Source: Octopus sinensis
Taxonomy: Eukaryota
Length of the DNA: 64,000 nt
NCBI RefSeq assembly: GCF_006345805.1
Contig: NC_043001.1
Coordinates: 21,638,001-21,702,000 of the forward strand
Reading direction: 5' to 3'
The position numbers were made by a program, and so were the translations under genes. The notes beneath the pieces were generated by a model. It was not told where the DNA came from, did no database searches, and was given only the letters and a program-made list of their open reading frames with translations. Positions 1-64,000 of this stretch are shown here, piece after piece; within the stretch, counting starts at the first letter, position 1; every line of letters starts with the position of its first letter.

Positions 1-298
1 AAAGGGAGAATTGGAGGTGAAGGATATAAGAATGAGCGATGAATTCGTGGAAAATATGGATGAGTATTTCGGAGTAAGAATGGATATGGAATTTATTCGT
101 ATTGGCAAGAACATTCAAGTGACGATGAAAAACAAAGGACAGGTAAGTGATGCTAACGGATGGGGCCGTTGGTATCGCTTTCATACTATCATTTTCTTTC
201 ACTTAACAATTCATTTTTCATAAATTTTAATTATAATGTTCTATGTCCCCATGTGTTTGGTGTCGCCCTCTGTGTCGCCCCTAGTGGGTAATAAAGAA
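1..298 (+). mobile_element. 3' part of an ORF1/Gag-only retroelement unit (array continues beyond the window start)
   Basis: Near-identical to ~3710-4006; ends in tail ...cccctagtgggtaataaagaa, followed by the 20-bp spacer at 299-318. Confidence 0.85.
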
Positions 299-318
299 TC
301 ACCACATCTGAACCATTT

Positions 319-1280
319 GGCTGCTGTGATCAGCGGCCACGAGAAGGAAGTGGATATTCTCCATGCCTCGGTTAAGTCCGAGGGCTGGAGAGGCGTAACA
401 GTGGAGCTGAACGTACAGGCAGAGAACGAGGTACTGGTGGACCTGGCGGAAAGCATCAGATTGGGAGACGTGATCATGAGAGTGTGGGTGGAGGGCAGAG
501 CTCCACGTTGTTACAAGTGTGGCCTGAGGGGTCACATAAGAGCCTTCTGCCCTCCCCCAGGGAAAGAAATGGATTCCGAACCACACAGAGAGAAGCAGAA
601 ACCAGAAGAGAAGGAGACAGTAGAAGAGGAAGAAAATACACAGAAATGGAAGGAAGCTGGAAATAAGAGGAAGAGAAGAATACGAGGAAAAGAAAATAAC
701 ATGGAACACCAATCTACCCCAAAACCACCCACACCCTCTGAGTCCCACCCTATTCCTGCAGACAGTGAACCCACCCGCTCCCCCCCAACAAGAAAACAAA
801 GGAAAAAAAATAATACACACAGACAAGAGATTGAATTCGATATCAGGCCGTACATTTGTACTATGACTGAACAGAAAGAAGTTAAAAGTCTAATGGAAGA
901 GTATAAATGGTATGAAGTTGGTGAGACTAGGTATGCTGTGATTGAAAAGAAGAACATAGGTGAGTTTATGGTGAGGTGTGAAAGGGAGAATTGGGAGGTG
1001 AAGGATATAAGAATGAGCGATGAATTCGTGGAAAATATGGATGAGTATTTCGGAGTAAGAATGGATATGGAATTTATTCGTATTGGCAAAGAACATTCAA
1101 GTGACGATGAAAAACAAAGGACAGGTAAGTGATGCTAACGGATGGGGCCGTTGTATCGCTTTCATACTATCATTTTCTTTCACTTAACAATTCATTTTTC
1201 ATAAATTTTAATTATAATGTTCTATGTCCCCATGTGTTTTGGTGTCGCCCTCTGTGTCGCCCCTAGTGGGTAATAAAGAA
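319..1280 (+). mobile_element. 5'-truncated ORF1/Gag-only unit with CCHC knuckle and intact C-terminus
   Basis: ORF 236..1132 contains CYKCGLRGHIRAFC and runs to ...QRTGK*. The unit starts at the position equivalent to ~3064 of the long copy; period 982 bp. Confidence 0.85.
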
Positions 1281-1300
1281 TCACCACATCTGAACCATTT

Positions 1301-2265
1301 GGCTGCTGTGATCAGCGGCCACGAGGAGGAAGTGGATATTCTCCATGCCTCGGTTAAGTCCGAGGGCTGGAGAGGCGTAACAGTGGAGCTGAACGTACAG
1401 GCAGAGAACGAGGTACTGGTGGACCTGGCGGAAAGCATCAGATTGGAGACGTGATCATGAGAGTGTGGGTGGAGGGCAGAGCTCCACGTTGTTACAAGTG
1501 TGGCCTGAGGGGTCACATAAGAGCCTTCTGCCCTCCCCCAGGGAAAGAAATGGATTCCGAACCACACAGAGAGAAGCAGAAACCAGAAGAGAAGGAGACA
1601 GTAGAAGAGGAAGAAAATACACAGAAATGGAAGAAGCTGGAAATAAGAGGAAGAGAAGAATACGAGGAAAAGAAAATAACATGGAACACCAATCTACCCC
1701 AAAACCACCCACACCCTCTGAGTCCCACCCTATTCCTGCAGACAGTGAACCCACCCGCTCCCCCCCCCCCCAACAAGAAAACAAAAGAAAAAAAATAATA
1801 CACACACACAAGAGATTGAATTCGATATCAGGCCGTACATTTGTACTATGACTGAACAGAAGAAGTTAAAAGTCTAATGGAAGAGTATAAATGGTATGAA
1901 GTTGGTGAGACTAGGTATGCTGTGATTGAAAAGAAGAACATAGATGAGTTTATGGTGAGGTGTGAAAGGGAGAATTGGGAGGTGAAGGATATAAGAATGA
2001 GCGATGAATTCGTGGAAAATATGGATGAGTATTTCGGAGTAAGAATGGATATGGAATTTATTCGTATTGGCAAAGAACATTCAAGTGACGATGAAAAACA
2101 AAGGACAGGTAAGTGATGCTAACGGATGGGGCCGTTGGTATCGCTTTCATACTATCATTTTCTTTCACTTAACAATTCATTTTTCATAAATTTTAATTAT
2201 AATGTTCTATGTCCCCATGTGTTTTGGTGTCCCCCTCTGTGTCGCCCCTAGTGGGTAATAAAGAA
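1301..2265 (+). mobile_element. Second 5'-truncated ORF1/Gag-only unit (frameshifted)
   Basis: Same truncation point (ggctgctgtgatc) as the unit at 319; several 1-nt indels split the ORF; period 985 bp. Confidence 0.85.
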
Positions 2266-2285
2266 TCACCAAATCTGAACCATTT

Positions 2286-4006
2286 GGTCGGTCGTGTTTT
2301 TTTACGCTCGTAAAATTCGGCAAAAAAGAACAAAAAGCGTTGTTGTTGTTGTGGAAATTCTGAACGGCGTTGATGCGGTTTCGCGTTTCGCTCGTTCTGC
2401 GCGCTACACTTTTTTCTGTTTTGGCGGCCGTTTTCGGTCTGTCAGACAGAAGGAAATGGACTATGAGTCTCTAACAGACTTGTCCACGACAGATGAGGAA
2501 CTGGAACAGGCAATTACAATGAAGCTGATGGAAGAAAAGGCTGGAGTTTTCGAGTCTTTATCAGACTTGTCTACGTCTGAGAAGGAGCTAGAAATGGCAG
2601 CGAGGAAATTGGACGAGAAGCTGGGTTATACCTATGCCGGTGTAACCAAGAAGGCGGAAGAGAAAGGGGTCGACTTGGCCAAGCTACCAAGTTACCAGAA
2701 ATACATGAAAAAGGAAAGCGGTGAGGTGGAACTAGCACCGACACCCGGGAGAAAAGAATGGTATGATAAGAGGACCATTATTTACAGGGTGTTCGCAAAC
2801 GAAAGGAAGAGGGTAGAAGTTGTAACCATGGAGTGGATAGAGGAAGCCCTGAGAAGATCGGAGGAGGAAATTAATTTTCTGACTCGAGGATCCAAGTATG
2901 GTACCGTAGTTGTGCGTTTTAAAAGTGAGACTGCAGCGAGGAAGATGGCGGCGAAGGCGGTGAAGTCAGAAAAGGTAACACTTCTACCTACGTATTTGAA
3001 TAGAAGGATTACACGTGTGAGGATGGAGGGAGTGCCCCCAAACGTGGAGGCAGAGTGGATTGTGGCGGCTGTGATCAGCGGCCACGAGGAGGAAGTGGAT
3101 ATTCTCCATGCCTCGGTTAAGTCCGAGGGCTGGAGAGGCGTAACAGTGGAGCTGAACGTGCAGGCGGAGAACGAGGTACTGGTGGACCTGGCGGAAAGCA
3201 TCAGATTGGGAGACGTGATCATGAGAGTGTGGGTGGAGGGCAGAGCTCCACGTTGTTACAAGTGTGGCCTGAGGGGTCACATAAGAGCCTTCTGCCCTCC
3301 CCCAGGGAAAGAAATGGATTCCGAACCACACAGAGAGAAGGAGACAGTAGAAGTGGAAGAGAATACACAGAAATGGAAGGAAGTTGGAAATAAGAGGAAG
3401 AGAAGAATACGAGGAAAAGAAAATAACATGGAACACCAATCTACCCCAAAACCACCCACACCCTCTGAGTCCCACCCTATCCCTGCAAACAGTGAACCCA
3501 CCCGCTCCCCCCCAACAAGAAAACAAAAGAAAAAAAATAATACACACACACAAGAGATTGAATTCGATATCAGGCCGTACATTTGTACTATGACTGAACA
3601 GAAGAAGTTAAAAGTCTAATGGAGAGTATAAATGGTATGAAGTTGGTGAGACTAGGTATGCTGTGATTGGAAAGAAGAACATAGATGAGTTTATGGTGAG
3701 GTGTGAAAGGGAGAATTGGGAGGTGAAAGATATAAGAATGAACGATGAATTCGTGGAAAATATGGATGAGTATTTCGGAGTAAGAATGGATATGGAATTT
3801 ATTCGTATTGGCAAAGAACATTCAAGTGACGATGAAAAACAAAGGACAGGTAAGTGATGCTGACGGATGGGGCCGTTGGTATCGCTTTCATATTATCATT
3901 TTCTTTCACTTAACAATTCATTTTTCATAAATTTTAATTATAATGTTCTATGTCCCCATGTCTTTTGGTGTCCCCATCTGTGTCGCCCCTAGTGGGTAAT
4001 AAAGAA
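2286..4006 (+). mobile_element. Apparently full-length (1721 bp) ORF1-only non-autonomous non-LTR element (HAL1/HeT-A-like architecture)
   Basis: Flanked by 20-bp direct repeats tcaccaaatctgaaccattt (2266-2285) and tcaccaaatatgaaccattt (4007-4026). ~170-bp 5'UTR, one ORF, ~150-bp 3'UTR ending AATAAAGAA; no room for RT or endonuclease. Confidence 0.8.
2456..3857 (+). CDS. ORF1/Gag-like nucleic-acid-binding protein with a single CX2CX4HX4C zinc knuckle; 1-nt frameshifts near 3600-3625
   Basis: ATG at 2456 (MDYESLTDLST...). Duplicated acidic N-terminal motif, knuckle CYKCGLRGHIRAFC, basic KRKRR segment. The C-terminus can be restored from the intact frame in the 319-1280 copy. Confidence 0.75.
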
Positions 4007-4496
4007 TCACCAAATATGAACCATTTTGTTGCACAATACATCTCCATCTTTCCTTTAACTTAAAAATACCCTCTTCCCAGAATTGAGGTGGTTTCATGGC
4101 AAAGAATTCATCAAGGTCTCTTTTTATGTCATCCAAGGAATTGAAATTTTTACCATTAAGACTATTCTGCAGAGACCTGAATTAGTGGAAATCTGAAGGA
4201 GCAATATCTGGTGAATATGGAGGGTGGGATAACATATTCCAGCCGAGCTGCAGCAATTTTTGTCTGGTTCCCAAAGCATCAAGTGCTGAAAATGAACTTT
4301 CTCATCTTCCATGTTAAAGGGTTATAGAATTAACACAGGTTATAGGAACATAAACCTTCTTCCACGAAAAGATAGCTTAAACTGTGCTCTAAATGGAGGT
4401 GTAGTCAAATCCTATTTTATGGACTCAACCATGTTCTAAAATAAGTCGAAATGTAAGCTACCATAAATTGGCACGAACTTTCCGGACATCCCAATA
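4007..4496 (-). mobile_element. Internally deleted mariner transposon, interrupted by the ORF1-element array
   Basis: Minus strand reads MEDEKVHFQHLMLW fused to ...LSHPPYSPDIAPSDF...WEEGIFKLKERWRCIVQQNGSYLV (mariner YSPDLAPxD motif and C-terminus). TIR-like tattgggatgtccggaaagttcgtgc with terminal TA at ~4471-4496. Confidence 0.85.
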
Positions 4497-4996
4497 GTTT
4501 CCCACAAGAGCAATCATTGAGAACTAATGAAGCCAATTTAATCAACTGTAGGGCTTAACTAGTGTTTCATTTAAGCTGGAGTAATATAAGACAAAGCTAA
4601 TGTTGTGGGATTCAGTGTGCGATCGTAAGTGAGTATAACTAAATGTTTCAAGGTTATGTCCGCCGTACGACAGATTATGCCACGCATGCCTTAAATATTA
4701 CCTTTCGTTTTATCGGGGTCGATAAATTAAGTACCAGTGAAACACTGAGGTCGATCTAATCGATTAGTCCCCTCCCCCAAAAGATCAGGCCTTGTTTCTT
4801 AAGTAGAAAGGATTATTAATTTCGCCATTTGCATCTGTTAGAAATCTTCAATAAGATCAGAAGTGCGTCAAATCAAAAATATCTCTCAATTATTTGTACC
4901 ACAGCGTCACTCATTAATAGTAGTAATAATAATAATAATAATAATAATAATGATAATAATAATAATAATAATAATATTAATAATATTAATAATAAT

Positions 4997-5270
4997 AAAA
5001 TGGCAGAAATTCAAAAGATAGTGCTCATGGGAACTGCTTATATCCTACGCAAAATACTTTCTATGTAATCACAAGTTTTAAAACGAACAATTTTCGTAGA
5101 ATTTTTTAGGCATTCACTAGTACAACACTAAGTACAAAACCGAATATATGGCACCCTAGGCATAACACCAACATGAACTTCCAACTTGTTGTCTCTTGAG
5201 GTCTCTGGGTGAGACTTGGAGCCAACTTGTACAAATGTAAAGCAAAAGTCAAACAGAATAATAATAATAG
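4997..5270 (+). mobile_element. 3' end of an R4/Dong-like (RLE) non-LTR retrotransposon in (TAA)n
   Basis: MAEIQKIVLMGTAYILRKILSM* resembles the R4/Dong C-terminus; (AAT)n on both sides fits Dong microsatellite targeting. Confidence 0.7.
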
Positions 5271-5281
5271 ATAATAATAAA

Positions 5282-5552
5282 TGCCCTGATGCAGAACCAG
5301 ACAGTGGCTCTCATGGCTTCTGATCTTAACTGATTAGAAGTGTTATCATGTACATTCTTTTGTCTTGGTATAAAAGATGGGCTACAGCAAATATTCTGCT
5401 CAATACCACAAATTTGCTTGTCAGTTGTTTGACCTTAACCAGTTGAGCATGTCCCTTAGTGGCTGGCGATATGTGCATCTCTGATCTCGAGCAAAAGTCG
5501 TGGGGAAACATCATAGCCATGTGTTGGGAGGGATTTTTTGCGGCTTGAATAA
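5282..5552. repeat. Dispersed non-coding repeat (family E), 5' part
   Basis: Highly similar to 21410-21640; starts right after (AAT)n. Confidence 0.75.
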
Positions 5553-5690
5553 TTTCCGTCTACCAAATCCACTCACAAGGCCCGAGGCTATAGTAGAAGA
5601 CACTTGCCCAAGGTGCCAGACAGTGCGACTGAACCCGGGACCATGTAGTTGGTAAGCAAGCTACTTACCACACAGCCACTCCTGCGCCTA
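5553..5690 (-). mobile_element. SINE family B head fragment
   Basis: Matches the head of 40939-41585 (aggcgcaggagtggctgtgtggtaag...ccttgggcaagtgtctt). Confidence 0.8.
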
Positions 5691-5909
5691 TTATTATTAT
5701 TATTATTATTATTATATTATTATTATTATTATTATTAAAAACGGGCAAAAACGGACAAAATGCTTCACGGCATTTCGTCCGTCTTTACGTTCTGAGTTCA
5801 AATTCCACCGAAGTCGACTCTGCTTTTCATTCTTTCGGGGTCGATATATTAAGTACTAGTTGAATACTGGGGGATCGATGTAACTGACTTAAAGTTAAAG
5901 TTACTTTCT

Positions 5910-6147
5910 TCAGTCATACCGATTCATAAGGGCCAGTCTCCCGGTTTCATGGTGAATATATCCTCCACCTGGACGGGACGCCAGTCCGTCACAGCGTTAC
6001 TCACTTTGGCCAGCTGAGTGGACTGAAGCAACGTCAAATGAAGCTTTTTGCTCAAGAACGCAACGCGTCGCCCGGTCCAGGAATCGAAACTGCAATCTTA
6101 CGATCATGAGTCCAACACCCTAACCACTAAGCCAAGCGCCTTCACAA
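5910..6147 (-). mobile_element. tRNA-derived SINE nested in an older family-A copy
   Basis: Minus strand shows A-box tggcttagtgg and B-box gtttcgattcc; family-A-like sequence lies on both sides (5740-5890, 6148-6210). Confidence 0.65.
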
Positions 6148-6349
6148 TATAATCGATTTACCCACTCCCATAAAATTTCAGACTTGAAAATTTATTAGAA
6201 CGGATTATTATAATGATTAGTCAACAATTTAACCATTGTTTCACTTATCATCTTGTCAATCAGCTAGACTTGTCAAACTCTTTTTGTCGTTATCAATGAC
6301 GTACCTTTTGTATTATTGGTCTGCGCCGCTGGGAATGGTATTGAGAAAA

Positions 6350-6764
6350 GGCGGTGAGCTGGCAGAATCGTTAGCACACCGGGCGAAATGCGTAGCCGTA
6401 TTTCGTCTGCCGCTACGTTCTGAGTTCAAATTCCGCCGAGGTCGACTTTGCCTTTCATCCTTTCGGGGTCGATAAATTAAGTAACAGTTATGCACTGGGG
6501 TCGATGTAATCGACTTAATCCCTTTGTCCGTCCTTGTTTGTCCCCTATGTGTTTAGCCCCTTGTGGGTAGTTAAGAAATAGGTATTTCGTCTGCCGCTAC
6601 GTTCTGAGTTCAAATTCCGCCGAGGTCGACTTTGCCTTTCATCTTTTCGGGGTCGATAAATTAAGTAACAGTTACGCACTGGGGTCGATATAATCGACTT
6701 AATCCGTTTGTCTGTCCTTGTTTGTCCCCTATATGTTTAGCCCCTTGTGGGTAGTAAAGAAACA
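6350..6764 (+). mobile_element. tRNA-SINE family A, dimeric
   Basis: Head agctggcagaatcgttag...gagttcaaattcc, central gcctttcatcctttcggggtcgataaa (resembles the conserved MetaSINE-type core), body repeated from 6581; direct repeat ggtattga at 6337 and 6765. Confidence 0.85.
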
Positions 6765-7106
6765 GGTATTGATGAAATGTTTTTGTTTTGTTATTTTTTG
6801 TTTATTTGTTGTTGTTTTTTTTCCATTGAAGATTTTAAAAGGGGAAATAACACCTGGTTGAAGACTACATACTACATAAAGTTTTCTAAATATTAGTAAC
6901 TACGTCACCACTTTTTTTATCTTGATCCCCCCGCCACTATTCCCTCTGCTACTCTCTAAATTATAGTAGGCTTAACAAGGTATGTATTATTTTCTAAACT
7001 CATTCTGCCACAGTTATAGCAAAAGGGAACAATGTACATATTTTGGTTTCCATTATTGATGTAAATTTGTTAAAAAATGGTTTATCCTTTACGTTTGAAG
7101 TCTATG

Positions 7107-7196
7107 CGTTCACCTGACGAGAACGGCTTCTTTTAAATTGATGTAATGTTTTCATTAATCAATTAAATGAAGCCGCTTGAAACGGCCGTAATGAAA
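7107..7196 (+). ncRNA. Type I hammerhead ribozyme motif (Penelope-like)
   Basis: CTGACGA 7114-7120; stem II gaacggcttc/gaagccgctt; GAAAC 7179-7183; palindromic stem III acggccgt; GTA 7188-7190; imperfect stem I ttcac/atgaa. Confidence 0.6.
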
Positions 7197-7491
7197 TGAC
7201 ACCTGTACATCTTTGTTGCTTATTTATATTCTGTTCACCTAACTTGGAAATTGCCCTTCGGAAATACTATAGAAAGTACCTTTATAAAAAATACATATCT
7301 GAATTACCAAGAACGGACATATTCACTTAGCTGGGTTGCGTTGTCTACACATACGACAGGAATATTGGGAACAAATACCCCTACACGGAGTCTTGATATT
7401 CAATATTCAAATAATATTGTTGGGGTGTGCAGATTATACCGAACTAGTAAGGTGCCTCAATATAAGTACCTAATTCAACTGAATCTTAATT

Positions 7492-7522
<31 letters not shown>

Positions 7523-7575
7523 AACAAACAAACAAACAAACAAACAAACAAACACTCACACATACACATACATAT

Positions 7576-7744
7576 TAGCCACTACACACATTTTTTTCTC
7601 TTGTTTTTTCTGTGTCCCTTTCTGTAGAAGAGCGTAGGCTCGAAACGTAAAAGACTTTTTCTATTCCTGAGCGTTATACTAATACATCTGTTTGTTTTGT
7701 ACACCACCTGTCTTCGTCTTATGTTTTTTTTCGTAAACTCTCCC

Positions 7745-7748
<4 letters not shown>
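7576..7748 (+). mobile_element. Short dispersed element carrying a variant hammerhead (CTGTAGA core)
   Basis: cttt-CTGTAGA-a-gagc(gtag)gctc-GAAAC-GTA-aaag; homologous copies at 47112-47296 (+) and ~62040-62215 (-). Confidence 0.65.
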
Positions 7749-7798
<50 letters not shown>

Positions 7799-7847
7799 TA
7801 TATTATATGACCGAACACATGCGCTATTTCTCTTCTCCAAGTAAGTT

Positions 7848-7906
<59 letters not shown>

Positions 7907-8783
7907 AGTACTACGGTTGATTCGTTCGAGTAAAATTCTTGCAGGCGCTGCCCCACCATGGCCACAGTCTGATGACTGGAAAAGTAAAAGATAATTAGAT
8001 AGATAGATAGATAGATAGATTTACGACGGCATCTAAACAGTTTCTGTGTATCAGATTCACTCGCCAAGTATTGATCAATCCGTGGTTATAGTAGAGGACA
8101 TTTACCCAAGGTGATGCACTGTGGGACAGAACCCGAAACCATATGGTTGCAAAGTGAGCTTTTTCACCAAGTAGGTGTATCGTTCTATATTTTTCCGTCC
8201 AATGTAAATAATGTACAACTAGGTGCATATTTTACTCCAGATATCGACTCCAAAAAATCTGAACCTACGTTTTCTAAGCCTCTAATTGTACAGTTACAAT
8301 AGAGAAATACTGCCTACGAATCTTTGCTTTAATTACTTCGCTTTTGTCACTGTCAGATATTTTAAGAATGACAACCTCGGAAACGCAAGTAAATTACACT
8401 AAGTTAACCGATAACAATATAGAAAATTGAAGCTAGAATCGTATGAAATGCATCTCGCTATCCACGACCTAATATTTTGAATCACTTTCAATGTGATACA
8501 AGAGCAGAATTTTTTTTTCCGGGCACTAGTTTCTTTATTTTAAAAATCCATCAAAGCTTTGTAAAAAAAGAGGCCTTTTTCCTTCCTATCGTAATAGCAC
8601 AAGACTCAACAACCTTAATAACCTTAATAAATTCAACCATCTTAATAAACGTATTATTTCTTGATTTTGAAAAATTACATTAACGAAACGGTGATGTCTA
8701 AGTATTGCGTTCTTACACAGAACGCCGGGCAAAATGCCCAGCCGCATTTCGTCGGTCTTTACATTCTGAGTTCAAATTCCACC

Positions 8784-9078
8784 TAGTGGTTAGGGCAGCG
8801 AACTCGCGGTCGGAGGATCGCGGTTTCGATTCCCAGACCGAGCGTTGTGTGTGTTTATTGGGCGAAAACACCTAAAGTTCCACGAGGCTCCGGCAGGGGA
8901 TGGTGGCGGTCCCTGCTGTACTCTTTCGCCACAACTTTCTCTCACTCTTTCTTCTGTTGGCCTGCTCGCTTAGCCAGCGGGGTGGCGTCATTTGAAGGCT
9001 AAAACAATGCGAAGCGCATTGTGACCAGCGATGTGTAGCAACATCTGATAGCCTGGTCGGTCACGGTGGTCACGGTGG
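8784..9078 (+). mobile_element. tRNA-SINE family C with RTE-type tail
   Basis: Head matches 27945-28125; tail gtgaccagcgatgt...ctggtcggtcacggtggtcacggtg resembles the RTE 3' end at 47755-47813. Confidence 0.8.
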
Positions 9079-9664
9079 GAAGGAACTAAAACCCCTTGTG
9101 ACTAATGTACTATTGAAGTTTTCGTTCAACGTCTTTAATAAATATTAATAAACAACTAACAGTAAGTTATACAGTAGTACTTGTAATTCAAAATGGCCAG
9201 CCTTGTCACATTCTGTGTCACGCTGAATCGCCCTGAGATCTGTGATAAGAGAACACGTGTCAGTGGAGTGCTCGGCATGATTCCCTGACTCTGTTAAAAT
9301 TAGGAATGTTCAAGGGAACTTTTAATCACCGAGATCCTTTTCTATCACCTTTCCTCTCTTACACTTAACCTAGTGTCAGTCAAATGGAAATGAGATCCGA
9401 TCACAATTTAATGCTGTATAATGTAAATTTTATTTAAGGTTTAAAATACATGTTGCACTCATGCTGGGAGAGTTTTATGACTCGCTGTATCCATCATTTT
9501 TGCTTCTTTTTTTGTTTTTATCTTTTTGTTTTGTTTTGTTTTCCTAAATACCTCGGTATTTCTAACTGAGCTATAAGGAATGTCGTTTCGTGGATAAGAT
9601 AGTTCGCTGCTATCCTATTTTGAATCTTCACTCTGCTTCATACTGATCAACAATTTTGCTCTCC

Positions 9665-10096
9665 GGATCTTTTCGGTTTGAACGGCAGTTTTTAACATAA
9701 TTTCTAGGTAACTAAAAAATTTTTAATTTCGTATACTGGTAGAATGTGTTTATGAAACATCTTTTTCTCTTGGCTTTATTGAGAAAATTCTATAGTTTGT
9801 AAGATATTTGTTGTTTTTTTCTTCAATTTCTGCAATTTCAACCAATCAATGACGTCCATTGAGGTAAAAAAACATTTTGTGCTGTATGAATATGTCCCTC
9901 GTTTAAGAAACAGATTGAGTTTATTTACATTTGTGAAGAAAAAAAGATACCCTTCACCCATCCCTAACCCTAACCCTAACTAACCCTAACCCTAAAACAG
10001 ATTGAAATGCAATAGATCGATACTAGGGTCATAATTATGGGTGACAATTTCATATGACACCGCTAGAAAAAACTGCCGTTCAAACCGAAAAGATCC
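9665..10096. mobile_element. MITE with ~28-bp TIR, 8-bp TSD and internal CCCTAA repeats
   Basis: TIR ggatcttttcggtttgaacggcagtttt; TSD tgctctcc at 9657-9664 and 10097-10104. Confidence 0.9.
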
Positions 10097-10191
10097 TGCT
10101 CTCCTTCAGCTCAAGCTGAATTTCAGTTAAAATTACTCAATACATCCACTTTCTGTTTACTTCTATTCAAACTGCACCTCTCCCTCTCTCC

Positions 10192-10250
<59 letters not shown>

Positions 10251-11857
10251 CTATCTCTCCCTCTCTCTCACTTTAGTCGCAGCATAATATTCACTAACCG
10301 AAAAGTTCATGAAAGTCTATCTAATCCGACATTTCAAACTTAACACTAATCGCACAATCTCCATGAATATATGTTCTATGTTCTATTCTTCCGTCTTAAT
10401 ATTGCCAGCATAAGCGATAATTAAGTCTTTACTCTCGAGACTAGCAAATAACAAAAGTTTTAACTGTATCATATTTCTATGATGCTCACACAAAATCATT
10501 TCTCTTTTTTCACAGCAGCGTGACCATTAGATGAACATGACTTTTTTGTTTTCCCAGATTTCGTCGCATCGACCGTTTTATTTTATTCACGATCCATTTA
10601 ACATTGTAGCGTGTTGAGAATTACAAATTATTTTCTAATCGTTATTATTTTACTGTTTTATAAATTCCAACCATTGATATTTAGTGTGTAAACGATATCC
10701 TATTGATTTAAATACATCTTTGAACTTTAATTCATATTCATAACGGGGGATATTAATATCAACAAGGTTCCATAAAGAATAAAAATCGGTAAACAGAAGT
10801 AAACAATTACACCCGAAATAACAATTGCCTAATTCTAAACTAGGAAAACGTTCGGTCTTTAATTTTATTACTGATTATAATAATAATTAAAAAAAAAAGA
10901 CCACAAAAATATGTATAAAGTATAACATAACTGGTTGGCTTTGAAATCTTTTATCGTGTAAAAATATCCATTAAGTAAATCTGTTGTTTATTAGGCGATG
11001 TGTCTATTTATAGCATAAAATTCAAAAACTTTATTATAAGTTTGATTTTTAGAAGCGTCATGCTCTTACTACACGTGAACTAAATCACTAAACTTAATGA
11101 AAAGGCATTGAGCTTTTCTTTTTTTTTTTTTTTCTTCTGGTTGTTTATTTTTGGTGGAGCGAGTTTTGTTTCCTCTTGTTTTCATCATAATACTTTCTCT
11201 TGTTAATACTTAACGCTGTTACTTTCTATTTAGTTGGTATATTATGTTAATACAATTTGACTTTCATACTCCTGGTGTAACATTAACTTTATAATGAAAC
11301 GAAATACTCTTGACAAAAAACCTAAACATTGTTTCTTTTTCTCTTATTCCAAACGTTTTAGAATTTGCGCCAAACTGTATTTACGTGGATTAAGCTGTTT
11401 ATTTTGTAAAGATAAATATACTTTCAACTCATGGTTCGAATTAGTCACAAATAAAATGAATATATCCACTTAGTATGCTAACAAGATTAATTTCCTGTAT
11501 TTAATTTTATCATCGTTTTTGGCGTTAACAATGTCTGTTTGTAATTTGCTTTATTGTAATATAAAGTATATTCGAAAAGATGGTATTAAATATCTATAAG
11601 GAAGAGGGATATTAAACCTATTTAACATGTACAAATATAACTTCTTTTAGTTTTTTACTGCATTGCTTCTAACTAGCCTTATAGAAATTATATTTATACG
11701 TCGGCTATAGTGTGGGCGCCGTGTTGTTCTGGCATAAACAACTCAATGAACGAATATATCTAATAGTAAATAGTAAAATAATACCATAAGATAACATCTT
11801 ACAATTGTAGGCAATAGGAAAACTGTAAAACTGAGAATTTAGTGAGACATATATCTC

Positions 11858-12256
11858 TTTTTTTTACTTGTTTCAGTCATTTTGACTGCGGCCATGTTGG
11901 TGCACCACCTTTAGTCGAGCAACTCGACACCGGGACTTATTCTTTGTAAGCCCAGTACTTATTCTATCGGTCTCTTTTGCCGAACCGCTAAGTGACGGGG
12001 ACATAAACACACCAGCATCGGTTGTCAAGCAATGCTAGGGGGACAAACACAGACACACAAACATACACGCACATACATATATATACATATATACGACTGG
12101 CTTCTTTCAGTTTCCGTCTACCAAATCCACTCACAAGGCTTTGGTCGGCCCGAGGCTATAGTAGAAGACACTTGCCCAAGGTGCCACGCAGTGGGACTGA
12201 ACCCGTAACCATGTGGTTGGTAAGCAAGCTACTTACCACACAGCCACTCCTGCGCC
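11858..12256 (-). mobile_element. SINE family B (tRNA head, CORE-like domain, internal microsatellite, CR1/L2-type tail)
   Basis: Full-length match to other copies; accttgggcaagtgtctt CORE-like motif. Confidence 0.85.
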
Positions 12257-12426
12257 CAAATTATATATATATATATATATATAATTTGGGAAAACAATTT
12301 TCCAAATCAATCAGGTGTAACCCTACAGTATCATATGCATCTACATATCGTACCTTGGAGTCTTATTTATCGCATATTTATACATTTATCTATAAATATA
12401 TAAAATATCTGATAAAAGTCAATATC

Positions 12427-12785
12427 CAGTTTTGGGGGATTAATCGATATGCGGGTATTCCGTTTCAGATAATACAAAAATAACTTAATAAGTATATCTT
12501 ACAGTAAACTCATGGTATCACTTTGCACATCACGAAATAATACTTAAAGGATATAACCAAAAGTTCCAGCTGGGTATATAATGTATTTCATTAACTAAAG
12601 TATAATATAATTAATGAAGTACATTATATACCTAGCTGGAAATTGTGGTTATATCCTTTAAGTAATATTTCGTGATGTGCAAACTGATACCGTGGGTTTA
12701 CTGTAAGATATACGCATTAGGTTATTTTTTTATTATCTGAAATAGAATACCCGCATATCGATTAATATTACTCCCCAAAAATTGA
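12427..12785. repeat. Long imperfect palindrome (~170-bp arms, ~16-bp spacer)
   Basis: attaatcgatatgcgggtatt...atttcattaa (12439-12594) is mirrored at 12611-12766. Confidence 0.85.
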
Positions 12786-12916
12786 GTATATATATATATA
12801 TTTCGGGGTCGATAAATAAAGTACCAGTCACGCACTGAGGTCGATGTAATCGACTTAATCCCTTTGTCTGTCTTTGTTTGTCCCCTCTATGTTTAGCTCC
12901 TTGTGGGCAATAAAGA

Positions 12917-12954
<38 letters not shown>

Positions 12955-12969
12955 ATTATACATATACAC

Positions 12970-13365
12970 GCGCAGGAGTGGCTGTGTGGTAAGTAGCTTG
13001 CTTACCAGCCACATGGTTCCGGGTTCAGTCCCACTGCGAGGCACATTGGGCAAGTGTCTTCTACTATAACCTCGGGCCGATCAAAGCCTTGTGAGTGGAT
13101 TTGGTAGACGGAAACTGAAAGAAGCCCATTGTATATATATATATGTATATATATGTTTGTGTGTCTCTGTTTGTCCCTCACAAGCATCGCTTGACAGTCG
13201 ATGCTGGTGTGTATGCGTCCCCGTAACTTAGCGGGTCGGCAAAAGAGAATGATAGAATAAGTATTAGGCTTACAAAGAATAAGTGCTGGGATCGATTTGC
13301 TTGACTAAAGGCGGTGCTGCAGCATGGCCGCAGTCAAATGACTGAAACAAGTAAAAGAATAAACG
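12970..13365 (+). mobile_element. SINE family B
   Basis: Full-length copy, inverted relative to 11858-12256. Confidence 0.85.
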
Positions 13366-13442
13366 AATATATATCTATATGTAAGTCTATGTACCTATGT
13401 ATATGTATATATTTATATATCTACACACACATTTATATGTAT

Positions 13443-13489
<47 letters not shown>

Positions 13490-13574
13490 ATATTATATAT
13501 ATATATATATATAAACATCCATACAAGTATACGTACACAAATACACCTACATATAGGCATATTCTCATACTTTT

Positions 13575-13850
13575 TTTTAATTATTACAATCTTTCAGTAT
13601 GGAAGGAGATGATTTCTAACAAAAATACAGTTTTATCGTTCGGATGTAGATAACAAAAAGCAAATTCACATTTTGAACTTGAGAAAAATCTTGCATATTT
13701 TTACCGTTCCACCTACACACTGTATTTGTTATATGTGTTAGCTTGTTGATTTTTCTTTTCGTTTCTTTTCTAGAAAACCCTAGCATTTCTTGATTGCTAC
13801 TTTGGTATTCACTCACAAAACCAAGTGCACCAATTATTATTGGCATAAAT
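13575..13850 (-). mobile_element. 3' end of an RLE-type (R2/R4/NeSL group) non-LTR element, degenerate
   Basis: PIIIGALGFV...QSVGGTVKICKIFLKF* resembles the C-terminus following the restriction-like endonuclease; A-rich end. Confidence 0.55.
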
Positions 13851-14333
13851 AGTTAAATGCAGTCGATTACGGGAGAAAAAATGGCTATCACTGGTTGTAT
13901 TGCCTGAGACAGATCAACGCTGCTGTCCCGACCACTCGACTTAATCCCTTTGTTTGTCCCCTCTACGTTTAGCCCCTTTTGGGCAATAAAGAAATACGAA
14001 AAGTAACAAGCTTTAAAAAAAAAAGAAGTACCGGAATCGGTTTGTTCCGACTAAACTCTTGAAGGCGGTGCCCCAGCATGGCCGAAGTCCAATGGCAGAA
14101 ACAAGCAAAAGATAAAAATAAAAAATAAATAAAACCCCTATGAAGTCACAAGCTCTTCATGCTGGATCAATACTATTCTGGCAAGAGTTACATCAACAAG
14201 AACAACAACGCAACAGTCACAATTTTCCAGTTTAGAATTATTTACTCACCAATATGCTTAAAAAGGGATCATTTCTATGCTTTCCCACCTTATATCTTAT
14301 TTAGCTTGAAAAGCCAAAAACGGCTTAGTTTTG

Positions 14334-14718
14334 GACGTTATCAAAGAAGCTTGAGAGGCGGTTGGATGGAACCTACACTCGCCTCCTTATGAGAGCTCAA
14401 AATCTCTCGTGGAAGCGCCATCCAACCAAAATGCAAATATATGGGAAACTACCACCTGTGTCATCTCTTGTGAAAGGTAAGAGAGTCCAGTTTGCTGGAC
14501 ATTGTTGTAGAGCTGAAAAAGAGACAATTTCTACTCTTCTCCTCTGGAAGACATCTACTCGCAATACCAGAGGGCGCACACTCTCCTACCCTGATGTAAT
14601 CTCCAGGGATACAGGCATCCAGCAACAGGACCTCCGTAATGCCATGATGGACCGTGAAGTCTGGCGTAGCATGGTAAATTCCATTGTCTCGACCACGGTC
14701 GAACAATGATGATGATGA
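14334..14718 (+). mobile_element. 5'-truncated RTE-group LINE 3' end
   Basis: TLSKKLERRLDGTYTRLLMRAQN...VQFAGHC...MDREVWR; (TGA)n tail; TSD tagttttg at 14326-14333 and 14719-14726. Confidence 0.85.
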
Positions 14719-15708
14719 TAGTTTTGTTTGAATATTTTGTTCCAGTCTCAATTTTAGTTGTCGAGATTTCTGACTCAACCCAAAATTCTGACAAAGTCAA
14801 ATTCCTTTCATCAAGTAACTCCACCACAACAGAATCCCCCTAGGGAATATATTGTAATAGTATTTTCCAACCATTCAAATGATGTGGGATATAAATAAAT
14901 AATAATTGACTATAAACTAACTCCCAGCTGTCTTTAGATAATGCAGTATGGTTGTCCACTAACAAAATTAATCTTTAAAAAAAAAAAACAACTATATACG
15001 CAGAATAAAACAACCGACTATTTAAACTTTTTAGAGTTTTTTTTCCATTGTATTATTTACCAGAAATTTGTTTTATTTTATTTTATTAGTTTATCCTTTA
15101 ATTATAGTCAATTTTCTGCTGTTTGCAGAAGTGATCATTCTCTCTTAGCTAAGATTCTGTTTTCGAAATTATTTTAAAATGTTGTATAGTGGCTTGATAC
15201 AATTGCTTCTAATTAGGGTAAGCCTGCTACTTAGAAAGCACTTGCATTGCTGTAAATAGCACTGAAAATATCTGTACCTGTATACACAATAGATATAACT
15301 GTGTGTTTTAACACAGAGACACACCGTTACACGCATACAATACTTGTAGCATCCAATGAGCGGACCCATTAAAATCAGAAAACTCTAAATGAACTATTTG
15401 TTCTAAAAAGGATGTTGTACAGTTCTTGGGGAGGGATAAACACACACATGTGTGTGCATGTATGTGTGTGTTGGTATATATATGGATGTGTGATGTCAAT
15501 CTGTACTTATACGATGAATATATATTAACAGATATACATATGTATGTGTGTACGTTATATGTGTTCGTGTATGTGTTCGTGAATATTTTGAATATATGTG
15601 TATATGTATGTGTGTTTGTACAGAACATAGAAGTATATATACAGAGAGAGAGAGAGATAAGAGCTTAGATAAATGCACACATCTTTCAGTGTGTATATAT
15701 TATATATA

Positions 15709-15771
<63 letters not shown>

Positions 15772-15818
15772 AAGTGTCTTGTGTGTGTGTGTGTGTGCAT
15801 GCGAGTGTGTGTCTGTGT

Positions 15819-15849
<31 letters not shown>

Positions 15850-16375
15850 TTGATGTGCTTTCAAAAAGCGCGGGAGGATATATATTTCCATACTCTTTTG
15901 AACTACTTACGATTTACTTAGCTCAGAATATAATTTTATGTCGAATACAGTTTACTTAAACTAAAAGATACCATTAAAATGCCTTTAAAATGGTCGATAA
16001 AAGGAAACATGGAACGAAGTATATGCTGAAGAAAATACTGTTTGCATATTAATAAGTATCTATGTGATCTCGTAATCATAAATGGTAATAGAGAAATTGA
16101 AGACCGAAAAAAGTATGAGATAAGAGAGGAAAAGAGAGATAAAGGCGAAGGGAGGAGAGAAGAATGAGATTAGAGATCAGAATACAGGAATTTGGATTTT
16201 TTGGATGGAGTTTCTTCAGTTCAAACGCATAAACCTGTCAGCAGCGATCGAAGGCGGTCCGGCCATGACCATCCAATCTTTTATCCCTACAATGTATCTG
16301 AGACTACATTATCCAATATACATTATTTACATTATTTACATTCGACGGATATTTGTCCTCATCTTGTTTGTTGTT

Positions 16376-16421
16376 AACACAACGTTTCGGCTGATATACC
16401 TTCCAGCCTTCATCAGGTGTC
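16376..16421 (-). ncRNA. Minimal type I hammerhead ribozyme
   Basis: gacac-CTGATGA-a-ggctg(gaaggtatat)cagcc-GAAAC-GTT-gtgtt on the minus strand. Confidence 0.8.
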
Positions 16422-16736
16422 TTGGGGAAATTTCGAACCAGGGTTCTCATTCCTAAGGTATTTTTCGATGTTGTTATTATAATTATTATTGTTATTGTTC
16501 AGGTCACTGCTAGGAATCGAACTTGGAGTCTTGTGGTTAGTAGCCCGCGCTCTTAACCACTACGCCATGTGCCCGTGGGACGTGGCGTAGTGGTTAAGAA
16601 CGCGGGCTACTAACCTCAAGATTCCGAGTTCGATTCCAAGTAGTGACCTGAACAAAAATATTAATAATAATAATAATAATAATAATAACATCGAAAATTC
16701 CTTAGGAATGAGAACCCAGGTTCGAAATTTCCCCAA

Positions 16737-16782
16737 GACACCTGAAGAAGGCTGGAAGGTATATCAGCCGAAACGTTGTGTT
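16737..16782 (+). ncRNA. Minimal type I hammerhead ribozyme
   Basis: gacac-CTGAAGA-a-ggctg(gaaggtatat)cagcc-GAAAC-GTT-gtgtt; stem I gacac/gtgtt; palindromic aacgtt in place of stem III. Confidence 0.8.
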
Positions 16783-17391
16783 AACAACAAACAAGATGAG
16801 GACAAATATCCGTCGAATGTAAATAATGTAAATAACGTAAATAATGTACATAATTCCTCATCTCTTAAATATAGAACTGTATTATCCAATATGTTCTACA
16901 ATTTTTGAAAGAATATAAGGTTCGATTCGGGGGATATTTTGATGCCATTGGTGGGATTCAGCTGTTACAAATACCGATAATCATAAGAAACAACATTTGT
17001 TTTGTTTTTTTCTTTTTTTTTTTACTTAAGTATAAATTAAGAGCTGAATTGATCGATTTTCTATAATTCTCATACGAAATTAATGAATTTCTTTAGCAGC
17101 TGGGTGCATACGTGTGTGTATTCATTAAGATATAGAAAACATTTTAATTAAAATTAATATTCAAATTTATAGTCCTTGAGTCAAGAATAATATTAAAAGT
17201 AGGATATTTCCTTAAATAATTATCCATACCTTTATGTGTGCCAACGCCTACCTTTTCTTTCTCAGACTATAAACGGGAAAAGGCTTGTTACTGTCTCGTT
17301 TGTCTTTTCTGTTGAGGTCCTCAGGCCGAGGTAACTTCTCTATTCAGTATAAAACAAAGAAGTGTACATCTTAATATTTGATATGCTAAAA

Positions 17392-18417
17392 GGCGGTGAG
17401 CTGGCAGAAACGTTAGCACGCCGGGCGAAATGCGTAACCGCATTTCGTCTGCCGTTACGTTTTGAGTTCAAATTCCGCCGAGGTCGACATTGCCTTTCAT
17501 CCTTTCGGGGTCGATGAATTAAGAACCAGTTACGCACTGAGGTAGATATAATCGACTTAATCCGTTTGTCTGTCCTTGTTTGTCCTCTCGTTTGTCCTCC
17601 CTTTTGTGGGTAGTAAAGAAATAGCTATTTCGTCTGTCTTTACTTTATGAGTTCAAATTCCGCCGAGGTCGACTTTGCCTTTCATCCTTTCGGGGTCGAT
17701 GAATTAAGAACCAGTTACACACTGGGGTAGATATAATCGCCTTAATCCCTGTGTCTGTCCTTGTTTGTCCTCTCTGTGTTTAGCCCCTTGTAGGTAGTAA
17801 AGAAAAGGTATTTCGTCTGTCTTTACGTTCTGAGTTCAAATTCCGCCGAGGTCGACTTTATCTTTCATCCTTTCGGGGTCGATGAATTAAGAACCAGTTA
17901 CGCACTGGGGTAGATATAATCGACTTAATCCGTTTGACTGTCCTTCTTTGTCCTCTGTGTGTTTAGCCCCTTGTGGGTAGTAAAAAAAAGGTATTTAGTC
18001 TGCCGCTACGTTCTGAGTTCAAATTCCGCCGAGGTCGACTTTGCCTTTCATCCTTTCGGGGTCGATGAATTAAGAACCAGTTACGCACTGGGGTCGATGT
18101 AATCGACTTAATCCCTTTGTCTGGCCTTGTTTGTCCTCTCTGTGTTTAGCCCCTTGTGGGTAGTAAAAAAAAGGTATTTAGTCTGCCGTTACGTTCTGAG
18201 TTCAAATTCCGCCGAGGTCGACATTGCCTTTCATCCTTTCGGGGTCGATGAATTAAGAACCAGTTACGCACTGGGGTAGATATAATCGACTTAATCCGTT
18301 TGTCTGTCCTTGTTTGTCCTCTCTGTGTTTAGCCCCCTGTGGGTAGTAAAGAAATAGGTATTTTGTCTGCCGCTACGTTCTGAGTTCAAATTCCACCGAG
18401 GTCGACTTTGCCTTTCA
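17392..18417 (+). repeat. SINE family A tandem array: one head, five bodies and a partial sixth (183-184-bp period)
   Basis: Tail-to-body junctions at ~17624, 17807, 17990, 18173 and 18357. Confidence 0.9.
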
Positions 18418-18784
18418 ATAAGGAAACTACAAATTGTATTCCAACACTGAACAAGTATAAATTACAGGGTTAAAGAGTAACAGTCTTGTAAAAGAAACTA
18501 ACCCCACGAGAAACTAATTAAATACCGGATTATATCGACATTGGTTTTTAGGGTGGTGGGGGATTAAGATAGGGACTTCTAGGACAAATTTTGCAAAGTA
18601 GAACTACACTACTTTTGGGTCTTGGTTAGAGATTATGCCTCTAAAAGTTCAAGAAGTCTGTGAGATTTGGGATTTTTTTCCCTGTCAGGAAGCATCCCAT
18701 CAGATATTCTCTGAACCTTCCTTGGCTACTCGAGCCCTCGACCGACATACCAACTGGACCCCTCCTTCTTATGATACACAACTG

Positions 18785-19418
18785 GGATATTTTCCTTTTG
18801 AACGGCAGATGTCAACACAATTTTTAGTTAACTAAACACTTTTAAACTTCGTATACTGATAGAATGTGTTAAACATCATTTTCTCTTGGTTTTATTAAGA
18901 AAATTCTATAGTTTGTAAGATATTTCGTCTGAAAATCTGAGCATTTCGGCAATTTTAACCAATCGATTACCTCCATTCAACTAAAATCATTTGCTGCGTC
19001 TAAAACTGAGACATCATCCTGTAAATAAACCTAAACCTCCCCCTAACCCTATTTTTTTTCTTAATTCTTAAATTAATTTAATTCCATTGCTTTAGTTTTT
19101 TTTACACGCGTAACAATTAAATTAATTTAACAATTAAGAAAAAAAGATTTAGGGTTCGGGTTAGGGTTAGGGGGGAGGTTCAGGGTTAGTTACAGGATGT
19201 TGTCTCAGTTTTAGCCGCATCAAATAATTTTAGCTCAAAAGAGAGCATAGGATTGGTTAAAATTCGAAAAATTAAACTACGTTAAACAAACAAATTACAA
19301 TTTTCTCAAGAAAGCCAAGAGAAAAAAAATGTTTTATTTTGACACATTCTACCAGTATACGAAGTTTTAAAGTGTTTAGTTAACTAGAAATTGTCTACCG
19401 TTCAAAAGGAAAAGATCC
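18785..19418. mobile_element. Fold-back (near fully palindromic) relative of the GGATC MITE
   Basis: Ends ggatatttttccttttgaacgg / ccgttcaaaaggaaaagatcc; TSD cacaactg at 18777-18784 and 19419-19426; arms ~300 bp with ccctaa/ttaggg units. Confidence 0.85.
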
Positions 19419-19520
19419 CACAACTGAAAACAAAAGACGACTGTACGAAACCCTTTTTAACATGACAGCATTCTTAACAGAGATGTTTGTGACTGGACAG
19501 CTTTCTCAAAATAAATTTAA

Positions 19521-19828
19521 CCCCTAACCCAATAATTATTTTGAAAATAAATGTATTTTTTCAGACATATTTTTTAATTGTTTTATTTTACTATGTTTTG
19601 AATGGTGATTTCGAGGTATATTTCAAACCTTATTTATTATGAATTTTAATTCAATAATATTGATTTTAAATTACGGTATTGGGCAGAAACGAGTTAACCC
19701 GTTTTTAGACGAAGGAACTCGTTTGCTGTCGATTTTGGCGAGTCTATCTTTTGACGAGTTAACTCGCCAGAGATGGAAAAAAACGATTTCGGTCAAAACG
19801 CATATATTCGTTTCTGCCGGGTAAGGGG
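19521..19828. mobile_element. piggyBac-like non-autonomous element
   Basis: TTAA|cccctaaccc ... gggtaagggg|TTAA; the inverted termini are short. Confidence 0.5.
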
Positions 19829-20379
19829 TTAATCCTAGCATTGAATTCATCGCTCTCCAGGTTTAATAGAACAGAAGACACGAGCGATTCAGTTTACTAT
19901 ATTGCGTTGCTTGTACTAATTTCATCCGTTCCTGAAGAATAAAAGGTGAGAGTTGAACCCAGTCAAAACAGTGTCCTCTGGGCCAATTTTAGGTGCTCGT
20001 GGTCTGGGTGGTGTACCAAAGAAATGGAACCCCATATACTGCCATATGCTTCCCCACAAAGGACTCGTGGACCCATGCCCTCCTACGTTCCAGTTCTTCA
20101 ACATGCATGGCAGTAAATGTTCTACTTACTATCTAAAGCTCTCTGACACCTTTAATACTTGAATATATCATTACCGCTATTAATATGAAGTAAAAAGATA
20201 ATTGGTTATATTAAAGCAATGAAAATATTTTATATCTTAAATAAAAATAAAACGGGTGTTTTTAACACTTCTCTTCTATGAAAGAGATTTTGGCTTTTGT
20301 TAACAAAAAACAATGACTTGGTGAAGTTCTTGTATTTTGATATTGTATATATCAAATTGCCTTGTTTTACAGGAGTTTC

Positions 20380-20795
20380 GGATCTTTTCGGTTTGAACGG
20401 CAGTTTTTTAAAATAATTTCCACGTAACTAAACACTTTTAAACTTCGTATACTGGTAGAATGTGTTTATAAAACATCTTTTTCTCTTGGCTTTATTGAGG
20501 AAATTCTATAGTTTGTAAGATATTTGTTGTTTTTTTCTTCAATTTCTGCAATTTCAACCAATCAATGACGTCTATTGAGGTGAAAACATTATGTGCCGCA
20601 TGAATATGTCCCTCGTTTAAGAAACAGATTGGGTTTATTTACATTTGTGAAGAAAAAAAAAGATACCCTTCCCCCACCCCTAACCCTAACCCTAAAACAG
20701 ATTGAAATGCAATAGATCGATACTAGGGTCATAATTATGGGTGACAATTTCATTTGACACCGCTAGAAAAACTGCCGTTCAAACCGAAAAGATCC
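20380..20795. mobile_element. GGATC-TIR MITE
   Basis: Same TIR as 9665; TSD ggagtttc at 20372-20379 and 20796-20803. Confidence 0.9.
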
Positions 20796-20816
20796 GGAGT
20801 TTCTTTTTGTATAAGG

Positions 20817-20855
<39 letters not shown>

Positions 20856-21409
20856 TTTCGTATAGGGTATTTCTGTAGAAGACAATACCTTGAGTAATCC
20901 ATACCTGATGGATATTTTCTCTCAAACATTTCATTGTCAACCTTTATTTATCTCTATCCTGCTTGAAACTTTGCATACTCTAAGTTAATTCTTAATGTTT
21001 TACTGTACGATCTCGAGTCAAACTACAGAGGATTCAGCCATCTAGATGTCGTTTTATCAATAAGAGTTGCGATGTTGTATGAACGTTTTGTCTTCATGCG
21101 TAGATTCAAGAAATTCTTTTTGTAATTACCAATTATTCAAAACTTATTCAAATTCAATCTTAGCAAACATTCAAAATATCGTTAAGTTTCTATTTGTGGA
21201 ACACTATCGAATATATTTAGATGTGTAAAAATAATATATACATCAAATATACATGATCGGCCAAAGGTTGCTCACAAAATAAGGTCTATACGCTCCGTAA
21301 TTGTCAGACGTGCTTCAAGTTTTCTAAAATTGATTAAAATAAATAAAATTAAGATGAACACACACGTACTTGTGCATGATGAACAAAATTAATAATAATA
21401 ATAATAATA

Positions 21410-21913
21410 ATTGGAAGTGTTATCATGTACATTGTTTTGTCTTGGTATAGAAGATGGGCTACAGCAAATATTCTGCTCAATACCACAGATTTGCTTGTCA
21501 GTTGTTTGACCTTAACCAGTTGAGCATGTCCCTTAGTGGCTGACGATATGTGCATCTCTGATCACGAGCAGAAGTAGTGGGGGAGCATCATAGCCATGTG
21601 TTGAGAAGGATTCTTTGGGGTTTGAATAATTCACCTCTGGAAACATGGGTGTTTCGTTCAACGTCCTTAAACAACCCTTATTCAGGGACCTTTTGAGCGG
21701 GATGGGTTACTCGATCTGAAGAAAATTCTAACTGGGCTCCACCTGCAAGGTCATGTGCTGTTTATCTTGATATGAGATCACCATGTCGCGCACATATGGT
21801 TGTGATGCATGTGCCTGGTGTACCTTTATCAGACGGGTAGTCATGATGGGTATACTGGGCTTCGTATATTTTACCCCAGTGTCACTTTGATGGCATGCTC
21901 TGCTCGCTCACTC
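21410..21913. repeat. Dispersed non-coding repeat (family E) between (AAT)n tracts
   Basis: Homologous to 5330-5552; (AAT)n on both sides. Confidence 0.75.
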
Positions 21914-22017
21914 AATAATAATAATAATAATAACGTAATTTAAATAAAATGTCGAATATTTTGGTGTGTGACTTTTGACCCACCCTGTATTTCATTTGAA
22001 TTTTGTTAGAAAATTTC

Positions 22018-22357
22018 ATTATTGCTTCCGCCTTTGCTAAGGCGGAGGTATTGTTTTCAGTTGTGTTTGATTGTTTGTTTGTCCGTGGACAAGATATCTC
22101 AAGAACAGCTGGATGGATTCGGATGAAACTTTCATGGATATTTTTCCTTGTGACTGGCACGAACTGATTAGATTTTGGGATTGGTCGGGTACGGGACAAG
22201 GATTCTGGGTTATTTTTCCGGTTTTTACTTAATTATTGAGAGCAATCGGGTTCATTTTTAGTATTCTCGTTTATGAGAACAGTCGAGTTTATTTCAGATA
22301 TTCTCATTTTAAAAATCATCTCCGGCTAAATCGTTGAGAGGACGCCGGCGCTGCCTC
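22018..22357 (+). mobile_element. Helentron/HINE (DINE-1/pearl)-like non-autonomous element, 3' end interrupted
   Basis: Starts ttattgcttccgcc-tttgcta-aggcggagg hairpin, then (gttt)n and ggatggattcggatgaaacttt; this layout is typical of HINEs (recalled knowledge). Confidence 0.5.
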
Positions 22358-22504
22358 AGGTTGTTAGTAAATTATTCTACCGGTATTTTTCATAGTGTTA
22401 AGATGTGTAATTTTTGTGCTGAAGTTTTGTGTTGTAATTTTGTGCTTGTGTTCGTTTGAACACTGTTGTGAACTGTTTTTGCTACTTTCTGGAGGCTTGT
22501 TTAA

Positions 22505-23431
22505 ATGATGTTGTACGAGGACTGCAGCTCTTCGGGGCTATCTTCCTCGGAAGGTGAACTTATAAAATGTGTTAAAGAAATGGACAAGAAAATGGAAGAG
22601 AAAAAAACTTTTACAAAAGTTGCGGAGGTACAGAATAAGGATGTGGATTTAACGAAGTTAAAGAGTTACAAGAAGATGTCAAATAGAGATGGTGGCGACG
22701 TAAAGTTGTCCCCTCTTCAAGGAGTCATGAAAGTTAAGAACGAAAAAAAGATTATCTACAAAGTTTATTCAACAGAAGCGAAGAAAATTGAAATTATGTC
22801 AAGAGATAATATAGAAAGGCTTTGAAGCTAATCTGGCAATATATTACATATCTTGCCAGGGGAAGTAAATTAGGTACAATAGAGGTTCGACTCAAAGAGG
22901 CAGCCAAGGCAAGACAGTACTCGGCAATTCCTTTAAGAACTGATAGTGTGGTACTTCTACCCACATACCGTGGAAGACGAGCTTCCAGGATTAGGGTAGA
23001 GGCGATTCCACCCGAAATTGATGTGGCCTAGGTGGCGGCTGCTGTACTTCTCGGCAACGAGGATGAAATAGCAGTCCTCCAGGCCACTATGATTGAGAAT
23101 ACAAATTGGAGAGGACAAACGTTAGATATGATCATTCAGGGATCACAAGAAAACTTGGAAAGTATGACAGAGACAGTTACAATTGAGGACACGGTGGGGG
23201 GCAGAATCCCTCGATGCTTTAAATGTGGCCTGAATGGTCATTTTCAGAGCGGACTGCCCTTCATCAACAAAGGGAACCAAAGAGGAACCCAGGGAACCAG
23301 CGAAAGCGGAGGAGGATTTACAATCAGAAGAAATGAAGGAGAATGACGAGATGTGGAAGACAGTGAAAAGCAGGAACAAAAGGAAAAGGCAACCCCAACC
23401 CGAGCTACGTACCCAGTCAAGTAACCGGTGA
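22505..23431 (+). pseudogene. Diverged, disrupted paralog of the ORF1/Gag-like protein
   Basis: Collinear motifs: VDLTKLKSYKK ~ VDLAKLPSYQK; YLARGSKLGT ~ FLTRGSKYGT; LLPTYRGRRASRIRVEAIPP ~ LLPTYLNRRITRVRMEGVPP; PRCFKCGLNGH(F)RADCP. Contains stops and frameshifts. Confidence 0.85.
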
Positions 23432-23512
23432 TCCTTCGGAAGAACCCCTTTTCGGATGTTTGTATACGGAATCATAACCTTTTAGTTATTACCCACCATT
23501 CATGAACTCATG

Positions 23513-24285
23513 AGAGAATGGGCACAAAAACCGAGCTGAAGATGGCGAGTTTGGTTTTCCTACCAACCTCTCCTCTAAGGATTGAATATTGGAGCTGGTG
23601 CATTACTGTGCTAGCACCTGCAATTCTGACACCCAATTCAGCCTCCTGTCTTCCATCTCCCCTGAATACGGGCCCGAGATACTTGATCTTTCTTACTTGT
23701 CTAAGGGATGTCCTACAGGCATGCAGAGTACATTAGAAAGACTTTCTTGAGAGGAATAATGTCTCCGTCTTCGCAACGCTAATTCTTATCACTGCCTTGC
23801 ATCACTCGACAGCAAACCCATTCAGTGCATGCTGAAGATAACCTGCCGACGAACCAAGAAGCGCCATGTCGTCTGCAAATATCAGCCGACCGATCCTGCA
23901 TTTATCGGTTGTAAGGCGGCGAGCTGGCAGAAACGTAAGCACGCCGGGCGAAATGCTTTGCGGTATTTCGTCTGCCGTTACGTTCTGAGTTCAAATTCCG
24001 CCGAGGTCGACTTTGCCTTTCATCCTTTCGGGGTCGATAAATTAAGTACCAGTTACGCACTGGGGCGATATAATCGACTTGATCCGTTTGTCTGTCCTTG
24101 TTTGTCCCTTCTGTGTTTAGCCCCTTGTATGTAGTAAAGATATAGGTTGTAATACCCCTTCCATACCGACTGCGTGTATCAATCCAGTTCATAAAAATTA
24201 TGAAAAGGAGAAGTAACAATGCACACCCCTACCGAAGCCCAACACCCACATTGAAAGCTTTCAGCTTTTAACATTGCCTGCATTG
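23513..24285 (-). mobile_element. RTE-group LINE reverse-transcriptase fragment split by a SINE
   Basis: FNVGVGLR*G...LFIIFMNWI | RLIFADDMALL...KYLG...KTKLAIFSSVFVPIL across frameshifts and stops. Confidence 0.8.
23915..24144 (+). mobile_element. SINE family A monomer
   Basis: TSD ggttgtaa at 23907-23914 and 24145-24152. Confidence 0.9.
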
Positions 24286-24619
24286 CTGCCTACATGAGGG
24301 CGGTGAGCTAGCAAAATTGTTAGCGAAAAGGGGAAAATACTTAACGACATTTCTCCAGTTCTTTACGTTTTGAGTTCAAATTCTCCTGAGGTCAACTTTA
24401 TCTGTCATCCTTTTGGGGGGGTCGAGAAAGTACCAGCTGAAAGCTTGGGTTAATGTAGTCAATTTATCTCCTCCTGTAAAACTGCTGACCTTGTACCAAA
24501 ATTTAAAAGCTTATTACTGCCACCGCACCACACAGTCTTACAGTCTATCATTCATACACACAAGCACACACCTACACGCTCGATCACTCCCTCTCCTCTC
24601 TCTCTCTCCCTCTCTCTCC

Positions 24620-24662
<43 letters not shown>

Positions 24663-25209
24663 AAGAAGTAAAAAAGGTTTAATGGAAAACAAAAGAGATC
24701 AATACAACTAAACAAATATTACTAAATCAATGGTGGAAACTCGGAAACAAATAAAACTGCACCATTTTCCCCTTCTTTTTTCCCGTCATTCCTTGATTTA
24801 ATTCTATTTTAAAATTTTTTTAAAAAATTTGTAATATTTTCTGTAATATTTTATTTTGTGATATTTTGTAATATTTTATCCCCTTTTTAAAGTACTCTTT
24901 TTTACTTTATTCTATGTTGTTTTCTTCAAACGGGTATGTCCTGAAAGACACCGTTCCTCTTCAGAGCTCGATAATCACATAGCATTTCTGTCCAGCTCCA
25001 ACAGCACACTTGTCTCTATTTCTCTTGTCGCCTATACCATGTCTCACCTTACCGGATACTACACTAATTGCCTTGCAATGCCTTCTTTAATACCCTTCCC
25101 AACCATGCTTTTCCTGCAGTCATTGGCTTAAATATGTTCAAACTGAACATCCACTGCATCAGTTTCACTAGACTCGGAGGCTTACGGAGGTCATGCGGGC
25201 TGCCCTGTT

Positions 25210-25467
25210 CTTTTCTCTCTTTTCTCTTTTCACTTGTTTCGGTCATTTGACTGTGGCCATGCTGGAGCACCGCCTTTAGTCGAGCACATCGACCCCAGGA
25301 CTTATTCTTTGTAAGCCTAGTACTTATTCTATCGGTCTCTTTTGCCGAACCGCTAAGTAACGGGAACGTAAACATACCACCATCGGTTGTCAAGCGATGT
25401 TGGGGGGACAAACACAAATACATAAACACTCACACACATACATATATATATATATATAATATATATA

Positions 25468-25505
<38 letters not shown>

Positions 25506-25593
25506 AATACCGGTAGAATAATTTACTAACAACCCGAGGCAGCGCCGGCATTCTCTCAACGATTTAGCCGGAGATGATTATATATATATATGG

Positions 25594-25679
<86 letters not shown>

Positions 25680-25846
25680 TACGACGGGCTTCTTTCAGTT
25701 TCCGGCTACCAAATCCACTCACAAAGCTTTGGTTGGCCCGAGGCTATAGTAGGAGACACTTGCCCAAGGTGCCACGCAGTGGGACTGAACCCGGAACCAT
25801 GAGGTTGGTAAGCAAGCTACTTACCACACAGCCACTCCTGCGCCTA
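25210..25846 (-). mobile_element. SINE family B with expanded (TA)n holding an 81-bp foreign insert
   Basis: Tail 25210-25430 and head 25680-25846 match other copies. Confidence 0.85.
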
Positions 25847-26299
25847 TTCTAATTATTAAAACAAAATATTTTGTAAATGCCTGATTTTTTATGTCTGTTC
25901 TAGATAAGTTCTTAAAAATGCTAACAGCGATTACAGAATCATTATAACAGAGTAGAGAGATACAAGCTTTTAACAGTAATATCAGCACAAATGAAAATGA
26001 TAGCTACTGCTAAACAACTGGAAAATCTATAGACTTACTGTCTCAACTAACTCAACCTCTAAGCGCTTAACTTCAGATGACTTCACACAATGTCATGTCA
26101 CATTGTTATCAAAAAGTTATGGGTAAAATTACAAAATACGCTGAAGATCCAATGTTATGAAGTTTCGAAACAGATTAAATTTATAAATTTCAGTTACTCT
26201 TACAGAAGGTCTACTCACCTTTAATCCTGTTAAAAGAAAAAATGAGCGATTAGAAGTAAGGTAGAAGAGGCTGTATTTAGGATTAGTATCAAAACGATA

Positions 26300-27035
26300 G
26301 TTCTTTTGCACGCAGGCGTTGCTTTTCGATCTAATGTCGTCTGCATTTTGGGGTTTTTGTTTTTTAGTCTTGTCTCGTGAAACAATTCACTGTGACCACA
26401 TATCATGTCCAGAGCAATTCTCTTTGTCTTGCAACTGCCCGCCCAGTCATGGTCATTCCAAAGAAATGTCAGTGATGTTGTCACAGAGAATTTCAATTTT
26501 AACGGTTCTTTCTTAACTCCTTGGCCTAACACCTGCAGCTCATAAACTGATAATCTCTTAACAAGAGATTATACTAACTCTTCAAAATCTTTACATTCTC
26601 CCCACCCCACCCCGCCCCACCTCATCCTACAATGGCCAGCTCATTGACTTCCTTGGTGACTCTGATATTATTTGCATGCTTCTGACTAGAGCTTCTACAC
26701 TCTCTTCATGCCGTTCTTGATTTCTCCATCAAAGACTGTTTTGATATTATCTCTGCCCTTTGTAGCATAGCAACCCTTGAGAAATTGCTTATTTTGGCCA
26801 CCTATTTTTTCATGTTGTTTGAAGGTGCAAGGTAAGTAATAGTCTTTGAGTCTAGAAATGACATTCTCATTGATTGGATGTAGTAGGGAAGAGGCATTTG
26901 ATGGTTCGTGAAAAATTTCGACAGGAATGCATGTCTTGGAGGGTATAAAAGTTCTGGTGACATAGAGTATTATCATTCACCATTAATTCCTGGGGCTCAA
27001 GGTTATGTTCTTTGCAATATCTTTTCACTATTACA
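26300..27035 (-). mobile_element. pogo/Tigger transposase remnant
   Basis: KRYCKEHNL...VNDN and SSLLHPINENVISRLKDYYL..TF resemble the pogo DDE motif LLQPMDQGVI..FKAYY. Confidence 0.55.
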
Positions 27036-27056
27036 TAGATAGATAGATACATACAT

Positions 27057-27117
<61 letters not shown>

Positions 27118-27149
27118 TATATTTGTATATCAATATTTGTGAACATTAA

Positions 27150-27407
27150 GGCGGCGAGCTGGCAGAAACGTTAGCACGTCGGGCGAAATGCTTAGCGGTA
27201 TTTCGTCTGCTGTTACGTTCTGAGATCAAATTCCGCCGAGGTCGACTTCGCCTTTCATCCTTTCGGGGTCGATAAATTAAGTACCAGTTACGCACTGGAG
27301 TCGATATAATCGACTTAATCCGTTCGTCTGTCCTTGTTTGTCCTCTCTGTGTTTAGCCCCTCGTGGGTAGTAAAGAAATAGGTATTTCATCTGCCGCTAC
27401 GTTCTGA
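27150..27407 (+). mobile_element. SINE family A plus the start of a second body
   Basis: Junction aaagaaata|ggtatttcatctgccgctacg at 27381. Confidence 0.85.
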
Positions 27408-27944
27408 AGAAAACCATAATTAACTGATCCTCCTGTATTTTCTTTTACTCAAAGCCAAGAACTTTTCAGCAACCCCTTGTAGGTGTGTGAATCCTAATAT
27501 CTTACTTACAGTTGTTATAACCGTTTCAAATTTTGGCACAAGGCCAGCAATTTTAGGGGTGAGGATAATTCGATTACATCGACTTCAGTGTTCAACTGAT
27601 ATTTATATCAACGATCCCCGAAATGATGAAAAGCAAGGTCGAAAACGGCGGGATTTGAACTCAGAACGTAAAGACGGACGAGATGCCGTTAAGCATTTTG
27701 TTCGGCGTGCTAACGATTCAGCCACCACACCGACTTATTTATAGTTCTTATTATAATTTAGTGACGTCTCACTGGAAATATCAACTCCTGGAGAAACGAT
27801 CGTTATAGCGAATCAGCGCTAAACGGGGTAGCGCTAATCGAAGTATTACTGTAAACAGCAACGCTTCGATTAGTACAAATAATCAATCCGATAAAGGCCT
27901 TGCAGACATTGAATTTGTTTTGTTGCAAGTTATTATAAAACATT

Positions 27945-28330
27945 GTGGAGGCGCAATGGCCCAGTGGTTAGGGCAGCGGACTCGCGGTCATAGGATCGCG
28001 GTTTCGATTCCCAGACCGGGCGTTGTGAGTGTTTATTGAGCGAAAACACCTAAAAGCTCCACCAGGCTCCGGCAGGGGATGGTGGTGATCCCTGCTGTAC
28101 TCTTTCACCACAACTTTCTCTCACTCTTACTTCCTGTTTCTGTTGTGCCTGTATTTCAAGGGGCCGGCCTTGTCACTCTCTGTGTCACGCTGAATATCCC
28201 CGAGAACTACGTTAAGGGTGCACGTGTCTGTGGAGTGCTCAGCCACTTACACGTTAATTTCACGAGCAGGCTGTTCCGTTGATTCGGATCAACCGGAACC
28301 CTCGTCGTCGTAACCGACGGAGTGCTTCCA
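27945..28330 (+). mobile_element. tRNA-SINE family C with alternative tail
   Basis: A-box tggcccagtgg and B-box gtttcgattcc; near-identical inverted copy at 40331-40713. Confidence 0.85.
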
Positions 28331-28909
28331 TTATAAAACATTACATTATGGTAATTGGTTCAAACTCAATAAAATAAGCAATAAAAATTGTAAGACACAG
28401 TTTTCAAGTAATTAAACACCAAAAGACACGAGTAATGTATTTATTGTGTAATTCATTTTAAATATTAGTTTAAACTACATAATAAAGTATATTTTATTTT
28501 GGAAATTTAATTCTTAAAATTTGCAAATTTTATGAGCCAGCATTTGTATTAAATGTCTCTTTAGAACTGGTTCGATAATCATTATTTTTCACAGATATAC
28601 ATACATCAAAGCTTTAGAAGCAATACTTTTACTTCTTGGAGTTGTTTGTAAACCACACACAAAAAAAAAACTGGTTCTAATTTACCACTTACTTTTATTT
28701 CAGGTGTGAAAATGCGTGGCCTAGTGATTAAGGTGTTGCATTCACGCTTGCAAGCTCACGGTTTCGATTCCGGGAGAGGGCGGTGAGTTGCGCTCTTCTG
28801 CCACGTTGCTTCGGTCTATTCAGCTACAAAAGGAGATATGTTGAGATTTTGGTCCCTTGTATACCATGGAAAGTAGGTAACCAGCATAGGATTTTGAGAC
28901 AATACTTCA

Positions 28910-28949
<40 letters not shown>

Positions 28950-29079
28950 CAGTTACAAATGAAAACTGGAATTCCGTTGGTTATGACGACCAGGGTTCCG
29001 GTTGATCCGAGCAACGAAACTGCTTGCTCGTGAAATTAATGTACAAGTAGCTGAGTACTCCATAGACAATGCAGTTACC

Positions 29080-29358
29080 CAGTGGATTTAGTAGACGGAA
29101 ACTGAAGGAAGCCTGTCGTATATATATATATATATATATATATATTAGTTGATGTGTCTGTTTGTCCCCCCACCATCGCCTGACAACCGATGCTGGTTTG
29201 TTTACATCCTCGTAACTTAGCGGTTCGGCAAAAGTGACCGATAGAATAAGTACTAGGCTTACAAAGAATAAGTCCTGGAGTCGAGTTGTTCGACTAAAGG
29301 CGGTGCTCCAGCATGGCCGCAGTCAAATGACTGAAGCAAATAAAAGAATAAAAGAATA
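29080..29358 (+). mobile_element. SINE family B, 5'-truncated
   Basis: Matches the body and tail of family B. Confidence 0.8.
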
Positions 29359-29395
29359 CTTCTGTGCTATTTCCATTTTGCCGTAACCTTTGATT

Positions 29396-29740
29396 TCTAT
29401 AGATTCCTAACTACTCCCACATTTTGCGGTGCAGTTTAACCAAAACCGTGTATCTTATAGTCGTGATTCATATCGAGCCCTTCTGGGTATTAGCGCGCGT
29501 CTACGATTTAAAAAAAGTTTACCATCAATTTTTCCCATTTTTTAATGCATTTTTGGCATATATAAGGGAAGTAACTCTCTAAAAATTTATTATTAAATCT
29601 CAGAACGTAAAAAGCTACAGTAACACCCCCCCCCCTTTGTGGTTAGCCATATTGAGATGGCTATTATACTTTACATCTCTAAAAATGCTTATATAGTTAT
29701 TTCCCTTACAAACCCGAGCAATGCCGGGCGATACTGCTAG
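29396..29740 (+). mobile_element. Non-autonomous Helitron (family H2)
   Basis: 3' hairpin cccgagcaatgccggg, then CTAG (29737-29740) followed by T; homologous to the minus-strand copies at 53080-53946. Confidence 0.75.
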
Positions 29741-29795
29741 TTATACATATAGAAAGAGAGAGGCAATTATGCGGATGATCAAATTAAGTATATCT

Positions 29796-30005
29796 TATTT
29801 CTTTATTGCCCACAAGGGGCTACACACAGAGGGGACAAACAAGGACAGACAAAGGGATTATGTCGATTACATCGACCCCAGTGCGTAACTGGTACTTAAT
29901 TTATCGACCCCGAAAGGATGAAAGACAAAGTTGACCTCGGTGGAATTTGAACTCAGAACGTAAAGACACAAAATACCACTAAGCATCTCGCCCACCTCGC
30001 CGCCT
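29796..30005 (-). mobile_element. SINE family A
   Basis: Matches the family consensus; attaagtat repeated in both flanks. Confidence 0.8.
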
Positions 30006-30242
30006 TATATTAAGTATGCCTAATTTGTTTGTCTACATAGTTGCCTCCATATCTGCTCACCTGGATTCCTTGTATAGCCACTCTTTACCCCACGAGATTG
30101 GTTCCTCGTAAAGACTTCGGAGTCTAAGTTCGAATCATTTGAACGCTAATAAGTGTTTCTATACCGAGAATCTCCGGATTTCATCTGTGAACTATATATG
30201 TGTGGTATGTGTGTGTGTGTGTGTGTGTTGTATGTATGTATG

Positions 30243-30289
<47 letters not shown>

Positions 30290-30451
30290 TTTTATTTGCT
30301 TCAGTCATTTGACTACGGCCGTGCTGGAGCACCGCCTTGGAGTGTCTTTCGCGAAGCGCTAAGTTAAGGGGGCGTAGACGCACCAACAACCCCGGTTGTC
30401 AAGCGATGACGGAGGAACAAATACACACACACGTACATACATACACACCCA

Positions 30452-30484
<33 letters not shown>

Positions 30485-30573
30485 ACACACCACACACACA
30501 CACACACACAACACACACATATATATATCTATATATATATATATATATATAGATATATATATATATATATATA

Positions 30574-31627
30574 AATGGCCCTCTCAGACATGCCCTCAGC
30601 CACGCAGAGAGCCACGATCACAAGTTATGCAGATGATACAAAAGTTTCACAGGCAATACAGAACCTGAGGACAATAAACGCCTGCAATGTGAGCTGGACA
30701 AAATATACAAGTGGGCTGAAAAGAATAGCATGCAGTTCAATGCTGAAAAGTTTCAAGCTTTATACTATCAGCATGCAAAACTAAATGCAATACCCAATGA
30801 ATACACTGGACCCGGAGGAATTGCAATCCCAGAGGCACAATCAGTGCGTGACCTGGGTATTTACATGAGTGATGACGCAACCTTTCGTGTACATGTTGCT
30901 AAATTGGCAATGAAATGTAGACGACTGGCCGGATGGATTCTCAGAACCTTTAGAACAAGAGAACAAGAAACCATGATGGTCCTCTGGAGGACACTTGTCC
31001 TAAGCCACTTTGACTATTGCTCTCAGCTATGGTCACCATCCAATGTCAAGTTGATCACAGAACTTGAGGCGATCCAACGTAGCTACACGAAGAAGATAGC
31101 CTCTATGCAGAATATAAGCTACTGGGAAAGACTCAAGAGATTAAAACTCTATTCCTTGGAGCGTAGGCGAGAAAGATATGCTATAATATACATCTGGAAG
31201 ATCCTGGAGGGACTTGTCCCAAACTTTGGCATCGAGAGTTACACAAATGCCAGAACTGGGCGCCACTGCGTGGTGCCTAGGACTCCAAATTTGCCATCAA
31301 GATGTAGGACAGATACTGTGATAGCCTGGGCTTCCGAGGCCCACAGCTCTTCAATATCCTCCGAAGAACCTAAGGGACCTGCATGGGGTGGATGCAGATG
31401 TCTTTTAAATGAAACTGGATCTCTTCTTGTCAGGTATCCCAGATGAACCAACTTCACGGCAGGAGGTGCAGATGAGGACAGCTGCATCGAACTCTCTCAT
31501 GCACCAAATGGCAGTTGCTAAAAAGCATTCGTGAAGTAAAACCATGTAGCAACACCAAATGGCGGTGCCCCAGCATGGCCACAGCTCATGAGCTGAAACT
31601 AGAATCAATCAATCAATCAATCAATCA
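30574..31627 (+). mobile_element. 5'-truncated CR1/L2-group LINE (RT C-terminal half), frameshifted
   Basis: SYADDTKV...MQFNAEK...VRDLGI...HFDYCSQLWSP...YWERLKRLKLYSLERRRER; (AATC)n tail. Confidence 0.9.
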
Positions 31628-31629
31628 TA

Positions 31630-32030
31630 TGTAAATGTAAAAAAATACAAAATGGGACAAGAACGTGAAACATTTAGAAGACGATACAAAAAACACTGAC
31701 GGGACATTCGAAGCCTTCAATCTTCAGTCAAGAACCGGATCATCTTCGCAATTTTGGCTGATTAATCTTGAGATTGCTCCGATCTGGCCAGCTCCAAAGG
31801 AAAATCTAAGCCAAGCGCAATAGATTCCTTGGAAGAAAGCCTCGAATGTATACAAAACAAGGACGGAAAAACGGACGATGTTACACGAGTAAAAATACAA
31901 AAATACGTAAAAACAATAATGATAATAATAATAACAACAAAAACAGGACATCACAGACAAGCGTCTTTTCGACAGGACGAGTAAATTTTTGAGCTGGCGT
32001 TAGAAAAAAGCCTTAGGGCTACAGAGAGAC
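31630..32030 (-). repeat. Dispersed element homologous to 49260-49485; probably Penelope-associated
   Basis: Shared blocks gtatacattcg..gctttcttcc.aggaatcta and gctggccagat.ggagcaa; decayed ctgaaga...cttcgaa motif near 31700-31730. Confidence 0.55.
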
Positions 32031-32659
32031 AACAAAGTGTGTCTTGCCGACGGGCTTCTTTCAGTTTTTGTCAACCAAATCCACTCACAAGGCTTTGGTC
32101 GGCCCGAAAACACTTGCCCGAGGTGCCACGCAGTGGGACTGAACTCTGAACCATGTGGTTAGGAAGTAAGCTTGTTACCATACAGTCACGCCTACATGCA
32201 CACACAAACACCTATACGTTATACTTCAACAGATAAGAAGATGAAACAAGAATTACATGTAGATTTTTTAAATATATAACTAGCGAGAATTTTTTTTAAT
32301 TAACATTAAAATATAATTATTTTTATAAAATATAAATTACATAAATTTTTTTTTTTTAGAATTAAGATAAAAGTATAAATAAAATAAAATGCAGTAAAAT
32401 AAAGTAAAAACAAAGATAAAAAATATCGGGAATTTCCACAAAGGATTAGAATATATTTGATACAAGGAAAAGAGTGGGTGCATAAATGAGTGAGACAGGT
32501 AGGTAGATATATGGACAGGTGGGTTGGTAATATACAGGTGAGTGGATAAGTAGATGGATAAGCCAAATGCATATACGAACAGGTTGGTAAATAGATAGGT
32601 GTGTATGCTTTTATCAAGAAGAAAGGGAGCGCCAATGATGACGCAGATGAGGGTGTTGG

Positions 32660-32890
32660 TAGCGGGCTGGCAGAAACGTTAGCACGCCGGGCGAAATGCG
32701 TGGCCGTATTTCGTCTGCCGTTACGTTCCGAGTTCAAATTCCGCCGAGGTCGACTTCGCCTTTCATCTTTTCGGGGTCGATAAATTAAGTACCAGTTACG
32801 CACTGGGGTCGATGTAATCGACTTAATCCGTTTATCTGTCCTTGTTTGTCCACTCTATGTTTAGCCCCTTGTGGGTAAATAAAGAAATAG
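32660..32890 (+). mobile_element. SINE family A monomer
   Basis: Matches the family consensus. Confidence 0.85.
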
Positions 32891-32959
32891 GTAATGAAGA
32901 TGGTTCTAGTGGGAGTGGTGGGTGCGTTGGAGGTAATGCTGCTTGCTGAGTAATAGTCG

Positions 32960-33262
32960 GCGGGTGGTGGTGGTGGTGGTGGTGAGGAGGAGGAGAAGGA
33001 GGAGGAGGAGAAGGAGGTGGTGGTGGTGGTGGTGGTGGAGGAGGAGGAAGAGGAGGAGGAGGATGGTTTGCGTGATATAGATGACAGTAATGGTTAGGTT
33101 ATTGGAGATGGGTTGATGATGAAGAGGACGGAGGTTGGTGTGGCTGGTGTAGTAATTAACATGGGAAAGACGAGGAGGAGGAGGAGGATGGTAATGACAA
33201 TATTATTGATGGTGACGATGGTACCAAGAGAAATGGTGGTGGTGGTGGTGGTGGTGGTGGTA
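32960..33262 (+). repeat. (GGT)n/(GGA)n G-rich simple repeats
   Basis: Directly visible. Confidence 0.9.
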
Positions 33263-33622
33263 GCGATTGTAGTGGTTGTATTAAAGATAAATAAAACAAT
33301 ACAGTAATAAAATCAAAAATTCTCTCAAAGATTCTAAGAGGATTGCGACACAGCTTGTCCACTGGGACAGCTCTGAACGTGGGTACCAATACACACGCAC
33401 GCGCGCACGCATACACACATACCTAGATGAATACATACATACATACATACATACATACATACATACATACATCTTTATAGATAAAATCTTTACATATATA
33501 TATATAATTTATTGATAAAAAATGGTAAGACAACAAAAGAATGAAAGAGACCTCGATATTATGGAAATAGAGGAATGTATCCGTAAATGTAATATGTGAC
33601 AATTATTCGATAGCCATGATGA

Positions 33623-33722
33623 NNNNNNNNNNNNNNNNNNNNNNNNNNNNNNNNNNNNNNNNNNNNNNNNNNNNNNNNNNNNNNNNNNNNNNNNNNNNNN
33701 NNNNNNNNNNNNNNNNNNNNNN
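33623..33722. other. Assembly gap (100 N)
   Basis: Run of n. Confidence 1.
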
Positions 33723-34356
33723 GGACTCATTACATTACACCACATCGTAATTGATTGCCACGTGGATTGATAACCAGTTCCAAATGAAGAGCCTACTGTG
33801 ATAGCCGCATGATTCTCTGAATCTACATTTCATACCACTATTTTATCAATATACAAATATATAAATATGTATGTATGTATGTATGCATGTATGTATGTAT
33901 GTATGTATGTATGTATGCATGTATGTATGTATGTATGTATGTATGTATGTATGTATGTATGTATGTATGTATGTATGTATGTCAAGTCGCTCTTGGGCGC
34001 TACTAGTAACATGTAAGCTCGAACAACCTGTTGCATGGCCGGGTCGTCGGCGTCTAAACTGGCAACCTCATCAAGCTTGCTTGATGAAGAGGGTGATCGT
34101 TGGACATCCTGCAGAACGAAAAATAAGACCTCTCATTGGGCGAAAGAGCTCATGAGCAGTCAACGGCCATCCAAGAATATGTGTACATGTGTATGTATGT
34201 ATGTATGTATGTATGTATGTATGTATGTATGTATGTATGTATGTATGTCAATTTCAAGATTTCTTGCCAATTCAGAAAAAACTGGTTTCTTACCTAGATC
34301 CAAGGTTCCTTCATTGGAATTTCAACATTAGCAACAAGGTGTTTTTGGTTGTATGA

Positions 34357-34822
<466 letters not shown>

Positions 34823-34999
34823 GAATGTATGTATGTGCAGATTTGTATGCATCGCATGCTGTTCTCTGGATATGATCAGAAATATAGGGTTCGAGTATAC
34901 AGGGGGGGCTAGAAAGAAATTAGATAACAATATACGTTATATACCAGTGGTACCTGCCTTAAATATAGAAACAAAGACTGGAATAGGATACAAAGAACT

Positions 35000-35560
35000 T
35001 GCGACAAAGCAAACATGGCGAACGCGTGGTATAAAACCGAAAATATCAAGGAGTGATGTTTGTAGAGGCCACATCCCATGGAGAACTAGCCCGTAGATTT
35101 AGGAAAGCTCTGAAGGAGACAAAACTCATCATTAACATTGTTGAAAAACCAGGGAACTCCGACAGATCACTACTATGTAGGACGAACCCCTTTGAGAATA
35201 CCATATGTACCAATGATAACTACATGGCATGTAGGATTAGCCCTAGCATTAACTGTAGAACTAAAAATATAGTTTACAGCATAAGATGCATAGAAGGTGC
35301 TTGTGAAGACATGAATATGACATACATAGGAGAGACATCTAGTAGCATTGCGGAACGACTAAATGAACATCTGAGACAATTTAACGACAAAAACAGTCCT
35401 CCACACTCTACCAACACGTCAAGGAACAACATGGAGGCAACCTGGGGCAACTTGACATCCACATCCTATCCAAGCGCCCAAAGGACCCAACACTCAGATA
35501 AATACGGGAACACGTCCTCATAAATGAAACTTCCCCAATACTAAATAGGAAATATACATA
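35000..35560 (+). mobile_element. Penelope-like (Neptune-type) linker and GIY-YIG endonuclease fragment
   Basis: FVEAT.HGELA...VEKPG...Cys-rich linker...CRTKNIVYSIRC...YIGETS.SIAERLNEH. Confidence 0.8.
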
Positions 35561-35680
35561 GTAGATATCATACACCCATACCCATAGTTTACACAGGTAG
35601 AGTACAATAATTAGTGGGCTGTTATGTAGATAGATGTATGTTCGGGTGTGTGTTTGTGTGTGTGTGAGTGTATATATATG

Positions 35681-35711
<31 letters not shown>

Positions 35712-37796
35712 AGATGTATGTGTGTGAGGGTGTATATATGTGTATATGCACATGTACGTAAGCATATGGATATGAAAGTAAACAGATCAACATACAGACG
35801 GATAGGTACATAGGTTATGAGAACAGACAAGCACACATACGCAAATGGAAACTGAAACACATGACCATATATACATACACTTTACTTCACACAAGGACAC
35901 ATATGGAGATACACGTCCACACATATGGAGATGCACATACATGCATACAAACACGGTACATAGTTGCATACACACAAACATGGACACGCAAACACTTGAA
36001 TATGCAGAATACATACATACATATGCACACACACACACACATACATACACACACATGCGTACGTACATACATACATACATACATACATACATACATACAT
36101 ACACACATACATACATACATACATACATACATACATACATACACACATACATACATACATACATACATACATGTATAGGCACACACACACACACACTGAT
36201 CACACACATGCACAAAAACAAACAAAAATAATGCAGTGTGAATAACGGACAGAGTCAAAACTATTGAAAAGGTTGCAAGACGCAACGAAAATTTTATATA
36301 AGCACATACATACATACATACATACATACACACACATACATACATACATACATACATACAAACATACATACATACATACAAACATACATACATACATACA
36401 TACATACATACATACATACATACATACATACATACATACATACATACATACATACATACATACATAATTGTAATATAAATTTATATTCAACGGTATTACA
36501 TATATTAAGTACTCCGAGTTAGGATCACATAACACGTTTCCATACACTGTCTTGTATATAACAAGAGGCCTTTTCACACCGTGTGTTATCCAGATAATAA
36601 TTGTAGAAAGCTTTTCATAGGGAAAATATGTTACCTAAAGTACACGATGAAAAATATACTAACGCCATCCAACGAGTAATACACGAGAATAATGCCGGAG
36701 GAGAATTAAAGATTTTTACATATGTTATAGAATACATAATTCTTGAGACTGCACGGTTAAGTACAGACATCGACCCCACCAGCATAAAAGTCAAGAAGGC
36801 TCAAAGCTTTTATCAACGATCAAGGACCTAACTAGTTTTCAGTCGGACTTCTTGGACAGGATGTCAAACTTCAGATTTCGTAAATTCATCTCATCCTTTC
36901 GAGAATAGACTCAGATCTCACATTTTTTTCCTAGTCCCTGGGATTCAAGGCTGGTTACACAGTCTCCGTGGTGAATAAGTGACTAAGATCACAACTCTAA
37001 TCGTAACCCCAAACAGGACGCTGGTCCGTTTAAGGGTTCAAGACCATCGACCCCCGAAAGGATGAAAAGCAAAGACGATCTCGGCAGGATTTGAACACTG
37101 AGTATTAAAAAACCTGTAAGAAATTCCACTAAGCATTTTGTCCAACGTGCTAACGATTCTGCCAGCTCACCGCCTTAGATTTAACATTAATAAACTAGAA
37201 AATGATATCCGGATAGACCCTACTATTTTCTGACAAAACTAAGAATTTGTATGAGGTAGATAATACTTGATACAAACTGCTGCGAAATCAGAGTGACAGA
37301 AGATCAAATCCACAGGCAAGTGACAATATGTACAAGGAAGCTAGAGAGATATAACAGTAAAGTTAGATAAAGGCGGTAGGATAGAGACGGTGGTTAGGTA
37401 CAATGACCTCATCACAATCAAGTTACCATACAGCTAACTTCACTTCGAATCCTAAACGAGGTCGATAAAGTTGCTAAATCGGTGAGTGATAAGGTAAAAC
37501 CAGCAAACATACTCGTCTAATACATATATATATATATATATATATATATTCACGCTAATCGATTTTTTAACTTTATTGGGTTCTCATCACTTGATCAATC
37601 CCAGAGAAATAAATAGCCTGTCTCTTTATATACACAACGAATCCAATAGCTTTAGAGAACTGGGGCTACTAATTTGCATTCTACGAGTATTTTATATCAC
37701 CGGCCTATATCATAAACACACACACACACACCGCATACATACATACATACATACATACATACATACATACATACATACATACATACGTACATACAT

Positions 37797-38210
37797 ACCT
37801 GTTTCTTTATTACCCACATGGGGTTAAACATAGAGGAGACAAACAAGGACAGACAAACAGATTAAGTCGATTACATCGACCCCAGTGCGTAACTGGTACT
37901 TATTTAATCGATCCCGAAAGGATGAAAGGCAAAGTCGACCTCGGCGGAATTTGAACTCAGAACGTAACGGCAGACGAAATACCTATTTCTTTATTACCCA
38001 CAAGGGGCTACAACATAGAGGGACAAACAAGGACAGACAAACGGATTAATCGATTATCGTCCCCAGTGCGTACTGGTACTTAGTTAATCGACCCCGAAGG
38101 ATGAAAGGCAAAGTCGACCTCGGCGAAATTTGAACTCAGAACGTAACGGCAGACGAAATACCGCAAAGCATTTCGACCGGCGTGCTAACGTTTCTGCCAG
38201 CTCGCCGCCT
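37797..38210 (-). mobile_element. SINE family A, dimeric
   Basis: Same tail|ggtatttcgtctg junction at ~37983. Confidence 0.85.
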
Positions 38211-38259
38211 TATTCATATATACATACCACAATCTATCCGTGGATTGATTATTCTCATT

Positions 38260-38800
38260 AATAGAAAACTATAAATAATGCCAATGCTGCTGAGCGGGAG
38301 AAAACCGAGAACTGTTTATACAGAATTTGAAGAAAGCTTTGACCAAAAGCATGCAATGACTTCCTAGAATTTTTCGAGGGAATAGAACAAGTGGCCATCA
38401 AGGAAATAGTTGAGCTGGGCTCGGCAATGAAGGGAAAATGCAAAATGTCAATGCAAAAGATATGGAGAATTTACTAGTCTCGTAGTTAGAGTTTATTTCT
38501 TAAAAAGCTGCAGGAGTTGGCAGAGCCATGTTTTTAGAGTGGAAAGCTCTGAAGGAGACAAAACTCAGCATTAAGATTGTTGAAAAGCCAGGGAACTCCG
38601 TCAGTGGAACTAGAAGACTCAAGAAAGAGATAACTGTTACAACTGAAATCTTCCATAACAGCATCACCAAGATTACAGAAATTATCAAGTGGGATGTACT
38701 TTGAATGACCCTGATTGGAAGCGCAGTAGTAAGTAAGACAAAGAAACGTGTTCTAGACGTGGTATGCTGCCGCTGTGAATTGCTATATTCTGATATGCAA
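38260..38800 (+). mobile_element. Highly decayed pogo/Tigger transposase C-terminal remnant
   Basis: IKEIVELG... and NDPDWKRS.K resemble Tigger C-terminal motifs; many stops. Confidence 0.35.
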
Positions 38801-39300
38801 CATATTTGTTGTTTCAACACATCGCTCTCCCGTGTGAAGGCCCCATAAACGGCAGATGATATTCGATGCTTCCTTTGAAAAGAAACCAGCGTACGAGGAA
38901 GAACTACAGTTTAAACATTCATTTAAACATTTATTTAGACGTTCAGTGTAGATATAACCTCATCTACTCTACTTGTCACTGGTGTTTTTTTAATCGAATT
39001 AACGGTGAGTAGACATTTGTATGCATAATTGAAGATGATTAACTTACATCGTGATTTTTATGCCATTAGATCTTAATTAAAGTGTGTGTGTGTGTGTGTA
39101 TGTGTGCGTATGTGTGTGTGATTGGGTGTGTGTTTAATTTTATAATTTTAGAAGATTCCTTGTAATTTTAGACACCTTTACTTTTTCAATCGTCATTTGT
39201 GCAAGAATCACTTTTAAAAATAGATTGTATATGTGTTATAATAGCGCGAATCTATATTATAAATACATTAATACATACGTACACACACACACACACACAC

Positions 39301-39335
<35 letters not shown>

Positions 39336-39376
39336 GACGGACAGACGGACGGACAGACGGACAGACAGACGGACAG

Positions 39377-39589
39377 ACACCGTGACCGACCAGGCTACAC
39401 ATGTTGCTACACATTGTTTTAGCCTCCAAATGATGCCACTCTGCTGGCCAACAGAAGAAAGAGTGAGCCTCGAGGAGCTTTAAGTGTTTTCGTTCAATAA
39501 ACACTCACAACACCCAGTCTGGGAATCGAAACCGCGATCCTACAACCGCGAGTCCGCTGCCCTAACCACTGGGCCATTGCGCTTCCACA
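39377..39589 (-). mobile_element. SINE family C with RTE-type tail, internally deleted
   Basis: Head as at 27945; tail tagcctggtcggtcacggtg as at 9050-9070. Confidence 0.8.
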
Positions 39590-40330
39590 CGTATAAATAT
39601 ATTTATACATATTTATGTACATATACATACACATACACACACACATTACTAGAGCTGTTTTTAATTCGTAATTTACTTCCACATATGCATCGCCGTGGCC
39701 CATCATCAAATATTTACATACAGTCACAAACAGGGGACTGAGTTCGTCTTCGGTTCGATCTAAGTACATAGTGTTGATTAGCCACAAGGATGGTCAAATA
39801 TTGGTATCCGCTACTCTTAGGTTCAATCCGAGGCGAGTTATCTGTCTTGCCACGTCTATAACTTTCAGGTATTTTAAGATCCAGCATTATTAGGGAGTCT
39901 CCCTAAATGCCATCCCGCAGCAAATTCAGCGAATAAACAAAACACATACATTGCCTATGGGCGATCAATATGTCTGAATGTTTAGAGAGATAAGGGTTAC
40001 TATGTTTGAATCTTGAGCTGTGTGTTTTCCTTCTTGTCCGTGCTTAATTTTCCGAATAATAATAATGAAATTATTGTATACAGTGCTCAGGTGCACCACA
40101 ACTTGTCAAAAAGTATAATATAATTAGTTTTATCCGCTAATGAGTCCCCTTTAATTTTGCTCAGACTGCTTTCAGTTTTGGTGTATCGATGCAACACTGA
40201 ATTTTGATTAAGATCAACCAATTATTTTTATCTCGTAAATTAAAGAATCTGATGTTATTTGGAATTAAAGTTGGGAAATTTAGGTAATTTTAGTCAGCGT
40301 AGCTTTAGCGGCTTGTTACCATGGAATGGG

Positions 40331-40713
40331 GAAGCACTCCGTCGGTTACGACGACGAGGGTTCCGGTTGATCCGAATCAACGGAATAGCCTGCTCGTGAA
40401 ATTAACGTATAATTGGCTGAGCACTCCACAGACACGTGTACCCCTAACGTAGTTCTCGGGGATATTCAGCGTGACACAGAGAGTGACAAGGCCGGCCCTT
40501 TGAAATACAGGTACAACAGAAACAGGAAGTAAGAGTGAGAGAAAGTTGTGGTGAAAGAGTACAGCAGGGATCACCACCATCCCCTGCCGGAGCCTCATGG
40601 AACTTTTAGGTGTTTTCGCTCAATAAACACTAACAACACCCGGTCTGGGAATCGAAACCGCGATCCTATGACCGTGAGTCCACTGCCCTAACCACTGGGC
40701 CATTGCGCCTCCA
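40331..40713 (-). mobile_element. SINE family C with alternative tail
   Basis: Reverse complement of 27945-28330. Confidence 0.85.
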
Positions 40714-40938
40714 CTTGTTACCATGACAACCACACGCGATGTTGTGTTTCACTCCACCCGTGTCTGTGCCGCAAATTGTTCTGTGTTGATTCTTAACACC
40801 ACGAGATTCTTTTCCCACTCGTGTTTTCTTTTAATTTTTCTGTGTTAATATATTACAAAATTTTCTATGTTTCTGTCTGTTAGTATTTTTCTGTGCTTTT
40901 TTCTGTGCGTTAGTATTTTTACATATTTTTCATTTCAT

Positions 40939-41133
40939 AGGCGCAGGAGTGGCTGTGTGGTAAGTAGCTTGCTAACCAACCACATGGTTCCGGGTTCAGT
41001 CCCACTGCGTGGCATCTTGGGCAAGTGTCTTCTGCTATAGCCCCGGGCCGACCAATGCCTTGTGAGTGGACTTGGTAGACGGAAACTGAAAGAAGCCTGT
41101 CGTATATATGTTATATATATATATATATATATA

Positions 41134-41184
<51 letters not shown>

Positions 41185-41585
41185 GTGTGTTTGTGTGTGT
41201 ATGTGTGTCTGTGTTGGTGTCTGTGTTTGTCCCCCTAGCATTGCTTGACAACCGATGCTGGTGTGTTTACGTCCCCGTCACTTAGCGGTTCGGCAAAACA
41301 GACTTGGTAGACGGAAACTGAAAGAAGCCTGTCGTATATATGTATATATATATATATGTGTGTGTGTGTTTGTGTCTGTGTTTGTCCCCCTAGCATTGCT
41401 TGACAACCGATGCTGGTGTGTTTACGTCCCCGTAACTTAGCGGTTCGGCAAAAGAGACCGATAGAATAAGTACTGGGCTTACAAAGAATAAGTCCTGGGG
41501 TCGATTTGCTCGACTATAAAGGCGGTGTTCCAGCATGGCCGCAGTCAGATGACTGAAACAAGCAAAAGAGGAAAAGAGTAAAGAG
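40939..41585 (+). mobile_element. SINE family B with internal tandem duplication
   Basis: Block gacttggtagacgg...cggttcggcaaaa occurs at 41069-41298 and 41301-41453. Confidence 0.85.
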
Positions 41586-41719
41586 TATATATTTTTGGGA
41601 GAAATTTTTTGTTGACCAGTGTTATTCTTATCGTAGTTTATAAATCCAAACATGAAAACTTTATTCAACTTTGGAGTTTTGGAGACAGACGCCACCTTTT
41701 CACACACACACACACACCA

Positions 41720-41787
<68 letters not shown>

Positions 41788-43100
41788 CACACATACACAC
41801 ACACATAGGCACACACACACACACACACGCACATGCACATATATATTAATGACGTACACAAATACATGACAGGTATACATAATACTGAAATACACATAAA
41901 ATAAACACACGCAGACAAATATATTAATGTAACAAATTTTTGAAAAATTATAAAAGCATACAATCGCTGAAATAACAAAAGAAACAGTAAGATGATACAT
42001 GTTGATTTTATTAGGTATTTCTGTTTATTTAGAAACCTACAATGAACAGGTCATTTCACAGACGTTAATCTATAAATTTCACAGGGGTACGTACAACCTT
42101 GAAGTTGACACCGCTCCGCTAAACGCGGAAAATTTCTGTCTCGCTATTGGCTACAAGTACACAGGGTTTTTTTTCTGTTTTTAAACCTCTGTAAATTTTT
42201 CCTCCATTTTTTTTCTCTACAACATCATACCTTCATAGCAATAAGACTGGAAAACTACACTATTATACCCGATTACCAAATTTTTTACTTCATTTTAAAA
42301 ATGCATATTTCGTTAATCATTTTAATTAGATCCAATTTTTCTTCTATTCAATGACAACGCTACCCAAGGATTTTTATCTACGTTTATGGCAATTTCTCAG
42401 CGAGACACCTTCTTTCCACTGTTGGTCTTCTTTCTTTCCTCTCTATCACTATCTCTATTTCCATCTCTGTCTCCGTTTCTCGTTGCATCCCATCTTTCCT
42501 TCTCATTGTTGTCTGTTATCACCTTCTTTTCTGTTCAATTCTAACCTTTCCGCAATGCATTTGTGTTCCTTTTTATTCCATTTCTACTGCTTAGCTTATT
42601 TCTTCCTTCCTTATCACTTCCCTCTTCGTCCTTTCTGACTCATTGCTCAAGGGCCAACGTCTTAACTATCCATTCATTTCCTCTTTGGATTAGACTTCAC
42701 ACGACCGTATTTAGTGTGTTGTTAATCTTAGAGACTTTCGTCGGAAAACCTCACGGTTTAATAGCCTTTAGAACTTCGTCCCGTGTTCTATTTGTTAAGC
42801 TAATTTTCCGTGAAATTGTGCATACATGTTGTCGTCCAAACTTGACACCAAACTCGAACGCGTTGAAGCAAGTGTACAATTATGTTGATTAATGCGCTGA
42901 AATTGACCTGACTTTTAGCTAACGGCTGATGAAAGTGCAAGGTTAACTTGCTTGTAACTTGACCAATTTATCAGTTTCCGTCTACCAAATTCACTTACAA
43001 GGCTTTGGTCGGCTCGAGGCTATAACAGAAGACACTTGCCCAAGGTGCCACACAGTGGGACTGAAACCAGAAACATGTGATTGGGAGACAAGCTTCATAT

Positions 43101-43187
<87 letters not shown>

Positions 43188-43239
43188 TAGATATAGATAT
43201 ATGTAGTATATATATATATACACATATAACATATATATG

Positions 43240-43298
<59 letters not shown>

Positions 43299-43308
43299 GC
43301 ACACACAC

Positions 43309-43358
<50 letters not shown>

Positions 43359-43619
43359 ATAATAAATAATTAATAATTATATACATAATTATAAGAGATT
43401 GGCTAAAAGCTTCTCCGCGCGCTAGAAAAAGACGCCAAAAGACGCTAATACCACCTTAAAAACTCCAAAAAATAAAATATGGGCTGTAGTCGAGCAAAAG
43501 AAAGACAATGAATTAACTTTTGGTTAAACGCGTACAAGATCCAGTTTCAAGTAAAAAAAAATTATACCTATTGCTATCTTCAGCAACGTTATTCCGTAGT
43601 ATAAATTCACGAGTATCTA

Positions 43620-44012
43620 TGAACCCGTCAAAGGGCAGAGGAACTCTTCAGAGTCAACGGCCATCCAATAAATGTCTTAAGGCTGTATCATGCGCGGGGA
43701 CATAGAAATAATCGGACTGAATACCCGATCGCGTGGTTAAACCATTGGGAGAGAAGGACTCCTAGCCTTTGTTAAGGCATCCTTCTGGGAGAAGGTAACT
43801 CAGGTAACTGGGATAACTCTGACATAAAACCTGCTGATGTTGAGTTGTTCTTCTTTTCGGATTATGGCTGCTGTTGCTTTGTGAGTGGGATTGACTCAGT
43901 GCACAGCCTTTCCTCACTTTAAAAAAAGTCTTCTTGCACAGGAATTGCACGATAACAACATTGATTAAGCTTTGTGCAATGGCCATACTCGATAACGAGG
44001 GGGCAGCTACCA
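43620..44012 (+). mobile_element. Non-coding RTE-derived short element
   Basis: 3' end gtgcaatggccatactcgataacgagggggcagc is identical to 34784-34817; gtcaacggccatccaa is shared with ~34160-34175. Confidence 0.65.
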
Positions 44013-44329
44013 TATATGTATGTGAAAACGATTACGCAGAAATGCAGAATGTTTATGCTTAGCAAAATCTTGTCAAGTAGGCAGACAAGCTGTCGTTGGC
44101 GAAATTCTGGTATCACATTCTGTTTTCTTTCAAATAATTTATTTGCATTCAACTTTTTTCATTGAATATTGATTGTTTTTTTTACAATAAATTTCATAAA
44201 ACGCAATACTGTCGGAACAATACAAAAGAGAAGACTGCTGGTCTCCCTCTGCACTTGTTGAACTTGTATTCACAGAGAGCTTTTGTTCTATCACTGAGGC
44301 AGCATAAAGCAACAATGTAGTGAGTGAAC

Positions 44330-44502
44330 TGCAAAATAACCTGCAATAAGAAAACTGCACAAGAATTTGTACCGCATTTAGCTAAAACAATCGAGGGTTC
44401 TAATTTCTTTAAAACAAATATTTAATGCTGATGAAACCACCTATTTTGGAAGAAAGTGTCGAAGAGAAGATTTTATATTTCAAAGAATTGAAGAAAGAAA
44501 AA
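44330..44502 (+). mobile_element. pogo/Tigger transposase remnant
   Basis: AQEFVPHLAKTIE...IFNADET.LFWKK..KR.FYISKE across frameshifts. Confidence 0.7.
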
Positions 44503-44523
44503 AGGATCAGTTGATTTAAAATA

Positions 44524-44755
44524 TATTTCTTTATTGCCCACAAGGGGCTAAACATAGAGGGGACAAACACAGACAGACAAAGGGATTAAGTCAACTACAT
44601 CGACCCCAGTGCGCAACTGGTACTTTATTTATCGACCCCGAAAGGATGAAAGGCAAAGTCGACCTCGGCGGTGTTTGAACACAGAACGTAACGACAGACG
44701 AAATACTGCTGAGCATTTCGCCCGGCGTGCTAACGCTTCTGCCAGCTCGCCGCCT
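44524..44755 (-). mobile_element. SINE family A monomer
   Basis: 16-bp TSD cagttgatttaaaata on both sides. Confidence 0.9.
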
Positions 44756-45511
44756 TGCCAGTTGATTTAAAATAGTGATTGGATCACACTCAGCACTGCT
44801 TAGGGCATCAAGGGAAGTGGGGGGCACAGAAATGGTAGAGGGTTTACGGGACAACAGAAATCCCTCTAAACTTGCTAAAATAATATTCATTTATTTTTTT
44901 TGTCAGATGCTAGGTCATCGTCAAATTTGACGCCCAATCTGTCATATGTATATATAAATGTATGGCAGTGCGTGTTTATAAGTGTGTGTATACATATAAG
45001 TATACACACACTCACACGTATGTACATATAATACCGTGTATGTGTACATATATAGACGTATTATAAAATATATATTATATAATGTATGTGTATATATGTA
45101 TATATATGTATATATATGTATGTATATGTGTGTGTATATACTTATAAGTATATATATATTTTAATACCACATGTGTATATATATATATACATGAATTATG
45201 TGATATATATTATCAAATATGGTATGTATATGTGTATATGTATATATATGTGTGTGTGCATATATATGTATATGTGTGTGTGTGTAATAAATGAAAAAAT
45301 GCATGGTAAATAAACGTACGACATTATGTATTCTGAGTGTGAAAACAGACGGGAGACAAACACAGAAGGTCCCATATTCTTCATCAGTTATCAACCAATT
45401 GTCAATACTCAGTTTCGCACCTTTAATGCGAAACTGAGTATTTACACTCTGTATACATTATGTCGTATTTTTTTCATTACGTAATGGAAGTCAACACACT
45501 AAATTTGTATG

Positions 45512-45592
<81 letters not shown>

Positions 45593-45616
45593 TTACCACA
45601 CAGCCACTCCTGCGCC

Positions 45617-45896
45617 TTTGTTGATTTTTTTTCTTCAATTTCTGCAATTTCAACCAATCAATGCTGTCCATTGAGGTAAAAAGCATTCTGTGCCGTATGA
45701 ATATGTCCCACGTTTAAGAAACAGATTGGGTTTATTTACATTTGTGAAGAAAAAAGATACCCTTTCCCCCACCCCTAACCCTAACCCTAACCCTAAAAGA
45801 GATTGAAATGCAATAGATCGATACTAGGGTCATAATTATGGGTGACAATTTCATATGACACCGCTAGAAAAACTGCCGTTCAAACCGAAAAGATCC
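45617..45896. mobile_element. GGATC-TIR MITE, one end missing
   Basis: Matches 20525-20795. Confidence 0.85.
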
Positions 45897-46114
45897 CATA
45901 TCTGGCCTATTATATATGCATTTATTTGAAGTTTTCAATGGATCATTCCACCACAACTCTTTCATATTATGAGTCGTTATGGTCTCTGCCATACTGTCGA
46001 TATATGTGCGTATGTATATATGGATGCACGTATGTATGCATATTTGTATATACAGAGTGGCCCAAAAGTAGGTTTACGGCTATCACGTAGGCACTTTAAA
46101 GTTCTTTTAAAACA

Positions 46115-46310
46115 TGTTCTGTTGTGTCTGGGGAGAGTCATTTTCTTTTTGTGCCTTATTATGTAACACACTCACCGGTAAAATTTCCACTTTTTTCTTA
46201 TTTTCATTTTCCTAAAATTTTCGTTGCGTCTTGCAACTTTTTCAATAGTTTTGACTCTCTTACATTATAAGGCACAAAAAGAAAATGACTCTCCCCAAAC
46301 ACAACAGAAT
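46115..46310. repeat. ~55-bp inverted repeats around a dispersed core
   Basis: ttctgttgtg..gggagagtcattttctttttgtgccttat is mirrored at 46260-46310; the core is also present inverted at 36252-36296. Confidence 0.7.
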
Positions 46311-47045
46311 ATGCTTCAACACACGAACTCATATAAAGAATCTTGCAAACCAAATCCAAAAACGAAATATTAAAACATTTTATTACATTAAAATTTCTAT
46401 TTTACAATTAACTAAATTAGCATAAGATAATGGTTTCATATTTTTTTAATAATTAAGATCTAAACTGTTAATATATGAGTGCGAAAGAGATAGTTGAATA
46501 TCCAGAGGATGCTGGTTTAGCTTCTCCGTTTTTACTGGCCGAAGTTTTCCAGGGAATCATGAAATGGTACATACTTGAATTCGAGGAATGTTTTTTTTTT
46601 CATGTTTAATTTGCGCATATATTCACCTAATTCACGAATTTTGGCATAATGTAAAAATTCTATTCATCAATAGAAAAAAAGCACGTTTGAAACAGCTGTA
46701 GTGAGTGAACCACTATCCATCCGTTGTTGTTTGTTTATTATTCACCTTACTTGGAACCTACAATTACCATGGATCTGGAATCTATTGAGTGCAGTACAAT
46801 TAACGCAGCGTTTGTACGTAGGTGCAGCCTTCAGATTCGTGGTATATTCGGTCGGACGCTTATGATCGTACATGCAACTGGAATATAAATCCGTCTTTAT
46901 TTCGTTATGTACGTATATGTTCCTCTAATTTTGTTTTGTACACGATAGCGATTTCATTGACCCGACCTTGGTGCTTTACAATTTATTGTATTGACCTAAT
47001 TCACTTGAATCCTGAACTTATATATATATATATATATATATATAT

Positions 47046-47108
<63 letters not shown>

Positions 47109-47111
47109 TCG

Positions 47112-47296
47112 TTAGCCATGACACACATTTTTTTCTCTCCTGGTTTTTCTCCTTGTTTTTTCTGTGTCCCTTTTTGTAGAAGAGCGGTGGATCGAAACGT
47201 AAAGACTTTTTCCATTCCTGAGCGTCAAACTAATACATCTGTTTGTTTTGTACACCACTTATCTTCGTCTTTTGTTTTTTCGTAAACTCTCCCTAT
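47112..47296 (+). mobile_element. Copy of the variant-hammerhead element (decayed core)
   Basis: Homologous to 7576-7748; its end is repeated inverted at ~47385-47403 (tagggagagtttacgaaa). Confidence 0.7.
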
Positions 47297-47325
47297 GTAT
47301 GTATGTATATATATATATATATATA

Positions 47326-47387
<62 letters not shown>

Positions 47388-47399
47388 GGGAGAGTTTAC

Positions 47400-47813
47400 G
47401 AAACATGGTCTACCACAAAGAGAGAAGAGCAAAGACTGATAACGGCTCAAAGAGCCATGGAAAGGTCAATGCTTGGTATCTCGTTGAGAGAGCACATAAA
47501 TAGCAACATCATCAGAAAGAAGTCCGTCGTGAGAGATGTCATCGCAGAGTATACTCGCAGCAAGTTTAGATGGGCTGGACACGTCGCCCGGCTCACCGAT
47601 AATCGGTAGACGCACGCAGTTGTCGAGTGGTACCCGCGTGAGCGGAAAAGACCACCCGGAAGACCTCCACGACGGTGGAGTGACGATTTCAAGAGGACGA
47701 TTGGAATCACGTGGATGAGAAAGGCGCGATCCAGAGAGGAGTGGACAGCGTGCTGTGACCAGCGGTGTCAAATGGACGCCTGACGGACTGGTCGGTCAAA
47801 GTGATCAAAGTGA
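47400..47813 (+). mobile_element. RTE-clade LINE 3' end
   Basis: ETWSTTK...QRAMERSMLGISL...KFRWAGHVAR...W.PRERKRPPGRPPRRW; tail (tcaaagtga)x2. Confidence 0.9.
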
Positions 47814-47823
47814 TATATATATA

Positions 47824-47947
47824 CGCTAGCGTAGTGAGAGTGTGTGCCGCTCGCGGACCCAACAAAAAACACATAATGCCTACAACAGGCCCAAAAGTGC
47901 TTCCCCTTTAAAAGTGCCACCCCTACCGACCCCTTGCTACGCTAGTG
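47824..47947. mobile_element. Small MITE-like element
   Basis: Inverted termini cgctagcgtag / ctacgctagtg. Confidence 0.4.
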
Positions 47948-48349
47948 TGTGTGTGTGTGTGTGTATGCGTGCGTACTCTGCTCTAATCCGGTGTAGTACC
48001 ACCAGCCAGGATCCCAGCTTTGAGTTAAGTAGCATATGTGATAACATTCTGTGTGAATGCGGGGACGCAGAACTACCCTTGGTTGGTGTCAAGCGCGCAG
48101 TAAATTCACTGGGATTAAGGAACCCCTAACTGTTGAAGATTGGCGAAGCGTACTGATCTAACTAGTTGAAATCACACAGTAAGCTATAACTTTTGTCTGT
48201 CGCCTACGCTTCAAGTCATGCAGATCTGCAGCGGGACTGAATCGTCACCTAATAACTGGTAGGTCATGGGCGGAAAGTCAGAAATGCCATTGACACCGAG
48301 GAAGCACAAGGAGACGGCAATCATCTGTGAAGATGGTGAATTCGCTACA

Positions 48350-48585
48350 TTCTTTTATTCTTTTATTCTTTTATTCTTTTACTTGCTTCAGTCATTTGAC
48401 TGCGGTCATGCTGGAGCCCCGCCTTTTAGTCGAACAAATCAACTCCTGGACATATTCTTTGTAAGCCTAGTACTTATTTTTTTCGGTCTCTTCTGCCGAA
48501 CCGCTATATTACGGAGACGTAAACACGCCAGCATCGGTTGCCAAGCGATGGTGGGGGTACAAACACAGACGTACAAACATAGACA

Positions 48586-48645
<60 letters not shown>

Positions 48646-48800
48646 GACAAGCTTCTTTCAGTTTCGTTACCAAATATACTCACAAGGCTTTGCCCGGCCC
48701 GAAGCTATGGTACAAGGCACTTGCCCAAAGTGCCACGCAGTGGGATTGAACCCAGAACTATGTGGTTGGGAAACAAGCTTCTTACCACACAGCCACACTG
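48350..48800 (-). mobile_element. SINE family B
   Basis: Matches the family consensus. Confidence 0.8.
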
Positions 48801-49044
48801 CGTTCTTGTCCCATTTTGTATTAATATGTGTGTGTGTGTAGCGGCGTACGTACACTTTGGTCTCTTACATGTAAGTATATATTTATCTAAATCTTGTGCG
48901 ACTCTATTCTTTTATTCTTTTATTCTTTCCTTCTTTGTATCAGCCCCTTCATGCTTACTTCATTCATTCCACTCTTCATTCTTTCGTTCCTTCTCTCTCA
49001 CTTTTCATTGCCTTCTCTTCATGCTCACTTTCCTCCTCTTTTCA

Positions 49045-49108
49045 CTTCACTGTGTCCCTGTCATTTTTCTCGCCCCTCCTTATTTCTTCTGTCCCTCTGC
49101 CTCTAGCA

Positions 49109-49149
<41 letters not shown>

Positions 49150-49485
49150 ATCTCCCCACGTGACTGGTGTTCAACCAAGCCTGATCTTTCTTTCTTGGTT
49201 CGGCCGCTGTCTGTGCAACATCTATATTCTTCCCTGTGCCTGTGAAATCTTGTATTCCTGCCGTAAGGCTTTACTTCCACACACGCCAGCTTAACTTAAT
49301 TCGTCCTTAGTCAAAAGACACCTGTTGTTATGTTCTGTTATTTGTTTTTGTGTAACATTTCTCCATTTTTTCCGCCTTTGTTTTCGTATACATTCGCTGC
49401 TTTCTTCCTAGGAATCTAATGCTCTTTGCTTAGTTTCTCCTTGGGGCTGGCCAGATTGGAGCAACCTCCAAGATTGCAAAGATAA
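49045..49485 (+). repeat. Dispersed element, with a partial second copy at 50924-51172
   Basis: cactgtgtccctgtcatttttt...aattcgtccttagtc.aaagacacc is present in both copies. Confidence 0.75.
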
Positions 49486-49504
49486 TCTAATAATTCTAAG
49501 ATTA

Positions 49505-50420
49505 AGAATTCTATATACCAATGTAAAATTTCTTGCGGTACCGATGTCTACTTCTACATTGGCGCGTCTCCCCAGTTATCTAAGAGAATTTCCAATCATT
49601 ATTCTTCATTTAGGGATAGCAGTAAACGTTATAGCACAGGGCTAAGTAAATTGGTTTGGTATCTTAAAGACAACAATAAGGATTTTAAGATAGATTGGTT
49701 CATCCTATCCATCTCTTTCCCTTATGACAAGGGCAAAGGATTTTGTAACATTTGCAACTCTGAACTCTTCCATATTCTCTTCTCTAAGAATCATCTTGTT
49801 AACACACTTATAAGCGATCTTACAAATGTAAGCACTGGCAGAAACATACCTTTAGCTCATATAAGTGATTTTTACCAGTCTGTATAGTTTGAACATTTAG
49901 TTCACCTTACACTTTACTTCAATAGAGAAATCTACTTCCAAGCCTTTGAACATTTTTTCAATCAATATATCCCTCTTTATTTGCTCTCTACTTATTATTT
50001 CTTTACCCCCTTCTCTTCCTATGGTCTGCCTTTGACGTCGGATCTACTAACGGTTTTTTTTAATACTTAATAGCGTTCTGTTTATCATTTATACAGTCAG
50101 CAAAATTGTTATAATGTCTTGTTGTTGAGATAGGTTCTCTTTCTCTCCTGATGAGAAGATTACATTATTTTACACCGTTTATTCCTTTGGAATAAAATCA
50201 ATGTTGTCTTCGAAACATATGTCAAAAGTAAAAGAATTTGAATAACACCTGCGTTCAACACCATTTATTTACTTATACTATACAAATTACTGCACATTAA
50301 CCCGGAGTTTTTAACCTTCGAATAGGTCGCTACATCCTTGTTACTTGCGTGAATTTTGTTACCCTGGTAACTGTTTATTGAATTTTCCATGTTAACGGTA
50401 AACAAAGGATAATTCATCCA
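49505..50420 (+). mobile_element. Penelope-like element 3' part: GIY-YIG endonuclease and pLTR region
   Basis: NSIYQCKI...YFYIGA...KRISNHYSSF...STGLSKLVWYLK...IDWFIL...PYDKGKGFCNICNSE; hammerhead downstream in the same orientation. Confidence 0.8.
50141..50230 (+). ncRNA. Type I hammerhead motif in a Penelope pLTR
   Basis: CTGATGA 50148-50154; stem II gaaga/tcttc; GAAAC 50212-50216; palindromic acatatgt; GTC 50221-50223; stem I weak. Confidence 0.65.
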
Positions 50421-50648
50421 TCTATTTATATATACGTACATATATATATATACAGAGAGGGGATAGGAATGAGAGGGAGAGAGAGGCGAGGGAGAGGAGG
50501 AGTTTGCGTCAGGTGCGCGTTCTGATTGTTCAAATACATCCTTGTCCTATATTGTTTGCCTACCATCACTACTTTAACTTATATATATATACATGCATGC
50601 ATATATATATATATATATACGTGCATACATGTTTGTGTGTGTGTGTTG

Positions 50649-50879
50649 TAGCTCACGGTTAGCAACTGGGGTTGCTAAGTATGCGAATAAAAATCCAAAT
50701 TTAAGGTAGGTAAAATCCATGCTACATATACTTCCTAGTTAGCAGAATGTGGAAAGTAATTTTACATCCAAGATTCTGCTTCCTAGGAAACATGTTTAGC
50801 CTGAATTTTATCAACTCCATCCATTAGATTTTAATTTTTATTCACATACACAGCAACCCCAGTTGCTAACCGCGAACTA
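50649..50879. mobile_element. MITE with 28-bp TIR
   Basis: tagctcacggttagcaactggggttgct / agcaaccccagttgctaaccgcgaacta. Confidence 0.75.
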
Positions 50880-51901
50880 TAAAATAACTTTTTGTCAGCT
50901 GATCGAACTTCGATGAGAAAAATTCACTGTGTCCCTGTCATTTTTTCTCGGTCCCCCTTATTTCTTATGTCCCTCTGCCTCTACCTCTCTCTCTTCTCTC
51001 CTCACGTGACCGGTGTTCGGCCAAGCCTGACCTTTCTTTCATGGTTCGGTCGCTGTCTGTGCAACATCTATATACTTTCCTGTCCCTCTGAAATCTTGTA
51101 TCCCTGCCGCAAGGCTTTATTTACTTCCACACACGCCAACTTAATTTAATTCGTCCTTAGTCGAAAGACACCTTCTACGTCAATAAACCACTATTGTTCT
51201 TAAAAGTTGTTTTTTATACTGTCTACGAACTGCTTGAAACTTACTAGCTTCCTACACCTGGATCCTTGGATCTTACCTTTACAAATAATTGTGTGTATGT
51301 ATGTATGTGTGTGTGTATTATGTATGTATGTATGTATGTATGTATGTATGTATGTATGTATGTATGTATGTATGTATGTATGGAACTTGATTTCAAGTTG
51401 CTTTTGTCTGCTCAGTTAAGAATGAGTCTCAGCTTAGTACTGGTGCAGTCTTCACCACCCCCTCCAGCAGTCATTCCTTCGATTTTCTTTAGGGTTAAGT
51501 TGTAAGGGAGACGAGAGGGCATTTATCTCTGCTCGTGGCTATATAGGTCATTAATGCCATTTGCAAAAGCAAGGTACTTGCTACCTGATCATACTTGCTT
51601 GTGAGTGACGTTAAATATTGCTTTCTTTTCGGGAAGGTAGTGTAGGGTTTGAATAAATATGTGTGTATATCCGCGTGTATCTACATATAGGTGTGCGTAT
51701 AACTATGTGTGTAGCTTCGAGGCATTCCTCCAGGCTTTACGTTCTGAGTTCGTATTCCAATGAGGTCGATTTTTTTGCCTTTCATCCTTTCGGAGTCGAT
51801 GAAACAAGTATCGGTTAAGCACTAACGTCAAGTAATCGACTAACCCTTATTCCAAAATTTCAACCGATGCGCCTATAGTAGAAAGGGTTATTAAGGATGT
51901 G

Positions 51902-52338
51902 GGATCTTTTCGGTTTGAACGGCAGTTTTTTCTAGCGGTGTCATATGAAATTGTCACCCATAATTATGACCCTAGAATCGATCTATTGCATTTCAATCTC
52001 TTTTAGGGTTAGGGTTAGTTAGGGTTAGGGTTAGGGTTAGGGGTGGGGGAAGGGTATCTTTTTTTCTTCACAAATGTAAATAAACCCAATCTGTTTCTTA
52101 AACGAGGGACATATTCATACGGCACAGAATGCTTTTTAACTCAATAGACGTTACTGATTGGATGAAATTGCAGAAATTGAAGAAAAAAACAACAAATATC
52201 TTACAAACTATAGAATTTTCTCAATAAAGCCAAGAGAAAAAGATGTTTTATAAACACATTCTACCAGTATACGAAGTTTAAAAGTGTTTAGTTACCTAGA
52301 AATTATGTTAAAAACTGCCATTCAAACCGAAAAGATCC
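51902..52338. mobile_element. GGATC-TIR MITE (reverse orientation)
   Basis: Same TIRs; internal (TTAGGG)n; degenerate TSD aggatgtg/aagatgcg. Confidence 0.9.
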
Positions 52339-52458
52339 AAGATGCGCATAAAGCAGCGAACTACAAGAATCGTTAGCAAGCCGGGGAAAATGCTTAGCGG
52401 CATTTCGTCCGAGATCAAATTCCGCCATATGCAACAAATAATGTAACTTGACTCATAA

Positions 52459-52867
52459 TCTCTATATATAAAACTGAAATGCCTTTTTACCGCTTGGTTC
52501 GCTTTCAATGCCACTACATCCCGTCCGATTCGCTCCAAAATTTACAGGGACAAGTAGAATGAGGTGACGATGCGCGTGGGCTACCTTAGAAATCCCTATC
52601 TTAAAAGCTGTGGTTTCTAGGGGCCATCTTCCTACCTCACCCTATTTCCTCCAGTACTCTGTCACTCCTCTTCATTTATAACTTTCAGAATGCCACTACG
52701 GTTATTTAAAGTATCTGTCACTATCGCTATTTCCTTTCTTTTTCACTGACTCTGTTTCCTACCTTCCTATCACTTCGGCGGCGTTCTTTGAAGTATATGT
52801 CTGTCACCAACAATCAACACACGAGCATGAGAACAAATATTATGAATCAGATATTCTTGCGTTCATT

Positions 52868-52919
<52 letters not shown>

Positions 52920-54088
52920 CTATATATATATATGTATATATAATGTATGTGTGTGTGTGTTCTATATATAAATATGTATATATAATGTATGTGTGTGTGT
53001 GTGTTCTATATATAAATATGTATATATAATGTATGTGTGTGTGTGTGTTCTATATATAAATATGTATATATAATGTATATAAGCATTTTTAGTGAGTTAT
53101 AGCAAAAAAATAGCAAAAAATGCATTAAAGATGGAATAAAAAATTATAGTAATTTCTTTTTTAAATCGTTGACTCATCGTAGACATTTTTACAGAGTTAC
53201 TTCCCTTATATAATAGCGAAAAATGCATTAAAATGGAATAAAAAATGATGGTAAATTTTTTTTTAAATCGTAGACTCATCGTAGACGCGCGCTAATACCC
53301 AGAAGGGCTCGATATGAATCACGACTATAAGATACCCGGTTTTGGTTACACTGCACCGCAAAATGTGGGAGTAGTTAGGAATCTAAATCGTAGGAGAGAC
53401 AGACACACAACTTACTTTTATATATAAAGATTTGTGCAACAACTAAAACATTCGGTTGTGCAAATTGTTTGCACAGGAAACCTGCCCTGTGTGGCGGTTT
53501 TTGCCGTTTTTGTGGATCTGTTTCAGCTTTTTTAGCGATTTCTGTTTTGGCGACTTCAAGCCATGAAGTCGTTGTTCTAAAAGAACGCTGGTCTCCTTCA
53601 CAACGCATTACGACGTTGATTTCCTTACACTCCCTTCCCACAGCTTCACGAGGGAGGGAAGAAGGGGAGAGAAACAACACAGGTGCAGGCGTGAGCGTGG
53701 ACGCCAACTCCGCCGCCATCGACACACGAAAAAATATGCATTAAAATGGAATAAAAAAATGATGTTAAATTATTTTAAAATCGTACACTCATCGTAGACG
53801 CGCGCTAATACCCAGACGGGCTCGATATGAATCACGACTATAAGATACCCGAATTTGGTTAAACTGCACCGCAAAATTTGGGAGTAGTTAGGAATCTAAA
53901 TCGAAGGGGACAGACACTCACACAACTACAGTTTTATATATATAGATATATTTTCTATGTTATATTTTCTTTTTTATGTTTTTGTTTTTGGTTTTTTCAC
54001 TGTTTGATTTGCCTATTAGTGGTTTTATCTCTAATTTAATTTATACAGATATATATCTCATTTGTATACATTTGTATATATAATGCGT

Positions 54089-54139
<51 letters not shown>

Positions 54140-55346
54140 CATATATATATATGTGTGCATTACGTAGTCGGTCGATTCACCTGAAAATATGCACACCTAT
54201 GTTAAAGGTGCTGACAAGTTTGCATCACAACTATTTTGTTCCTCAAATGAAAGGCGTCACCTCTAGGACAAAATTCCTCATCTTATAAAATGTGGCCCCA
54301 GTACACCCGAATGAAATCGGGTTATATTAACCAAAATGTGAAAAGGGGTCTAAATGGGGCTGGAAGGGGATTAAAATTTCAAAGAGCGGTTGTTTAGGAA
54401 TTCTCTGTTGCATCAAGCTAAAAATTTGCGCCAGCCTTTTAATCGTCAATGTGTTGCCGTCCATGATAAAGAAGTTTTGAATGCTTGCCATGGTGAGTCT
54501 ACTGTCGTGAGAAAGAATCACTTCAAAAATTGGTGTTTACGAATTTTCTTTTACATCAAGTTCAAAATTTTACGCCAGCCGTTCAACTGTCAATACGTTG
54601 CTGTCCGTCGTTAACAAATGCCAGCCATGGTGACTCTACTATCCTCAGATTCTATCCCTTCAAACTTTGGTTTCCAATATTTTATTATTTTTATTCAGCT
54701 CGCAAGTTCGTCTGTCCCTTTTGAATGTTAGCGTTTTGCTGTCTGCCTTGAAGCAGACCTTTCCATTGCCACTGCCTCATATTTCTGATTGATCTTTCTA
54801 AATATTTTATTTCTCAACTTACTCAAGATCTTCTGTTGTTTATAAATGGGAGAGAGATAGATAAAGATAGAGAGTAAGAGAAAGCGAGGGAGAGTCAGAG
54901 AGAAAAGAAAAGTAAGAGAGTGGGAAAGTGAGAGAGAAAGGAGAGAGAGAAACAAATACGGAGAATCATCATCATCATCATCGTTTAACGTCCGTTTTCC
55001 GTGCTAGCACGGGTTGGGCAGTGTGACCGGGGTCTCGGAAGCCAGGAGGCTGCACCAGGCTCCAGTCTGATCTGGCAGTGTTTCTACAGGTGGATGACCT
55101 TCCTAACGCCAACCACACTGTGAGTGTAGTGAGTGCTTTTTTCGTGCCGACTGCACTGGTGCCAGGGAGGCTCGCAGTGGAAACGATCGGTTGGTGCTTT
55201 TTACGTGCCACCAGCACAGAAGCAAGTCAAGGCGGTGCTGCAATCGGCCACGTTCGGATGGTGCTTTTTACGTGCTGAAAGGAAGCAACAGAAAGTAACA
55301 CACCACACACTCTTACCCGCGCGTAGAGCGGGTCACCTTCAGCTAG
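52459..55346 (+). mobile_element. Non-autonomous Helitron (family H1), unit 1
   Basis: A|TCtctatatata 5' end; 3' hairpin acccgc-gcgtaga-gcgggt followed by CTAG. Confidence 0.8.
53080..53946 (-). mobile_element. Two partial Helitron H2 copies nested in H1
   Basis: Reverse complement of 29400-29600; TC-type 5' ends at ~53430 and ~53946. Confidence 0.7.
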
Positions 55347-55761
55347 TCTCTATATATAAACTGAAATGCTTTTACCGCTTGGTTCGCTTTCAATGCACAC
55401 TACATCCCGTCCGATTCGCTCCAAAATTTACAGGGACATGTAGAATGAGGGTGACGATGCGCGTGGGCTACATTAGAAATCCCTATCTTAAAAGGTGTGG
55501 TTGCTAGGGGCCATCTTCCTAACTCACCCTATTCCTCCAGTACTCTGTCACTCCTATTCATTTGACAATGCAACTACCGTATTTAATGTAAAGTCTTCCT
55601 CAAATCACTCTGTCGCTATTTACTCTCTTCCAAGAACATTTTCACTCACTCTTATCTATTACCTTCCTATACATTTACTCATGTATCTATCAGCGTCCAT
55701 GGACAGTAACAAATATTACATCGCCATCCCCATCGCCATCGCATTCTATTGTCTACCTGTC

Positions 55762-55806
<45 letters not shown>

Positions 55807-57477
55807 CATATATACATATATCTAATATATTTTTATTTTATGTTTTTGTTTTTGGTTTTTTACTGTTTCATTTCCCTATTAGTGGTTGTACTCTTAATTT
55901 AATTCTACAGGCGTGCACAACCACACCACACACACAACACACACACACACCTATATGTGGGCCCCAGTACACCCGAATGAAATCGGGTTTCTCTTCATCA
56001 AAATGTGAAAAGGGGTCTACAATTATCATCGCCACAACTATGTTTGTCTTCCTCACTCACTCACTCTTTTTCCTAATGAATAATTATCATCGCCACCACC
56101 AACACCACCAAAACACAATCTGGACAATCTTTCTCTTATAACAAATCATGTTTACATTGCAACGACGTCTGCCACTCCGCCGTCTCTATTTATTCTGCAA
56201 ATGACCAGAAAACTCGGGAAACTTGGTTAGTGTTCTATGGTCTATGACCAGAACTCGGGAAACTTGGTTGAGTGTTCCTATGGTCTATGACCAGAACTCG
56301 GGAAACTTGGAACTTGAGTGTTCTATGGTCTATGACCAGAAATCGGGAAACTTGGTTGAGTGTTCTATGGTCTATGACCAGAACTTGGGAAACTTGGTTG
56401 AGTCCTCATCTTATAAAATGTGGCCCCAGTAGACCCAATGAAATCGGGTTATATTAACCAAATGTGTGAAAAGGGGTATAAATGGGGCTGGAAAGGGTTA
56501 AAATTTAAAGGAGCGGGTGTTTAGCAATTCTCTGTTCATCAAGCTAAAAAATTTGCTCCAGTCTTTTAATCGTCAAGTGTGTTGCCGTCCATGATGAAGA
56601 AGTTTTGAATGCTTGCCATCGTGAGTCTACTGTCGTGAGAAGAATCAAGTCAAAACTTGGTTTTTAGGGATTTTCTTTTACATCAAGTTCAAAATTTTAC
56701 GCCGCCGTTCAACTGTCAATACGTTGCTGTCCGTCGTTAAGAAATGCCAGCCATGGTGACTCTACTATCCTCAAATTCTATCCCTTCAAACTTTGGTTTC
56801 CAATATTATTATTTTTATTCAGCTCGCAAGTTCGGCTGTCCCTTTTAAATGTTAGTGTTTTGCTGTCTGTCTTGAAGCAGACCTTTCCGTTGTTACTGCC
56901 GATATTTATGATTGATCTTTCTAAATATTTATTTCTCAACTTACTCAAGATCTTTTGTTGTTTATAATGGGAGAGAGAGATAGATAAAGATAGAGAGTAA
57001 GAGAAAGCGAGGGAGAGTCCGAGAGAAAGGAAGAGTAAGAGAGGGGGAAAGTGAGAGAGAAAGAGAAGGAGAAAGAAACAAAGAGGGAGAATCTCATCAT
57101 CATCATCATCATCATCGTTTAACGTCCGTTTTCCGTGCTAGCACGGGTTGGACAGTTTGACAGGGGTCTGGGAAGCCAGGAGGCTGCACCAGGCTCCAGT
57201 CTGATCTGGCAGTGTTTCGACAGGTGGACGCCCTTCCTAACGCCAACCACTCTGTGAGCGTAGTGGGTGCATTTTTCGTGCCGCTTGCACAGGTGCCAGG
57301 GGGGCTGGCAGCGGCCACGATCGGTTGGTGCTTTTTACGTGCCACCAGCACAGAAGCCAGTCAAGGCGGCGCTGCAATCCGCCACGTTCGGATGGTGCTT
57401 TTTACGTGCTGAAAGGAAGCAACAGAAAGTAACAACCACACTCTTACCCGCGCGTAGAGCGGGTCACCTTCAGCTAG
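55347..57477 (+). mobile_element. Non-autonomous Helitron H1, unit 2
   Basis: Begins directly after the CTAG of unit 1 with the same 5' sequence; ends hairpin + CTAG|T. Confidence 0.8.
56200..56403 (+). repeat. Minisatellite, ~42-bp unit x ~5
   Basis: tgaccagaactcgggaaacttggttgagtgttctatggtcta repeated. Confidence 0.9.
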
Positions 57478-58845
57478 TTAGAATATATTTGTCAAACGTG
57501 AATCAACTCGAATTCCTATTGTGTCTATAATGTGAATGAAGTATTTTACACAAGGAAACGATGGTGTCCCTTGATTTTTAAATTAATATTAAATTCATAT
57601 TAAATTCAATACATCATGTTCTTCCTTACCGGTTTCCTTCTTTTGTTTACCATTTTCTTTCTTGCTTTCTTTCTTCTATAGCCACCACCCACTTAATGTC
57701 AACCCAACGAAATCATCCTTCACTATTGTTTGTTTCTGCCGTTCGGTCAACTCAAAGTTTATTTGTTTAACAATATCTTACATTCAAACATTAGCTAAAG
57801 AAAATTGTGATTGAATTGCGAGAACGCCAGAAACAAAAAATATATTTGAATACATGCAAATATATGTATGCATGTTTCAATTTTTTTCTAGCGTATATAT
57901 ACATACATACATATACATACACACTCGAAACCAAGTATTGATAAGACATTCTGAGCGATTGTTTGTTATTTAACATCCCGTATGACATGCGTTATTTATA
58001 TTACACTGGATGTTCTCTTCAGTAAATTAATAATAAATTATAAATTTACAATAATACATAAATAAATGCTATCGCATTGTGCATTATAGCTTCATTTTCT
58101 TTATATTATTATATATTTTTTCTTTCGTTCTTGTGATTCGAACAGTGACATTCATAAACTAAAATATTGGCCAACGTGATGTTGTTTCATTCGGAAATAT
58201 TGAATTAAAAGAAGTCAATATTTAGATTTTTGCAACCTAGTGTGAATATTGAAGTTTCCTCTCTTGGTCATAGACCAACATTGGACACCAAACTAGGTGT
58301 GTATTCTTTTCCTATATCTTTGTTACCTATTTCTAGAACAAACCGTATATGCTCGTGGGTTTAGGAGGGGAAGTTTTGAGTATGTGTTTGCGTGTTTATT
58401 TTTCCCTTCCGTTAGGGTTTTCTTTTTGGTTCTTTTTTTTTCTTTTTTTAGCATTTCTAAAGTTTCTGCACGTATCTCAACTGCTTTTATTGTGGTTGCT
58501 GTTGTGATTCTTTGAAAGCTATCCCTGTTATAGTTGTTGATAGAATGATGTAGTGATAGAGTTTCGCCCTTGATCAATTTGAAAAGGAAGAATGAAAGGA
58601 AGAAAGAAAGAAAACAAAGAAAGAGAGAAAGGAAGGAAGGAAGAAAGAAAGACAGGAAAGGGTGAGGGAGCAAGGAAGGAAATAGGGAAAGAAAGGCAGG
58701 AAAAATGAAAAGAAAACGGAGAAAAGAGGGAGGAAAAGAAAGAAAAGAAATAAGTAAGAAAGAAAAAGAGAAGGAAAATATGTAACTCCTTCCAAGGGCA
58801 CACAAATAGTATTTTCCCTCTTTAACTGTCTCTGTTTCTCAATCT

Positions 58846-58957
<112 letters not shown>

Positions 58958-59957
58958 CTCGTTAACGGTATCTCTATAATAATTGATCTTGTATCAACAA
59001 CCACTCTGAAGTAATGAAAAAGAAAGTATAAGAGAGAGAGAGAGACCGACAGACAGACAGACAGAAATAGACAGCCGGGCAGACGGACAGCGTGACGGTT
59101 TTTCCTTCATCCCGGCAGAAGACAATATCGTCTGCTCTTCTGACTGTACCTAAATACTTGCTCCCTCTATAAGGTGACGTCACCAAGTTTCAGTTCTCAA
59201 AATGAGTACTTTTACATGATCCTTCGACTAGCTAGAAATAACAGGCAAATTCCCCACAAATCTCACCCAACTGTATTACTTGTTAGACCATCTGCTTCCT
59301 GATATGCATAAAGATGGGATGGTCACGATTGTAATACTTTTCATCGTAGATTCATCTCTGTCTAAGCTAAACTACAAAATTTACCTACAGCCAACGAGGG
59401 AACATCTCTGCACGTTCGATCGAAATGCGAGAAATATCAGCCAAATTTCCCTGAGATCATATTTTGCCTTTAGGAATTGACTCGTTGGATCGTGCAGTCA
59501 TGTTTGCTGGCATACATACAAGTGTGTGTGTTACATCGCTAAATTCTGCGCCCATTTAAGCAATGCGTTCGTAGATGGTTAATGGGTTGGAGATGGTGCT
59601 GAAGAAGGAACAAGAACTCCCTGAAATATGCTTACACAGCCCTTACCTATTTTTCGATCTTCGATCGTATTCTTTCTATAGACGTATTCGCATACGAAAC
59701 GTCGTAACTTGCAGTGGTGGGTTTAGTTTCTTTTTGGAAACATCAGTTGAGAATACTTTTTAAAAACGATTGAATAGCATTTCTAACACAAGTAGCTCAT
59801 GATATCGACTTATTAACCGTTGATATATTTGGTAGTATATTCTCGTTGCACAACGAAATACTGTTGCAACTTCTATATACATACATACATACATACATAC
59901 ATACATACATACATACATACATACATACATACATACATACATACATGCATACATACA

Positions 59958-59989
<32 letters not shown>

Positions 59990-60022
59990 CATACATACAT
60001 ACATACATACATACATACATAC

Positions 60023-60098
<76 letters not shown>

Positions 60099-60164
60099 AA
60101 TATTAGGGAATATATCCAAATTTACAGGGAAAAAAAATCAGATTTAGTGGTTTTGTCTCAAATA

Positions 60165-60195
<31 letters not shown>

Positions 60196-60232
60196 GTTTC
60201 AGCGCGGTTTATACCATGTTTTCGCCATTATG

Positions 60233-60300
<68 letters not shown>

Positions 60301-60349
60301 GTATCATAATGGCGAAACATGATATAAACCGCGCTGAAACATATATATT

Positions 60350-60403
<54 letters not shown>

Positions 60404-60561
60404 CATAATGGCGAAACATGGTATAAACCGCGCTGAAACATTTGAGCACTACTAAGTGTCTTCAATACTGAGAATATCTGGATCTCATCTGTGAAGTATA
60501 TATATATATATATAAGTAATTGATTCTCTACCCGCTCGACCTGATCCTTCTTATAGCTTTT

Positions 60562-60661
<100 letters not shown>

Positions 60662-61244
60662 ATTATGTATATGAGGATAATTTTATAATTCATTTGTCCG
60701 AAGAATAAAGATAGGACTGCAGATGGAAGTGCTCGGGTAACACTGAAACAAAAGGAATAATTTTATTTGTCTGATTACTTTATGTTATTGAACACTATAT
60801 ATTTTACCTCCTTATTTTAGAATCGATTTAAGAAGGTGTGGCTTTTGTGAATATTCTCCTGAAGCAAAGGTCATTGCCTTTGCATTTCCTTAATGGATTT
60901 TACATTAACGAAGTGAAGGAACGTTTTTTGAAACGATCGTTGAGATGGATTTGAATGGACTCTTTTCTGGTTACCTCTTTGCCCTTTATTTATATTTATA
61001 TTATTCTAATTTAATTGCCTTAAATTTTTAGTCGCTTTTATTATGCATTAATTTAATCCATATAATTTTCTTCGTTCGACTTCACTCGTATTAGCATTTT
61101 AGGTTTTATCACATTTTATTTGTATATGCTGTTTAAACCCCGTTCACAGCATTCAACGACCTGATGTCATTAACAGTATGATTGTATGTGCCTGTGGTTT
61201 TACTTAAGAAATTCATTCATGTCCGTAGAGTTTATGAAATACTA

Positions 61245-61568
61245 GAGAAAGAAAATGGAATTCACTAGATTCTTTATCATTCACTACGATCGTTTCGACG
61301 CATCGTACACCGGTGCCTCACGGGTGAGACGTTATTTAAACAGTTGTGGTGCATCATAGTTGCAGATATGTCTTGTTAGGTGAATTATCAACAAAATACC
61401 GAGTTTAAAGAACGAGGTACATTTTTACCAATTACCTGATGAGACACATCTGCACCTATGATGCAGCACAACTGTTTAAACAGTGTCTCACCCGTGAGGC
61501 ACCAGTACATGATGGGACGAGACAATCGTAGTGAATAATAGTCTTGTGAATTCCATTTTCTTTCTCTC
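61245..61568. mobile_element. Inverted pair of hammerhead-containing Penelope-type repeats
   Basis: Arms 61245-61386 and 61430-61568; the consensus of the two arms gives attcac-CTGATGA-gac...gtc-GAAAC-gatc-GTA-gtgaat. Confidence 0.75.
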
Positions 61569-61897
61569 ATATTTTACACACAACACACACACACACACAT
61601 GCATAAATATATATGTGTATGGGTGTATATATATATATATACGTAAATGTCGAACAATAATAATGAGTGCTCCACGCCGCATTAGTGGATAATTTTTTTT
61701 ATTTGTATATTAAAGTTACCATCTTAATATCTTAGCAATTTTTGAAGCCGATCACATAGAGAAATGGTGTTCGTCCTCATTTGCGTAGAGTGCTGTGATT
61801 ACTATTGTACTTAGCAGTATTACTGATTATGATATACAAAACAAATAATCATAATGACGAAACATGGTATAAACCGCGTTTTGTATTTATTATACAT

Positions 61898-61955
<58 letters not shown>

Positions 61956-62039
61956 AAAAACTTCGATGAAAAGATTTTCCCCAAGTGTTGAATTGTAGGG
62001 AAAATATAAAAGAAAGAAAATACTATATATATATATAAC

Positions 62040-62215
62040 GGGCAGGTGGAGTACAAACGAAGGCAGGTGGAGTACAAACAAACAATGAATTAGTATGGCG
62101 CTCAGGAATAGAAATAAAACAAGTCTTTTACGTTTCGAGCCTACGCTCTTCGACAGAAAGATACACAGAAAAGAAACAAGGAGAGAAAAAAATTGCGTTT
62201 AGGGGCTAACGATCC
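62040..62215 (-). mobile_element. Copy of the variant-hammerhead element (CTGTCGA core)
   Basis: Minus strand cttt-CTGTCGA-a-gagcgtaggctc-GAAAC-GTA-aaagac at 62123-62160. Confidence 0.7.
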
Positions 62216-62872
62216 AACATATATATACATATATATTTCACGGGATAAAATATTCATATAGTCCACCGGTTTTGCTTTTTCTAATCATGACTAAGATATT
62301 AGAGATACTATTACAATTTAAATCTATCATAAGAAGTTTTCCATCCATATTAGTAGGAGGAAATGTATTGTGTAACTGAGCCAGGAGGCAAATAAATTTT
62401 AGGAGAGGTAATTAGTGATTGTTATTATTAGAAGCAGGAACGGTCATTACTTTATATGTGTGTATGTGTGTGTGTGTCTTCTGTGGGTCATTACGCCATC
62501 TTTACTCTTTACGCCTTAATCATTACACGCCGTTCGTTGTTTCATCAACACAGAGCCAATACAAATACTTTTCCCACTCTTTCCTTCCTTGAAATGCAAC
62601 TCTCCGGATCCCCCTTGCTGCCTATGGCTTGATCTAATAACCAACTCTATCTAAGTCACTAAGTACGAATTTACAAAATCTCTAAATGTCTTCCATAGCT
62701 CCAGAGGAGTCGTAAAAGGTGATGCTTAGCAGTGTTTTTTCATATGATTGGGAAAGTAACAGATACATTTCTCTGGTTAGAAAATCAAGATTATCATAAA
62801 TAAAATTCTCAGGTGTGTTACTTGCTTCGAAAACCAATTAAACCTACACAGGGTTACCACATATTTACGCAT

Positions 62873-63096
62873 AGGCGAGCTGGCAGACACGCTAGCGCGC
62901 CGGGCGAGATGCTTAGCGGTATTTCGTCTGTCGTTACGTTCTGAGTTCAAATTCCGCCGAGGTCAACTATGCCTTTCATCCTTTCGGGGTCGATAAATAA
63001 AGTACCAGTTTCGCACTGGGGGCGATATAATCGACTCAATCCCTTCGTCTGTCCCTGTTTGTCCCCTCTATGTTTAGCCCCTTCTGGGCAGTAAAG

Positions 63097-63101
<5 letters not shown>
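62873..63101 (+). mobile_element. SINE family A monomer
   Basis: Matches the family consensus; ends gtaaagaaata followed by (TA)n. Confidence 0.85.
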
Positions 63102-63150
<49 letters not shown>

Positions 63151-64000
63151 CGACTGACATTTAAGCTTTAACTGCGTTGTCTGTTTTTTCTTATATTCAA
63201 GGTTACTTTATCCACTACATTCGTCCATTTCTTAAACTATTGAGTAATATTTGGAAGATGTTCAATTTTTGTTCTGATGGTTGTTTCTTTGTTTTCAAAG
63301 GGGTACTTGTTTCTTTGTGCTTGTTTTTATAGCCCAGATCAGCCTTAAGTGATCATGATTTGCTCCATGATCAAAGTCGTTCAAACAGCGAAATGAGGCG
63401 ATTGGGCGAACCGACTTGGACGCTGACGATTTGGCATGGCTGACCGGACAGTCAATCTATTTTGATGACAATATTTCCGGTGCTAGAGGCAAACACGCGC
63501 GCGTGCAGAAATATACACATACAGATAGAGAGAAGGTGGGTGAGAGATATTACACACACATAAAAAAGAGAGAGTAAAAAAATATCAGAGAACATCTGAT
63601 ATCACATAAGTCAATTTCTTTATTAACCATGAGGTTGAGAAAAAGAGGGGACGATACGAGGACAGACAAAACAAACATTGGGGTCAGGGTATCGAATGTG
63701 ACGAAACGTATGAATAAACAAACAATTAAAATATATACAATTAAATGAGAATGAGTGATTTACAAAAAATTGTAGCGGAGGACGCGGTCAACCCCACAAA
63801 CCACATACTCACACTGAAGACTTTGCTTTCTCCTTTTTATATTCTCGTTTAAACAGGTTCTTTCACTCGCAACATACTTGCTATAGACTTCCATCTTTTA
63901 CGAAACACACTTTGCGACAGGCATTTCTTCTCCAGCCTTATTTTCCGTTTCATGAGGGAAACGAAAAAGTTGATTAGCTCGAGACTGGAGATGAACATGC

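What the first reader, a model, noticed from the sequence alone, without database searches (positions are those of the whole stretch)
3945..4006. The ORF1-only element shares its 3' tail with the dominant SINE (family A)
Seen: element tail tgtccccctctgtgtcgcccctagtgggtaataaagaa (e.g. 2228-2265) versus SINE-A tail tgtcc(c/t)ctct(a/g)tgtttagccccttgtggg(t/c)a(a/g)taaagaa. Known: SINEs share 3' tails with the LINE whose RT mobilises them. Inference: a three-member system (an unseen autonomous LINE, an ORF1-only passenger and a tRNA-SINE) uses one recognition tail. Both passengers form tandem arrays in this window.
Basis: partly seen in the sequence, partly recalled or inferred. Interest (0 to 1): 0.8.

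Follow-up and report, generated by a model that had tools for sequence, protein, structure and literature searches.

The report
Octopus retroelements sharing one recognition tail
A short jumping gene that encodes only an RNA-packaging protein, the commonest short repeat in this stretch of likely octopus DNA, and a third element cut off at the window edge all end in the same roughly 50-base tail, which likely lets one LINE's copying enzyme move both passengers.

Summary
Confirmed. The last ~49 nt of a 1.72-kb ORF1-only element (2286-4006) match SINE-A tails at 70-80%; 15 of 17 SINE tails beat all 500 shuffles. The ORF1 folds as two RRMs plus a CCHC knuckle; its named relatives are octopod. The element is multicopy, covered end to end in four runs. 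It sits here as four head-to-tail copies separated by a 19-20-bp target duplication inside a mariner fossil; tail-to-head joints with other spacers occur in two runs. New: a third tail-bearing element at 63616-64000 (minus strand) shows the end of a different ORF, a 233-nt UTR and a 57-nt tail (0/1000 shuffles). It is the candidate autonomous LINE. Its Tx1/L1 ORF2 look is recall only: no tool identified the 49 residues and no RT was seen. ORF1-only LINE passengers are known (HAL1, HeT-A, Ag-Sponge), as is SINE-LINE tail sharing. The less usual point would be a Tx1/L1-type LINE with a structured tail shared by two passenger classes. New variant of a known kind.

The parts
2286..4006 (+). Full-length ORF1-only element (~1.72 kb): ~170-nt 5' UTR, ORF1, 149-nt 3' UTR with tail
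   Evidence: all 30 bins covered in 4 of 4 runs
2456..3857 (+). ORF1 (~467 aa): tandem RRM, one CCHC knuckle, low-complexity linker, C-terminal domain; two single-base frame breaks near 3601 and 3622 in this copy
   Evidence: copy 2 reads through in one frame and contigs in all four runs show the unbroken form
3959..4006 (+). Shared 3' tail: pyrimidine/G tract, 4-bp hairpin GCCC-CTAGT-GGGT, AATAAAGAA end
1..298 (+). Element copy 1 (3' part; its start lies outside the window)
   Evidence: 96.7% to the full copy
318..1280 (+). Element copy 2, 5'-truncated at the position matching 3063 of the full copy
1300..2265 (+). Element copy 3, same truncation point; 5 substitutions from copy 2 in 979 columns, and at those 5 sites it matches the full copy
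299..317 (+). Spacer = copy of the target-site duplication
1281..1299 (+). Spacer = copy of the target-site duplication
2266..2285 (+). Spacer = target-site duplication left of the full copy
4007..4026 (+). Target-site duplication right of the array; part of the mariner coding sequence
4007..4330 (-). Mariner transposase fossil that the array interrupts
   Evidence: translation shows the HPPYSPD motif (family name recalled); uninterrupted mariner contigs run on past 4009 in X1, X3, X4
6345..6770 (+). SINE-A, one full unit (6345-6585) plus one unit restarting at SINE position 54; tails end 6577 and 6761
17388..18417 (+). SINE-A array, 5.3 units of 183 bp
37795..38211 (-). SINE-A array, two units
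44527..44756 (-). Single SINE-A copy with a perfect 16-bp target duplication
63616..64000 (-). Third tail-bearing element, candidate 3' end of the autonomous LINE; runs off the window
63849..63998 (-). Last 49 codons and stop of its ORF (basic helix with an F-x3-W motif near the end); not an ORF1 end of the known relatives; ORF2 identity from recall only
63614..63670 (-). Its 57-nt tail, 74-79% like SINE-A tails; hairpin AACC-TCAT-GGTT
22505..23420 (+). Decayed distant relative of the ORF1 (58% nt, 34-39% aa); its 3' part is replaced by an inverted RT fragment, so no tail can be read

Best explanation
The 1.72-kb element encodes only a predicted RRM-RRM-CCHC ORF1 protein and shares a ~50-nt hairpin tail with SINE-A and with a third element at the window edge, so it is likely a non-autonomous 'half-LINE' that, like the SINE, would be copied in trans by the reverse transcriptase of a LINE lineage, likely Tx1/L1-type, whose 3' end is likely the third element. 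Shown: the tail in three unrelated bodies, the ORF1-only anatomy, a 19-20-bp target duplication, many copies. Inferred mechanism: the element arose by loss of ORF2 from such a LINE. Its own ORF1p packages its RNA and may co-assemble with the LINE's proteins. The LINE ORF2p binds the hairpin tail, nicks DNA at a pyrimidine/purine step (the empty mariner site reads T-run then AATC) and primes reverse transcription at the AAAGAA(AT) end. Re-insertion at an occupied site leaves copies sandwiching the duplication, and later tandem duplication or conversion multiplied the truncated unit. SINE arrays likely form another way, by pairing of the SINE 3' end with a like motif at its own position 54 or from a multimeric source copy.
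For: Tail significance: element vs SINE, 15 of 17 tails above all 500 shuffles; third element vs element and vs 3 of 3 SINE tails tested, 0/1000. Upstream UTRs of element and third element align weakly (4/1000); the SINE matches only in the tail. The same 4-bp hairpin is the RNAalifold consensus of 20 tails; slid controls pair 2-66% of cells against 92.5%. ORF1 model pLDDT >90 over residues ~70-280, Foldseek top hits tandem RRMs, E 2e-5; RRM plus CCHC is type I ORF1 (PMC4120745), which in non-mammalian animals' L1-clade elements fits Tx1 (PMC5203782). Four runs cover the element end to end, and none of the 24 loose ends shown points into an ORF2. 11 of the 24 best-supported variant sites in ORF1 are synonymous, a hint of selection on the protein. 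The spacer is mariner coding sequence, hence a true duplication. Six tail-to-head joints with six different spacers in runs X1 and X3. Tandem copies sandwiching a duplication are described for Tx1-mobilised SINEU-3 (PMC4494074). O. vulgaris has 13 recently active L1-Tx1 families (PMC13282606). The RTE-like and CR1-like 3' ends in the window carry other tails.
Against: No RT was seen on any tail-bearing element. The 49-residue ORF end found no relative: homologue search 0, Pfam 0, Atlas best 0.79, PDB 0, motif scans gave 12 loci, none a LINE. Its Tx1 look is recalled. Type I ORF1s also occur in I, Jockey, R1, Tad1, L2 and CR1 clades, so ORF1 does not fix the clade. The hairpin is weak (-4.1 kcal/mol; 1 pair with a change on both sides, reached by 89/500 shuffles; covariation score 18/500), and whole-tail folds of single copies mostly differ. 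The third element's loop (4 nt) differs from the passengers' (5 nt), and loops decide specificity in zebrafish L2 (PMC4176376). L1-clade LINEs rarely share tails with SINEs (3 SINEs among >800 LINEs, PMC3747384), which lowers the prior for Tx1/L1. Only 1 of 11 SINE insertions gave a clean long duplication. 915 loose ends were not shown.
Confidence: 0.6

Rival explanations
1. The three-member system is real but the mobiliser is not Tx1/L1 and may not be the third element: an L2/CR1-, I/Nimb- or Jockey-type LINE with a type I ORF1 would supply the RT, and the third element would be another passenger or a sister family.
For: Hairpin tails shared with SINEs are typical of L2/CR1, also in bivalves (PMC4824008); type I ORF1 is widespread; the third element's ORF is unidentified; its loop differs.
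Against: 19-20-bp and 16-bp duplications are longer than recalled for L2/CR1; a single CCHC, against three in Jockey and most L2/CR1 type I ORF1s; the CR1-like LINE in the window ends in a different tail; the third ORF end matches none of 150 ORF1 relatives (best E 0.8).
Confidence: 0.25
2. The element got its tail secondarily: the 5' half of an unrelated LINE (ORF1) switched template onto a SINE-A or LINE tail, so ORF1 and tail come from different lineages.
For: The element tail is more diverged and shorter in its match (49 nt, 70-80%) than the third element's match to SINE-A (57 nt, 74-79%); tail exchange is common in SINEs (PMC5786205).
Against: The element's UTR upstream of the tail aligns weakly with the third element's UTR (4/1000), beyond what the SINE holds; this suggests descent from the LINE, though the region is AT-rich.
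Confidence: 0.12
3. The likeness is chance or compositional, and the array is an assembly artefact of a single gene-like locus.
For: Copies 2 and 3 are nearly identical and carry homopolymer indels typical of long-read error; tails are T/C-rich.
Against: Dinucleotide shuffles; a third independent body with the same tail; the truncated copies differ from the full copy by 20 substitutions and an 18-bp indel; tail-to-head joints exist in independent runs.
Confidence: 0.03

Closest known systems
HAL1 (half-L1) of mammals
   Same: Non-autonomous LINE derivative encoding only ORF1p (PMC5753468 passages; PMC5786205 passages).
   Different: HAL1 comes from mammalian L1, which is read through poly(A) and has a type II ORF1. 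This element has a type I RRM-RRM-CCHC ORF1, no poly(A) in the genomic copies, and a structured tail shared with a SINE.
HeT-A (Drosophila, Jockey clade) and Ag-Sponge (Anopheles, CR1 clade)
   Same: ORF1-present non-autonomous LINEs; HeT-A forms head-to-tail arrays (recalled).
   Different: HeT-A is telomeric (listing); the array here is interstitial, inside a mariner fossil, with target duplications between copies. No shared SINE tail is mentioned in the passages read.
SINEU-3 / Tx1-Mar of crocodilians
   Same: Tx1-mobilised passenger, tandem copies sandwiching a 16-bp duplication, inserted in a mariner (PMC4494074 passages).
   Different: SINEU ends in poly(A) and no LINE shares the SINEU-1 3' end. 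The other tandem spacers seen here differ from the mariner site, so mariner targeting is not indicated.
Stringent L1-clade SINE/LINE pairs: maize ZmSINE2/3 with LINE1-1_ZM, Chlamydomonas SINEX-3_CR with L1-1_CR
   Same: ~45-80-nt shared 3' end, with a hairpin and compensatory changes in the maize group (PMC3747384 passages).
   Different: Plants and algae, not animals; no ORF1-only member reported in the passages read.
Octopus CORE-SINEs OR1/OR2 (Ohshima and Okada 1994)
   Same: SINE-A is an abundant ~240-nt octopod SINE whose middle looks CORE-like (recalled); OR1/OR2 are named as octopus CORE-SINEs.
   Different: Identity could not be checked: the consensus files were not readable. No partner LINE for them appeared in the passages read.

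Membership tests
ORF1-present non-autonomous LINE (HAL1/HeT-A/Ag-Sponge kind) | Encodes a LINE ORF1-type protein | tested here: met
   Tandem RRM fold and CCHC knuckle; Atlas 0.90-0.92 to zf-CCHC, RRM and ZCCHC3-RBD clusters
ORF1-present non-autonomous LINE (HAL1/HeT-A/Ag-Sponge kind) | No endonuclease/RT between ORF1 and the 3' end | tested here: met
   149 nt from stop to tail end in all four window copies; no ORF2-type loose end among 24 shown of 939
ORF1-present non-autonomous LINE (HAL1/HeT-A/Ag-Sponge kind) | Spread by retrotransposition as a family (target duplications, 5' truncation, many loci) | tested here: met
   19-20-bp duplication in a mariner, 5'-truncated copies; many contigs and six different tail-to-head spacers in other runs
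ORF1-present non-autonomous LINE (HAL1/HeT-A/Ag-Sponge kind) | 5' and 3' parts traceable to an autonomous LINE | tested here: inconclusive
   3' end matches the third element; no autonomous element with this ORF1 could be fetched
Tx1 / L1 clade (for the mobiliser) | RT domain falls in the Tx1/L1 clade | not testable with these tools
   RT lies outside the window; no genome held
Tx1 / L1 clade (for the mobiliser) | ORF2 C-terminus of Tx1 type | tested here: inconclusive
   Resemblance recalled; searches found nothing for the 49 residues
Tx1 / L1 clade (for the mobiliser) | Type I ORF1 (RRM + CCHC) | tested here: met
   compatible but shared with other clades
Tx1 / L1 clade (for the mobiliser) | Long target duplications and, often, target preference | tested here: inconclusive
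   19-20 bp (element) and 16 bp (1 of 11 SINE insertions); no single target among six other spacers
Stringent-type SINE/LINE pair | Homologous 3' tail | tested here: met
Stringent-type SINE/LINE pair | Conserved stem-loop with compensatory changes | tested here: inconclusive
   4-bp hairpin, 92.5% of cells paired, 1 double change, covariation score 18/500 shuffles
Stringent-type SINE/LINE pair | ORF2p needs the tail for retrotransposition | not testable with these tools
   Needs a cell or binding assay as in PMC4176376
tRNA-derived CORE-SINE OR1/OR2 (for SINE-A) | tRNA-related head with A and B boxes; CORE domain; match to the OR1/OR2 consensus | tested here: inconclusive
   ARAGORN and Rfam found no tRNA, as is usual for diverged heads; consensus files unreadable; CORE look recalled

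The most novel reading that the evidence does not exclude
Octopods host a Tx1/L1-clade LINE lineage that kept strict stem-loop recognition of its RNA tail, a mode so far reported for that clade in plants and algae. It drives both the dominant CORE-type SINE and an old, diversified radiation of protein-coding half-LINEs (344 ORF1 relatives, 20-50% identity) that re-insert at occupied sites and grow interstitial head-to-tail arrays.
Probability: 0.35. Interest if true: 0.68.

Novelty: new variant of a known kind. Interest (0 to 1): 0.5.

Why it matters
SINEs make up 11.6% of the O. vulgaris genome and most recently active SINE families there are unclassified (PMC13282606); no partner LINE for the octopus SINEs appeared in the papers read. 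A tail shared by a SINE, a half-LINE and a LINE end points to the engine of that expansion. If the engine is Tx1/L1-type, it is an animal test case for the open question whether strict tail recognition is ancestral in the L1 clade (PMC3747384). It also allows a direct comparison of two parasite strategies on one RT: bring your own ORF1p, or bring nothing.

Tried and rejected
Tail pattern scans: 0 in viral, metagenome and prokaryote genome contigs. Word-indexed homologue search for ORF1: 0 at near length, 0 among proteins of 1296-3700 aa (weak by the tool's own note). Pfam on 149 of the 150 listed ORF1 relatives: no endonuclease or RT family at E 1e-5 (the one left out, P0005, is a knuckle repeat); this is weak because ORF1 and ORF2 are usually separate proteins. 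The 49-residue ORF end: blank; a degenerate motif scan gave 12 loci, none a LINE on translation; its model is one helix with no Foldseek match. The RT fragment beside the second ORF1 relative (23430-23900) is inverted and RTE-like, so it was rejected as that element's ORF2. RTE-like and CR1-like ends in the window were rejected as partners. Mariner targeting was considered and is not indicated. No RNA holder was listed for the element; this is no evidence on expression. The O. vulgaris transcript file of PMC9115989 could not be read (84 characters), nor the supplements of PMC3531059 and PMC4494074; they may bear on the naming of SINE-A and the LINE. Earlier scan notes: nothing. Rfam on the element's 5' end gave only sub-threshold chance matches.

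Full report
Setting. No genome is held for this window. The DNA is animal-like, rich in microsatellites and retroelements. Of 20 ORF1 relatives looked up, 12 carry names from Octopus sinensis, O. vulgaris, O. bimaculoides or Argonauta hians, and none names another organism. The window is therefore likely octopod.

The observation. The element tail ends at 298, 1280, 2265 and 4006. BLASTN of 3945-4006 hits SINE-A tails over its last 49 nt at 70-80% identity, best E 8e-7. Against dinucleotide shuffles of the element's last 60 nt, 15 of 17 SINE tails beat all 500 shuffles; two were reached by 1 and 3 of 500. The shared part is a pyrimidine/G tract, a 4-bp hairpin and AATAAAGAA. SINE-A matches cover 6.8% of the window. 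Its tRNA origin and CORE domain are recalled, not shown.

The element. The full copy spans about 2286-4006: a ~170-nt 5' UTR, one ORF (2456-3857, ~467 aa) and a 149-nt 3' UTR. This copy has two frame breaks near 3601 and 3622; copy 2 reads through in one frame, and contigs in all four runs laid show the unbroken form. An AlphaFold model of the first 387 residues, built on 28 relatives, is confident over residues ~70-280. Foldseek returns tandem-RRM proteins (best E 2e-5) and VIA returns RRMs (best Z 9.7, rmsd 2.3, 81 aligned). A CCHC knuckle follows (18 of 28 members hit zf-CCHC at E up to 1). This is a type I LINE ORF1 (PMC4120745 passages). The family is large: 344 representatives at E up to 0.001. 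None of 149 scanned carries an endonuclease or RT family, which is weak evidence since the two ORFs are usually separate. Six Logan contigs or contig sets that hold relatives are 1.7-1.9 kb long, about the element's length; this is only a hint that other subfamilies are ORF1-only too. In four runs from three coded organisms the stretch 2270-4330 drew 18310, 135, 8086 and 3136 contigs (mariner part included), all 30 bins were covered, and none of the 24 loose ends shown (915 hidden) points into an ORF2. Of the 24 best-supported variant sites in ORF1, 11 are synonymous, all 11 among the 17 sites up to position 3166. These rows are a selected subset of 434, so this only hints at selection on the protein.

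The array. Four copies lie head to tail. Each tail is followed by the same 19-20 bp. That sequence is the coding end of a mariner transposase fossil at 4007-4330 on the minus strand, and uninterrupted mariner contigs run on past 4009 through a T-run. It is thus a target-site duplication, with an empty site that reads as a pyrimidine/purine step (inference). Copies 2 and 3 share one 5' truncation point and differ by 5 substitutions in 979 columns. Copy 2 differs from the full copy by 20 substitutions and an 18-bp indel, and copy 3 matches the full copy at those 5 sites. I infer at least two insertions at one site, then tandem duplication or conversion; assembly error may add to this. Tandems are not special to this locus: six tail-to-head joints with six different spacers appear in runs X1 and X3, at depths 47-656 (10 rows of that table hidden). 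Five of the six continue AT after AAAGAA, like the SINE ends. Tandem copies sandwiching a duplication were described for Tx1-mobilised SINEU-3 and read as sequential insertions (PMC4494074 passages). SINE-A arrays differ: every extra unit restarts at SINE position 54, where the tail end and the internal sequence share GTATTT, with no target spacer. Of 11 SINE insertions examined, one has a perfect 16-bp duplication, three show 8-9-nt matches starting GGT, and seven show none (approximate ends).

The third member. A weak hit led to 63616-64000 on the minus strand. It holds the last 49 codons of an ORF, a 233-nt AT-rich UTR and the tail, and it runs off the window. Its last 70 nt beat all 1000 shuffles against the element tail and against each of 3 SINE tails. 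It matches SINE-A over 57 nt at 74-79% and has no SINE body. Its UTR aligns weakly with the element's UTR upstream of the tail (4/1000). Its hairpin AACC-TCAT-GGTT keeps all four pairs by eye, with a loop one base shorter than GCCC-CTWGT-GGGY. On the MAFFT alignment of 20 tails the counts are modest: 92.5% of cells paired, one double change (89/500 shuffles), covariation score 18/500, energy -4.1 kcal/mol. The 49 residues match none of the 150 ORF1 relatives (best E 0.8). From memory they resemble the C-terminus of Tx1-type ORF2 proteins, but every tool came back blank. So this is a candidate LINE end, not a proven one. Because loops set specificity in zebrafish L2 (PMC4176376 passages), it may be a sister of the family that moved these passengers. 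The RTE-like and CR1-like 3' ends in the window do not carry the tail.

How it likely works. Shown: one tail on three unrelated bodies; an ORF1-only, multicopy, duplication-flanked element. Inferred: a LINE lost ORF2 and kept its promoter, ORF1 and 3' end; its ORF1p packages the RNA, as proposed for HeT-A, HAL1 and Ag-Sponge (PMC5786205 passages); the LINE's ORF2p binds the tail and copies the element and the SINE by target-primed reverse transcription. I put the three-member system at about 0.8, the third element being an RT-encoding LINE at about 0.65, and the Tx1/L1 clade at about 0.55. Long duplications, a single knuckle and 13 recently active L1-Tx1 families in O. vulgaris (PMC13282606, part 1 of 3 read) favour Tx1/L1. 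The rarity of shared tails in that clade (3 SINEs among more than 800 LINEs, PMC3747384 passages) and the wide spread of type I ORF1s count against it.

Comparison and novelty. It works like HAL1, HeT-A or Ag-Sponge and meets three of four tested features of that kind; descent from a named LINE is open. SINE-LINE tail sharing is textbook. I found no report of an octopus ORF1-only element or of a partner LINE for the octopus SINEs in nine full-text searches. The library lacks most subscription papers and Repbase, where such a family may already be filed. Papers seen as passages: PMC4758252, PMC4824008, PMC5786205, PMC9115989 (plus part 1 of one supplement), PMC11203168, PMC3747384, PMC4120745, PMC5203782, PMC5753468, PMC3531059, PMC8967140, PMC4494074, PMC4176376; PMC13282606 first third. 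Ohshima and Okada 1994 and Bao and Jurka 2010 were seen only as citations.

Verdict. Observation confirmed, interpretation partly supported and extended by a candidate third member inside the window. New variant of a known kind; interest 0.5, rising to about 0.68 if the mobiliser proves to be a Tx1/L1 LINE with strict tail recognition.

Noticed in passing
window 30637-31612 (+): A CR1-like LINE 3' end with (ATCA)n shares a different ~45-nt tail with 8 short repeats in the window (76-85% identity): a likely second SINE-LINE pair.
   Followed up: partly
window 22505-23420 (+) and 23430-23900 (-): A decayed distant ORF1 relative is cut by an inverted RTE-like RT fragment, itself next to a SINE-A copy.
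   Followed up: partly
window 6345-6770, 17388-18417, 27148-27407, 37795-38211: SINE-A arrays all restart at SINE position 54; three single or terminal copies have target matches that start with GGT, like the tail end, which suggests priming by microhomology and self-insertion.
   Followed up: partly
window 34772-34830 (+) and 43966-44021 (+): An RTE-like tail recurs as an isolated 56-nt copy at 89% identity.
   Followed up: no
window 35035-35523 and 49486-49887 (+): Two GIY-YIG fragments, likely Penelope-like elements.
   Followed up: no
proteins P0006, P0010, P0011, P0018, P0027, P0115: Several ORF1 relatives carry a C-terminal domain after the low-complexity linker, loosely alike among themselves but without a significant match to the window's own C-terminal 97 residues; no Pfam family.
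   Followed up: no
proteins P0064, P0067, P0086, P0113: ORF1 pieces are fused in gene models to C2H2, LDL-receptor, WD40 and Helitron helicase domains, probably annotation chimeras over insertions.
   Followed up: no
window 9962-9995 and 52003-52042: Short interstitial TTAGGG arrays.
   Followed up: no
window 14329-14720 (+): RTE-like 3' end that finishes in (TGA)n.
   Followed up: no

What the first reader, a model, noticed from the sequence alone, without database searches (positions are those of the whole stretch)
2286..4006. Retroelement encoding only an ORF1/Gag-like zinc-knuckle protein, with no reverse transcriptase
Seen: a 1.7-kb unit bounded by 20-bp direct repeats, with one ~465-codon ORF (CCHC knuckle), a ~150-bp 3'UTR and an AATAAAGAA end. 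There is no ORF2 and no LTR. Known: ORF1-only non-autonomous LINE derivatives exist (mammalian HAL1, Drosophila HeT-A). Inference: this is an independent lineage that supplies its own RNA chaperone and borrows RT/endonuclease in trans, probably from an L1/Tx1-type LINE. High identity between copies suggests recent activity.
Basis: partly seen in the sequence, partly recalled or inferred. Interest (0 to 1): 0.85.

Follow-up and report, generated by a model that had tools for sequence, protein, structure and literature searches.

The report
Self-stacking ORF1-only retroelement of octopus
A 1.7-kb jumping element with hundreds of copies in what is likely an octopus genome encodes only a predicted RNA-binding protein and no reverse transcriptase, likely borrows that enzyme from a related LINE that shares its 3' end, and piles up head-to-tail at a few recurring sites, likely because each copy carries short tags of earlier insertion sites.

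Summary
The element is real and is a family: at least 368 exact hits to its 3'UTR motif. None of 153 units examined holds ORF2. The protein core models as two RRMs plus a CCHC knuckle and is under purifying selection between subfamilies (core dN/dS 0.06-0.22). Full APE-RT LINEs with a homologous ORF1 (35-43%) and the same tail sit in the same arrays. Two corrections. The window's ORF reads 387 codons because of two 1-bp frameshifts; other copies are open. The '20-bp direct repeat' is not a plain target-site duplication: the unit is the last of six head-to-tail units inside a mariner-derived element, and the 5' copy is an inherited leader resembling the target. 36 of 67 loci are arrays, often mixing subfamilies, and different host copies are hit at the same base. 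ORF1-only LINEs are known (HAL1, HeT-A, Ag-Sponge), as is stacking into a regenerated site (R1). New here: a likely Tx1-type, poly(A)-less lineage with several leader/target pairs, pointing to partly RNA-inherited targeting.

The parts
2286..4006 (+). Full-length ORF1-only unit, last of six in a head-to-tail array
2266..2285 (+). Junction: tail bases of the preceding unit plus the inherited 5' leader that resembles the mariner target site; not a plain TSD
2286..2455 (+). 5' untranslated region (internal promoter inferred, untested)
2456..3857 (+). ORF1; in this copy broken by two 1-bp frameshifts near 3601 and 3622 (printed stop at 3617-3619); 467-473 aa in open copies of the same subfamily
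2756..3250 (+). Two predicted RRM domains
   Evidence: AlphaFold2 mean pLDDT 88.7; tandem-RRM matches in Foldseek, best E 2e-5; VIA-align best Z 8.6, rmsd 2.3, 69 aligned, to an RRM
3254..3295 (+). Single CCHC zinc knuckle
   Evidence: Pfam zf-CCHC only E 0.063, below cut-off; all four ligands invariant in 28 aligned cores
3850..3855 (+). GTAAGT motif; relic of the ORF1/ORF2 junction of the autonomous LINEs, splice-donor-like
   Evidence: 144 of 149 unit 3'UTRs matched; 7 of 10 autonomous junctions identical, 3 variant
3852..3887 (+). Predicted 15-bp RNA hairpin at the start of the 3'UTR
   Evidence: 97.6% of cells paired in 28 variants, only one-sided G-U type changes, no excess over shuffles
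3960..4006 (+). 3' terminal segment (small predicted stem-loop, then AATAAA at 3998-4003, no poly(A)) shared with autonomous LINEs and with a SINE-like repeat
4009..4496 (+). Right part of the mariner-derived host element: target site 4009-4026, transposase remnant on the minus strand, right inverted repeat about 4465-4494 then TA
1281..2265 (+). Short unit: leader joined to unit position about 775, then intact to the tail
299..1280 (+). Short unit, same junction
1..298 (+). 3' end of the preceding full-length unit (G000:C5:21636580-21638298)
6352..6760 (+). Two head-to-tail copies of a SINE-like repeat with the same 3' terminal motif; the head of this repeat family is one of the recurrent targets elsewhere
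   Evidence: its identity as a tRNA-derived octopus SINE is recalled, not tested

Best explanation
This is a non-autonomous retroelement family that encodes only an ORF1 protein (two predicted RRMs and a zinc knuckle), likely arose by loss of ORF2 from a Tx1-type LINE, likely is copied by the endonuclease and reverse transcriptase of related full-length LINEs that share its 3' end, and stacks head-to-tail at recurring sites, likely because its RNA carries short tags of flanking sequence that pair with matching DNA. Steps. (1) Shown: ORF1 only; shared tail; dispersed copies with variable target duplications; purifying selection; mixed arrays; leaders that match targets. (2) Inferred: the ORF1 protein coats its own RNA and joins it to the partner's particles, which is what selection keeps. 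(3) Inferred: the partner RT grips the 3' stem-loop and starts at a fixed point just after AATAAAGAA, with no poly(A). (4) Inferred: transcripts start a little upstream and run a little past the end, so they carry flank tags at both ends. The 3' tag favours priming at nicks whose first bases match it; the 5' tag lets the cDNA end anneal to similar target DNA. (5) It follows that the 5' junction of any existing copy is itself a good target, so new copies of any subfamily, and of the partner LINE, are added upstream. I put steps 1-3 at about 0.9 and steps 4-5 at about 0.55.
For: No ORF2: 0 of 153 units; 0 of 16 hits at 67-81% identity; none of 78 distinct cores at 58% identity or more is ORF2-linked, while the 6 ORF2-linked cores are 35-43%. 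Own branch 100/99. Core dN/dS 0.06-0.22 in the 26 of 28 pairs that could be computed, with dS up to saturation. Partner ORF2 has endonuclease, RVT_1 and zf-RVT, closest solved protein L1 ORF2p E 2e-60 against 2e-24 for R2, and ends in the same motif. The unit keeps the partner's ORF1/ORF2 junction motif. Exact repeats of 8-19 bp between 5' side and 3' flank at 24 of 60 loci against 1 of 60 in a shifted control. 36 of 67 loci hold 2-10 units; 90 of 121 array units have their nearest relative in another locus, and neighbours can differ by up to 37%. Same base hit in different host copies: mariner flanks differ 7.6-8.7% while inserts differ 2.2-2.4%; empty site present 1,823 times. The two-change leader variant occurs 3 times, each at a filled junction, and at 0 of the 9 empty sites matched. 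3' flanks start with CCA in 7 of 16 TCA-tailed ends and 0 of 49 others (p 1.6e-5, or 2.8e-4 with the three mariner loci merged); genome-wide 34 of 51 TCA-tailed ends continue CCA (counted by eye, array junctions included). At C3:40.9 Mb the 5' junction sits at the leader-like site while the 3' junction lies about 420 bp further on in the host.
Against: No transcript end, protein or activity was observed. 36 of 60 loci show no exact repeat of 8 bp or more. Partner ORF1s are only 35-43% identical, so the direct parent was not found and co-assembly is untested. Autonomous copies use at least one of the same sites, which endonuclease preference explains equally well. The nearest-neighbour count favours 'outside' because there are more outside candidates. 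In one target group (6 loci) flanks (0.5-2.7%) and inserts (0.3-1.6%) are about equally diverged, so co-amplification with the host is not excluded there. The window's own array looks locally duplicated. The hairpin shows no two-sided compensatory change. Loci were picked by similarity to the query, and about 27 loci's list were not fetched.
Confidence: 0.62

Rival explanations
1. Same ORF1-only, trans-mobilised family, but the recurring sites and arrays come only from sequence-specific endonucleases of several partner LINEs; leaders are passive leftovers of old target duplications.
For: The Tx1 clade is one of three groups holding most target-specific families (PMC4640811, passage). R1 makes tandem arrays by re-inserting into its own TSD (PMC2718515, passage). 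At least three autonomous lineages occur here, and subfamilies 74-93% identical to the query hit the same base of the SINE-like head.
Against: The 5' junction copy carries element-borne changes absent from empty sites. Tail type predicts the first target bases. One subfamily is found at several unrelated target motifs, each echoed in its leader. The two mechanisms can act together.
Confidence: 0.28
2. Arrays are made at the DNA level (unequal exchange, host-element amplification or assembly duplication) after rare single insertions.
For: The window array is a near-perfect repeat of a three-unit block, 0.1-0.4% apart. 31 of 121 units have their nearest relative in the same array. One locus repeats about 120 bp of flank between units (L090). 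One target group has young flanks.
Against: 90 of 121 units are closer to another locus; arrays mix subfamilies up to 37% apart, plus full LINEs and a second ORF1-only family; overlaps with the target vary in length at one site.
Confidence: 0.07
3. A one-off internal deletion of a LINE, or a Gag-only LTR element, amplified passively.
For: The window copy's frame is broken; a zinc knuckle also occurs in Gag (established knowledge).
Against: Hundreds of copies, purifying selection across deep subfamilies, an RRM-RRM fold rather than a capsid fold, no long terminal repeats, homology to the ORF1 of APE-RT LINEs.
Confidence: 0.03

Closest known systems
ORF1-present bipartite non-autonomous LINEs: HAL1 (L1 clade), HeT-A (Jockey clade), Ag-Sponge (CR1 clade), as grouped in PMC5786205 (passage)
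   Same: One ORF1 protein, no ORF2, 3' end kept from the autonomous LINE, independent long-term lineage.
   Different: Parent here is a likely Tx1-type LINE with an RRM-RRM-CCHC ORF1; no poly(A); host is likely an octopod. The passage names no Tx1 or mollusc example.
HAL1 (half-L1) of mammals (PMC5753468, passage)
   Same: L1-group derivative encoding only ORF1p; arose more than once (a second ORF1-only family was seen here too).
   Different: Mammalian L1 ORF1p is coiled coil-RRM-CTD without a knuckle and copies end in poly(A) (recalled); here two RRMs plus a knuckle, a fixed AATAAAGAA end, and mixed arrays.
Drosophila HeT-A
   Same: ORF1/Gag only, head-to-tail arrays mixed with its RT donor, short sequence tags from neighbours at the 5' end (tags recalled, not from a call).
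   Different: HeT-A adds to chromosome ends and has a long 3'UTR (recalled); these arrays are interstitial, inside other repeats, flanked by target overlaps, with a 125-165 bp 3'UTR.
Drosophila R1 tandem arrays and melanogaster-type R1A upstream tags (PMC2718515, passages); double insertion (bioRxiv 10.1101/158386, passages)
   Same: Copies separated by target-derived sequence; repeated insertion at the regenerated site; transcripts inferred to carry flank sequence that anneals to the target.
   Different: R1 is autonomous with one fixed 28S target; here a non-autonomous family shows at least four unrelated recurrent targets (mariner-derived element, SINE-like head, two other repeats), each echoed in leaders.

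Membership tests
ORF1-present non-autonomous LINE (HAL1/HeT-A/Ag-Sponge kind) | Encodes a homologue of a LINE ORF1 protein | tested here: met
   35-43% identity over 182 aa to 6 ORF2-linked ORF1 cores
ORF1-present non-autonomous LINE (HAL1/HeT-A/Ag-Sponge kind) | No endonuclease or RT in family copies | tested here: met
   0 of 153 units, 0 of 16 divergent hits; about 27 loci not fetched
ORF1-present non-autonomous LINE (HAL1/HeT-A/Ag-Sponge kind) | 3' end shared with an autonomous LINE | tested here: met
ORF1-present non-autonomous LINE (HAL1/HeT-A/Ag-Sponge kind) | Dispersed copies with fixed 3' end, 5' truncations and variable TSDs | tested here: met
   24 of 60 loci with exact 8-19 bp repeats against 1 of 60 control; truncated solo copies with TSD, e.g. 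L134, L103
ORF1-present non-autonomous LINE (HAL1/HeT-A/Ag-Sponge kind) | ORF1 kept by purifying selection | tested here: met
   core dN/dS 0.06-0.22; whole ORF 0.13-0.51; C-terminal part 0.26-1.09
ORF1-present non-autonomous LINE (HAL1/HeT-A/Ag-Sponge kind) | Protein is made and aids mobilisation by the partner | not testable with these tools
   needs expression and a retrotransposition assay
HAL1 in the strict sense | Mammalian L1-type ORF1p and poly(A) tail (features recalled) | tested here: not met
   two RRMs plus CCHC; no poly(A) at 65 terminal junctions
HeT-A | Telomeric arrays, Jockey-clade origin (PMC5786205 for clade; telomere location recalled) | tested here: not met
   interstitial arrays inside repeats; partner RT closest to L1 among solved structures
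Tx1 clade (partner LINE) | ORF1 with zinc knuckle; ORF2 with APE, RT and C-terminal zinc domain, L1-group RT | tested here: met
   that this architecture marks Tx1 rather than another L1-group clade is recalled
Tx1 clade (partner LINE) | RT tree placement with named Tx1 references | not testable with these tools
   no named Tx1 references were returned (one search gave unnamed or hypothetical proteins)
Tx1 clade (partner LINE) | Endonuclease-set target specificity | tested here: inconclusive
   recurrent sites exist but their cause is not separable from flank tags
Gag-only LTR retroelement | Long terminal repeats | tested here: not met
   only 20-nt junction repeats
Satellite made by local duplication | Units in an array most like each other | tested here: not met
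   31 of 121 only; met for the window's own array

The most novel reading that the evidence does not exclude
Target choice in this LINE system is heritable through RNA rather than fixed by the enzyme: each subfamily carries terminal tags captured from a past insertion site, those tags steer it to matching sites in whichever abundant repeat was first hit, and new tags found new target specificities. The ORF1-only parasite thereby homes on the 5' ends of its own kin and of its RT donors, building dispersed HeT-A-like arrays away from telomeres.
Probability: 0.35. Interest if true: 0.78.

Novelty: new variant of a known kind. Interest (0 to 1): 0.52.

Why it matters
It adds a likely Tx1-type, molluscan case to the short list of LINE derivatives that keep only ORF1, and shows that selection has held that ORF1 through synonymous saturation, which argues that an element's own ORF1 protein matters in cis even when RT comes in trans. 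The family is also a natural experiment on how much of LINE target choice comes from RNA ends versus endonuclease: several leader/target pairs coexist, so tag-swap assays are directly possible, a question that bears on retroelement-based gene insertion. In practice these open frames are being annotated as host proteins in octopus proteomes (relatives named 'uncharacterized' or 'EPM2A-interacting 1-like') and RT-based classifiers will miss them.

Tried and rejected
Rfam on 1-8000: nothing at gathering level. Pfam on the ORF: nothing above cut-off. Word-based protein search with the window ORF: none of 4,866 candidates reached E 0.001. A profile search found 967 proteins; of the 153 compared, the closest to the window core was 54% over 118 aa, so presence of this exact clade in other species is not shown. 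Sequencing runs: no RNA holder listed; two runs guessed as RNA hold family sequence and one contig ends in what I recall as a cDNA template-switch adapter, too weak to count as expression, and contigs cannot show transcript ends. The ESM Atlas gave no answer. This scan's earlier findings: nothing. Rejected: the 20-mer as a plain TSD; spread of the insert by mariner transposition; origin by splicing at the GTAAGT motif, since the motif is retained. Left open: U1 binding at GTAAGT suppressing polyadenylation and so allowing read-through; four of its six bases lie in the predicted stem, which explains their conservation as well. No chance probability was computed for the genome-wide CCA count. 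Literature: eight searches found no description of an ORF1-only Tx1 or octopus element; the library lacks most subscription papers, Repbase and Dfam, and the O. vulgaris repeat library itself was not among the supplements held, so absence from print is not established.

Full report
Observation. The unit at 2286-4006 is present with its knuckle (3254-3295) and its AATAAAGAA end. The printed ORF is 387 codons; two 1-bp frameshifts near 3601 and 3622 separate it from the family stop at 3855-3857. Contigs from all four runs laid carry an extra base at both places and 43 of 136 full-length units have an open frame of at least 420 aa, so the family frame is open; I could not tell mutation from assembly error in this copy. 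With the 10 kb before the window, the locus reads short, short, full, short, short, full, the short units joining the leader to unit position about 775.

Host site. The array sits inside an element of about 570 bp with terminal inverted repeats and TA ends whose minus strand keeps a WDVLPHPPYSPDIAP stretch, which I recall as the mariner transposase signature. The uninterrupted site occurs 1,823 times, control 0. The downstream 18 bases equal the empty site; the upstream copy at the host boundary differs at two positions, and that variant occurs three times in the genome, each at a filled junction, and at none of the nine empty sites that matched the pattern. So the 5' copy travels with the element.

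Family. A DNA search gave 24 near-full-length matches among 43 from 12 of 649 candidates scored; a protein search gave 150 matches of 67-100% identity from 150 of 14,322 candidates; a 24-base 3'UTR motif has 368 exact hits, control 0, and misses at least one subfamily. I mapped 68 stretches (67 loci) holding 153 units. Full-length units are 1,551-1,747 bp and none of the 153 matches ORF2 at E 0.001. Sixteen further hits of 67-81% identity also lack ORF2 in the 2.3 kb fetched; 11 of the 12 printed in full show the same 3'UTR, and one of them breaks off before AATAAA. About 27 loci's list were not fetched. Relatives of the ORF are named from Octopus vulgaris, O. sinensis, O. bimaculoides and Argonauta, so the host is likely an octopod.

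Protein. A model of residues 101-282 from a 28-row alignment has mean pLDDT 88.7 and matches tandem-RRM proteins (best E 2e-5, low TM-scores because the two domains are arranged differently; best Z 8.6 over one RRM). Between eight representatives the core has dN/dS 0.06-0.22 in 26 of 28 pairs (two saturated), with dS reaching 2-4; the C-terminal part is much freer, 0.26-1.09. In a tree of 34 cores the 26 family rows form one side of a 100/99 branch against six ORF2-linked ORF1s and two rows of a second ORF1-only family (midpoint root, long-branch warning). None of 78 distinct cores at 58% identity or more is ORF2-linked.

Partner. Full LINEs lie in or beside many arrays. Their ORF1 is 35-43% identical in the core; ORF2 has endonuclease, RVT_1 and zf-RVT domains and is closest to human L1 ORF2p among solved structures. 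They end in the same stem-loop-AATAAA motif. The unit keeps the GTAAGT of their ORF1/ORF2 junction (144 of 149; 7 of 10 partner junctions identical), followed by a predicted hairpin that is 97.6% paired but shows only one-sided changes and no excess over shuffles. 'Tx1' rests on architecture as I recall it; no RT tree with named references could be made.

Insertion pattern. Exact 8-19 bp repeats link 5' side and 3' flank at 24 of 60 loci against 1 of 60 in a control; no terminal junction of 65 has poly(A). 31 loci are single and 36 hold 2-10 units (loci were chosen by similarity, and some stretches cut arrays). For 90 of 121 array units the nearest relative is at another locus, and neighbours differ by up to 37%; this count leans outward because more candidates lie outside, but mixed subfamilies cannot come from local duplication. 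The window's array is an exception, a near-perfect doubling of three units. Recurrent targets are the mariner site, the head of a SINE-like repeat, and two other repeats. For the mariner site, flanks differ 7.6-8.7% and inserts 2.2-2.4%; for the SINE-like site, alignable flanks differ about 10% where close inserts differ 0.4-2%; for one group the test is uninformative. Leaders echo the targets, and TCA-tailed units are followed by CCA in 7 of 16 terminal junctions against 0 of 49 for other tails; genome-wide 34 of 51 TCA-tailed ends continue so (by eye, array junctions included).

Mechanism. Shown: ORF1-only structure, shared tail, selection, target overlaps, mixed arrays, inherited leader. 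Inferred: the protein packages its own RNA and joins partner particles; partner RT starts at a fixed point after the stem-loop; transcripts carry flank tags that bias priming and 5' joining, so every existing 5' junction is a target. The main rival is endonuclease specificity of several partners with passive leaders; it explains same-base insertion but not as well the element-borne junction variant or the tail-to-target link. Both may act.

Comparison with what is known. PMC5786205 (passages) groups HeT-A, HAL1 and Ag-Sponge as ORF1-present non-autonomous LINEs from the Jockey, L1 and CR1 clades; PMC5753468 (passages) defines HAL1. PMC2718515 (passages) describes R1 arrays made by insertion into the TSD and R1A transcripts inferred to carry upstream target tags; bioRxiv 10.1101/158386 (passages) shows double insertion is common; PMC4640811 (passages) names Tx1 among target-specific clades. 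PMC13282606 (part 1 of 3, passages and its one supplement) lists L1-Tx1 families in O. vulgaris and does not mention ORF1 or non-autonomous LINEs. The original HAL1, HeT-A and Sponge papers were not read. Eight searches found no description of this element; Repbase, Dfam and the octopus repeat library could not be seen and may hold it.

Verdict. The element belongs to the known kind of ORF1-present non-autonomous LINE and is neither HAL1 nor HeT-A in the strict sense. It is a new variant: likely Tx1-derived, poly(A)-less, old, still recently active in some subfamilies, and building dispersed mixed arrays with inherited leaders. Interest 0.52; the RNA-inherited targeting reading has probability about 0.35 and would merit about 0.78.

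Noticed in passing
L042:2733-3278 and 4522-5067, minus strand (G000:C10182): A second, unrelated ORF1-only family (about 1.8 kb, 468 aa, 34% core identity to this one) lies in tandem in the same array and ends in the same tail; its closest stored protein is from Octopus bimaculoides (52%). ORF2 loss seems to have happened at least twice.
   Followed up: partly
Alignment of open ORFs, (e.g. L040, L107, L110): Subfamilies are mosaics: cores and C-terminal halves are swapped between lineages, as expected from template switching between co-packaged RNAs.
   Followed up: partly
window 6352-6760, 29799-29837, about 37780-38025, about 44500-44547: SINE-like repeats end in the same terminal motif and form head-to-tail dimers, so the same LINE machinery likely moves them.
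   Followed up: partly
ORF1/ORF2 junctions of 10 autonomous copies: All carry AG followed by GTAAG or GTAGG just before the ORF2 start, a splice-donor-like site kept across three lineages.
   Followed up: no
L088, L089, L098: Arrays begin in the left end of the mariner-derived element but its right part is absent within the fetched stretch; target deletion or 5' transduction, unresolved.
   Followed up: partly
upstream flanks of L106-L109, L114, L121; pattern: An abundant repeat (975 pattern hits) that looks like a decayed ORF1 fragment is a recurrent target for both this family and one autonomous lineage.
   Followed up: partly
L081:5809-7253 (G000:C9): An autonomous-type LINE copy with an internal deletion that removes the RT and keeps the 3'UTR and TSD-like ends: the kind of event that could found an ORF1-only family.
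   Followed up: no
window 30637-31443, plus strand: A 269-codon open stretch that looks like the C-terminal RT part of another LINE (resemblance by eye).
   Followed up: no
L098 and L099: Two small contigs hold the same locus almost letter for letter (haplotype or assembly duplicate); counted once in locus tallies, both kept among the 153 units.
   Followed up: yes
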